A stretch of 57,261 nt of DNA from a virus. Lineage: Duplodnaviria; Heunggongvirae; Uroviricota; Caudoviricetes. The stretch lies in IMG/VR virus record IMGVR_UViG_3300028591_000088; one strand, 5' to 3'. Made by a program: the position numbers and the translations under genes. The notes below the pieces were generated by a model. The model had not been told where the DNA came from. It saw only the letters and a program-made list of their open reading frames with translations, and searched no databases. Each line of letters opens with the position of its first letter. Position 1 is the first letter of the stretch. Positions 1 through 57,261 of the stretch are shown piece after piece.

Positions 1-20
1 ATAAATTTATATAAAAATAT

Positions 21-48
21 GGAAGAGGAGGATTATGACTCCTCTTCC
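21..48 (-). terminator. Intrinsic terminator after the MCP 3' exon
   Basis: Perfect 10-bp stem GGAAGAGGAG/CTCCTCTTCC, followed on the minus strand by ATATTTTT, 18 nt after the TGA at 67-69. Confidence 0.8.
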
Positions 49-66
49 CTTATCTTAATCTTATAA

Positions 67-95
67 TCAAACTTCTCTAAGGATAAAGCTTCTGT
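67..95 (-). CDS. Major capsid protein exon 2 (spliced C-terminus (Y)RSFILREV*)
   Basis: Follows the putative terminal G (96) of the intron. AC AGA AGC TTT ATC CTT AGA GAA GTT TGA completes ...AAT CCG T| in frame. Confidence 0.8.
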
Positions 96-1122
96 CAATA
101 TGTTATCGTAAGAGCTCTTTATCTCTTACATCTGTATTTTCCTTTGTTATATACAGTTCAGACTATATCACCATCCATATGGATGTCGGGCACTCATGGT
201 AAGATTATCGCTTGTGATGCTCACCTACTAGTCGTTAGCGGTTCAATATACTTTTACTCACTTCTATTGCTTCCGACGGGATTGTCCACTTCTGGAGGTT
301 CCCCGTTTTTACCCGATTTGCAATCAGCATTACTACTGAAGGCCGCACATTCTGTAATTTTAAAAGTTTTCTTATAAAGATATCCACTATCAGCAGCTTT
401 TCTCATTGAGGAAGTATTTATATTTAACTCTGGAAAAGATTTTGCAAATTCTGTTATAGATATATCCCAGGATTCTCCTGTATATATATTTTCTATATGT
501 CTTATTTTTTGTCTAGCTTTAGATATTTTGTCTCTTGTTTCTTTTCCATAAACCTTTCCTCTATGAAAATTTCCTATCTTTTTCTTAGCTTCTTCAGAAA
601 CTATTCTACCTTTTAGCTTTTCACTAATTTGCTTTTTAGTTTCTTCAGAATGATGTTTTCCAAACATTCCATTACGCTCCCCAAACATTTTTCTTTTTTC
701 TATCCATTCTGGAGTTTGTTTTGTTCCAGTCATATCTGGAGTATAATCAAAATATTGATTAATACATAATGGGTTATTCTCTACAGACTTTAAAAGTCGT
801 ACTTCACCATCATTTGCTAGTTTTCTAGTTTCAAATACCTCTATAATTTCTTTTTTAAGTTCGTTCTTATGCTCTTTTATATAAAGTTTAGTCCAAATTG
901 AACTAGAACCCATATACTTATCATCTTCAATTTCACATTTACAACTTCTAACACCTACATAGAACTCTCCAGTTCTCAAATTCGTAATTTTATAATTATA
1001 ATGATTCATATTACGAATATACCGAAAAATTTTATACTAAGCGAATTTTATTCACGAAGAATGAAAAATTGAAGTAGAATTATACATAAAGTATTAAATT
1101 TCTCTAATTACAAAACTTCTGT
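96..1122 (-). mobile_element. Group I self-splicing intron in the MCP gene, with a homing endonuclease in loop L1
   Basis: 5' exon ends in U (CCGU). IGS UGUGCGG (343-349) pairs with CCGU|ACA through a U.G wobble. Also present: P2 hairpin with GUAA tetraloop (324-339), P3 UCGGGUA/UGCCCGA (310-316/186-192), P4-like ACGGGGAA/AAUCCCGU, P7 GACUA/UAGUC (229-233/161-165) in a GAUAUAGUC context, P8 (172-185), P9 hairpins and a terminal G at 96. Confidence 0.88.
254..1009 (-). CDS. GIY-YIG homing endonuclease with NUMOD3 repeats (251 aa)
   Basis: N-terminal YNYKITNLRTGEFYVG..R...YMGSS; repeats GKHHSEETKKQISE, GRIVSEEAKKKIG, GKVYGKETRDKIS; 3' end overlaps the intron core. Confidence 0.9.
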   Translation of the reverse strand: MNHYNYKITNLRTGEFYVGVRSCKCEIEDDKYMGSSSIWTKLYIKEHKNELKKEIIEVFETRKLANDGEVRLLKSVENNPLCINQYFDYTPDMTGTKQTPEWIEKRKMFGERNGMFGKHHSEETKKQISEKLKGRIVSEEAKKKIGNFHRGKVYGKETRDKISKARQKIRHIENIYTGESWDISITEFAKSFPELNINTSSMRKAADSGYLYKKTFKITECAAFSSNADCKSGKNGEPPEVDNPVGSNRSE

Positions 1123-2515
1123 ACGGATTGAAAACTCCCACACCTGAGTATCCCCAGTTGATTACTTTAGAAGCTGCTACAGGGCTAGATACTTCACCAG
1201 AGCTAAGACCATTACGTCCACCAACACCAATATATTTATTAGTAATGAAGTCTCCACCCTTCAATGTAAACATCTGGATAGGTGGTTCAGCTTCAGTAGC
1301 GTCAGCTGTTAGGTCTAAGCATAAGCAATATGCTTTCTGGAATCCATATTCTCTTGAGAATGTTCTATCTACCTTGAAGGTAATTTGGTTGCCACCATAT
1401 TCATAAGAATCAAATGTAGCACCAACCTTGATATAATCATTAGCCTGCTTGCTATAAATATATGTACCTTCTGTCTTATATTTAGCTAAGAAATCACCAA
1501 GAACTGTTTGGATAAGAGTCCACATTCTTTCGTTGCAGATAAACATGTACTTGTTACCAGTAGGTTTCTTAGCTTTCTCATTCATAGTAGCAATCACCAC
1601 ATTGAATACATCAATAGTAAGTTTAACGAATGCATACTTAGAAGCAAATCTTTCAACCTGTGGGATAATACCATCACCAATATAAATAGGACGACCAGTA
1701 TCTGGGTCACTTATTGTTGGCTTACCGTTTACATCAACGTTAGTCTTATTAAAGAGCAAGCCGTTATTTCTTACATATAGGAAGTTATCAAGAAGATTCT
1801 TCTCTAACTTATCCATTCTATAAATAGTTTCTGTAAGGTTACCTTGTCCCTTACCTTCACCAATAGAAATGAATTTATCTTCGAAAGCTGCATATTGAGC
1901 AGAATAGCTATCATCAACACGGTGAGTTGTGATGTAGTTTCTGTGTTTCTCAATATTTGATTGATATTTTACGTATCCTTCCTCATGCATTTCAGGTACA
2001 GCATTGCTCTGGAATCTTGTAGTCATACCAATTTGGCAACCACTTAGGTCAAGTACTGACTTATAGTCATTGTCAATCAGACGAACAGTTACTTCCCAGT
2101 AATCGTCAGCCTTTCTTACAGGTCTTGCTACAACAAAACATTGCTGTCCAGTTTCATCAATCTTAAAGATATCGTACTTTTCATAGTATCTTTCTTTGAA
2201 AGCCATAACAATTTCTTGTCCATCGGCTCCGTCTGTTTCGGGAACTGCTGCAAATTCAACTCTCTTAATATAGTTGGTTTCAACCTCCCATTCAAAATAC
2301 ATAGCATCAATTGATTGATACTTATTACCTTGTTTTCTATCCTGATAGAAAATATTTCTAAGAGATTCTGTTAAATATGAAGCAGTTAATTCAGGATAAA
2401 GTCTTGAAACAACACCTAACTTATAAGGTTGTGTACCTAAGAATTTATAGAAATCTTCATAAGTACGTGTTTCAGACATTGTAGATCTGTTAGTTACAAA
2501 ATTTGCTACAATCAT
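1094..2515 (-). CDS. Major capsid protein, crAss-like (473 aa unspliced; exon 1 = 1123..2515)
   Basis: Long TAG-free ORF; features recalled from crAss-like MCPs (FEWEV, GDGIIPQVE, GVGVFNPYRSF end); downstream of a scaffold-like gene in a TerL/portal block. Confidence 0.85.
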   Translation of the reverse strand: MIVANFVTNRSTMSETRTYEDFYKFLGTQPYKLGVVSRLYPELTASYLTESLRNIFYQDRKQGNKYQSIDAMYFEWEVETNYIKRVEFAAVPETDGADGQEIVMAFKERYYEKYDIFKIDETGQQCFVVARPVRKADDYWEVTVRLIDNDYKSVLDLSGCQIGMTTRFQSNAVPEMHEEGYVKYQSNIEKHRNYITTHRVDDSYSAQYAAFEDKFISIGEGKGQGNLTETIYRMDKLEKNLLDNFLYVRNNGLLFNKTNVDVNGKPTISDPDTGRPIYIGDGIIPQVERFASKYAFVKLTIDVFNVVIATMNEKAKKPTGNKYMFICNERMWTLIQTVLGDFLAKYKTEGTYIYSKQANDYIKVGATFDSYEYGGNQITFKVDRTFSREYGFQKAYCLCLDLTADATEAEPPIQMFTLKGGDFITNKYIGVGGRNGLSSGEVSSPVAASKVINWGYSGVGVFNPYRSFVIREI

Positions 2516-2541
2516 AGTTAAAATCTTATTTAAAAAGTTAA

Positions 2542-3636
2542 TTAAAAGTCTAAATCCTCAATAGAAGAGACATTCTTCTTCTCCTCTGTCTTAACAGTAG
2601 GAGGAGGAGTAACAACAACGTGTCCCGGCTATATACCTTTCTTTCCATCTTCTAAGCCTTTATTATAAGCTTCTTGTCTTACTTTTTTAATGGATTCTTT
2701 ATACATTGTTGTAATATCATCTATCATTTTGTCCCCATTAAGCGCATACCAAGCCATAGTTACTAATGACTCTGGATCATTGAGAACCTTACCTAAATTA
2801 CTTATGCCTGCTTCGTCACGACCTAAAATAAACTCAGCTAGCTGTTCTTTATCGTCATTCTCTAATTCTACATCAAGTCCAGCAATAGAATTTAGATTAT
2901 CTATTTGTCCTAGTATTACATTAGAAAACTATTGATACTGTTCCTCTTGCTACTGTTGTGCAAGAAGTTCTTGCTACTGTTTATTTTGGTCTTCTAAGTC
3001 CTTGTATTCTTTACGAATACCTTCCATTTGTTTCTTAAAAAGAGCCTCATCTTGTTTAGCATTTTCGAGTGACTTGGATAGCTGTTCTTCAGTTATTCCT
3101 TCCACTCTAGCTTGTAAATCTAAAACAAACAAATCATCATCACTAAGCTCATCCACAGTATATGAAGGCTCAGGTGTTGATTGTTGCTTTAATTGACTGA
3201 GATATTGCTGGGGAGTTAAATTATTACTCCTTAGCATATTTAGAAATTCTATCTCATCATCTGTTAAGTCTGGTTCCTCAGAAGTTTCTTGAGAAGGAGA
3301 CACTACGGGGTCTCTTAAGATATTAAGTTGCTCTTCACGAGTCAAAGTATCCCAAGCACGTTCTTCTACCTCATTATTATCTCCGTCAAACTTAATCTTA
3401 GAAGGATCTAATATTCCTTTTTCTTTAAGTAATGTTTTAATTATATCATCTTCTCCTCCTTGACTATCGGAAGGTGTAGTTTGTTCTCCACTATTTCCAG
3501 TAGGAGGAGTTTCATTCCCAGTTGTTTGGGGCTCCTATTGTGTAGGAGGTTCTTGAGATGGCTCTGTACCACCTTGAGGTAAAGTATCTTGTACTTCTTC
3601 CTCGTAAAAGTCTAAATCATCAATTCCTATTGCCAT
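2542..3636 (-). CDS. Acidic conserved protein upstream of MCP, putative scaffold (364 aa, TAG=Gln)
   Basis: ATG 3636 (MAIGIDDLDF) to TAA 2542 (SIEDLDF*); in frame with ORF 2974..3345; very acidic, coiled-coil-like. Confidence 0.75.
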
Positions 3637-3661
3637 AATTCTTATTATTTATAAAACATAT

Positions 3662-3691
3662 CAAATATAATTAGAATTCTCTGCACTCAAA
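3662..3691 (-). promoter_or_regulatory. Bacteroidetes-type promoter candidate for scaffold/MCP
   Basis: TTTG-N18-TATATTTG (consensus TTTG...TAnnTTTG), about 25 nt upstream of ATG 3636. Confidence 0.55.
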
Positions 3692-3752
3692 ATACTAAAA
3701 CTATTATTTAAATAAATAAAGAATAATAATACTTTAAGTGCAGATTTTCTAA

Positions 3753-4274
3753 TTAATCTATCCATTTCATATCATTTAGACGATTAAGCCATCCATTTAA
3801 AAATTTCTTATTAGCAGGTCTAGAATTAGCAATAGCTGTAAAGTGTTCTTTACGTCTTAACCATAACTTATTAAATAAGGCTTTCTGGTCTGGATAATTA
3901 TTAATAGCCTATAAAGTTTTAGGACCTACAATTCCATCATCCTTGAGTCCTAAAACCCTCTGAGGAAACTTTATTCCATAAGTACCACTAGTCCATAACC
4001 AATCAACTACTAAGTTAGCAATAGATTGACTATTTATCTAGTCTGCTTTCCATCTATCCCAATACATAGTTTTTAGAATATCTATCCATTCTTCCTATGA
4101 GATATTTCTCAAGTCCCTCTATGTAGGAGTTTTCTTACCCTTCTTAGCTCTATAAGCAGTATATACAGCCAAGGTAACTCCTTTCATTGTAGGACCCCCT
4201 GCATCTGCTGGGTCATTTGACCATCCACCTTCCCATTTAAGGATATGTGGAACTAGCTTAGAAACGTTCGCCAT
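3753..4274 (-). CDS. Endolysin, glycoside hydrolase family 108 with peptidoglycan-binding domain (173 aa, TAG=Gln)
   Basis: [24 protein letters not shown] catalytic motif; DGIVGPKTL; FLNGWLNRL; in-frame TAG at 3909, 4038, 4095, 4119. Absent from the ORF track. Confidence 0.92.
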
Positions 4275-4572
4275 ACTTTTTTAAATTCATTATAAGGTCA
4301 ATCATAGATAAAGGTATCTACTTTTGTTTGTCTAAATTATCTATCTGGGTCATTATAATCTTATACTAGTCGGAACTTATATTTATCTCTTTGTTAGGGT
4401 CTTTTTCATAATCCCATTTAATATTGTTACCTACCTCTATATAATTTATCTATCCTTTTTCTTCATCACTTAGTTTTAATTCTCTTACTAAGTCATAAAC
4501 ATCGCACATTTCGACCAAACTTCCCTAAGTTGGAAGTATTTGTAATAAAGATAATCGTTCTTTTATTGTCAT
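4258..4572 (-). CDS. Hypothetical protein (104 aa, TAG=Gln)
   Basis: [19 protein letters not shown]...KKYGERF*; overlaps the lysin start. Confidence 0.75.
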
Positions 4573-4584
4573 AATTTTATTATA

Positions 4585-7500
4585 TTACCAGCTTAGTAAA
4601 TCACTCAGTTCTTTCCATACATACTTAGTTTCAGATTCTCCTACATTTTTTTCTCCCATATACATAAGAAATAATGGTCGTTGTGGAAGCACTACATAAG
4701 AATGTTCATTTGAATTTGGAACATAATGATCACCTATATAGTTATATATTCTTACTCTATTTCCTGGCCATAATATAATTGATCCTAGATTTCCACTAGG
4801 AGTAGGAGTGTCTCTTAATATTGCTATGATTTGTCCTACACGGTCTCCTTCACTTATATACAACCTTATGTTATGAGTGCTAGGTTTTATTATATGTATC
4901 TTTCTTTCTCCTAGACCCGGATATATATAGTATGTTATTTCATCAATGGCTCTATCATAACTTGCCTAATTATACCTCCTCGTTTCTTCCTTAGCATTAG
5001 GATCATAAGTGTAAAAATTTGTCTCCCCATCTACTATAACACTCTCATCTGAAGGATAGTATCTACAACCAACAGTTCCATCTATTCCATATAATAAGTC
5101 TATTCCATTCTATGTAGTATCTGCACTTAATTCATCAATAACAGCAGATAAGTTATTATTATTGACTTTTGGAAGTAAAGCTACTCCATTTTTATCTACA
5201 GATAGAGCACACTATGAAAATCTCTTAGACATAGTACTCTACTCCGCATCTGTAACAATGTATCCAACTTTAAATCCACAATCTCCAAACCATAGTAATG
5301 AATTATCTCCATACATACCTATAAAGTTTGTACCTATTTCGGAGGCTACATTTGTAGAATAGTAAGAGATATGTCCCTACATTGTTACATGATTTGTACC
5401 CATAACACACACCTATATATTTTTTAGAGTATCACTTCCTATTGTATATTGCCAAGACTATAATGAATATAAAGCATATACTTCTTGCGGATTATTGGCA
5501 AAATTTAAAATTAGTATTAGAGGGTACGGAGTAGAAAATCTCTAATAGGCAGAACTATAGTTATTATAAGAAAAGTATCCTCTTAAACTTATAGTCATAT
5601 TAGCTAATCCTATATTTATAGAAGTGACTGATCCAAAGGAAGGAAATGGATATTCTGGGTTATACGTTCCATTATTTATATTCTATATATCCTAAGTTAC
5701 ATCCACAGGCGTCAGATTGGTATAAGAACTCTAGAAGTAAAAATACTATACAGAAGCCTTTGTCCATTTAGTTAGACTGTTCTATGAATTTTCAGCACCT
5801 ACAGGGTCACTAACCATACTCCTTCCTGTAATATTGAGGGCATTATATCCAGAATTAGTCATTATATGTATACCATTTGGCTCTTGTATTTCAATATCTC
5901 CCTTTATGGTAAGTTGCCCATTCTTCTACCAACTTATATTTCTCTGTGCAAGATAACCTTCTCCAGTAGCTTCAAGATTCCAACCATATGTAGTATTACC
6001 ATATATCCCTGAGAATGGCTTATATACTCTATCTCCTGTAAGTTCATTTATATAGTAATATTGAGTCTGAGTTTCTCCATCTACTACTGTAGTTTCACTA
6101 AATAATTCTTGTTCTCTATAGTATTTTTGCCCTTCATACTCATATTCTACCTATATAACTGGAATAGTATTTCCAAATCCGAGGGCAGAATGGATATTAT
6201 TTACTGATATAAACTTAGATACTATTCTTCCATTTGCAAATAAAGCAGTAGCATCAACTTTTCCAGCAAACTCATCTGCAGTAGTAGCTATGATAATACT
6301 ATTACCCCATAATAGAATTCCTGGATTATTATTTGCATCATTACCTATACGCATACCTGCAGTACGGAGTTCTCCTTTTGAATATACACTCTAAGAAAGT
6401 AGTTCATCAGCTTTCTTCAGGTCTTCTTTAAGTATATTCATAGAATTGTAAATAGAATTCTAAGAAGCTATAGCAAATGATATTGCTTCATTTCCTATGT
6501 CAGCAACGGAGCGTCCATTATTTAAATAAAATTCTCCAGTTAAAAATACATTCTAAGCATATAAACCATAACCATAAGGCTATCTATCTATTGGAAATAT
6601 TTCATCTTGTATTCCATCCAAATTACCAAGACGAGCTTTAGTAGTTCTAGTAGAGGCAACCTATAATAAAGCCCTAGTTTCTTCAAGTATTATAGGTTTT
6701 TCTGTCTACTATTCACCACCTTCTAGTCCTTCTGTTACTATTTGTTTCCCATCTTCTGTAAGTATATAGAAAGGTTCATAAGCTTCTCCAAATGCTGTAT
6801 TTTCATCTGGAATTGTATTTAAATAGTATATTACTTCTACTGAATCTCCAGGTATACTTGGAACTGAATTTCCATACGCTAAATAATATACATTATTATA
6901 TTTAAAATATACATATTCACACTTTGTACTATCTTTCTATATATAGTAAGTGCCTGTATAAGGAATATCAGTTAGGTTTCTATAACCAGTAAAAGTACTT
7001 CTATCTACAGGAGTGGTAGTACACAGTTTTATTGTCTGGTAAATAGGTACATAATATATAACAGAATAATCAGGACGATTTACTCCAGAAATAACATCCA
7101 TAAAAGGAGCCCCATTATCTGTAGATGTTATATAGACAGCATTCTATCTTTGGGGATTCCATAGATTTCCTATCTAAACAAGAGAATCATTTATTTCTAC
7201 TTTTCCAATTAGATTTTTCTTCTACTATTCTTGATAGTTTAAGTTTATAAGATTTCCTTCATCATCATAATTAGAGTTTCCTTCTTGACTAGGTTCTTTA
7301 TATAAACTAGATTGTTTATAAAGATCTATATTTACTTCATCCTCTTGTATTGTTGTCTAAGCTTCTAATGAAGAATCATATATAACAGTAGTCTTTTTAT
7401 CAAGTATAGAATCTGCTAACTATATTATATAAGATTTACCTATAATATTACAAACAACTGCATCATAGTATTTTATTCCTCCATAAGTCCATTTCTAGCA

Positions 7501-8772
7501 TCTAAGAATATCTCCTATTTCAAATACAGGAAGTTCATCATCATCAAAAGTTACTATATAGAAGTCTCCTCCTGCAAAATATTTAAAATAAGTATATACA
7601 TTAGATACGGTAAAATCCTAACTCTAGTCCTATAAATAAGCAGCATAATTCTCTCTTGTTATTATAGGAAATATACAATCAAATACAAAATCATAGTCAA
7701 AAAGTCCATATAATCTATATTCAGAAGAACCTAAATCAGTAAAGTAATCATTCTAAGTTAATTTACTACTAAGAATTTTTATAAGTCTTGCATTTTGAAG
7801 ATTACTATTGCTCCAACATTGTTTTATATTTACTCCAGTTCCACTAGCAGTAGAAAAAGCAGCAACAGGATCTGTAAAAGTTTTATATTGTATAGGAATA
7901 GTTAATTTTATAAAGTAGTCTCCTTGATGTCTTGATAAACAGAATTTTTCATATTCAGGTGTATCACTAAAAAATGTATTTTCCTTTATTTCAAGTTTCT
8001 ATACTGACTTTACTTTACCTGCATTTGTAATCCATAGAGAACCATTAGTTGCTGATATTTTATTTACCACGAACTCATACACCTACATCATTTTACGAAC
8101 TATAAGATTATCTATAGTTAGAGTATTAGTATCAGCATCTAATCTCCAACCATACCCACCAAATCCACTTGAAAATTCAGAGGTTCCTATACTTCCATGA
8201 GTTACGATATCTTTATAAAAGAGAGCAGAAGACTCAAAAGTAGTGGGATTTCTAAAAGTCCAAGAACCATTAATTTTTTCATCCTTATTTCTTCTAGTGA
8301 AAGCCTTTCCATCTTCTCCGTTTAAATATTGAGCATTAAGATTTTCAACTAAGTCAGCACTATTTACATAAAGAGGAGGACCATTCTTTACGTATATAGC
8401 CAATCTACCACTCATTGTATCTCCAGAACGTTTTACATAGTCAGTACCTTCAGGAGCCACGTTTACGAGTTCTAATAACTCATTATCTATAAATAAATAT
8501 AATATACTACTTAACTTATCAAAAACAAAAGTACCTTCTTTAAATTCAGTAGTATCTAGTTCTTCTGTTCCATTTACTACTTTTACTCTTGAAGTACTTA
8601 TATTTGGGTCCTCTACAGCTAAGTTTTTAATAACTTCTTCTAGTGTCTAGGACTTATTTCGGGACTTGATGTAGATCTTACCTAGAGATTCTAACACCAA
8701 GTCAGCCGAAATATTTCCTACTATATTGACTCTCTTGCCAAATACTGTATCTGTTCTAATTAAATTATCCAT
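4585..8772 (-). CDS. Large tail/virion structural protein (1395 aa, TAG=Gln)
   Basis: ATG 8772 (MDNLIRTDTVFGKR); ORF fragments 8083, 6151 and 4585 share its frame; motifs LTIDNLIVRK, PFMDVISGVN and ARLGNLDGI..YGYGLYAQNVFLTG resemble Bacteroidetes phage tail proteins. Confidence 0.75.
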
Positions 8773-11700
8773 TTTGTTCTATCCAAGTTTGTGGTACCCA
8801 ACCAGACTCATGCATTCCAATAAATGTAGTAGCGTTAGTAATAGAGCTCTTATTAACCCCTTCTACGTAACCTGAGTAATTTCTAATACGTGTGAACTTA
8901 CTTGTATCAAATAAAGGAATAGAACCTCTTAATAATCTATTATTATTAAACATTCCAGAAACATTAATAATACGAGGATTACTTGGATTATTACTACCTT
9001 GAGGATCAAATAAGATAGATTGAATTATACGTAATCCCTTTTCATAGTCCCTAGCATTAGAAACTTCAAATAGTCTACTAACATTCTATAATTCAGAACA
9101 AGTACTAAATATATCCCAACTTATTTGTGGATTCTATCCTTCATTAGCTTCAAAATAATCTTCCTCATTAAATAGTACATCTTTAAATAACGAGGACACA
9201 TCAGTAAGTTGTGTATTATTAATTAATAAGTCAGAATTAATATCAACTCCAACTTCTATATAGGTATTCTAGAATAGTCCTTCTATAGAAAGTAAGTTTA
9301 CATTATGTTTCAATAAATCTGGAGGATATTTAATACCTCTACACTAAGCTGCTGGATATCTAGGAGTATTAAACTTATAACTATTAAAGTTTACAAATGC
9401 ACAGAAATTAAGTCCAGCAAATACTGAAACAAACTTAGTACTATCAGTAAGTTCTTCAAATAATTTACATGGAAGTCTTCCAACAAGTCCATCTTTACTT
9501 CCAACATTAAGAGTATTTACACCTTCATCGTCAGTAGATATAACAGAAGTAGTATAGCTAAGTCCTGAGAATGCTCCTTGTAAATCACTTTCTGGACTAC
9601 AATATCTAAGATAGTCTGCTGGGAACATATAATTCTAATAACCTATTTCTCTATCTCTAGTATCAGACAGAGCTTCTGCTTGTTCATTATCATAACTAAA
9701 TACTTCATTGTATAGCTAAGGATAATAAGGAGAGTTTACAAGTTCTGGATTTATACTTGCCCAGTCTCGTCCATCTATATAGTATGGGTCATTTCCATCA
9801 AAGTTTGTGAAATCTAACTGGAAGTCTATTCTTGTTCCAGGAACAGAAATAACAGCATCACTCCAAGTAGTTCTCATTTCTATCTTATTTGCAGTATAAG
9901 GAGTTCCTATATTAAGAGTTCTATTTCTAGAATACCCTAACTTATAACAACCATAGAATACAGAACTTATTGTTTCTATTGTATGCTATATCTGCCCATT
10001 CTTTTCCATATAGAAGAACTTGTAAGGAATTGTTCCAAATACTCCAGAATTATAAAGCATTCCTTGAACATTTGTAAGAGAACAATTTATAAATCCTTCT
10101 CCTCTCAACTATATATCTAAGTTATATGTATTATCAAATAGATATGATACGTCTTTTAATGAAGTACAATCTCTAAATAAGGACACGTCTGGGAATGTAT
10201 AAACAGCACCTTCATTAGTAAGAGTATCATTAGAGAAGAATCCAGATACACTATTCAATACAGTACAACCTTCAAATATATTATTCGGAATTGCTGAATT
10301 TGTAAACTTGACTCCTCTGAACACATACTTTGCTTGTAATAATGTACTTCTAAGATTGGTAAACATCTTACTCATTTGAGATAAGTCACATCTCACGTTA
10401 CCTCCACTACTTCCAAATGGAGAGTTTATAACAGTACAACTTACTATTTCATATTCTCCATCAGATTTGAGTCTTCCTCCAAATACATTATCATGAATTT
10501 CTCCTATTAGATTTATTCCCTAATATATAGAAGCATCTATAGTTCTTACAGTAATAGAAGTAGGCCAATGGAATAAGTAATCAAATACTATATCTCCTGT
10601 TGTTTCTGACTCTATTTCCATATTTATTTTAGAACAACCTGAGAACATACCTTTCGGGAATGTAGGAAGGTTTCTAAGATTAGTAAAGAACGTCTTAGAT
10701 TTAAGAGTTCCATTAGGTATAATAGAATCCCTATTTACTAATTCACAACTCTATAAGTTATAACAGTTAGAGAACATATAATCAGCTTCTTGTAACCCTG
10801 CATATCTTCCATTTAGAGGAGCAAATACATTAGTATCTATATACTCCAGAGCTGTACCACTAAATGCATTAGAAGCTTGTTGCAAGTGTGGTAAGAAATC
10901 AAATGTTCCATATGTCATTGTATCTTCTGCATCATAATCTGCTTTTCTAGAGTATATTCCTCCTCTTATAGCAGTACTCTCAGCAAATGAAGTTATATTA
11001 GTTACATTAGGACAATGCCTAAATAAGTCATACTTTATTTCTGCATCTATGCTATTACAATTTATAAACATCTTATTTAAAGAAGTTATATTACTATGTA
11101 ATTTTAGCATAAGCATACTAAAATCATTTCCTGATAAAGAAGTACATCCATTAAACATTTCATCTGTAGAAGAAAGATTAGTGTCAAAAGTTATATTACA
11201 TGCATCGTCCCTATCTATAAATGAAAACTAAATTCCATACTAACTATATATAGAAGGAGAATTTAAAGTAAGTGCAGAACAATCAGAGAATACTCTCGTT
11301 CCTGTAATTATAAAGTTTCCATATAAGAACTACATACTATTACATCCTGCTAAAGCACTAGTAGATAATCTTATAGGTTTATCCTAGTTATTTGGACACT
11401 TAACTCCTTGAATTGTTTTATTATCTGTAAGAACTAAAGTCTATAAATCTTCAAATTGTTCTAGGTCAAGATAACTCGTTGCAGGAGTATTATCATATTT
11501 AAGATAACTAATATTGTTTCCCCCTAAATTAAGCTCTTTAAGAGTAGTCCAACTGGCTTTAGATGGGAATGTAATATCTGTAGTAAGTATTCTATTTAAC
11601 TATACATTTTCTAAGTTAGGAGCACCAACAAGACTTATTTTTAATTCTTGATTATTCTAATTATTGAAACTTACATATTTAAGTCCAGGACAAGCAGATA

Positions 11701-14700
11701 CTGTAAATGATTTAAGATTACTTATCTACATCTAAGAGCCATAGTATTCAGCCACAATACTAGTCATTCCAGGACAATTTCCTATAAATACAGTTTTTAC
11801 ACTTGCAGGAACTGTAAGAGTCTTAAGTTTTGGACAGTTACTTAAATTTATAGTTTCAAGTTCAGTACATCCATCTATTATAAGTTCTTCTAACATAGCC
11901 TGGTCTTGATACGTAAGAGTTTTAATCTTAGTATAAGATAAATCTAACCTTCTAAGAACTGAACTACTAGAAAGAGGAACTTCATTAAATGATGAATTAG
12001 ATATATCTAAAATTTCTAAGTTTCGAAGCTACTAAGCAATATTTAAAGGTTTATATACAACTCCAGAGTTTGAATCTAATAAAGTAACTCCATGTAAATC
12101 TAAACTTACAAGAGATTCTAGATTACTAGCATTAACTAAGAAGTCATTTGCTTGTATATTAGTCTAATCCCTTAAACTAATTTCCTTAATAAGTGGAAAT
12201 GTAAGAGAAGCTATATCTTGCCAAGTAAATTGATTAAAGTTTCCTAAGTTTGTTAAGTATTCATTTGCATAGAATGTAACAACCTAAGGACCTCCAACGT
12301 TATTCACTCTATACTATCCAGGTATTTCGTTTATCCAGAAAGATATTGGTCTATCAGAAGTTGCTATTGTAATACGAATCTAACTTTCGGCTGTAAGATT
12401 TAAAGAAACACTAGTAGGACTTACATTTGGAATATAGGTAGCATTATTATCCATCCACTTCTTAGCAAGAGGAGTATTATTAATACCAGTAAGAGTACTA
12501 TAACCTTCTGTACTTACTCCATATACTCCATCTAAGAACTTAATTCTTTTTACAAACCAGTCTTTTACATTAGCACTACCATTACCATGTAGATAAGATA
12601 TTTCACTATAATTATATGTATTATCTCCATATTTACCTGTAGCAGGATTATAAGATTTTTCTGTTTGTAAATATTTTAGATAGTAGTCATAATTATAAAG
12701 AGCCGGTCCAACTTTATTTATTTGTCCTATATAATAGGTATCTATAAAAGCTTCAGGATCTGGGAATAAATTAGTACGTAAGTCTTTATACACAGACTAT
12801 AATGATTTAGCATCAACACTATCTGGACGTAAATTTTCAACTATCTCTTGTAGTCTTGTATTATATCCAGAATATGCTTGATTAAATACTCCAGGAATAG
12901 AAGAACAATGGTTAGTAATACGAGCTTCTGCTAAAGCTGTATTATCAGTGTAGTATCTATGTAAATGTGCATTATATGGAACTGTTTCAGCACCTACGTT
13001 ATTTACACGTAAAGCTGTATCCATATCATAGAAACACATATACCATATATTACTTAAATCTGAACGTGTCCATGAACGTAAAGTTAAGTTTTTAGCCATA
13101 GAGTCTACTAATCCAAATATAATAGCTATCATGTAATAACTTACCATATTATTCCAATGCATATACTTATCAAGTGTAGACTTAACATAATTTACTACAT
13201 CATAGACTCTATAATATTCACCAGATTCTTGCCAAGTTCCGTCTATCTTTTTAAGCTTTGGAGTCTGCCATTCATTCTGTCTATATACTTTCCTATCAGT
13301 TTCTATATTATACCCGAAAGAGGCTAAGAAAGTAAGAAGTGTTTGTAAGTTTGCTTCTCCTTGTCCATCTGAATCGTAAGGAAACTCAAATACTCCTTCC
13401 TTTAGAATATCAGGATCATCCTAGTCAAACATTGCTATAGCATTATTTTCTTGTACTTCCATAGAATACACAGGAGAACCTTGTTCTATAGAAGTTTCTG
13501 AAGAATAAGAAGCAACAGTTCTTGGATATATTTCATCTTCACTTGTATAAGTAACACCGCTTAATAATTTAAGACCAAGATTGTAGTAAGCATAACGACC
13601 CAAGTTAAAGTTGTAAATACCCATACAGCGACAGTTCGCTACATTACTATCTGATGCTTTAAAGTTTATAAATAGGATACAAGGATAACCTTCAGATGTA
13701 TGTTTAACTTTACTAGCATACTAATAACCACTCTTTTCCATTGGAGGGGTATTATCAAGAGGAACTACTTTAACAGTATTTCCCTAACTATCTGTAGTAG
13801 TAACAAGTCCATTTACTATACTACCTACAAGAATGTTATTTACATGAGAAGAATCCATCACATCTGCCTTAAGAGTATATCTATTTTCTGGCAGCCAATC
13901 TTCCCTCATCTATACTAAGAAATCTGGACTAGCATCTGTATCTCCCATCTTTCCCATATAAATTTCATAGTTTTTGCTATTATATCTAAGAGAAGATGTA
14001 CCCTGTATACCAATGGTCATTCCAGTTCCTATTGTGTTATCTATACGAGTAGGTGTAGCATTACCCATAGTATAGTAATCTATATTTATAGGGAATCTAG
14101 AAGCCATTACAGTTTCTTTAAGGTCCTCATTAAATTTAGACTCAGTAATACCTAAGAAATTAGAATCAGAAGTAAGCTAGTTTACTACTACAATAGGATA
14201 TGGAATACGAGATTCTGCTAATGCACTAATAAGACTACTTAATAACGAATTAGCATCCTTATATTCTGTTTCATCATTGTCATCAAAAAGAATACTATGA
14301 TAATTACCATCAGTTCCAATCTAAATGAAGTTATTCTATAGCATTTCATTCTAAGTGGACATATCAGGATTACCATTAGGCTCTAATTCACTATATATAG
14401 TTGAAGATATATAATTTTGAATTATTTCATTATCAGAAAGAGCTGTAGAATATCCTTTAAAATCATATACATGAACTGAACAAGCATCATATACTTCTCC
14501 TTCAATTATCCTTCCTCCTATATGTAGATAATCATTAAAGTACCATCCATATGTTCCTCCATTATCAGTATTAAACATCTATCCAGATGTATGAGATGTA
14601 ACTAAAGAAAGCACTCCATTTACATATATTTTTAAGAACCAGTGTGTAGGATTAGTTTCTAAATCCCCAGGACCTACATATCTTTGTCCTACTATATCTA

Positions 14701-16471
14701 CAGTTATTAAGTCTCCTTTTGTAATATTATAACTATACTAAGTAGTTTGTACAGCATATAATATTTTACTTGCTTGTATTTCTATACCAGCCTGTAATTC
14801 TTGATTTTCATTATATTTACCTATACAAGCTACTACATCAGAAGCATCTACGTTGGAGTCAGTTCTAAATGTAAAAGATAAAGTCCATCCATTACCATCT
14901 AATAGATTTATTTGGCTAGCATCTCCTGAAAACAAAGGAATCTGTAAATCTACCCATGACTTACCAGATAAATGCATTCCCTACATATCCATTTGCTACA
15001 TAAATCCTGCTAGATTATATCCTTGCATAGTAATGTATCTCTATTGTATAGTTCCCTAGTTACTATAAGGAAATCTAGTATTTTTATTATCGTAATTCCA
15101 TTCAGTTATATTTCCAACTGGAATACCCATTACAGGAGAGAAATAAGCAAACAAGCTATTATTAAAATTAGTAGCTGTTATATACTTTGTGGTAGCTTCA
15201 GATAATGTAAAATAAAGTTCTTTAGTATCCTATATACTATCAGAGTCTACTGCTACAGCATTAAGTTTTACCTTTACAAACCTATAAATATTGTTATCAG
15301 TATTATATATAGTATCATCAGGAAGGGAAGAAGTATTAAATAAGAACTATTGTCTAACATCTTTAATAACTTTACTAATAGTTCCAGTTACTTGTCTCGC
15401 TTCATCCTCTACCATTACTCCATCATTAAAGTAACATGGTGTAACTGTATAATATATATTATAATAAGAATACTCTATTCTAGAGAAAGTAAGCTAATAG
15501 TTAAATTGTATACTGTTTCCATATACAAACCTATTTAAACTTGCTAATTCTATATTATTAGTTGGAACAGTTTTATTAACTCCATAAGTAAGAATATACA
15601 GAGTATTGGGCTATATAATAGTACAGTTAAAGCTAATGACATTCGATTGTAATATATTATCATTTAATACTCCTTGTGCATATATCTCAAAACTAAAAGT
15701 TTCTCCTATATACTATTTAGCATTATCTAAATATTCTTCAATAGATTGAAGTCTTACTTGTGCTTCTTTAGCTCTTGGAATGTTCTTCTCATCATCTTTA
15801 AGAGTTAGTTCTTCTCCATTACATGTAGCTACTATAAGTAAGTCACTATCAGTACTATTAAAAGTATTAATAATAACTTGTCCAACCACACTTTGTGGAT
15901 ATATAGTAGCATTTGGAATAGTGGATTGTGTAATTTTGATAGCTCCTGCTATTACAGTAAGAGTAACAGGAGAAGCATAATTTTGTCCAGAGTTAGCATT
16001 TATAGTAAGTCTATTTGTAGAATTTGTAAGATTATTAATCTTTATTTCAGAACGAGTAAGAGAAGTAATAACATAAGTTCCTTTAGTGTTACCACTTTCA
16101 TCTTGAATTACTACATTAAAATTCTTTTTAACGCTACCTCCGTTAATAGTTATATGTATTGTTACAGAAGTGCCAGAAGTATAAACTCTGTTACCTTCTT
16201 CTATATCTATAGTATAAGCAGTAGAGTCTGTTCCTCCTCCACCACCTCCTCCACCGCCACCGCCTTTTGCACCATTCTAATATATCCAGGCAATGTTTTT
16301 TTCGGCTTGAAAGAGTCTGTTATCTAATTTGGTAAAGCCCTAATCTACTGATATTGACTCTCCATTCTCGTCAACATAGCCGGGATTGGAGAGTTCAATA
16401 TTAGCAGCATTGGAAGCACCATCAATAACCCATTGCTGAGTTCGTTCATCCCAATGTTTTATTTTACTCAT
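8765..16471 (-). CDS. Giant multidomain protein: LamG-like, CotH-kinase-like and leucine-rich-repeat domains (2568 aa, TAG=Gln)
   Basis: ATG 16471 (MSKIKHWDERTQQW); checked ORF fragments share its frame; QGTSSLRYNSKNY, LKADVMDSSHVNN, GIYNFNLGR, DSMAKNL and FYDMDTA motifs; C-terminal LRR-like FxGCTxLxxV repeats. Confidence 0.8.
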
Positions 16472-19400
16472 GCGTGTAAACTTAATTCTACAATTATATT
16501 GTTTGAAGGATTATTCTATCCATTACCAGGAATTTTCTTCAGGTCTGAAGCTTTATAAGGCTTGTTATAAGTATATGTCCAGCCGCTAGCACTATCACCT
16601 AAAGCTATAGGCTGAGTTTTATATACTCTTCCTAAGATTCTATCTCTTAGAGTCGTAAAACCTTCAGGATTAGTAACTTCTGTTCCTTTTCCTATCTTCC
16701 ATAATATATAGTGTGGATAATTTTGTCCTCCATTTTTTGATTCAGAGGCAAATCTATCAGTAGAAGCTGCAGTGCCCTTAGCGGGATAATAAGCTTCTAA
16801 CCAAGGTATATTAGCAGTAGGAAGTTCCTTATTGGAAGTAGTCTTATAACCAGTAGCCTATAAAGTTACATACTTAACGTAGGTTTGTTCATTTCCTTGT
16901 CCATCATATAAGTTTCCAAACTACATAAGATGTGCTTTATCTCCTCCAAGAGCAGTATACCAATCTGGATAGTGAGTTTCTCCATTTTCCACATAATAGT
17001 CTGGGTCATAGACAAATGGTTTCATTCTATTATCTGGATTATCTCTCATAAGACGTGAACAAGTGTAAGTATGTTTATGTCCTCCTATGCAAAGTCTGAA
17101 GTTATTATCTTCTAAGAACTTACTGAACCAGTAGTTACCTACAGAGTTTAGGTGTGATCCACCTCTACTATAAGCAGGATTTTCATTAAGATCTCCATCT
17201 AAGTATGTGTATTTAACAGTATCACCACTTGAAGTTCCGTAAATTTGACTTCTAGTAAGAAGAGTAAATGGATTATCATGTGTAAATGCTACTTTCCATT
17301 TTATCTTATTATCTACGTGCGTAAGGTCATTTACACACCACTGTTTAATAATACTATAAATACCAGTTGGACCAGTAGGATCTTCATCTACACTATAACT
17401 ATTAGATACTTCATACAAGTCTTGCTATGTAGTATACGTAAATTCAGAATTCATACATAGGAAATATACATCTCCATATATAAAGGAATATACAGAAGGA
17501 ATATACTTTTCATTTCCTGGAACAATAGGCATATCAAATGGGAATTCAAATGTAAAGAAGAAATTAATATTTTCAGGATTCACCTTATTAAGATCTTCTC
17601 CAGTTCCTAAGACTTTTGGATCAGCAGAACATAAGTCATTGTTTCCTATAGTAAACATTTGTTCTATATTCTTATAAAAATTAGAAGCATCTCTATAGAA
17701 AGCTAACCATTCATTAAGTCTATTTCCATTTTGCGTCTAGTCTCCAGTATTCATCTGCCATTCATAAGCTTTATCAGAATCATTTTCTGCATCCTACTTT
17801 ATAAAGTCAGCAGTAATTCCCCAAGTTTTATACTCTTCGTCATGGAATCCTTGTTGGTCTGTAGTCTATACAAATTGGAAACCTCTCTAAATTACAAGGT
17901 CTCTATTCCTCATAGTAAACTGATGCACATCTGACCAGAATCCTTCTCTACCTACTTTATAGTTATATACTTGTGTATCTTCTGGTTCTTCGAAATCGTG
18001 TATAAACTTATGTACTGTATAGTCTTCTCCAGAAGTGGCTACATTTCTTATTCTATTATAAATAGGACTATCCCAGTGTCTATGTTCATTTTCATTTGGA
18101 CCATCAAGACGCCCATCTCCCTCTTTAAAGGATTCAAATATCTATGCTTCTGACTCATCAGTTCCATCAGGCCATATCTTTATAAATTCATCATAATAAC
18201 CTTTAGAAATCCAATTAAAGCAACGAGTCTTATGTGCATTCCATCCAAAGGAGCAATTTACTACATTAGGACCTTCTACAAGTTTAGCTTTATTAAAGAA
18301 TATATTTTTACCTTCCTTAGAATTACGAGGTCTATATTCATCTATATTTATATAAGGGCTAAGCTTAGCTAAATTAAAATATGTCCATTGCACGTTTTTA
18401 CTATTATCAAGAGCAGAAGGAGCTTTTAAAGCCTATTTAACTGGATCCATATTATAATATCTAAAGATAAGACAGTTATTAGGAGTAAGTCCTGACTTTC
18501 TATTATTAAAGTAGGCTGTGCAACATTCCATTCCTTCTCCTATTCCAAGCAAATCAATAAAGTATTTTACTACATTACCATCCTTAAAAAGCTAAGTGCT
18601 TGTAAATGGATGCTCATCAAATGGAGTAGTAAGCCCCATGGAGTAATCTGATTGTTCTGCTTCTTCAAATCCTCCACTTAAATAAATAGAGCAAGAATAT
18701 CCTAATTTAAGAAGTCTGTTCTCATCCCAAATAGAGTGAGCAGGGGTTTCATTTGTGGCTGCAATTTCCAATACTTCAGGATTCTTTGTAGCTTCATAAG
18801 TCCATTCCATGTCAGGTTCTCCAACTCTTATAAGTGTAGTATTTGAATTATAAACTGAACAAGGAGCACATCTTATTAAGAAAGTACCTCCAGCTGGTAT
18901 ATGTCCTGTAAGAGGTAAAGTAACCCATTGTCTTCCATTTACTACAACTTCTCCTTCTGAATAGTGAAGATAAAGTCCATTAAGATTAAGATCTTGAGTA
19001 GAAATATTACAAAGTTCTATAAAGCTATGAGATACTGGATTGTAACTATATTTATCAGAATCTCCTCCACAATATACCATATTTATATAGACAAAAGGAC
19101 TTTCTACAGATGAATGCTCACTTAAAGGGTAATATAATGGACTGTACATACCTCCCGACAGAACTTTCTGAGAAGTCTTTAGTACAGAATGTGATTTATC
19201 TATTAGTTTAAGATCACCATTTTTTACTCCAAGAACATATAGATCATTGTTGTTAGCCATATCAACAAATTCTATACCGGTGATTCTTTTATAATTATTT
19301 ATTGTTTCTTGTATAATTCCATCCATGTCTGTTTCTATATCAATTGGCTCGTCAGAACCGCCTGTAGCACCAATTTTTATTAATTGTAAAGTTTTAGGGT

Positions 19401-20250
19401 CTTTAATCCATAATGTTTGAGTATCGTAGCACCATAGTAATTCCCTTTCTTCAAAATCATCAGCATGATTTTTCATATAAACCTAAGTACCACTTTTTAC
19501 TTTTAAGCAATAAGTATTAGGACAGTGCTCAGCATTTAAATAATCAGGTTCAGATGCTTCATATAACTCAGTGTGTGAGTTTTCCTCCTAAGTTTCATTA
19601 TCCTCCTCTTCTGAAGTACCATAATGTGGCTCTTCTGAAGGTAAATCATCTTGGGAAGTAGACTTATTATGGGAAAAGTCTCCTGGATCAATCTCAGTCT
19701 ACATATACATTAATCTATTTACTTTTTGCTATAAGATGTTAATTACCTTAAGCATATTTTGAATAATATCTGATGAAGACTAGTAACCTTCCTCAGATGT
19801 ATCAATCCATATTCCACCTTTATCATCTGGAGGAGTATCTTGAATATAAATTTTTCTAAATGATTCCCAGTACTATCCATTCCAAAAACGTAGGTCATCA
19901 AGACTATTTATATATACTATTTGTCCTCTTACTTGTAATGCAGTCTTAGTAGCTAATTCTTCAAGATCTTCTACCACTACAAGAGATAGACCCCCTCCTC
20001 CAGAGCCTCCTTGTCCTTCCCAAAGTTCCCAAATTCCATTTCTGTAGATAAACATATGTGCATTATCAGGAACTTCTTTAACATAGCAAAGCATACCATG
20101 CTTTAGCTTGTTTGTAGATAAGAAAGCATTCATTTCATCAATGGTTTCTACCTAAATATAACCACCTCGTAAATCATTTACATCAGCAATAGCAAACTTT
20201 TGACCATTCTTAGGTCTAAATTCTGATATAATTTCTAAGAATTCACTCAT
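16468..20250 (-). CDS. Lamin-tail-domain and calcineurin-like metallophosphoesterase (purple-acid-phosphatase-like) protein (1260 aa, TAG=Gln)
   Basis: ATG 20250; five ORF fragments share its frame; LTD-like YINMVY..SFIELCN..LNLNGLYLHY; metal-ligand motifs TDQQ, NTGD.TQNG, IGNND, FTHD, GGHKHTY; ATGA overlap with the next gene. Confidence 0.82.
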
Positions 20251-20258
20251 AAACAATG

Positions 20259-20283
20259 AAAGGCGAGCTTATGCCCGCCTTTT
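20259..20283 (-). terminator. GC-rich hairpin, possible terminator/attenuator
   Basis: AAAAGGCGGGC-ATAA-GCTCGCCTTT between stop 20287 and start 20250. Confidence 0.6.
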
Positions 20284-20286
20284 ATA

Positions 20287-20739
20287 TTAGTCTTCTTCAA
20301 CAAATAATGTATAAAGAATTTCCAAGAAGTCGGCAGCGTTAAGTTTTTGTTCGTTAATTTCTACGTCATTACCAGCATTTACTTCAACAATTTCATTATA
20401 ATCATTTTCAGTAAGTTTAGCTTCGATATTAACCTCGTCTTGACCTCTTTTTACAACAAACTCATTATATTCATCCTGAATCTGTTTGTTCCAATCTTCT
20501 AACTGCTTAGACTCCTTTTCTGTTCTATCCATTTTCTGTACGATCTCAGCATAACCCTCTGGAGTAAAACCTTTAACGGCCTCTTGTACATCTTCATCAA
20601 ATTCCTTTCTGACTTTCGCCAGCTTAATACGCATTTGCATTACCTTTACCTTCAATCCTTTAGATAGTTCAGCACTATCATTCTTTAGAAGGATTTTAGA
20701 TATAAAGTTCTGTTTTACTAGAGCTTCATTTGTAGTCAT
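20287..20739 (-). CDS. Hypothetical protein (150 aa)
   Basis: TAG-free ORF, charged and helical. Confidence 0.8.
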   Translation of the reverse strand: MTTNEALVKQNFISKILLKNDSAELSKGLKVKVMQMRIKLAKVRKEFDEDVQEAVKGFTPEGYAEIVQKMDRTEKESKQLEDWNKQIQDEYNEFVVKRGQDEVNIEAKLTENDYNEIVEVNAGNDVEINEQKLNAADFLEILYTLFVEED

Positions 20740-21023
20740 AGTTCACTAATTTGTTGTTTTAATTCTTTAATAGTATTATCTAATAATTCATCTGCTTCCT
20801 CAAATTTAGTAGTATCTAAGTCACTAATACTCTTACTAGTACGTCCACTTTCATTTTCATTATAATAGAAAGTACCAATATAAGAGTCTTGTTCTGTCAT
20901 AAAGGTTCCGCTAAATGCTAAAATTCTACCATTATCATTAAATGATACAGAACCTGTAAGAGAAATGTTTTCACTATTGTTTTCAACAGTGTAATCAGTC
21001 TGTCGATTAGTTAATGTAATCAT
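20736..21023 (-). CDS. Hypothetical protein (95 aa)
   Basis: TAG-free ORF; ATGA overlap. Confidence 0.8.
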   Translation of the reverse strand: MITLTNRQTDYTVENNSENISLTGSVSFNDNGRILAFSGTFMTEQDSYIGTFYYNENESGRTSKSISDLDTTKFEEADELLDNTIKELKQQISEL

Positions 21024-21105
21024 AAATTTTATTTTAATGTTTTAACTTCAGTAAATATATATCTCTAGTCTATAAATAAAAAGGAGTTTAAGATTTTTTA
21101 AGTTA

Positions 21106-21381
21106 TTATAAATTAAACTATTCTATTAGAAAACTAAGAGTATCTTCCAATAACTACTCAACTATAGATATATATTGATGATTACAATTTCCTATAACTT
21201 TATCACAAGCTCCTCCTCTTCTATATTTATATGAACAGGATGCTATACGCTAATTATCAGTTGAAAACACTTGAGCAGTTATAGCTATTTCTCCACCATT
21301 AAGAATTACAGAACCATTTAAATTTGCATTTTCAGACTAATTCCTTATTACGTAATTAGTATTAGTTTTAATCAGTATCAT
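21106..21381 (-). CDS. Hypothetical protein, paralog of 20736..21023 (91 aa, TAG=Gln)
   Basis: MILIKTNTNYVIRNQSENANLNGSV...QLLEDTL aligns with MITLTNRQTDYTVENNSENISLTGSV...ELLDNTI. Confidence 0.7.
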
Positions 21382-21940
21382 ATACTTCTTCTAAATTAAA
21401 GTATAATATTTCTGGGAAGCCTGTAGTATAGTCATAACTTCCAATTTCATCTGGATGTTTCTCTAGATATTTATAATGTAAATCAGTAGCTATTCCTAAC
21501 TTATAGTAATATAAACCTATCTATCTCATCATCTAGATAATATCATCAGTATTACCTTTAAAATACTTTCCTCCATCTAAAAAGATAAATTCAGTATCTC
21601 CACAAGCTTTAGCACATTCGGCATTATAAATTATTTGCTAGTGGTCCCAACAATTATGAAGTTCATTATTTATATAAACTACGTTATGTTCTCTATCAAA
21701 GTACTCTTGCATATCATCATAAGGAGTTTTTATATGAATATTTATGCTGGTTGGGTGCATTTCAAATACCTCTTCAGGACTAGCTTCTGGGTGATTCTAT
21801 TCATATTCTATCTATTCTGCATTCAAGGGAACATACTTTCCCTACATATAGTCTTCAAGGGTTATTCCTATTGGATACTCATTTGGACTTAATTCCTAGT
21901 CCGACGTAACAAATTGATTCTAATATATATAATGAAACAT
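21368..21940 (-). CDS. Hypothetical protein, possible tail-fibre assembly chaperone (190 aa, TAG=Gln)
   Basis: MFHYIYQNQF...HPEASPEEVF...SYDYTTGFPEILYF; located at the end of the fibre cluster. Confidence 0.65.
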
Positions 21941-21941
21941 A

Positions 21942-23339
21942 TTATAAAGATAATTTTGGTAACATAAAAGAAAGATAATTTCCCATACTATTTGCAATCT
22001 AGTCATTTCCATATATAACAAAGCAGTATGCTCCCCAGTATGTTTTATTTGTTATATCATAAACAATTGAAGAACCTCCAGAAATAATACATCCATAATT
22101 TCCATCTGGAGATACACAAGTTCCAGCTATTCCTCCTAACTATAAGTCACCTGGGTATTCAATGCCTGAGGCTTCCTATTTCCAACTAGCTGGTAAATCT
22201 GGGAGTTTTTCTATGTCTGAAAAATTGGATTTACACAAGTATATACTTATTGTCGAATAGTGTATTAGATCTCTTCCACTAATAAAAAATAATTTATTTT
22301 TATAGGACTAATCACAACTACAAACTAATATTGTTGGATACTAATAAATCTAAGTACCAGATGCATAGTAAGTATAATTATCTGTAACTATTCTTCCTAA
22401 CGTATTAGTTATATCTGTTTTAGTAATACTAGCCCCACTATTAAAAGCAGAAGATGCTGCTTTATAATATATAAACTTATAATAACTAAGCGCTCCATAA
22501 TTATCATATTGGGGATTAACAGTATAGAAAAAGAACGAACCGTAAGTGGTTCCATCATTATACCACTATCCTGCAAATTGAAATAAACCACTAGAATACT
22601 AATCTTCAATTGGACAGTTTATATCTCCAGAAACTTTTCCTCTTACTAAATCTACTATTATAAATGTCCAATTAGAACTTGTATTTTTCGAATAAATCAT
22701 TACCTATCCTTTTGGACTTACTTTATTAGCGTAAAACTATCCGTATACTGCACCATAAGGAGTACTTGCTCCACCTCCAGAATAATACTAAGACTATAAA
22801 GTAGTGGTGTTTGTGCTTCCACTACTTATAGTATATTTAAATAATTTAAGTCTATTATATGTATTACTTCCTCCAGAAGCATCTAATGATACATAAAGTA
22901 TATAATAGTAAGTAGAATCCATCCATACTATGGGGCCTGTATTTTTACCTATATAAGAATTACTATTCCAAGTGCATAAAGCATTTCCCCAAGTATTACC
23001 TCCGTCTGTACTTCTATATAATTTCTTTCCAGTTGCTACTATTATAGTAGAACCATCAGTACAACCAACAGCTGCTACTATCTTATTATTGTTATTACTA
23101 CATGTCTAATTAGTAGAATCATTTCTTATACTATTAGGGAAGTTTCCAACTGGAGTTTCTTTCTACATACATTTAGTATAAATGTTACACATACAATCTC
23201 TTACGACAGGTTTTTCCGTCCATTCACCACTAGATGAATTATATGAAGATATAGTTCCAACAGAAAAGTTAACATTTCTCATAAAGTAGCCATACCTACT
23301 TGTAAACTATTTTATATAGGTTCTTCTGCGTATTATCAT
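21942..23339 (-). CDS. Putative beta-propeller receptor-binding protein (465 aa, TAG=Gln)
   Basis: MIIRRR start; Asp-box YRSTDGGNTW; start and stop in frame; full frame not read base by base. Confidence 0.6.
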
Positions 23340-24601
23340 TGTGCTTTACTACTTACTATATAATCATTTGCACCGCTGGAGTAGCGAACAATACTAATCT
23401 CAAGGAATTTTGTAGCTGAACAATATAAAGTATATCCATCTAAAGTCTACCATGAACTTGGAATGCCAATACTAATAGATGTGCTTCCACTATTATAAAC
23501 AAGAACTGTTAGACACTATCCTACAGTCATTGCAGCACTAAGAGTAAAGTTTGCAGCAGTTACATTAGCTGATAAAGTAGCATATATAAAGGACTTAGTA
23601 ACATCAAGACTTGTAAGACTTGTAGCAGTTCCAGACCTAATAAGATCACAATCATACTAAATAGTTTTATTAGTAGCATTCCATGTTACTGTAGTGTTGG
23701 TACCATTTACAAATTTGAGGTCTCCTGTACTAGTTCCTGTTCCTAATCTTTCGGTACCTGCTACTAATACCTTTCTCCAAGTATTATCGCTAGGAGGAAT
23801 TGCCCAAGAACAATCTGCTCTCAAATAATATCCAGAACTTCCAAGTTGATTTTTAGCAGGAGCAGGAACAAGTCCAGCAGACCCCGCTGCTGATGATGTA
23901 GCTACTCCGAAATTAGAATAAGCTGGACTATCTATAGTTATTTTACCATTACTATCAGATTTAACTGTATTTCTTCCAGATCCAGTGATATTATACCTAG
24001 TATAGGAAGAACCTTCTGCAAATATTAGATATACGTTTCCATTAGTAGTCTGCTGTGTTGTAGAAGTACCATTTGAAGCTCCTACATATAGTGCAGATGT
24101 GACATTAGATGTAATACTTTGCCAAGTATTATCTCCTCTAAAGTATTTACCTTGGGCTCCAGCCGGCGCCTATATATATCCAGCGGTACCAGCTGCATTA
24201 GATGAGGCTGCAGTAAATGCTGTCCAAACCCAAGGAATATTTACAAATGCTTTACCGTCTTTATCTACTTGAACTCCGTAATATCTATTAGATGTAGATC
24301 CATTTGAAGAAGTAAGAGTTACTGAAGTAGAAAGTGCATTAGAAATTATGACACCTCCTAAAGCACTTGTAGTAGCTTTACTTATAGATGTAAGATATGA
24401 AGTACTATTAAATGCATTGCTTCCAAATGTAAGTAAATCTGTCCAACTATTCGCACTAGCACTTTTATACTATAGTTTATTGTTTGTAGAATCCCAATTC
24501 AGACTTCCTATAAAATCCGAAAGGGACTTATCCCCACCTCCAGATAAAAGTACGTTACTATCTGTTAAAGTCTTTTTTGAGTATCCTAAACTAGTATTCA
24601 T
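23336..24601 (-). CDS. Tail fibre protein (421 aa, TAG=Gln)
   Basis: MNTSLGYSKK...VLLSGGGDK; S/T/G/A-rich; YLRGDNTW and GLVPAP motifs; ATGA overlaps at both ends. Confidence 0.72.
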
Positions 24602-26271
24602 ATAATTCTTTTATATTTAATTGTTAATGTATAAGAAGTAGCGGCAGAGTCATTAGAAGCTAACTGTAATTTGCCTTCTTTTATAGCTGCATATATTCTA
24701 GTGGTATCAGCAGTTGTAGTAGCTGCAGTAGCCCAGTGCAAAGGAATTTCCTCCAGTTTTTCACTGGCTCCACCTTCTATTGCAAATACTCCAGAATAAG
24801 AACCATTAGTATTATCATCTATATAAAGTGCATATGTACCAGAAGTAGTAGATAAAGCAGTGCTTACTGCTGACCAAGAACTTGAAGATAAACTATATGC
24901 TTCTGAAGTACTTAGAGTAACTGTTTCATAATTCTCTGTACTTACCCAAGAAGGAGCTCCACTTCCATTTGATTGTAATATTTGTCCTGAAGTACCAACT
25001 GATGTAGGAGCAAATAATGTAGTACTAGAATTATAGGTATGAGCACCATTTATAGTTGGAAGAGCATAGTATAAAGCTCTCTCTGTTACTAAATTAGTAC
25101 CTGAACTTCCTGCAGCTGTGGCTGATGACTTATCATAAATTCCCTTAGCACAAGCAGCTCCTAAAGTATAATCAGCACCAACAGTTAAAGTCTTAGAAGT
25201 AGTTCCTCCACTGATTTTAAATCCTGTAGTTTGTTGAGATAAAGTAAGTCCATTTACTGCTCCTCCAGTTGTTAAAGCTTTAGTAGAAGGATTGTAAGTA
25301 AGTGTACTTGTTTTTCTGGCTCCTTCTGTTGTTGTTGTATTATTTGCACTTTCTGAAAATAATAATTCATAAGCAGCATTTGTAGTAGTTGCAGTCTATG
25401 TAACTTTATCATTAGGTGGAATCACCCAAGTACCATCAGCTCTTAAATAATAACCAAGACTTCCTAGCTAATTAGCTGCTGGTGCTGGAACAAGACCTGC
25501 AGTTCCTGCTACTTCTGCTGTAGCAACTGCAAAGTTAGGAGGATCTGTACTTGTTATAGTAATCTTTCCTACATTGTTTGAAGTGACTGCAATTCTTCCT
25601 GCTCCTTCTATACAGTATCTTGTATAAGCACTACCTTCTTGTAATATTAGATGTACATTACCATTAGTAGACTAAGCTGTAGTTGTTGTACCATTAGATG
25701 CTCCTACAAATAAAGCAGTGCTAATATTAGAAGTAATAGAAGTCCACTTAGGTTTGTTATTAGTAGCATCATAGGTGAGTGCTTGTCCATCTGTACCTGC
25801 TGCTAAAAAAGCAGTAACATTAGTTCCTGACTAATAGACTATCTATCCAGCGCCTCCTCCATTTAATTTAACTGCAGCTGAAGCAGCACCACCATCACTT
25901 GAAGAGCCTGCATAAGTAGTAGTTGTAAAAGCTAAAGATAAAGCTCCTGCAGTGGTATAAGTACATCTAACAAAAGCATTACTTACTCCTGCATCAGGTA
26001 AAGCTACATTAGTAATACTGTCTCCTGTATTATAAAGAATTCCCTTACCTTTATTTACATTTGTAGCTGCACCTATTATATCATCTGTAGTTAGCATTCT
26101 ATTTACTAACCCATTTAAAAAATGATCTAAACCATAAGAAGTCCCCTACACTGGGGAAAGTATTTTAGATGAATCACTTGGATTATATTTATAATGCACA
26201 GCACTAGTATCTGTAATAGGCCATACATCTATAGTATCATCCCATTGTAATTGTTTTCTTATTGCTGACAT
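24598..26271 (-). CDS. Tail fibre protein (557 aa, TAG=Gln)
   Basis: MSAIRKQLQWDD; in frame with ORF 25843..26097; GQILQSNGSGAPSW and GLVPAP..YLRADGTW motifs. Confidence 0.72.
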
Positions 26272-26276
26272 ATTAT

Positions 26277-28571
26277 TTAAATATTAATATCTGGTCCTAA
26301 AACAAAATTACCAGTTCCTGAATTACCAAACATCTTACCTGTTACTTTATCAAACATATATCCTGTAGTTCCTATACGAACTGGTATAAAGTCACGAACT
26401 AATGTATTATTTATATATATTTTAGCATATTTAATTTTACCATTAAATTTCATACGTCCTCTTGGACCATCTGAAAATAAATAAATATTAGAATTACTAA
26501 GTATAATATTATTATTACTTATGGCGACAGTATAAGAAGTTCCATCAGCTATCATATTACGATTATTAGCATCAGGATACTCATAGGTGACAACATGCCA
26601 TTGATTAGCAGTAGCTCCTGTCTTACTCCAATTTGAACCTCCCCATTGAAAAAAATTCTGTCCAGAAACTCCACTAACAAATCCATATTTATCTCCCTAA
26701 GAAGAATTAATATTACCCCAAACATCTTTTTCTCCAGAAGATGTATGATTCATAAACTAGATGTTTAATTTAAATGAATACTAATCAGCCTTTACTCCAG
26801 TATTAATATACTAGGTACCTGTACTTTCTAAATATTCAATACGAGTCCAGACAGGATAAACACCACTTGCTCTCTCAGGTCCTAGAGTAAAACTACCACT
26901 TCCAGCATTTGCATAAAACTTCCATTCTACTTTATCCCATAAACCAGGAGTTCCGTTGTAGGAAACTGGAATGAAGTCTCGGATTAATTGATTGTTTAAC
27001 TTTATTTTACAGTAATATATTTTTCTATTAGCTACCTAGTAAGGATTACTTCCATAATTAAACTTAAATAAATATATATTTCCATTATTTGCTGATAGTG
27101 AAGTCCAATTTCTGTAGGCAGTTGGAAAATTCTGTCCATTTCTAGTAGAGGTTTCTATAAAAGTTCCTGCACTATTTAATTTATTGTTTATATCATATGT
27201 ATAAATAACTTTACTAGTATCAGCCCGAGTTTGTAATTGACATAACCAATTTATTCCTTGATAACCAGCATTTACTGGAACTTCTGATAATTCTACATTT
27301 AGGAAATAATCTACAGATTTACTGAGATAAACATTAGTGTCTATATATGCAGTAGCATCACTCTATAAATATTCATACTCTTTTAAAGTAATCTTATTTC
27401 CAAGAGTAAACTATCCAGTTCCTTGGTTTCTGTAGAATTTATTTTCTACAGTATCCCACATTCCTGGTTCTCCTAAATATGTGCATGGGAGCATATTACG
27501 AACCAGGACTCCATTATTAGAGGCTTTATAATAATATACTTTAAAATTAGTACAATAATTATTAGTAGAACCATTTCCATGGTTTAAAGCAAATAAATAG
27601 TCAGACTCTGTATTTGGTGCAGTCATATTAGTAAATGTAATATTATTACTATTATTTGTATATACCCATCTGCTATTACTACTATTAAAACTAGCTGATA
27701 TTATATAAGTACCATTAGAAGATGTTCCATATCTATTATCTTTAACTCCTAACTAGGTAGTTGCATTTCTAAAACAAAAACCTGTTCCTTCATTAGTATA
27801 TTTAATTTCATGAAAATTCTTCTAAGTGCCTCCTAAACCAGTATCAATCCACTAAGTACCAGTACTCTATATATAATCATATAATTCAACTCCAGCAGGC
27901 AGAATAGAATTACTTCTTCTTACTTCATATATCTCATCATAATTCTTTATTTCTGGGCCTGCACTTAGTAAATTGCTGTTAGTACTTGTAAAGAATCTAT
28001 CATTTATAATTTCCCAGAAACCGTACTAATTATTAAACTAAGATGGAACGAAGTACTGTATTAAGTTTCCAGCTGCATCCCACACTTTAAAATAGAAAAA
28101 TTTACTAGCTTGCAATATAAAACGCATGTTACTTTCTGTAATAAAAGTATCTGAATGTCTAACAGCTCTTCCCTTATTTATTCCATCCCATTCCCAGTAG
28201 CCATTTTCAACTCTTGCAGTATGTATGTTTTGGTCCTAAGTCTAAAAAATTATAGATGAGCTTGTAGTATCCTTAGACCAATAACTCATCCAAAATCTTC
28301 CGCCTGAAGTAGCTCCATATGTAATGGACATCACTTTTTTGGAGTAACCTTCATCAGCACCAGCTACAAATACTAAATATGCAGTACCATTTGTACTTTG
28401 GAATTTTACTTCATAAGTATAATTCATATGTCCACGTAATCCTGTATCAAATGTAACTGCTGTAGTGGAAGTATTCTATAAATATTCATATCTTCTCCAT
28501 TTACGAGGCTTTCTAATATTGGTGACCAGATGAGCCTGGCCACCACTATCAACATATTTTATCATAATCAT
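26277..28571 (-). CDS. Protein with four tandem LamG/concanavalin-like domains (764 aa, TAG=Gln)
   Basis: Three ORF fragments share its frame; four repeats of Y(I/L)...(I/F)(D/N)T...K(I/V)YY.K...L.R...P....G.WD.V...FY.N.G.G.F.LG. Confidence 0.75.
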
Positions 28572-31500
28572 TCAGCTTTTATATAGTAAACAGCTTCCGA
28601 ATCTAAAGTAGTAAGAGCATTAAACTAAGCTTCTGTTAAGAAGTACTCTTTTCTTGTTGTAGAGATAGTTCCATTGCTTATAGAGATTCCAGTACCTGCT
28701 GTATAAGAAGTTGCTCCACTAGTAGGTGTTCCTGAAGTAGTAGAATTATCCCAATCATCTGTTTGAGAATCCTAAGATTTAACTTCTGCAAATCTTATAT
28801 CATGAACATTTGTATTTATATATTTAGTAGTACCTGATAAATAGAATAAATCTTTATAAATACCATAAGTATTAGCAGAACCATCATACCCTATATAAGG
28901 AAGTCCTATTTCTGTTTGTGCTGTTACTGAGCCTACTCCTGTACAACTTGTAGTAGTATTAGCACTTTGATACAAGTAGCCTCTCCCATCAGTTTTACTA
29001 AGATTAGTAGCAGTATCTGCATTACCAACAAGATCAGCAGTAATTGTAGTGCCTTTAACTATTATACTAGTACGATATAACTATTGTGCAGTATCAGTAG
29101 TATTCTTGGCTCTCACAGGTAGGTAATATTCAGTAGTAGCATTAGCAACTGCTGAGAACTTAACTAAGTCATTATTAGAGCTAATCTTTATAGTTCCATA
29201 AGCAGTATTTCCACTTTGTCCACTTGCTGTTCCTGCTGCTAAGAATGTAACTGATGTAGCACCATCTCCAATAAAGTTAATTCCTGTCTTAGTAGCTGAA
29301 TCATATCGTGAAGTACCTCCTGTGTATATTGGACGTACTGTATCAGTAGTATAAGAAGGAGCTTGCCATGTACCATCCTCTCTTAGGAATTTAGTACTCT
29401 ATGTCTAAGTACTAATAGCACTAGAAAGAGCTGGACCATTCGTTATACTATTTGCTCCATTCCATTTAACAAGACTTCCACTAGTTCCAGAACCTGTAAC
29501 ATTATTTGTAATAGAAGGAGTTACTGGAACTTCTATATAATTAGTCCCATCACCTATTAAGAATTTATTTGTTCCTCCTGCAATGCTAAGACCAGTAGAA
29601 GAATCAGTTATTATAACAGTTGCATCAGTTTTCTTTGTACCACTTACTGTAGTTAGTTTTATACCTGTTTTATCAGTATTTGTAGTATATGAAGGTTCTA
29701 CCCAAGTTCCATCTTCTCTTAAGAATTTAGTTGTTCCTGAATCAGTGGGAGTTATAACTCCAGATGTAACTGATGACTCACCTCTTGCTGCTATTGGAAG
29801 CTATGCTGTAATACTTACTCCAGCTATAGTTGCTAATGTAGTTGCTGTAGTGCCTATAACTGCTGCTTTATTAGATATGTTTCCTGCATGTGCTACTATA
29901 TTTGATCCGATACATATAGAACCATTTTTATAAAATCTTAAATTTATTGAACTATCGTAACCACCTGTTCCTATGTAAGAATATATATTACCACTTGTAC
30001 CCCCATAAGAACCTATTCTAAATACAGTAGATAATGGAGAACTAGAATCATTACTAGCATATTGATTAAATGTTATAAAGTCTCTAGCCCAACTAATTAA
30101 AGTTTTAATATTCCAATTAATGCCATTATCAAAAAGGTCAAATGTAATATCACCTTTCATAGTTCCTCCTGATAGAGGTAAATAACTACCTAAATCAACT
30201 GCAGTTCCTCCAGGAGCAGCTATTGTCTTTGTTGATCCATTTATTTTTACAGAGTGAGTATGACTAGTTTCAGACAAAGCAACCCAACTTCCATCACCTC
30301 TTAAATATTTGCCTCTATCAGCTGAAGCAGCACCTGGCATGTAACCAGCAGTACCTGCTACAGAGTCAGTAGCACCTTTCCATGCTATCCAAGTGTCTTT
30401 GTATGCATTTGCTGGGAGTTTTCTCCATACAGGTGTAGTATTAGTTCCATTTACAAAAGATAATACATAATCATTGGAAGAACTTGCTAAAGCAGCTCCT
30501 CCAGTAGTTAACTGTGGAATATAACCTGCTGCACTTGTTGAGGCTGCTGTCCATGTATCAGTGTCTATCTCTGTATGTGCTACAAGCCAATTAGCTGCTG
30601 TTCCAGGAGTATTGTTTGTTAAATAAACTACATCTCCTACATGAGCAGTAACTGAACTTCCTGATGCATCAGTAAATGTGAATGAACTAGTTACTCTGGC
30701 AAAATCACCTTGTCCAGCATCTGTAAGAGCTATTATATCTGCTTCAGAAGCTACAGTTCCTAAGTATTGTACTGCACTTGCAACATTATTAGCAATAGCT
30801 GTATAGACGGCTCCAGAAGTTACTAAATGAGAAGAGCCTGAAGTCACTGTAGTATCATAAGTATCCCATGTAGGAGCTCCACTTGAATTAGAAATATAAA
30901 CTTTACCTGCTGCTCCTGGACCAGCTACTATACCAGCAGTATCTTTAGCATTAGAAGGTAGATTACCAGAATGATACACTAATTTATTCTATGCAGCGTA
31001 AATATCACCAGTATTTGTTATATATGCTACAACTTTAGATCTTGTACCACTATAGAAATAATAAGTATCAGCACTATTTACTCCTAAAGTCCAAAGTTTA
31101 TCGCTTTTATTCTGATAAACAATACATGAATAATCACTATTATATGTACTTTTTATAGTTAATACCTCTCCAATTGTAGAATTTAGTGTTCCCCCTGTTA
31201 AAGGTAAATAAGCAGTAGAATCAAATGCTCTACTTCCTAAAGTTTTAAGGGTCCAACCATTAGCAGTACCACTAGATACTATGGCTTGATTAGCTGTTGT
31301 AGAACTTCCTGTTAAATCAGTATATGCATGTTTATGTCCTGCTAATGATACATTTGTACCATTTACATTTGGGGTGCTCGATAGTTTTATAACTCCATCT
31401 TGAGTCATAGTCATAGCTGCAACTTGTGTACCTTTTTGGGCATCAGAATAAAGAACTAATTTATTATCATTTCCATCTCCTGCACCAAGATATTTAAGTC

Positions 31501-32905
31501 CAAATCCATGAACAGCAGAAGTTGATACATCAGCAGAATTTCCATGATTGATTCTCCATAACCAAACATCTTGATCGTGTGATGTAAGAGCTATCATTGG
31601 ATCATTAGATGCTGATCCATAATATCTCTTAAGTGCACCAGTCATAGTCCCTCCAGCAAGAGGGAGTTTAGTATTATCTCTAGCACTTCCGTTAGCAAGT
31701 AAGTATCCTTGATGTGCAGATAAACTATCAGTTGTATTATTCTAAGAAGTTAGATTATTTTGAATGCCTCTCCATGTGTAGGCCTTAGCGGGAAGTTTCT
31801 TCCATGAAGGAACAAGTGTTCCAGAGGAAGCATATGTAAAAGATAATACATAGTCATTAGTACTATCTTCTAGTTCAGTTCCTCCACTTGCTAATTGTGG
31901 AGCTACACCACTCTAAGTGCTATTAACTGCATTAGCAGTTATAGTCAAAGTTCTATTTGTAGTATCTGAAGTAAGAGTAATATTATCTCCCTGTATAATA
32001 GTAAAGTCATCAGCATCATTTTGATTGGCTGTAAAGTCACTTACTGTTGTTACTGTATCTCCAACTTTTGATTTAATGCTGTATGTTCCATTATATACAT
32101 CATATGTATTATTTAAATAAGCATTAGCTGGTAACTTTTTCCAAGAAGGAGTTAAAGTTCCAGAAGATGAATATGTAAATGCAAGTATATAGTCATTAGC
32201 AGAACTTGCCAATGCTGTACCTCCTGAAGCTAATTTAGGTACATATCCTACTTGTGAACTATTAGCTGCCTACCAAGTAGAAGTTATTGTTAATAGTCCT
32301 GATTTAGCTTTTACAGAGGCTCCTCCAGCACCTGTTATCTATATACCTCCTGATTTAGCATTATTCTCTACTATATTTAAATAAGTAGTTGTATTTGTTG
32401 TATCTGACGTAGCATTAGATGTAGCATTAGAAGTACCAAGGACCGGAACTGCCGTATAATGAGTATTAGTGTCCCAAGGCACATCTACATAAATCTTTCC
32501 GTTGGCATTCATCTTTACCCAATACTACTTGCCTGTAATGTTAGTGGTGCTATCTTTGGCTACTCCCAATATTATAGCACCTTTTGCAGAATTAGTAGCT
32601 AAAGGTAGTAAACTAGCTGTAATAGTACCACTAGTTATTTTACTTGCATTAAGTTCGGGTATATCATCAGCTTCTAAAGCTCTAAAGGAAGGATTACCAT
32701 TTGAACCATTTGGAGCAGCAAATACATAGTTTGCTGTTTGGGATCCAAACTAAGCCCCTCCAACAGTTGGAAGGTCTAAAACAGTATTTTCAGCTCCCTC
32801 CTATGCCCATGTTATAGTAGCTTTGACAACACCACTATCTGCACTAAAACTTATATTCTTTACTAAGTGGGTTCCACTATGTAAATAACTGTCTTTTATG
32901 TTCAT
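28568..32905 (-). CDS. Long tail fibre protein with internal repeats (1445 aa, TAG=Gln)
   Basis: MNIKDSYLHSG; four ORF fragments share its frame; YLPL(S/T)GGT(M/L), KFLREDGTW x2, DY(I/V)L(A/S)F...W(K/R)KLPA.AY x3. Confidence 0.8.
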
Positions 32906-34179
32906 ATTAATTTTCTATATTTAATTGATATAATTGCATTATTCTCATTCTAGGAAGTTGCTAACTTTAAATAAGAAGTACTTGAAGTACTACCTATCTT
33001 AGCATAGAGTCTTCCTCTTTCTACTCCTCCTACAGAATCAATTGTACCAGAACAATGAAGTATTATTTCATCATCTACTGTCCCTCCCTATATATAGGAG
33101 AATGTTCCTGTATATATACAAGATGCATATGTTATTTGTATTATATAAGAACCATTTCCAGAAGTAAGTCTAGTATTTAAATTATCTACATCAGTCCAAG
33201 ATGATGTAAGATTTACACTAGACAATGTAGCAGAAATAGAAGCACTTGGATCACTAGGTAACTTTACTTTAAAAGTAATTCCACCAACTGTTCCTATAGA
33301 TGATTCTGCACCCCAAGCTAGTGTAGGTACTGTCGAAGGGGCTGTAACGGTTCTCCATGCAGGTGTCCCACTTGAGTTTGTCATCCATACCTAGTTCTTA
33401 GTATTAGAAGTTGGAGCAGCTACAATACCAGCAGTATTAAGGGCATTAGCTACAGGACTAAGAGTAATCCAAGTAGTAGAATTCTTACTAGTTCTAAACT
33501 ATACAGTCTAATCAGGAATATTCATTCTTAACTATGCCCAAGTAGAAGTAAATGGATCCCCATCTTTATAAAGAGTTATAAATCCATAATCCTTACTATT
33601 AACTGTTGTTGTTCCAGCAGATGTATAAGAAGCAAGAGTATCGAATGAAGAGGTTCCATTTAATCTTTTTACATAGTCTAATTGAACTGTATTAGAAGCA
33701 TATTGAAATATTGCTACATTAGAAAGTGTCTATCCAGAGGAAGGAATAGTATTACTTATAGAGAAATTACCAGTATCTAATACTGTATAAGATGCATCAT
33801 TTTTTACTGTAGTAAGGCCTGTTCCTAATATAACAGTTGGACTTGTAGCATTTCCCAAATAAGTGTTACCTGCACTATAATATAAAAGATCTTTCTATCC
33901 TGAAACTATCTTATAAGATCCAATATCTATATTAGCATTCTTTTCTAAATAGTTAGCATGAGTGTGATTAGATAGGGACAGTTGTTTGGTAGTTCCAGCA
34001 ATAGTTAGCTAAACAGCTCCGTTAGCTTCTGTCCCGTAAGCAGCACTATTTATATAGATACCGTGCGTATATAATTGTCCTGTTTCAATAATGAAGTTAA
34101 GGGAGTAGTTATCTATTTTATTCTACTCCCACAAACTTTCAAATCTTGAATAGGTCTGTATCGCTGTAAACTTTCCCAT
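32902..34179 (-). CDS. Tail fibre/adaptor protein (425 aa, TAG=Gln)
   Basis: MGKFTAIQTYSRF; in frame with ORF 33088..33384; ends SIKYRKLI*. Confidence 0.72.
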
Positions 34180-34180
34180 A

Positions 34181-36211
34181 TTACTTCACGTATTCAACAT
34201 TACCTTGATCGTCTATTTCTGTCCACATTATTCCAAGCTCATTATTACTATATAAGAAATCACTTCCAAAATTAAGAGCAGCAGAACCTAAAGATGATTG
34301 TGTTAGTGCATTACTTTGTATTTTGTAAGCAAGAACATTTCTCCAAGTATCTTCAGCATTTATTTTTAAAGTTCCAGCTGGAAGATTTGTAGTACTAAGA
34401 GTTACATTATCACCTCCAACTAAAGTGAAAGTTGTAGTAGCATTGGTTTCAATTAAAGATGTGGCATTTTCACTAGTAGAATTAGCATAGAAACTTATTG
34501 CTCTATACTTATGTGTAATACTTGGGGTTAGAACCACTTCATTATTAGAAGTAGAACTTGTAAAGCTTATGTCTGTACCATTAGCGAATTTTAATGTTTT
34601 TGCTTCACTACCAGAGTATGTTAGAATACTATCAGTATTGTCCTTAATAGTAAGACTATATGGGTTTGCAAGACTACTTACCTCAGTAATATTTGTCACG
34701 TGTCCATAACTATCAGTAGTAATACTACCTAATTTATTAGTAAATGCTGTTCCAGAAGCATGAGCTAATGTATACTAACTATTACTTACACTAAGATTAA
34801 GTCCTCCTCCTATATTAAGAATAGACTCAGCATTTGGTTTATACTAAAATTCAGTTTGGCCTTTCTTTATTTTTAAATACTATGTAGTACCTATAATATC
34901 AGAAGCCTTAGCACTAATAGTAACATTACCATTTGTATTACTAACTGTAATATAAGTACTAGAAAGTAGGTTAAGGTCATGAGTTCCTATAGAAGTGTTA
35001 TCTACTTTTATAGTTCTCCATAAAGTGTTAGGATTTACAAATGATATACCATCTGTAGTAGATTTCAGAACTTTTCCATTATCAAAAGCTAAAGCACTTA
35101 TATTTCTAGAACCAGTTCCATAAAGAACACCAGTGAGGTTAGATGTAGAACTAAGAGTACCATCTAAGTTAGCCTGAATTATAGTCCAGTCCGATATAGA
35201 AAAGTCATTACCTTTATTATTTACTGCTATAAGCATATCACCTACTTCTACATTTTCTCCCTGAAACTGTCCTGCAGTAGTAAATCTTAATGTCCAACCA
35301 GTCTTATAATCCAATGTGATAATGTTAGTAGTACCATCAGTTACGTTATTAACTACTGCACTATTATGTGCCTGTATTACACCTGCAGCATTCATAGTAC
35401 CAACAAATATCATCGCATCTTGAGAAGCAAATAAGTCTTCTGCATATTGATTAGCAGCAGTTATTGCAGCATCAACAGCTTTTGGAGTAGCTGCCCATCC
35501 TGCAGTATCATCCTTAGTAGAGTCAGCACTATCATATAATTTTACATGTCCAAGAACAGAACCTGTAGCTTTTACACTTGTATGTGATAAAGGAGCAAAT
35601 AAAGCAGATAGTGCCTTGTTACCTATGTAAAAATTAGTAGCGTGTACATTACCACTTCCATCAAAATAGAAGCTAGTCTAATACTTAGGCTTCTATGAAT
35701 TACTATTTGTAACACCTACAGGATAGTATGTTCCCTATGTTGTTGTAGAAGAACCTTGAACATATGAAACGTCTATAGTACCACTATTAGATATAGATGT
35801 GATATGACCACTTTTATTAACAGTAATAATAGGAACTTGTGTAGCACTACCGTATTGTCCTGCTTGTTCTGTTAAGAATTCAGCATGACTTATACTTGCA
35901 ACTCCATTAGAAATAGTACCTTCATTTATTATTCCATCCCCTTGTATTGATTGAATAACACTTCCAGAACCTATTAATGTACTGTCCATATATAGTCCTG
36001 CAGTACCATTTGTAACTGAGAAAGATAGGCCTTGTGGGGCATCATCTACAATTTTAAATAATCTAAATTTCTAACCATGAGTATACATAAAACCATCACC
36101 TGTAAAAGCAATAGAATAATATACTGGGTTTAAAGTTTTATCTGCGGTTTTTATTCTACTATAAGTCGCTTCCATTCGCGACGCTGAGGGAGAATATATT
36201 AGTTTACTCAT
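34181..36211 (-). CDS. Tail fibre protein (676 aa, TAG=Gln)
   Basis: MSKLIYSPSASRME; three ORF fragments share its frame; GHVKLYD..AATPKAV, VEVGDMLIA..DWTIIQANLDG. Confidence 0.75.
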
Positions 36212-37263
36212 AAATCAGTCCAACCTATTGATACTCGACCTTCCTGTAATCTGAAGTCGTCAGTAAAGTCTATTCTATCTGTAACTTCTACGTTTGTATT
36301 GTCTGGAGCTATTCCTCCTACTTTGAATTTGTTTGCTCTAACATAATTATATACTAGATAAGGAGAAGCAGCTTCAGCAACTACTCCAGCAGCATTAATA
36401 TCCTAGTTATCACTAGATGGAGAAGGTACTCCATTTATAGTGTCTACTAATTTAACATGTCCATATAAATTTGTAGATGCACCTCCATATTCTGGTTTAT
36501 CGGATAAGTGAATTTTAGGAGTAGCAGTACCAGTAACTTCACCTTGTAACTTACCTATAATAGTACCATTCTGTACTATAAGGTCTCCATTTTTTACAAC
36601 AACACTCTAAGATTGGGAACCTTCAACTTCTAAATTACCAGTTTTTAGTACTCTAGTATAATTATTATAACTAAGTCCTCTACCCTTTCTTGTTGTATTT
36701 GTATCATCAGTGTTAGAATCACGTTCTGCTAATAATAATTGTCTATCAGCATCTTTTTCATCAGAGCTTCTCTATTCTACATAGTCCCTAATAGTTACTG
36801 AAGCATTTACTGCATTTGTAGCATGTCCTTTTTTATCAAAAGTAATTTTAGGGACATTAATAATATTTACTCCAGTCTAATTATTAGATATAGGTCCATA
36901 TGTATCTTGAATAACTCCTGATTCTTTATGATAGAGTCTATTTTCCTTCCATTCTAAAGCATCGTCTGTATCAATCTTAGTTAGAGCATTACTAGAAATA
37001 ACAATAGCATTATCCTAAGCTCTTACTTGAATACTAGAAGATCCAGGTACTATTGTAAAAGATGATTCAGATAAAGAGACAATTACTGTATTATTCATTT
37101 CTTCTACTCTGAGACTTTCATGTCCAGCCTAAAAGAAATGCCCGTTAAACCATATTTCATTACTATCCTCTATAAAGCATATAGGACTTAATTCTGCAGG
37201 AATAGAGTTAACTAATGTATCAAAGATTCTTCTCTTTGTAAAATATAAAAATTTACTAGTCAT
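36208..37263 (-). CDS. Tail fibre/adaptor protein (351 aa, TAG=Gln)
   Basis: MTSKFLYFTKRRIFD...RVSIGWTDL*; YGHVKL motif; ATGA overlap. Confidence 0.7.
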
Positions 37264-37597
37264 ATACTTTAGTAGTAAGTAATGAATCTAATTTTAAAGT
37301 AGCTTCCTATAAGGTATTATTCTTTTTTATATAGTGACCATCTTGTCCAACTTTAAGGTCAGAACTATCAAGTACTGGATTATCAGTAATAAGATGTCCA
37401 TTAATAGTTAGGTTATCCACAGAATCAATAAATTCAGCTATAACTCTAGCTATTTGTCCACTATCAAGAAATACTACCCAATCTTGCTCTACTTCATCAT
37501 ATCTTAATAATAACTCTTCATCTTTAAACCATATATGATAAAGAGTTGGGGGAGGATCTGGACCTCGCCATATGCTTACTTGTTTATTCTTTATCAT
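37253..37597 (-). CDS. Hypothetical structural protein (114 aa, TAG=Gln)
   Basis: ORF 37307..37597 extended through TAG to TAA 37253. Confidence 0.7.
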
Positions 37598-38525
37598 GTA
37601 TTCTTACAATTGTATCTCCTAAATTTGGATTAACACTTCTATAGACATAGTATCTTATAGACTATATATAGATGATTGATTCCTAAATAAAACCTCCAAT
37701 TATTCCATTAACTGAGAAATCTGACTGATTTTTAGTTATTACATATATATATTCATTTTCTCCAGCGTCTATTCTTATTTTATCTTCTATAGTATAGTTA
37801 TCTTCTTCCCAATTTGGACTTGTTCCATAGAAAGTAGGAAAGTTTATATCAAAATTAACATTTCTAGTTAACCATACTCCATTAAGATAGTAAGAAAGCT
37901 TAATTGGAAAAGCCTCTGTTACATTTTCAAATATATAAGATCTTACTTCAGGATCTATAACTGTTCTATTAATTGTTTGTGCTTCTACAGGTTGCTCATA
38001 TTTCCATATAACTAATACATCGACAGGAAGTTGATTACTTGTAGCATATCTAGGTATAACTTCGAGAGAAACAACATTACTTGCTAAAGATTCAATCTTA
38101 TTTTCAATATACTAAGTCCAATATTTCAGTTCTAGATTGACTTTATCAAGTATTCCTTGTTCATCTCCTCTTAGAGTATCTACGATGAATTTATACAAAT
38201 CTTTTTGATTTGCCAAGTTACCTTCTATTTTTCCCCATAGTAGAGAATCATCTCCTCCAATTCCAAGATTCTGTCTAATTATAGCTCTTTGATAATCATC
38301 AGTAAGTTCTGAAAATAGATTTTTAATAGCAAAATATTCTCCAGAACAACCAACAGTAACTGGACATTCTTCTTTGATACATCCTTCTTTTTCTTCTGGA
38401 TCTTCAGGAAGAATTACTTCTACTGGAGTTATAGTTATGTCTCTAACAGGTTCTTGCTCTATTTTAATAGTATTTAAATTAATAGAAGGAACTGTATCAC
38501 TATTATTTATATTGACAAAGTTCAT
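37584..38525 (-). CDS. Hypothetical structural protein (313 aa, TAG=Gln)
   Basis: ORF 38112..38525 extended to TAA 37584; RQNLGI and WGKIEGNLANQKDL motifs. Confidence 0.7.
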
Positions 38526-39469
38526 ACTATTACTACTTGATAAGTATAAGTAATTGGGTCTAGAAATGATACTATAGTAGCTTCGTTTACCTTATGTATA
38601 GTCTTAGATATGGAAGTAGATAATACTGTATTTCCTGTTTCAAACTACTTATGATATATAGAACCAGTTAAATAACATACAGGTTCATTAAACCTATTAT
38701 TTACTGAATTCCATTTAATAAGACAATCATGAGCTCCTTTAGCAAAAATATTATTCTAACATTCTGGTTCAAGTATGTTATAATAAGTATCTCCTATAAA
38801 TATATTATTTTTACAATCCTTACCTAGAACATTAAACTTAGTGTTCTCGAATTCTGAGGAATCTGTTACTTGTCCAGCCTCTATATTAGAGAAAGTATAT
38901 AAAGCCAAGTCAGAAGAAACATTTATTCCAACTTCAGCAAGTTTGTTTACAGACCAATTATATCTTATATTTTTAAAATCATAGAAAGCTACATTTCCAT
39001 TATCATCTGCTAAGAAGGTAATCTTTCCTTTTGTTGTTACACCATCTGGAAGAGTTTCTCTAGTTGGATCATATTCTACTTCCCATGTTTTTCCTGCTAT
39101 AGTTACTCTTCTATCTATTTCTTCTTTAGAAAGAGCTCGAACATGTAACTACCAAACCTATGATGGATTTATATCAAGTCCCCATGTTATCTTCTATCCT
39201 GCATTATTATTTACATTAGAAGAATATATAGTTTGAAAGTCAGTTATTAAATAAGATGCACCTGTTACAAGAGACTTAGTATAGTATTTATTCCAAAACT
39301 AGGCATAATTCAAAGTTATGGGTGCGTCTTGTCCTCCTTCTCCAGCATAATCTATAATTCCTAGATTCTGACGAACCTAAGCCTACTCGAGAGTAGTAAG
39401 ACCTCCTAAAAGATCTTTCTTTTTAAAGTAATTACTAAGATCACTTGTGCAAGCGTATCTATCCCTCAT
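38522..39469 (-). CDS. Hypothetical structural protein (315 aa, TAG=Gln)
   Basis: MRDRYACTSDL...VRQNLGI...YLITDFQTIY; ATGA overlaps. Confidence 0.7.
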
Positions 39470-39648
39470 AAGCTTATTATTTTTTCGTACAAAGAACTAA
39501 CTTTTTCTATTTTACTTGCATTCTAGATAAAGGATATACTTTGTAATATTTTGCAATAATTTACATCTGTATACCCTCTATCTAGTTTATCAAGTAATTT
39601 TTCAACGTCAGTTATGACTTTACTCTTTAAATTAAGAATGGCATCCAC
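39466..39648 (-). CDS. Small hypothetical protein (60 aa, GTG start)
   Basis: Fills the gap between its neighbours, overlapping both. Confidence 0.5.
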
Positions 39649-40393
39649 AACCTTTATATTGAGTTGAATTTACATTGTCAAGATCTCTACATATTCCCCA
39701 ACAGGTTTCTACTCTTTCAAGAATCTTCTATGCTCTATAAAACTATTGCTGTTCTATACAGTATTTAATAGCATTAAGAGCCATCCAAATTATATCACGA
39801 TTAAGAATCTCGCTTGTAAAACCTTTTGCTTTATCATTAAAACAAGGATCTGTACAAGGCATATTTTCTAGTAAGTACATACATAGTTTAAAAAAACATT
39901 CTTCTAAATGACATAATTCAAATGTATGTAAAGAAGTTTTTATAAGAGTTGTTCCTTCTTGATTAATCTCTAAGATTTCTTCAAGTGGGACTTCAGTAAT
40001 AGTACCATGACGATATTTATAGAACTTATCTTCTGTACCTATAAAATATACTCCATTTGTATAGTTGTCAAGAGCAGTTTCATCCATATCTCTCACATAC
40101 ATAAGCCATTCCTATGTAGGGATGATAATATGTTCTACTCTTTTAAGTCCATCTTTTCCTAGAGTTATTTCATCTATATCTATATCTATATGTGGAACTA
40201 AACTATAAGATTCAAGAGTTTCTTCTTCATTAGAATCTATTGCTATTACTGCATTAAGAGTAGCAGTATGTTCAAAAGTATAGTTTCTAGTACTAACCTC
40301 TGGAGAATCTAAATAGAAATCTGAATCTTTTTCAAGTCCACTTACTTGTATTCCACAAGTACCTTTTTTACATATACTGAATTTAGCTTGCAT
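39632..40393 (-). CDS. Cys-rich hypothetical (probably structural) protein (253 aa, TAG=Gln)
   Basis: Joins ORFs 40112..40393 and 39743..40102; ends KGCGCHS*. Confidence 0.75.
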
Positions 40394-41282
40394 TTACTGG
40401 TAATTTTATTTGTCCAGATACCATAGTAACAGTACCATCACTACCTTGTGTTACATAAGTAGCACGTTTTCCTAAAGCAACCCCACTTACAGAACAAGTA
40501 ACTTGTACTAAGTTTATAGATGATGTAGATGTTCCTTCTGGAACCTAAGCACTTGAAGTTAAGGTAACAGAGAACTGTTCTAATAAATTAGTAGAATCTA
40601 ACTTTACACTAGACTTATCTACCGTTACTGGAGTAAACTCATAAGTACTTCCGATAGAAAGCTCTCCTGTAACTACCACATTACCTATATATCCTCCAAG
40701 TAATTGGATGGTATCTTGTTTACTACTTACAGTAATATTGGCAGTAATCTATACATAATTATCTACTGTAACACTTGGTGCTCCTATAGATAAAGAAACA
40801 AAAAAGTTTGGAAGATCTACATCTGTGGTATTTATAACAATTGGGTTAGATGCTGTATAAGTAGAATTTGTTCTTCCAGTTCCTAAATAATACATAACGG
40901 GAGATTTACCAGGAGCCACTAATTTAATGTGATGAGTAGGCCATGTATTAGGATTCTCTAAGCTTTCTATTCTAGTACGTAATCCAGCTACCTAATTAGT
41001 AAGAGTAGTTAAGTCAGTACTACTTTCTCCAGAAGGGGTACTTCCAGAACCTCCTCCTATTCCTATTTCTCCATTTTCTATTTTTCTATTTATTTCTGCT
41101 GTTACTGTTGAACTTATAGCATTATAAAGACAAAGAAACATCTATCCCAGATCAAGCTGTCCATTCTTATCCTAAGTATCTTGAGCAAGATATGCAGGAA
41201 TCCAATATCTACCAGTAGCTATTACATCATTTAAGGTACCAGGAGTTTTTGGAGGCATTCCAGATATTTTAGTATTTTCCAT
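40383..41282 (-). CDS. Hypothetical structural protein (299 aa, TAG=Gln)
   Basis: MENTKISGMPP...KLPVNAS*; TAATG coupling with the portal gene. Confidence 0.65.
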
Positions 41283-43471
41283 TATGATTTACGTATTGTG
41301 TCATTGTAAGGATTTCCATCTGATAACTGCATAATTTCAAGCTTAGTTCTCTCGTCTTCTATACGATTCTTTTCAGTTTGATAATTATCTGTAGCCTCAG
41401 CTTGGAATTTCTTAACTTCATAGTCCTTATTAACCTTATCTTGTTCTATTTGTAACTTACGCTCATTAAGCTATTGTACTTGTCCTTGGGCTTTCTATAA
41501 TTGAGATTGTAAGTCTTGTAACTATTTCTATAACTCCTCATTTTGTTGAGTAAGCTAAGCTACTTGGCTATTTTCTTTCTTCTATTTAGAAAGAGCTTTA
41601 CGTAATCTCTATTTTATTCCAGTAAGGTCACGTGTAGTCATTATGTCTACAGTTACTTCTGGATCTAGAAGCTAAGCCTTTACAAACTCAGGAACAAGAG
41701 CACGTAACTATTCAGAGTCCTTTATAATATCAACAGAAGTAGTAATATGTATATCATAATCTGACATTGTAAAATGTTCTGGAAGAGCAGTAAATATTCT
41801 CTAAAGTCTATCTCCAAGTACTATAACTCCCGTAAGTCCTTTTTTAAATACTACTTTAGCTACATTTAGAATATCAAGCATCATTTCTTCAGTAAGTACA
41901 TCCATCTACTAATAATACTACTTTGTAATAGTAAATGAATTATTTACAGAAGTCTACACATTAGTAACTGCATCCCTCTATTGAATTCCATTAAGTCTTT
42001 CTCTAAAAACTCCAGTAATTGATGAGGCTGTCTATTCTATAGAGTCTATAGCCATCTGTATTGCTTGTATAGCTTGAGATTTTACAGTATCATCATAACC
42101 ATTATATATAGTATTCATTGGTGTCTATGAACCTAGATTTCCACCTTCCTATTGAGTATCTATAAGAGCCATACCAGTTTTCTTATACGCTAAGAATTTC
42201 TAAAGTCTCTCAGGTAAATCTTTACCTAAGAATTTAGGAAGAACTGATACATCAATCCAGTCACCAACGCTTCCAGATGAAGCTATTAGATTATCTCTAT
42301 AAAAGTGCAGTAAGTCATACTTATCTTGCAAAGAAGCACAAGCAAGTACAAGAGAGTAAGGTTCTGTGCCTCTATTATTGAAATATATTCCATTTAAAGA
42401 AAGGGTGCAATGAGAAGGATTATCATGCGTTCTTACAACTGAGTCATCCTTACCTATTATTATATAGATGTTCTCTCCTATTCGTACAGTTTTATATCTT
42501 TGCATTACAAAGTTTTTATCTGTTTCTACCCATTCTACTTCATAAACTGGAATAAGTTCAAAGTGATGTGAATGAAAAGTATCTACTGGATATCCAGGAA
42601 TTATTTCTTTTCCAGCTCTTATACCATCCGTAGCCGGACGTCCATCACAATAAGCAAAAGAACGTACATAGTATGAATCAGAATCAAATGTATCTCTCCA
42701 TGCTTCCCTAAGAGTAGCAATATCCTCCTTACTAAGTTGTTCTCCATATTGATTAAGAACTTGTTGCCTTGTAAGCCACTTGCGAACTACTGCTCTATGA
42801 GAATCTTTTACATAAGGACTTTCTGGATTTGGATCTATAAATGTATTTAAAGGATTAAGAACTTCTATACATACATTCTATCCTGATGGAGTTTGTTTAG
42901 CTCTATAAAATGTCCATCCAGTTATAAGAAGATCAAGAAGAAGCATTTTGTGTTTAGTAATAATATCTGCTTCTCTACTCTACATTACAAACTATATAAC
43001 ATTCTAAGCAGCTACTTCATAATCGGATATAAAATTTGATTCTATATCTTCTATAAGTTCTTGCATATCTCTTTCTATGCTTTTATCTACTATCTACTAA
43101 TTTCCCTATAAAGAGGAAAGTATTTTATTCTTATATCTCTTTTTTAGAAAATCATAGACTTCTGCTTTTATTTTAAGTTCTTTTTCTCTTGTTATACGTG
43201 TAATAGTTCTAGAATCCTTACAAGTAGCTCTTGGTTGTATTGGAACTCCTAGGTATTCTCCAACTAAAGCATCAATGTGTTTACGAATAAGAGGAATAAA
43301 CTCAACAGAAGTTGGATTTCCTATACCATAGTTTTCTTCTAAGTATCTAAACTACTCAGCATCTCTTTTACCATTGTAATAATTATATGCTTTTTGTAGT
43401 TCCCATTTAGGCTTAACCAGTTCTGCTATGGTTTTATTTGTAATTTCAATAAACTCTTTATCTGTTTTCAT
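41282..43471 (-). CDS. Portal protein (729 aa, TAG=Gln)
   Basis: YNYYNG..FIPLIRKHIDALVGE, ASSITGVFRERLNGI.QRDAVTNV and a C-terminal coiled coil; downstream of TerL. Confidence 0.88.
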
Positions 43472-43770
43472 TTTTTACATGCACAGCTAGTATCAAAACA
43501 CTAGTCATCAGGTGGTACCCTATAACCAGTATAATAATGAACGTCATTCAAATGTCTATCTCTCAATTCTTGAACAAAGAACTTTAAGAACTTATCTAGA
43601 GGAAGCTCAGCCATTATAGTCAAAGGTCTTTCATCATTCTAGATTCCAAGACGTACCTTATATCCTATAGGTTTTAGTTCTTCTACATCAAGAGTTCCTG
43701 TGTAATCCACACAATAAGTATTACGAATACTTTCTAGGATCGCTTGTTCGGTTTCTGTTAACTACTTCAT
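43468..43770 (-). CDS. Hypothetical protein between TerL and portal (100 aa, TAG=Gln)
   Basis: MKQLTETEQAILES...CACKK*; ATGA overlap with the portal gene. Confidence 0.7.
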
Positions 43771-46045
43771 TTGTAAATTCTTGCATTATTCTTACTTTAG
43801 GCTACTACTATTTAGGGATAACTCCAAAATGTCTTACTCCTTTATCATCTTTATAGTAGCCTATATCTTGGAATGTCTAACTTTCATCAGGTTCTACATC
43901 AGTTGCTATAACTCCCCCAAGTTCTTCATCAGCTAATTCAGCCATTCCACAGGCCGCTACAATATCAAATTTTCCTTTCTTTTCGTCTGTATACCTATTA
44001 AATTGGTCAAGAAATTCAGGAAACCATATATTTTGACAATAGTCTTCTATATATGCAGCAATAAGATCTGTCTGATGTGCAATAATAGTTGGAGTAGCAG
44101 GAGTACCAATAGCATTACCTATCTTCTTTGTAGCCTCTGGATATGTAGCACGAGGTCTTCTTATAAAATAATCACCCCATCCATTTCCTTTTGCCCAGTT
44201 TAAAAATGAAAGACGAGTTGCTTCTATATTACATCTACAATTATAGTAGAGCATAAGCTTCATAGCAGTTTGGAAAGCTTGTCTTTCATCATCTGGACGA
44301 AACATATAGTAAGCAACATACTTAGGTTCCTACATTCCAAAGGCTCTTTTCTTTATAACTATACAGAATTTAGATGGGTCTTTAGTTTCTTCAGAGGTTT
44401 GCTCCATACCAATATCTATACCATCCACTCCTGCAACATATAAATTACGTTTCTATCCATACTAAATAGTATTACCTTCATCATCCTATTGGACTCCTAA
44501 CCATATAGGATGTTCAATAATATGGACAAGTCCATTATTTCCAGGAACCCATCTAACCCCAGATACATTTCTTAGATTTTTATGATCAGTCCCCTATTTA
44601 AATAGAAACTAGAAGTCTCCGTGTTCTATTGTAGGCCCTTCTTTAAGTACTTTTATTTTTGTAAGCTATTCAGCTATAAGTACTTTATTAAATTTGTTAG
44701 TTCCTTCAAGTGCAAATGCTTCTTCTGCATTAAAGCAATACTCAGCTGAATATTCTATAAGAGCCTTAGGACTTCCAGCTCTCAGTCTCCTTTCATTCTC
44801 GTAGTATTCTTTTCCTCTTTTTGCATCACAAAATCCTCTTTCATCCATGAAATCTCCTCTATAAAGAGCAATGAAAGCAGGAATAAAGTAACAAGTCTTT
44901 ACCCAATCACCATCCTATGTATAATTATGTAAGAAAGGAAGTACATTATGTCCTTCAGGGTCATAATACATATCAGAGAGTCCCTCAAGGTTTGGACCTG
45001 AGTCACCACCAGTTCCTCCAGCTAAGATTATTCCTATCTTGTTACCTCCAAGTTGTACTAGAGCTTCTCCTTTAATAAATGATTTTCTAAAATTAGGATT
45101 AGAACCTGCCTCCTCAAGTACAAGAAGCTCTACACGATCACCTCTTATTTTAGCATCACTATCAGCTACAATTCCTTCTATTTGGGATTTCCATCCATCT
45201 TCAATTTTCTGTCCTTGTACTATCTTGTAATAAGAAGCTCTTTTCTTATACTATGTATCTACAGCCTATCTAAGTTTGAAGAATCCTCCTTCTGTATTAT
45301 CATTTAGGAAGTTGAGTTCTTCCCAAATTTTTTCAAGGGTCTTATCTACATAGTTTTTAGAAGCAGCAGTCATCAAAGTCTTAGAGTTCCTAAACACGCT
45401 GTAACGTGCAGTACATAAACAAGCATTTATTTCTGAAAATCCACAACCTCTAGACTTCATAAGTCCACAATTCTTACGTAGAATCATACAGAGTTCATAA
45501 TAGTGAAAGAACTCATACTAATATACATAAAAATTGGGATATATAATTCCTCTGGACGTTCCTGCTTTATCAGCATTAGGATTTGGAACTTGATAATAAT
45601 TAAGAAAGAAATAGTGAGAACCTGTAATTGTGTATCCATTTACACAAAGTCCTTCTCGGCATCTTACATATTCTCCATGCCAGAAATCTGCATATGCTTT
45701 AGAACCAGGAACGAACTAACAATATTTTCCTGTCCTATTTTTATTATCTCTTGCCTAAGTAAACCATTCAGGTCTAAAATCAAGACTATGTGTTTCATCT
45801 ATAGGTTTATATCCTGTAAGTTCATAGGATAATCTTTTATCAAAAAAAGAAATAGCAGCATCCTTAGGGACATCCCATTCAGAACGCTGCTACCTTAACT
45901 CTGCAACGTACTGTTGCACTTCTTTATGAACTTCCTCTTCTTCTTTCTTTACAACTTCCTATATAATGGACTATACTTCATCTGGTACTTCAGGAAGTAG
46001 TGCAGATTTCTTGCGAGGACGTCCGCGTTTTTTCTATTCAGCCAT
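43721..46045 (-). CDS. terL: Terminase large subunit (774 aa, TAG=Gln)
   Basis: Walker A-like KSRGCGFS, Walker B LLVLEEAG, GGTGG coupling motif, nuclease YVAGVDGID and KFDIVAACGMA; ORF fragments share its frame. Confidence 0.93.
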
Positions 46046-46632
46046 TACATATCAGTTGGTAAATAACCTTCTACAGCACCAGCTCTTAACTGAGAAGCTT
46101 CTTCCATTTCTTTCTTGACAGCAGCTTCCAAAGTTTTGAGTTCTTCATGCACTTTAGAAAGATTAGAGATTTCGGCCATTATATCTTTAACTTTAAATAT
46201 AGGCTTCCCTGTTTGAGCATCTCTCTCTTCAGGGTCAATATTATTAAAATAGTCTATAAACTTATCTACTGTAAGTTGCGCTGCATGTAGCATTCTTATA
46301 GTTCTATTACTCTCTTGTAAAGCTCTATATTTTCTACAAGCAGCCCTAAATAAAGGATCATTAAACTCTTCTTCGGTGAGTCCAGAATCCTTAAGAGCTT
46401 CTTCATGTCGCTCCTGTTCAGTATATCCTGCATATAAAGACTACCAATCAAGTGCTAACCATATATAAGTAAATTCTTTAAAAGCTCTCAAACATTTTTC
46501 TCCAGTTTTATCAGCATTACATACATTTCTACTCTTCTGTACTAGTGCCTTAAACTCACTTATCAGTAGAATTTCAGGTTTTTCTAGTTCAACCTTACCA
46601 TTAACATTATTATACTGGAAAATATGTAACAT
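46045..46632 (-). CDS. Conserved hypothetical protein upstream of TerL (195 aa; possible small terminase)
   Basis: Joins ORFs 46441..46632 and 46045..46293 across a TAG; TerS role inferred from position only. Confidence 0.65.
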
Positions 46633-46640
46633 TATTTATT

Positions 46641-47066
46641 TTATTTTGCTAAATTCCAGGCAGTATTAAATCTTCTTTTTAAAGTTTCGTATTCTGCAGC
46701 TTCCCATGGTGAACTTTTTTCATAATTATCATTAAAGAAACCTCCAAATATTGGTATTATATGTCTTTGTTTTTTCCCAAAGTGATAATTATTACCAGCT
46801 GCTCTAACTACTCCATTTATAGGTTTAATAAAAGAAGGCCTCTCTGCATATGTAGTATCATTAAACATAGGACTTACTTTTGAATGTATTATCTGTTCTA
46901 CTATTTGAGCTGGCTATTTGTACCAAGGAGCCTAAGACTCTACTCCTCTTATAGATATAGAATCTCCGAAATAGCTTGAAGAATTAGTTACTCTTCTTCC
47001 TCCTTTATATCTGTCTTCTACTTTTTGAGCAGTTGGAAGGTTCCCTCCGGTTTGGTGTTTAGTTAT
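46641..47066 (-). CDS. Open frame with no early start codon (possible frameshift extension of the upstream gene)
   Basis: ITKHQTGGNLP...WNLAK*; first ATG only at 46868; reached by a -1 shift at the A11 run. Confidence 0.55.
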
Positions 47067-47572
47067 TTTTTTTTTTCGAGGCCCAAAGATTGTCTTAGGG
47101 TCTCTAGAGTTCCACCAATCTAGTGTTTTTTCATCTTACCTCCGCACTCTTTTTCAAGTGGTACTTTCTTTTTCTTGTCTTTGAATTGTTGAAGAGCATT
47201 TTTCTTAGGCTCCATAGTACCACCTTTCTTATTCTTTACACAGTTACAACCGACAACACCACCTTTCGCAAAGTATTCCAAGTGCTCATCTTGACCACAC
47301 TGATGTTTTAGATTTTTAATAAACTGTAGTTTAGCTCCGTGTTTAGCAGCCTGTGTTTGTTGTGCTTGCATTTCTTGCATGAACTGACCAAGAGCCTGTT
47401 CAAGAGCAGCTGGATCTTGGAGTTGGTTAGGATCAATTCCTTTCTGTTGTGCCCATTGACTAAAAGCCTGCATTATCTGCTACTGTTGATCTTGAGGTAA
47501 CTATTGAATCTAAGCTAAAATGCCTCCACCTTGCTGTGGAGCAGCACCACCTTGTTGAAATTTATTAATCAT
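47063..47572 (-). CDS. Gln-rich cargo-like protein with repeated K-x-x-GG motifs (169 aa, TAG=Gln)
   Basis: MINKFQQGG...AKHGAKL...FAKGG...KKHQIGG...LEKKK*. Confidence 0.75.
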
Positions 47573-47783
47573 TTTCTAATTTTATTAAGTCTTTAGTATT
47601 CCAAATTTCTTCTTGAAGTGTACCATCTGTTGTAAACCATCTACAGCGAATACCTTTCAATGACTAATCTTCCTTTTTATATATGTAAGTTTCTTTTTTA
47701 ACTACTATCATTACAGGCTTATTGGGCAAGTTCTATTTAATTGTAACCAAATCGCCAGGCATAAAATAAGTTTTCTCATCCAT
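47565..47783 (-). CDS. Small YodC/DUF2158-like protein (72 aa, TAG=Gln)
   Basis: FMPGDLVTIK..P.M.V...IRCRWF..G.LQEE. Confidence 0.65.
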
Positions 47784-48387
47784 TGTTCTTTAATTCATTA
47801 AAACGAGCAGTAAGACCTTCATTTACTACAGTCATAATACTCTGTTCATTTACAAGTACAAGTCCTTGTTTATAGAAAGGTACAGGAGTTTCAGATACTT
47901 TTCTCCACATAACTATATCTCCTTCACGTACCCATTTACAAGCAGGTCCATTATCTATTACAGTTCCTACATGAATAAACTGCTCTTCTTCTTCATACTC
48001 TCCAGTTTCACGACTTTTATATGTAGGCTTCATTCCACCTAAGTCATATATAATTGCCCCTTCTCTCTTGAGTGTTTGAAATGGATTTTCTTCAAATGGC
48101 TTGATAAGTAAACCAGCACCTATAGCTTTTATTTCTAATTTTTCTAGGTCACTACAAAGAGACTCTTGGTATTGTTTAAGAAGTTCTGTGTGATCATCTA
48201 GCTTCTTTACATATTGTTCTACTTGGTCATTGAACTTTGCTTTGGCCTGGTCTTTTACTATATCATCTACTGTATTTTTATTAGCATAGAATAATTGTCC
48301 ATCTGATATTGCTCTTGCAACTTTCTCCTTTTCTGTAGGAATACTGTTAAAATCATGTCCATTAATCGTTTCCATATACATTACCAT
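47776..48387 (-). CDS. GroES-like co-chaperonin domain protein (203 aa)
   Basis: LLIKP...GTVIDNGPACKWVREGDIV...LVNEQSIMTVV pattern with an N-terminal extension. Confidence 0.65.
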   Translation of the reverse strand: MVMYMETINGHDFNSIPTEKEKVARAISDGQLFYANKNTVDDIVKDQAKAKFNDQVEQYVKKLDDHTELLKQYQESLCSDLEKLEIKAIGAGLLIKPFEENPFQTLKREGAIIYDLGGMKPTYKSRETGEYEEEEQFIHVGTVIDNGPACKWVREGDIVMWRKVSETPVPFYKQGLVLVNEQSIMTVVNEGLTARFNELKNNG

Positions 48388-48647
48388 TTATTAGCTGGGC
48401 AGGTGGCAGTTGCTAATGTTGTTTTTGCCTATAACCTGCATCCACATCCTCTATAATAATTATCTTCTTGCTCTGTACTTACCTCTCCAGTCTTAGGATT
48501 TAACCATAAGTTACTGTTACATATTCCTCCAAGTGTATCTTTATATAAAGGACACTTTAGACATATCTTCATTCTTTTCTCTTTAATATTCTCATTAAGC
48601 CCTAAGACTTCATTAACATGCCCATGTACAATTTGCCCTATATTCAT
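48381..48647 (-). CDS. Cys-rich zinc-finger-like protein (88 aa, TAG=Gln)
   Basis: ICLKCP...GCGCRLQAKT...CPANKW*. Confidence 0.75.
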
Positions 48648-49549
48648 TAGTATTCAATTCTTTTATACTTCAATTTTTGAGCTTCTTTTTGAATCTCTTT
48701 CTTATAGTGCTTAAACATCTTTTCTACTTCGTCCTTTAAATAGTCTAGATGATATACAGTTTGTTTATTGTTATGATCCCAATGAACCATTATAAGTTCT
48801 TGTAATTTGAGGTCAGGACGTATTTGTTGAATCATCCATGCATAAGTAGAGAGTTGTAATGTATAATGATAGAAATTACAATCATCTAAATTATTCAAAG
48901 GATAAAGCATTTTTGCACTACTTTTAGTTTGTGTATTAAATCCAGATTTTGTCTTGATTTCTTTATTGGTTTTCCAATCTAATATATAAAAAGTATTACC
49001 TGAAATAACTAATAAGTCAATCTGTCCTGCCAATCTTAGTAGTTTATCATCGGACGAATAAGAAATTAAATATTCTGGATATACTCCATTTTCTAAATCA
49101 AGAGAAGTTCGTCCCTTATCACATATGAACTTACCTCCAACTCCAAACTTTTTTAAGGATACGTTAGCACCCATATCATACATACTTTGTTCAAGTTTTG
49201 CATGAATTTTAGTACCTCTCTCGCATGATTCTCTATTTGTTTTATCCCATTCATCTAAAATGCTTTGTTGTGCTCTATTGAAGTCAAGCTCTGATATATT
49301 ATATGTATCAAGAAGCTCTTTATCAAATTTGTGAGTAGCAAGCAACGATTTTCTCTCAATTCCCCAAACATTTGAAGGTAATAATTGTTCTAGTGCTTTA
49401 TAAGCAGACCAAAAGTCTTTATCAAAAGGTTGGGCGTATCTTTCTATCAGTGTTGTAACTGAGATATACTTTGCATTATCATGTTCATTCCAGTAGATAT
49501 GTGAATCTTCATTAAAACACATATCACCATTTCTCTTGTCAATTTTCAT
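48647..49549 (-). CDS. PD-(D/E)xK (RecB/Cas4-like) nuclease (300 aa)
   Basis: SVTTLI, RGTKIH, LAGQIDLL, ILDWKT, QLSTY. Confidence 0.85.
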   Translation of the reverse strand: MKIDKRNGDMCFNEDSHIYWNEHDNAKYISVTTLIERYAQPFDKDFWSAYKALEQLLPSNVWGIERKSLLATHKFDKELLDTYNISELDFNRAQQSILDEWDKTNRESCERGTKIHAKLEQSMYDMGANVSLKKFGVGGKFICDKGRTSLDLENGVYPEYLISYSSDDKLLRLAGQIDLLVISGNTFYILDWKTNKEIKTKSGFNTQTKSSAKMLYPLNNLDDCNFYHYTLQLSTYAWMIQQIRPDLKLQELIMVHWDHNNKQTVYHLDYLKDEVEKMFKHYKKEIQKEAQKLKYKRIEY

Positions 49550-49551
49550 AA

Positions 49552-49824
49552 TTATTCAAAGTGTGGATGTCTACCTATCTAATCTCTTATTTCTTCACGT
49601 ATTCTCTGATTTACTCTACTTGTAGCTTCTCCTAATTTTGATTTGATGTAAATACTTACACCAAAAATACCACCAGCGTAAGCTAGAGCCTGAGCTACGT
49701 ACCATAATATACTAGCTTCAATCGCCTATATAGCAAAGAAAGATAAAAAAGCTAAAACAATAGCACTTAAAATCATAGCTATAGCTGAACCATACTGAAT
49801 CCAATCCTTTGTATTACTTTGCAT
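49552..49824 (-). CDS. Holin-like membrane protein (90 aa, TAG=Gln)
   Basis: KDWIQYGSAIAM..., two hydrophobic helices, WYVAQALAYAGGIFGVSIY, charged tail. Confidence 0.65.
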
Positions 49825-49927
49825 GTTGTTTCTGTTATTTAGTAAGAAGTCCAAGATATATACTACTAAGATATAGCATATTTATCTATTATGTTTGTAT
49901 ATTTTACTTTCTGTATTTTGAACTAAT

Positions 49928-49958
49928 CAAACTTAACATTATTTTTAGAATAACCAAA
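49928..49958 (-). promoter_or_regulatory. Bacteroidetes sigma-70-type promoter for the leftward block
   Basis: TTTG-N19-TAAGTTTG, an exact consensus match, in the divergent intergenic region. Confidence 0.65.
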
Positions 49959-49991
49959 GTAATTTATATTTTTATTTAAATTGTTAAGAAT

Positions 49992-50144
49992 ATGAAAATT
50001 TATGGATTGAAATTTGGAGGAAAACCAACTGGAGCTTTTGACTTCAGACCTAATAGAACCGTTGATAGTAATCCTAGCCTTTCTAATATGAAAGGAGACT
50101 ATGTAGATAAGAAGAAAAAACTAATTAAAAGAAAGAAGAAATGA
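49992..50144 (+). CDS. Small basic protein (50 aa)
   Basis: MKIYGLKFGGK...KKKKLIKRKKK*; ATGA overlap. Confidence 0.55.
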   Translation: MKIYGLKFGGKPTGAFDFRPNRTVDSNPSLSNMKGDYVDKKKKLIKRKKK

Positions 50145-50320
50145 CTCTAGAAGAAGTTACACCATTTATAAAGGAAGGTCACTGGGGAAGACTTACTAAT
50201 TACGTAGGATATTTTAAGTATGACTATTATAGATAGTGTGTTTATATGCAAAACGGAGATTATAAAAAATACAACTTAGATGATGTTAAACATAGAACTG
50301 ATTTTTGGTATATAATATGA
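50141..50320 (+). CDS. Small hypothetical protein (59 aa, TAG=Gln)
   Basis: MTLEEVTPFIKEG...DFWYII*; coupled at both ends. Confidence 0.6.
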
Positions 50321-52185
50321 TAATTAAATTAAAGAATGGAGATAAAATAGGAATAAGAAGGATGCAAACAGCTGCTGGAGGTCCATTGTTTCCTTGGTAG
50401 TAGAATACTGAATGGATTGATAACTGGAAATTTAGAACAACTCCAGCTAGTAGATCTAGAGTTTTATCAGGAAAAGGCGTTGAAACTGATAAACAATATA
50501 CAGAACGTAGAAAAAAAGAAACTACTAAAAGGACATGGAGAAGTAATGCAGCTGATATTGCTCACGGAATTGGTGAGGGAGTTTTAGCTTTACATCCTTA
50601 TACAGCAATTCCATATTTCGGTGCTAAAGTAGGATAGGACTTTTTAAATGGAACTTACGGATGGCATACAGCTTTAAATGCTTCTGTTCCTTTGTTTCAT
50701 TTAGCTCCACAAGCTGTAGGATTAAGAGAAGCAACAAATGTAGCATTAGAAGATGCAGCAAATGCTGGTAGTAAAACAGCAAAAACTTATTTAATATCCA
50801 GAGAATTAAAGAGTACAATAAAAAAGGGATTAAAACCAGCTCCATCTAAAACTGACAAGCACCCTTATGATATAAATGATATTATATCTAATTATAATAG
50901 TGGAAAGCAAAATTTAGAAAGTTGGTGGTTAGATAGAGAATTAACTACAGGAGATCCCAATAAACTGGTACATTTTGATAATGGAGATTTTAAACCTCAT
51001 TTTTGGAAACATGATATTCATGGAAATAAAGTAAAAGGCGCATACATAAATGATGGTAAATTAATTCCATCAGGAGAAGGTGAGCTTTAGAGATTATGGT
51101 GGAGTCCAGGTAAACCTTTTTAGGATTCACATTTTAGATATGAACAATCTTCCAATTGGGGATAGCCTAAGAGATATATAACTGTAGATAGAAACGCTGG
51201 TGACTTCGAATAGATGTACTATTCAGATCCAATTACAATGCGTCCTATACCAGGTGATGAAATACTATCTAATGGTCCTGTAGATTTATCCAATGCTTCT
51301 ATAATACAAAAGAGTCCATTTGGATGGTGGGAAAGAGTAAAGTCAACTCCTGAAAATAGAATTTAGTTAAGCACACCATCTAAACAATAGAGAGTAGTAT
51401 CCGAAGGTACTTATCCTTGGTATAGGGGTAAATAGCATTCTATAAATGAAGTAGTAAATCCAGATGTCAAAGTATTACCTAAAAGAATAATAACAGATAT
51501 ACCAGAAGAAAAAATTTCAACATTAAGTTGGAATCATGCAACTAAGTTGGCTGATAATGATAAACTTATTACATTGCATAATTAGTTTGCATAGCAATAT
51601 GGATATCCAGAACTTCCTTATACTTTAGCATCATCTAATAGAAGAACTAATCAAGCAATACGTAAAACTATTGCTAGACATAATTCTTTTTATAGAGGAG
51701 TAAATCCGCAGATGGCTACTAAAGAAGATAAACTTCATTATATGGAATCTCTCAAGGAAGGAGAACAACCTACTGTTCAAGGATTTATAAAGTTTGCAGC
51801 TACAACACCACGTTCTAATGGTGCTGGTATATTTGTTTCTCCATTCAGTGCTAACTCTTCTATATATGGTAATGGAACTACTAATCTAGTTAGAAGACCA
51901 TATAAGTTAAGCAAAGATAGAATGAATTGGTTTAAAGAAGGAGATTTTGAAGTATAGTCTATTTATGATAGCAAGAAAGACTTATCAGGACATCCAGTTT
52001 TAAATCCTTGGGAAGTTATAAGATATCCTTTTACTCCTAAGCCTAATAATGGAACTGTTCCTGCTAATGAACTTGTCCTATTTAATAAATTACATTATGT
52101 AGGACCAAGAACCTATAAAGCTACTGGGGAGACTACAAATAAAACTAACGTAACTTTAATACATAGAAAAGGAGGAAGATTATGA
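50317..52185 (+). CDS. Cargo-like hypothetical protein (622 aa, TAG=Gln)
   Basis: Joins ORFs 50692 and 51712; ends HRKGGRL*. Confidence 0.72.
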
Positions 52186-52400
52186 TATTATATTTAAAAG
52201 ACGGAAATAAAATTCACATAAAAAAGAAAAACAGAGGTAAGTTTACTGCATACTGTGGAGGTAATGTAACTTCGGCTTGCATAGCTAAAGCAAAAGCTAG
52301 TGGTAATCCTACTTTAATAAAGAGAGCTACTTTTGCAGCTAATGCTCGTAAATGGAAACATAAGGAAGGAGGAAAGCTATGCCTAATCCCAAGAAATTAA
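52182..52400 (+). CDS. Small basic protein (72 aa)
   Basis: IHIKKKNRGKFT..KRATFAANARKW..EGGKL, a motif recalled from crAss-like phages. Confidence 0.75.
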   Translation: MILYLKDGNKIHIKKKNRGKFTAYCGGNVTSACIAKAKASGNPTLIKRATFAANARKWKHKEGGKLCLIPRN

Positions 52401-53668
52401 CAGATACTTAGAGAAATTGGAATATAGCTAAATCCTATTTAAAAGAAGGTCCAAGTCTTCCTAATATTTTGAAGGCTTTGAAATATCTTCTTGATGGGCC
52501 TAGTTCTAAGTAGACTGGCTCTCCTCCAATTCTTCCTGGGTTCCATTTAAAGGGATTACAGCAAGGAAGTATACTTGAATAGTAGCTTTCTAAATTAGGT
52601 ACTATAAGTACTAATGCAGTGAAGTCCCTTGCTAATAAGAGTAGTAAGTTTGAAGGAAAACTTCTCAATACTGTGCTTGATAATTAGTTTCCTAATTAGA
52701 GAGTAGTTGACTATAATAAACTTAGAGGTGCTGTTTAGAAGTAGCTTATACCTTATGAAACTAAAGAGACTACTAAGTATGCAAACTACGGAATGGATAG
52801 GCTTGGACTTGATGATTTTCAACTAGTAAATGGTGAATTTGTTAGACCAACTCCTCTTACTTTTACTTTTGAATCTCCTAAAATACCAATGGGAAATGGA
52901 CTTCATTATAGTAAGAACACATTAGGACATACAAGAGCTTTTACATAGAATGATGGAGTTCTTTCTGTTATGGAATCCTAGAGTGACTGGGCTCAACATC
53001 CTTGGGGAATGGTTACTTATAATAAAATGAATAAAGCTGCACCTCATAGACTTTCTTAGTTAAGAAAAATGATAGCTCAATAGAAAGAGAGAGGTTTGCC
53101 TACCTAGGAAACTGAGAGCAGAATACCTTATCAATTATAGTACAAAAATGTTTCTGCAGAACATATAAAGCACTTATAGGATACTTACTTACAAAAGTAG
53201 CTATAGGAAAATATGCTATTTGCTTCTAGAAGAGGTTTCAATAAAATGAGATATCCGACTAGAGATACTGCTATAAAAGTAGAAGGTTATGAACCAACCT
53301 TATTATTTTAGGGACATCCAGAACTTGAATAGAAAGCTCTTAGTATACAAGACTAGATAGGATAGTTAGAGTTACAATTACATCAAGGTACTAATATTTT
53401 TAATTATAATAGACTATCTAAGTAGCTGCAAGCCTTAAAAAATTAGTACAATATTCTTAAATAGTAGAGTACAGGACAAGTTTATTCTCCACAAGAAGAA
53501 ACCATCCTTAAAAAGTATGACCAGTTCCCTAAAATGTTTGGTAAAGTATTTAAGGATTAGAAACCCTAGATAGTAAGTGATTCTAAAGGAAATAGCTGGT
53601 TTGAATTTGCAGTACCTAAGAATATGTAGCAGATGGAGCTTGTATATAAGAATGGTGGATGTCTATGA
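52379..53668 (+). CDS. Cargo-like protein with LGHTR...ESQSDWAQ motif (429 aa, TAG=Gln)
   Basis: ATG 52379 to TGA 53668; many TAGs; ends YKNGGCL*; absent from the ORF track. Confidence 0.75.
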
Positions 53669-53916
53669 AGAAAAATAAGTTCTATAAAGAGAATAAAAGA
53701 ATTCTTTAGGAGCATAAAACTAAATGTTGTATATGTGGTGAGGATGCAAAATGTTGTTTAGAATTCCATCATTTAAGAGATAAGTTATATAATATATCAG
53801 AAGCAGCTAGTCATATACCAACAGACCTATTTATATAGGAGCTAAATAAATGTGTATGTATATGTTCTAACTGTCATAAAAAACTACATAATGGAATACT
53901 CAGATTACCAAGTTAA
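53665..53916 (+). CDS. HNH endonuclease (83 aa, TAG=Gln)
   Basis: CCICG...LEFHH...CSNCHKKLH. Confidence 0.82.
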
Positions 53917-54592
53917 ATATATCGATAATGTACTTCCAGATTCTAGACCTCTAGATATTCCTTCAGGAGAAATTTAGTACCTTGATATTGGGAACATATC
54001 CCATTTAAATGGAGAAGCCTTACCTGCTACTTCTCTTATATAGGAGGAAGTAAAAGAAAATCCAGTAAAAAAAGTAATAAATAAAGCTCCTACTTTTAAA
54101 ATATCTAAAGGATTACGTGATTTTAGTACTAATTATAATGAAGCCCTAAAAGTAGGAGGAGACGAAGCAAAGCAACTATAGAGTAGAAGAACTCTACTTA
54201 CACATATTGCTTAGATAGAATCTGGATTTAACTCCTTTATATAGAATAGAAGTGGAGCTCCTGCATATGGATATTTCCAATTTATGTAGGGAAATTACAA
54301 AGGAAAAAATTATAATAATGTAGGTTTATATGGAGGTGTAGATTTAAATACATTTAGAAATTCTCCAGTATTACAGATAAGAGCTGCTAATAAACTTGCT
54401 AATTCATTTATATAGAGTTTTAGTAAAACAGAACTTAATAGATTACATAACATGGGATGGACAGATAATGCAATTATTGCAGGTTGTTGGTTAGGAGGCC
54501 CTGGAGGAGTAAGAGCTTATGCTTTTAATAATAATAATAGAAGTGATGGTGCTACTACTGTAGGTGCTCGAATGAAAGCTTTTAATTACTAA
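53891..54592 (+). CDS. Lytic transglycosylase (SLT/lysozyme-like) (233 aa, TAG=Gln)
   Basis: IAQIESGFN (catalytic Glu), AYGYFQF, WLGGPGGV. Confidence 0.82.
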
Positions 54593-54909
54593 TGGTTATT
54601 TATAATAATATTATCCCATTTAAAGGGTATAAAGCAATAAACTTGTTTGGGTTTATTTTTGCACGTAAAGGTTGCAATCTTACAGATGTTGATATTAATC
54701 ATGAAAAGATTCATACTGCATAGATGATAGAACTTTTATTTATAGGATTCTATTTATGGTATTTTATTGAATGGCTTATCCTTCTTATTAAGTATCGTAA
54801 TGCACATACAGCTTATAGAAATATAAAATTCGAAAAAGAAGCCTATCAATGTCAAGGAATGCCTTATTATTTAGGATTTAGACCATTTTTTAGTTTCTTA
54901 TCATTTTGA
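54592..54909 (+). CDS. Small zincin-like (HExxH) membrane protein (105 aa, TAG=Gln)
   Basis: INHEKIHTAQM...FYLWYFIEW...FEKEAY. Confidence 0.75.
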
Positions 54910-54919
54910 GGTACACAGA

Positions 54920-54948
54920 AAAAGCTCTCCCGATAAAGGAGGGCTTTT
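54920..54948 (+). terminator. Intrinsic terminator
   Basis: AAAAGCTCTCC-loop-GGAGGGCTTTT followed by a T-rich tail. Confidence 0.7.
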
Positions 54949-55090
54949 ATTGTTTTATATAGTTATAAACAAGAGATTTTTAAAAAATTTTTTGTAAATA
55001 ATTTTTACTTCAAAAATATAGTCATATAATTGAATTACTTAACGCGTTGAGATTAGACAACTAACCTTTTATGAATTTTATTTAACTTTT

Positions 55091-55966
55091 ATGGACGAAA
55101 AAATTGTAACAGTACCCACTGGTATGGATTCTGCTAGCTTGATGGCTATGCAACAAAATTAGATGTTTAATAATCCTTGGGCTTACTTAATTCTTCTATC
55201 TATATTCCAAAATGGAGGTTTTGGTAATAGATTTGGAAATGGAGGAATGGGTCCTGGAGGTGCAGTAGTTGCTACAGATATAGATGCTAAGCTAAATGCT
55301 TTATCTAATTAGATTTCACAGAATTAGAGTACAGACAGTATTTTAAGTGCTATACAAGGAAATGCATTTGCACAATCTCAGCTTGCTCAGAACTTGAATG
55401 TGGATTTTAATGCAGTACAGGGAGGTATAGGCAGTTTAAATATGGCTATTGCACAGGTTGGATCACAAACAGGTCTTGGAATAATGGGAGTTCAGCAAGC
55501 AATATCTAATGGTAATCTGAATATTATACAGAACCTTAAAGATTGTTGCTGCGGAATAAAGACTGAAGTACTACAGCAAGGATTTAATTCTCAGTTGCAA
55601 ACTGTAGAACAGACCAATACTTTAAATTCTAACATTACAAATCAAGGATTTGAAAACAGACTTGCAGTACTTGGACAAACAAATGCTTTAAGTAGTGCAA
55701 TAACCAATCAAGGTTATGAAAATCAGATAAGAACAATCAATCAGACTTAGGATATTCTTCTTGGAGTAAGAGCTGAAAATACTTTAACTAGAGCTTCTAT
55801 TGATTCATTTAGACAAGCTTGGGAACAAGGAAGATACGCAGACTTACTAGAAGAAAAGAACAATTTACAAAATAGATTGAATCTTCTTGAATTACAGAAT
55901 AATGAGACGGCTGCTATAAATGCTGCTATTGCTCCTCTAATTAATAAGTCTTCTACTGGTGCATGA
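55091..55966 (+). CDS. Conserved phage protein with Gly-rich N-terminus and CCC motif (291 aa, TAG=Gln)
   Basis: NNPWAYLI..GGFGN..LKDCCCGIK; in frame with ORF 55394..55750. Confidence 0.75.
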
Positions 55967-56436
55967 TTTTCAAGGAACTCAAAAAAGGCTTACCTGTTTA
56001 TATTTTAAATAAAAATACTTTGGAATATAGTCAAGGTAAAGTTATATAGGATGCTACTCCGCAAAGAATGAATCCAACTTTTGGACAAGGCTTACTTACT
56101 GATGTTAGCATAGAAGCTGGAGGCGTTACAAAGATATGGACTCTGCCAGCAGATTAGAAAGTAGCAGAAATGTAGAGTGATAGTGATACTATAATAGCAA
56201 TAGATAAAAGTACTATTCTAGCAATGGTCAAGTCTATACATGGAGAGTGTGAGTCCTATTTAGAAGGAGTTCCCCATTATGAAGAGAAATTAGAAAAAGC
56301 TAAAGGGCTTATTATAGAACTAGACCAGACATATAAACAATAGCAGTAGACTGAAGAACGATTTACTAAGATAGAATAGTCTATTGAAGGAATAAATAGT
56401 TCTTTGGCTCTCATTTTAAAAGCTGTAAACAAATGA
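55963..56436 (+). CDS. Conserved hypothetical protein (157 aa, TAG=Gln)
   Basis: MIFKELKKGLPVYIL...coiled-coil C-terminus; ATGA overlaps. Confidence 0.72.
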
Positions 56437-56882
56437 TAAAGAATGTACTAGAAAAGTATGGTAGCTCTAATGCTACTCTAGATTTATTGGTATCTGTATT
56501 AGAAGAGCATTTATCTGAAGAGGAATGTGAGGAACTATCTAAATAGATATATGAAAGTACTCAAGGATAGCACTTTGATGAATGTTTTGCTAAGAAACAA
56601 ATATCTAAGATGTATTATACTGATTCTGATGGTAGACATTATGCTCCTTATTGGGAAGATGTATCTGCTATTTATAATATGAATAAAAGAAGCCTTAATA
56701 AAGACTACAATAAGTGGGATTTTGAGGTTACTATGAATATGATAAAGAGTGATTATTTTCCTTTATTGAGATAGTGGTTTCCTGATGAGAAAGATCTTAG
56801 GGATAAAATAATAGAACTTACAATCAATTGGTTAAATGATGAAGATTACCCAGACCACAAGATTTGGAATTACTTCAAATAA
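56433..56882 (+). CDS. Conserved hypothetical protein (149 aa, TAG=Gln)
   Basis: HFDECFA..YNKWDFEVTMNMIKSD..WLNDED..KIWNYF. Confidence 0.75.
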
Positions 56883-56918
56883 AAAAAAAAAGCCGGCCCT
56901 TACAGGTCGGCTATTTTT
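56881..56918. terminator. Bidirectional terminator between convergent blocks
   Basis: A-run, stem AGCCGGCC/GGTCGGCT, then ATTTTT. Confidence 0.75.
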
Positions 56919-57259
56919 GTTTCTATAATAGACTTCATATTATCTAGATTTACTTTATAAAGAGGAATATTATATTTTTGACAGGTTAATTTTACGTTTG
57001 TGTATCTATAAAATTCTGGATTGCAGAAAACTATAATTCTGCCAGATTGTGCATAAAGTCCAAGTTCTAAAAGGGATATAGGACTTTTAGAGTCATCAAG
57101 TAAACACATTATAATAATGTCTGAATTATCAAGATGCTCTTGTTCCCATCTAATCTGGTACTCAAGTTGAGATGGAAGAGGACTGTCTGTCCATTGTTTT
57201 CTACGAGGATTATAAAATATTACATCTAAGTCTTGGCATCTATTTATTATGTCTTCTTG
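56900..57259 (-). CDS. Nucleoside 2-deoxyribosyltransferase-like protein (5' end outside window)
   Basis: FYNPRR..QIRWEQEHLDNSDII..SPISLLELGL..YRYTNV. Confidence 0.75.
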   Translation of the reverse strand, partial: QEDIINRCQDLDVIFYNPRRKQWTDSPLPSQLEYQIRWEQEHLDNSDIIIMCLLDDSKSPISLLELGLYAQSGRIIVFCNPEFYRYTNVKLTCQKYNIPLYKVNLDNMKSIIETKIADL

Positions 57260-57261
57260 CC

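Follow-up and report, generated by a model that had tools for sequence, protein, structure and literature searches.

A group I intron in a crAss-like phage carries an in-frame copy of the capsid gene ending that lies beyond it

Coupled translation is described as a barrier to the folding of introns, with the ribosome reaching the 5' junction before the intron has been transcribed, and most introns of genes translated in this way carry an in-frame stop directly after the 5' junction (passages in PMC3073962 and PMC3984707). Introns in the major capsid protein (MCP) genes of Crassvirales have already been reported (passages in PMC7886860), and the movement of a free-standing endonuclease gene into an intron is a described route by which the two come together (passages in PMC2988022 and PMC3984707). 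From fungal mitochondria, endonuclease insertions are known that bring a duplicate C-terminus, as in atp6 of Allomyces macrogynus, rps3 of Ophiostoma, and atp6 and cox2 of Phlebia radiata (passages in PMC4019555).

The window analyzed here, a single stretch of 57,261 nt, derives from a crAss-like gut phage in which a 1,027-nt group I intron interrupts the major capsid gene nine codons before its end. Like T4 td/I-TevI and the introns of crAss-like MCP genes, it combines a group I core with an endonuclease ORF that lies in a loop and overlaps the core, and it sits at a conserved codon of an essential gene. Unlike those phage introns, for which an in-frame stop after the 5' junction is described (passages in PMC3073962), it opens with a complete nine-codon copy of the 3' exon, and its ORF lies in the P1 loop.

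All features lie on the minus strand. Exon 1 (1123–2515) encodes an MCP of the Crassvirales type, as indicated by a match to Pfam Crass_capsid above cut-off (E=1.5e-10; capsid family profile PF23898) and by a fold match to the crAss001 capsid (E=7e-24), with 7qoi, 7qoh and 7qof as top Foldseek matches and an HK97-type fold like that of crAss001; PDB sequence searches with the protein and with its alignment returned nothing useful, whereas the fold search did match. The first 29 nt of the intron (1094–1122) form the in-frame copy of the last nine codons, closed by TAA, and the native last nine codons plus TGA make up exon 2 (67–95). Reading both frames bears out the two endings that an earlier, sequence-only reading of this DNA had proposed: the unspliced frame (2515–1094) encodes 473 amino acids ending in NPYRSFVIREI*, and joining 1123 to 95 changes the ending to NPYRSFILREV*. 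Taken whole, the two C-terminal peptides have equal mass (V+I+I against I+L+V); SFVIR and SFILR are 14 Da apart. The copy (1122–1094) matches exon 2 (95–67) at 23 of 29 positions, as had been stated, and the next best 29-mer on either strand of the window reaches 20/29. TAG is a sense codon in this phage (ORFs of 100 or more codons cover 98% of the window, versus 45% under code 11), but both endings are valid despite the recoding because they stop on TAA or TGA; the capsid and endonuclease ORFs contain no TAG. No tRNA genes were found in the window (1–57,261), and a scan for sigma-70 promoters gave no signal (11 sites against 11.6 expected). The terminator claimed to follow exon 2 is present as an intrinsic-terminator-like hairpin, with a 10-bp stem at 48–21 and a U-rich tail.

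The nine-residue ending takes in the final beta-strand predicted for the capsid fold (residues 467–472 of the structural model, pLDDT 85–89). Exactly nine residues follow the proline in 108 of the 112 homologues that could be parsed (of 120 listed).

Behind the copy, an AT-rich spacer (1010–1093; GC 23%) precedes the start of a 251-aa ORF (254–1009) for a GIY-YIG-type homing endonuclease with a NUMOD3 motif (PHROG 314, E=2.9e-26; NUMOD3, E=1.7e-6, scoring 28.3 bits against a cut-off of 20.4). The Pfam match to GIY-YIG itself is weak (SegE_GIY-YIG, below cut-off, E=0.066); residues Y6, Y17, G19, R21, E69 and N84 are conserved across 48 aligned proteins and may represent an N-terminal GIY-YIG domain with its catalytic Arg, Glu and Asn. 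The ORF occupies the P1 loop, which also contains the copy, and its last ~30 codons overlap the ribozyme from the internal guide sequence (IGS) to P6a. Within 70 nt upstream of the endonuclease ATG, the motif TAnnTTTG, presumably a Bacteroidetes −7 box, occurs in 14 of 26 loci (e.g., L065, L142 and L098); the window carries a version with one mismatch at 1029–1010, in the spacer. At one further locus (L213:1700–2010), the 5' end of the endonuclease is fused to unrelated bacterial-looking sequence, possibly in a chimeric contig.

The 3' end of exon 1, CCGU (1126–1123), is the 5' strand of P1 and pairs with GCGG (346–343) of the IGS (343–349), and the IGS UGU (349–347) pairs either with the ACA of the copy, as a P1 extension, or with that of exon 2, as P10. 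Immediately before the IGS stands ACAGAA (350–355), a repeat of the first six nucleotides of exon 2. The ribozyme core (96–342), delimited by alignment and by covariation of its pairs, comprises P2 (339–324), P3 (316–311/191–186), P4 (306–302/280–276), P5, P6 (275–273/241–239), P7 (233–229/165–161), P7.1 (228–224/203–199), P8 (185–172), P9 (156–132), P9.1 (128–109) and the terminal G96. The core that had been called intact (P1 with its U.G pair, P2, P3, P7, P8, P9 and the terminal G) could be placed in full, in a structure supported by covariation. In all 22 loci with both splice sites readable (one per distinct element; L207, L208, L216 and L213, each with one end missing, were left out), exon and guide form four base pairs across up to ~850 nt, with U.G at the 5' splice site, and this pairing exists in three compensatory versions (CCGU/GCGG, CCAU/GUGG and CCUU/GAGG).

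Among the 22 cores aligned (L207 and L216 included, L137 and L318 not), both sides change in 43 of 55 named core pairs, and 97.4% of cells are paired, versus 30–43% when partners are slid; these shuffle counts are not probabilities, because the structure was drawn from the window, core patterns served to find some of the loci, and the loci share ancestry. Covariation of the core is broad despite this recruitment and kinship. P7 is invariant in 22/22, some of these loci having been found through core patterns, and therefore adds no covariation; the terminal G before exon 2 is likewise an invariant column across the aligned cores. In P7.1, an extra stem between P7 and P3', four of five pairs covary and the first is unpaired in 16/22; on account of this stem, we presume that the intron belongs to subgroup IA. 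A scan with Rfam group I models, suggested as a check in the sequence-only reading, yielded no match at the gathering score or even at E<=10, and minimum-free-energy folding, whether of the core or of the entire intron, yields neither P1 nor the pseudoknot. Many related ribozyme cores sit in other genes of other phages (L288–L341).

RNA runs X1 and X2, both metatranscriptomes of one sheep gut sample, contain 97–98% of the words of the stretch; DNA run X3 comes from a different sample. In X1, a 2,542-nt contig tracks exon 1 of the window and stops 30 nt into exon 2, one letter short of the 31-letter rule of the tool used. Against the copy, this contig shows five other letters and three unplaced ones at its end; on intronless locus L002, it crosses the junction to its last letter, with 21 other letters that are the differences between L002 and the window strain in that part of exon 1. 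The junction contig bears the window strain's exon 1, not that of L002. In X2, the assembly branches at 1116, where copy and exon 2 first differ, and a contig over the unspliced junction (66–1145) is present as well; both spliced and unspliced junctions occur in this run, the former at a calculated depth of ~126. The unspliced 5' junction, seen in one of the two RNA runs (X2, not X1), could derive from DNA. In X3, a single unbranched contig covers 66–1364 without mismatch and the exon 1/exon 2 junction is absent; a piece from this run placed on L002 has 21 other letters versus 26 expected. RNA run X6 and DNA run X4 contain only relatives and are uninformative for the junction. An intronless allele of the same strain, present in the RNA sample and carried over as DNA, could supply the junction contig. 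Taken together, the covarying P1 and core and the RNA junction contig (from one sample, with DNA carry-over possible) indicate that this group I intron is probably active.

Intronless L002 equals the spliced product, with no difference along 52 nt of exon 1 or the 95 nt downstream; the native gene end is therefore exon 2, and the copy, which is absent from L002, belongs to the element. Most relatives are uninserted: among the best 80 of 155 capsid loci, which we compared for the insertion, such an endonuclease is present in 3 and absent in 77.

Full-length copies, in which nine sense codons are followed by a stop as the tenth codon when read in the locus's own code, occur in 18 of the 22 introns at this site, and 17 other loci match the layout of the window. 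The remaining introns indicate that the backup is dispensable, since 4/22 lack a full copy: L200 ends in YSA*, L140 and L318 stop at the junction, and L096 is without a copy. Seven of the 18 full copies need TAG or TGA as sense, which is supported for L082, L119, L135, L281, L102 and L142, and for L144 by kinship only. The copies of L142 and L144 begin with TGA (Trp in their code) and their exon 2 gives Tyr, with L102 having TGA in both; because of this first codon, the copy of this group may stem from another host.

After four loci without a full copy and three near-duplicates were dropped, copies were intact in all 15 collapsed groups, versus 4.6–5.0 expected from an equal number of random changes, and none of 20,000 simulations reached 15, a result that cannot separate present selection from recent recombinational sampling of functional host ends and that comes from related loci. 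Third codon positions hold 73 of the 150 differences between copy and exon 2, and the changed codons over the 18 loci comprise 51 synonymous and 46 nonsynonymous ones. Each copy has its own exon 2 closer to it than other exon 2s (0/20,000 permutations), but none is identical to it, and all 15 differ within +19..+26 (near codons 7–9). Exon 2 has Ser3 in 15/15 groups and Glu at codon 8 in 13/15; the copies have Glu at codon 8 in 5/15, including that of the window, and Gln in 9/15. Because exon 2 and the ribozyme are strictly kept and because codon 8 differs in this way, the comparison suggests that the spliced ending is preferred. The sequence-only reading had further supposed a backup exon that makes the intron harmless whether spliced or not; the prevalence of full-length copies and the spliced junction in an RNA library agree with the backup, but "harmless" overreaches.

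The same site occurs in several other states. In L065 and L076, an endonuclease without a core is preceded by a copy with purely synonymous recoding that is the sole in-frame end, and the displaced native end lies behind the ORF. L070 (3065–3100) carries the recoded 5' part without an endonuclease; together with L028, L035, L036 and L038, it belongs to a set of endonuclease-free alleles whose Arg-Ser codons show the recoding of the L065 cassette and which may be cleavage-resistant. A free endonuclease with no displaced end is found at L124-type loci and L147. L119 keeps copy and core with most of the endonuclease ORF deleted; the introns of L096 and L318 contain no ORF, and L119, like L318, has the appearance of a deletion product. 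Further group I-like introns lie near the 3' end of the capsid gene (L041:3030–3240; L048/L075:3045–3240; L140:1690–1945; L105:1430–1700), at positions following ASKL, following INWG and ~9 nt beyond the site used in the window; some of them carry a different endonuclease, and L140 has three introns in a row. Three of the crAss-like loci (L280, L281 and L282) come from genome bins labelled Clostridium, Methanobacteriaceae and Paludibacter, the last a member of Bacteroidota, probably by chance binning.

A tail encoded by the ribozyme core ends 103 of the 120 listed endonuclease relatives; 16 lack it and one (P0096) is truncated. In trees built without this tail (85 rows, L166 dropped, for the change count; 45 rows for the AU test), free forms are scattered among intron-borne endonucleases, requiring five changes of which at least three are forced by strongly supported branches, and a single clade of free forms is modestly rejected (p-AU 0.028, 45 rows), with the root resting on distant outgroups with long branches. 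Because ribozyme-less relatives nest inside intron-borne endonucleases, these trees suggest that the ribozyme core has been lost repeatedly. The same nesting bears on a second scenario of the sequence-only reading, in which an endonuclease cassette carrying a cleavage-resistant gene end invaded the loop of an existing intron: as an origin it is compatible with the data, but the ribozyme-less cassettes now seen fall within the intron-borne group, which for them speaks for the reverse course. An invasion at that place would predict a conserved exon 2-like repeat before the IGS; the repeat is six nucleotides long in one of the 22 loci, the window, and at most three in the other 21, and so lends the invasion no support. 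Within the window, a deletion between the two ACAGAA repeats, one ahead of the guide sequence and one opening exon 2, would yield an L065-type junction.

On balance, we think it probable that the element is a mobile group I intron, with the in-frame copy of the last nine capsid codons serving as a backup ending while splicing lags, that the copy differs from the native end so as to escape the element's own nuclease, and that the ribozyme can be deleted where the two endings are equivalent. Downstream of the 5' splice site, transcription has to proceed ~780 nt to the guide sequence and ~1,030 nt to the 3' splice site, so that ribosomes would arrive at the junction when there is no ribozyme yet; with an ordinary intron, the capsid protein made at this stage would lack its last predicted beta-strand, whereas with the copy it would be complete. 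Exon 1 joined to the copy would rebuild a near-target for the element's endonuclease, and for that reason the copy would need changes relative to the native end, frequently in conserved residues (Glu to Gln at codon 8). Splicing would stay under selection because the copy is a slightly worse ending and splicing restores the native one; where a copy became equivalent, the ribozyme would be deletable and a free-standing endonuclease gene would be left. These three steps of the mechanism we infer. It is likely that the copy shields the phage as long as splicing lags and that it later allows the endonuclease gene to shed its ribozyme. More tentatively, the backup may provide two routes to the capsid protein, so that virions would be mosaics of two C-termini set by a race between splicing and translation, with repeated exit to free-standing endonucleases as the reverse of the textbook route.

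The copy might instead be a by-product of homing, the nuclease cutting ~20 nt downstream of the insertion site so that the recipient's own end overwrites the copy at each jump, an explanation that is compatible with the backup reading but that we judge unlikely. Copies do follow their own hosts better over +1..+20 (0.74 versus 0.56) than over +21..+26 (0.58 versus 0.47), copy and exon 2 of L281 agree for 20 nt and then diverge, and the ending QS* recurs in different hosts. However, the window's copy departs from the host end from +8 on, where host and L002 are identical; the distal part of the copy keeps frame and stop position, with three different stop codons; and the copy persists in L119 after deletion of most of the endonuclease. 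It is improbable that splicing is fully optional, with an equivalent copy and a neutral ribozyme kept only by recent spread: although the two endings of the window differ by conservative changes only and the core is lost in several lineages, the core is 97% paired with wide covariation across endonucleases that are 40–78% identical, and the constancy of P7 and of exon 2 residues Ser3 and Glu8 given above also speaks against neutrality. Recurrent Glu-to-Gln and Ala-to-Ser changes in unrelated hosts, along with both junctions in X2, could be read as regulated capsid isoforms, with mixed capsids set by the splicing rate, but we give this reading very little credence, as most relatives (77/80 capsid loci) are without the element and self-immunity explains the changes more simply. 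Least credible of all is a dead intron behind a replaced gene end, or an assembly artefact, with an RNA junction from an intronless phage: the missing Rfam match, the possible DNA in RNA libraries and single-sequence folds without P1 are outweighed by long-range P1 covariation, core covariation, the window strain's exon 1 in the junction contig, and the unbranched DNA contig and 17 other loci that share the layout, because of which the artefact considered earlier can be set aside.

In the fungal type of insertion, as we understand it, the displaced native end is no longer used. The present site resembles it in the insertion near the 3' end, the duplicate C-terminus in frame and the displacement of the original end: the window has an in-frame new ending with a stop and its native end downstream, and L065/L076 match the layout. 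Unlike in the fungal type, a conserved ribozyme in the window still joins the displaced end, so that the full protein can be reached by two routes; this end is conserved, appears joined to exon 1 in RNA contigs, and is left unused only in the L065 layout. The distance to the fungal type is not large, since the passages of PMC4019555 speak of alternative C-termini and an atp6 intron. As in collaborative homing, a single site has free-standing endonucleases, introns without an ORF and composite introns, but the described route leads from free gene to intron (passages in PMC2988022 and PMC3984707), and here the free forms nest inside intron-borne ones. IStrons similarly fuse a ribozyme to a mobility gene and soften the insertion (passages in PMC3984707); unlike them, this element has no IS605 transposase and gains its extra protection from a duplicated coding end. 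Replacement gene ends are thus known from fungal mitochondrial endonucleases, but their combination with a working intron was not found in the literature searched: at the level of titles and passages, no functional phage intron that duplicates its own 3' exon appeared (the supplements of PMC7886860 may bear on this), the passages of PMC7285627, PMC8393795 and PMC12880540 contain no matching case, and those of PMC2504315 do not support the Bacillus recA intron as a splicing-optional precedent.

The locus points to a second way for an intron to cut its cost in a highly translated bacterial-type mRNA, offering the ribosome a complete spare reading and not a stop at the junction. Gene callers find the gene intact and the core escapes Rfam; as a result, annotations of crAss-like phages lack both this intron family and the true C-terminus of the capsid protein. 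One site shows all states (empty, intron with or without copy, ORF-less intron, and free endonuclease with or without a displaced end), which allows direct tests of how free-standing homing endonucleases arise and of the race between translation and splicing.
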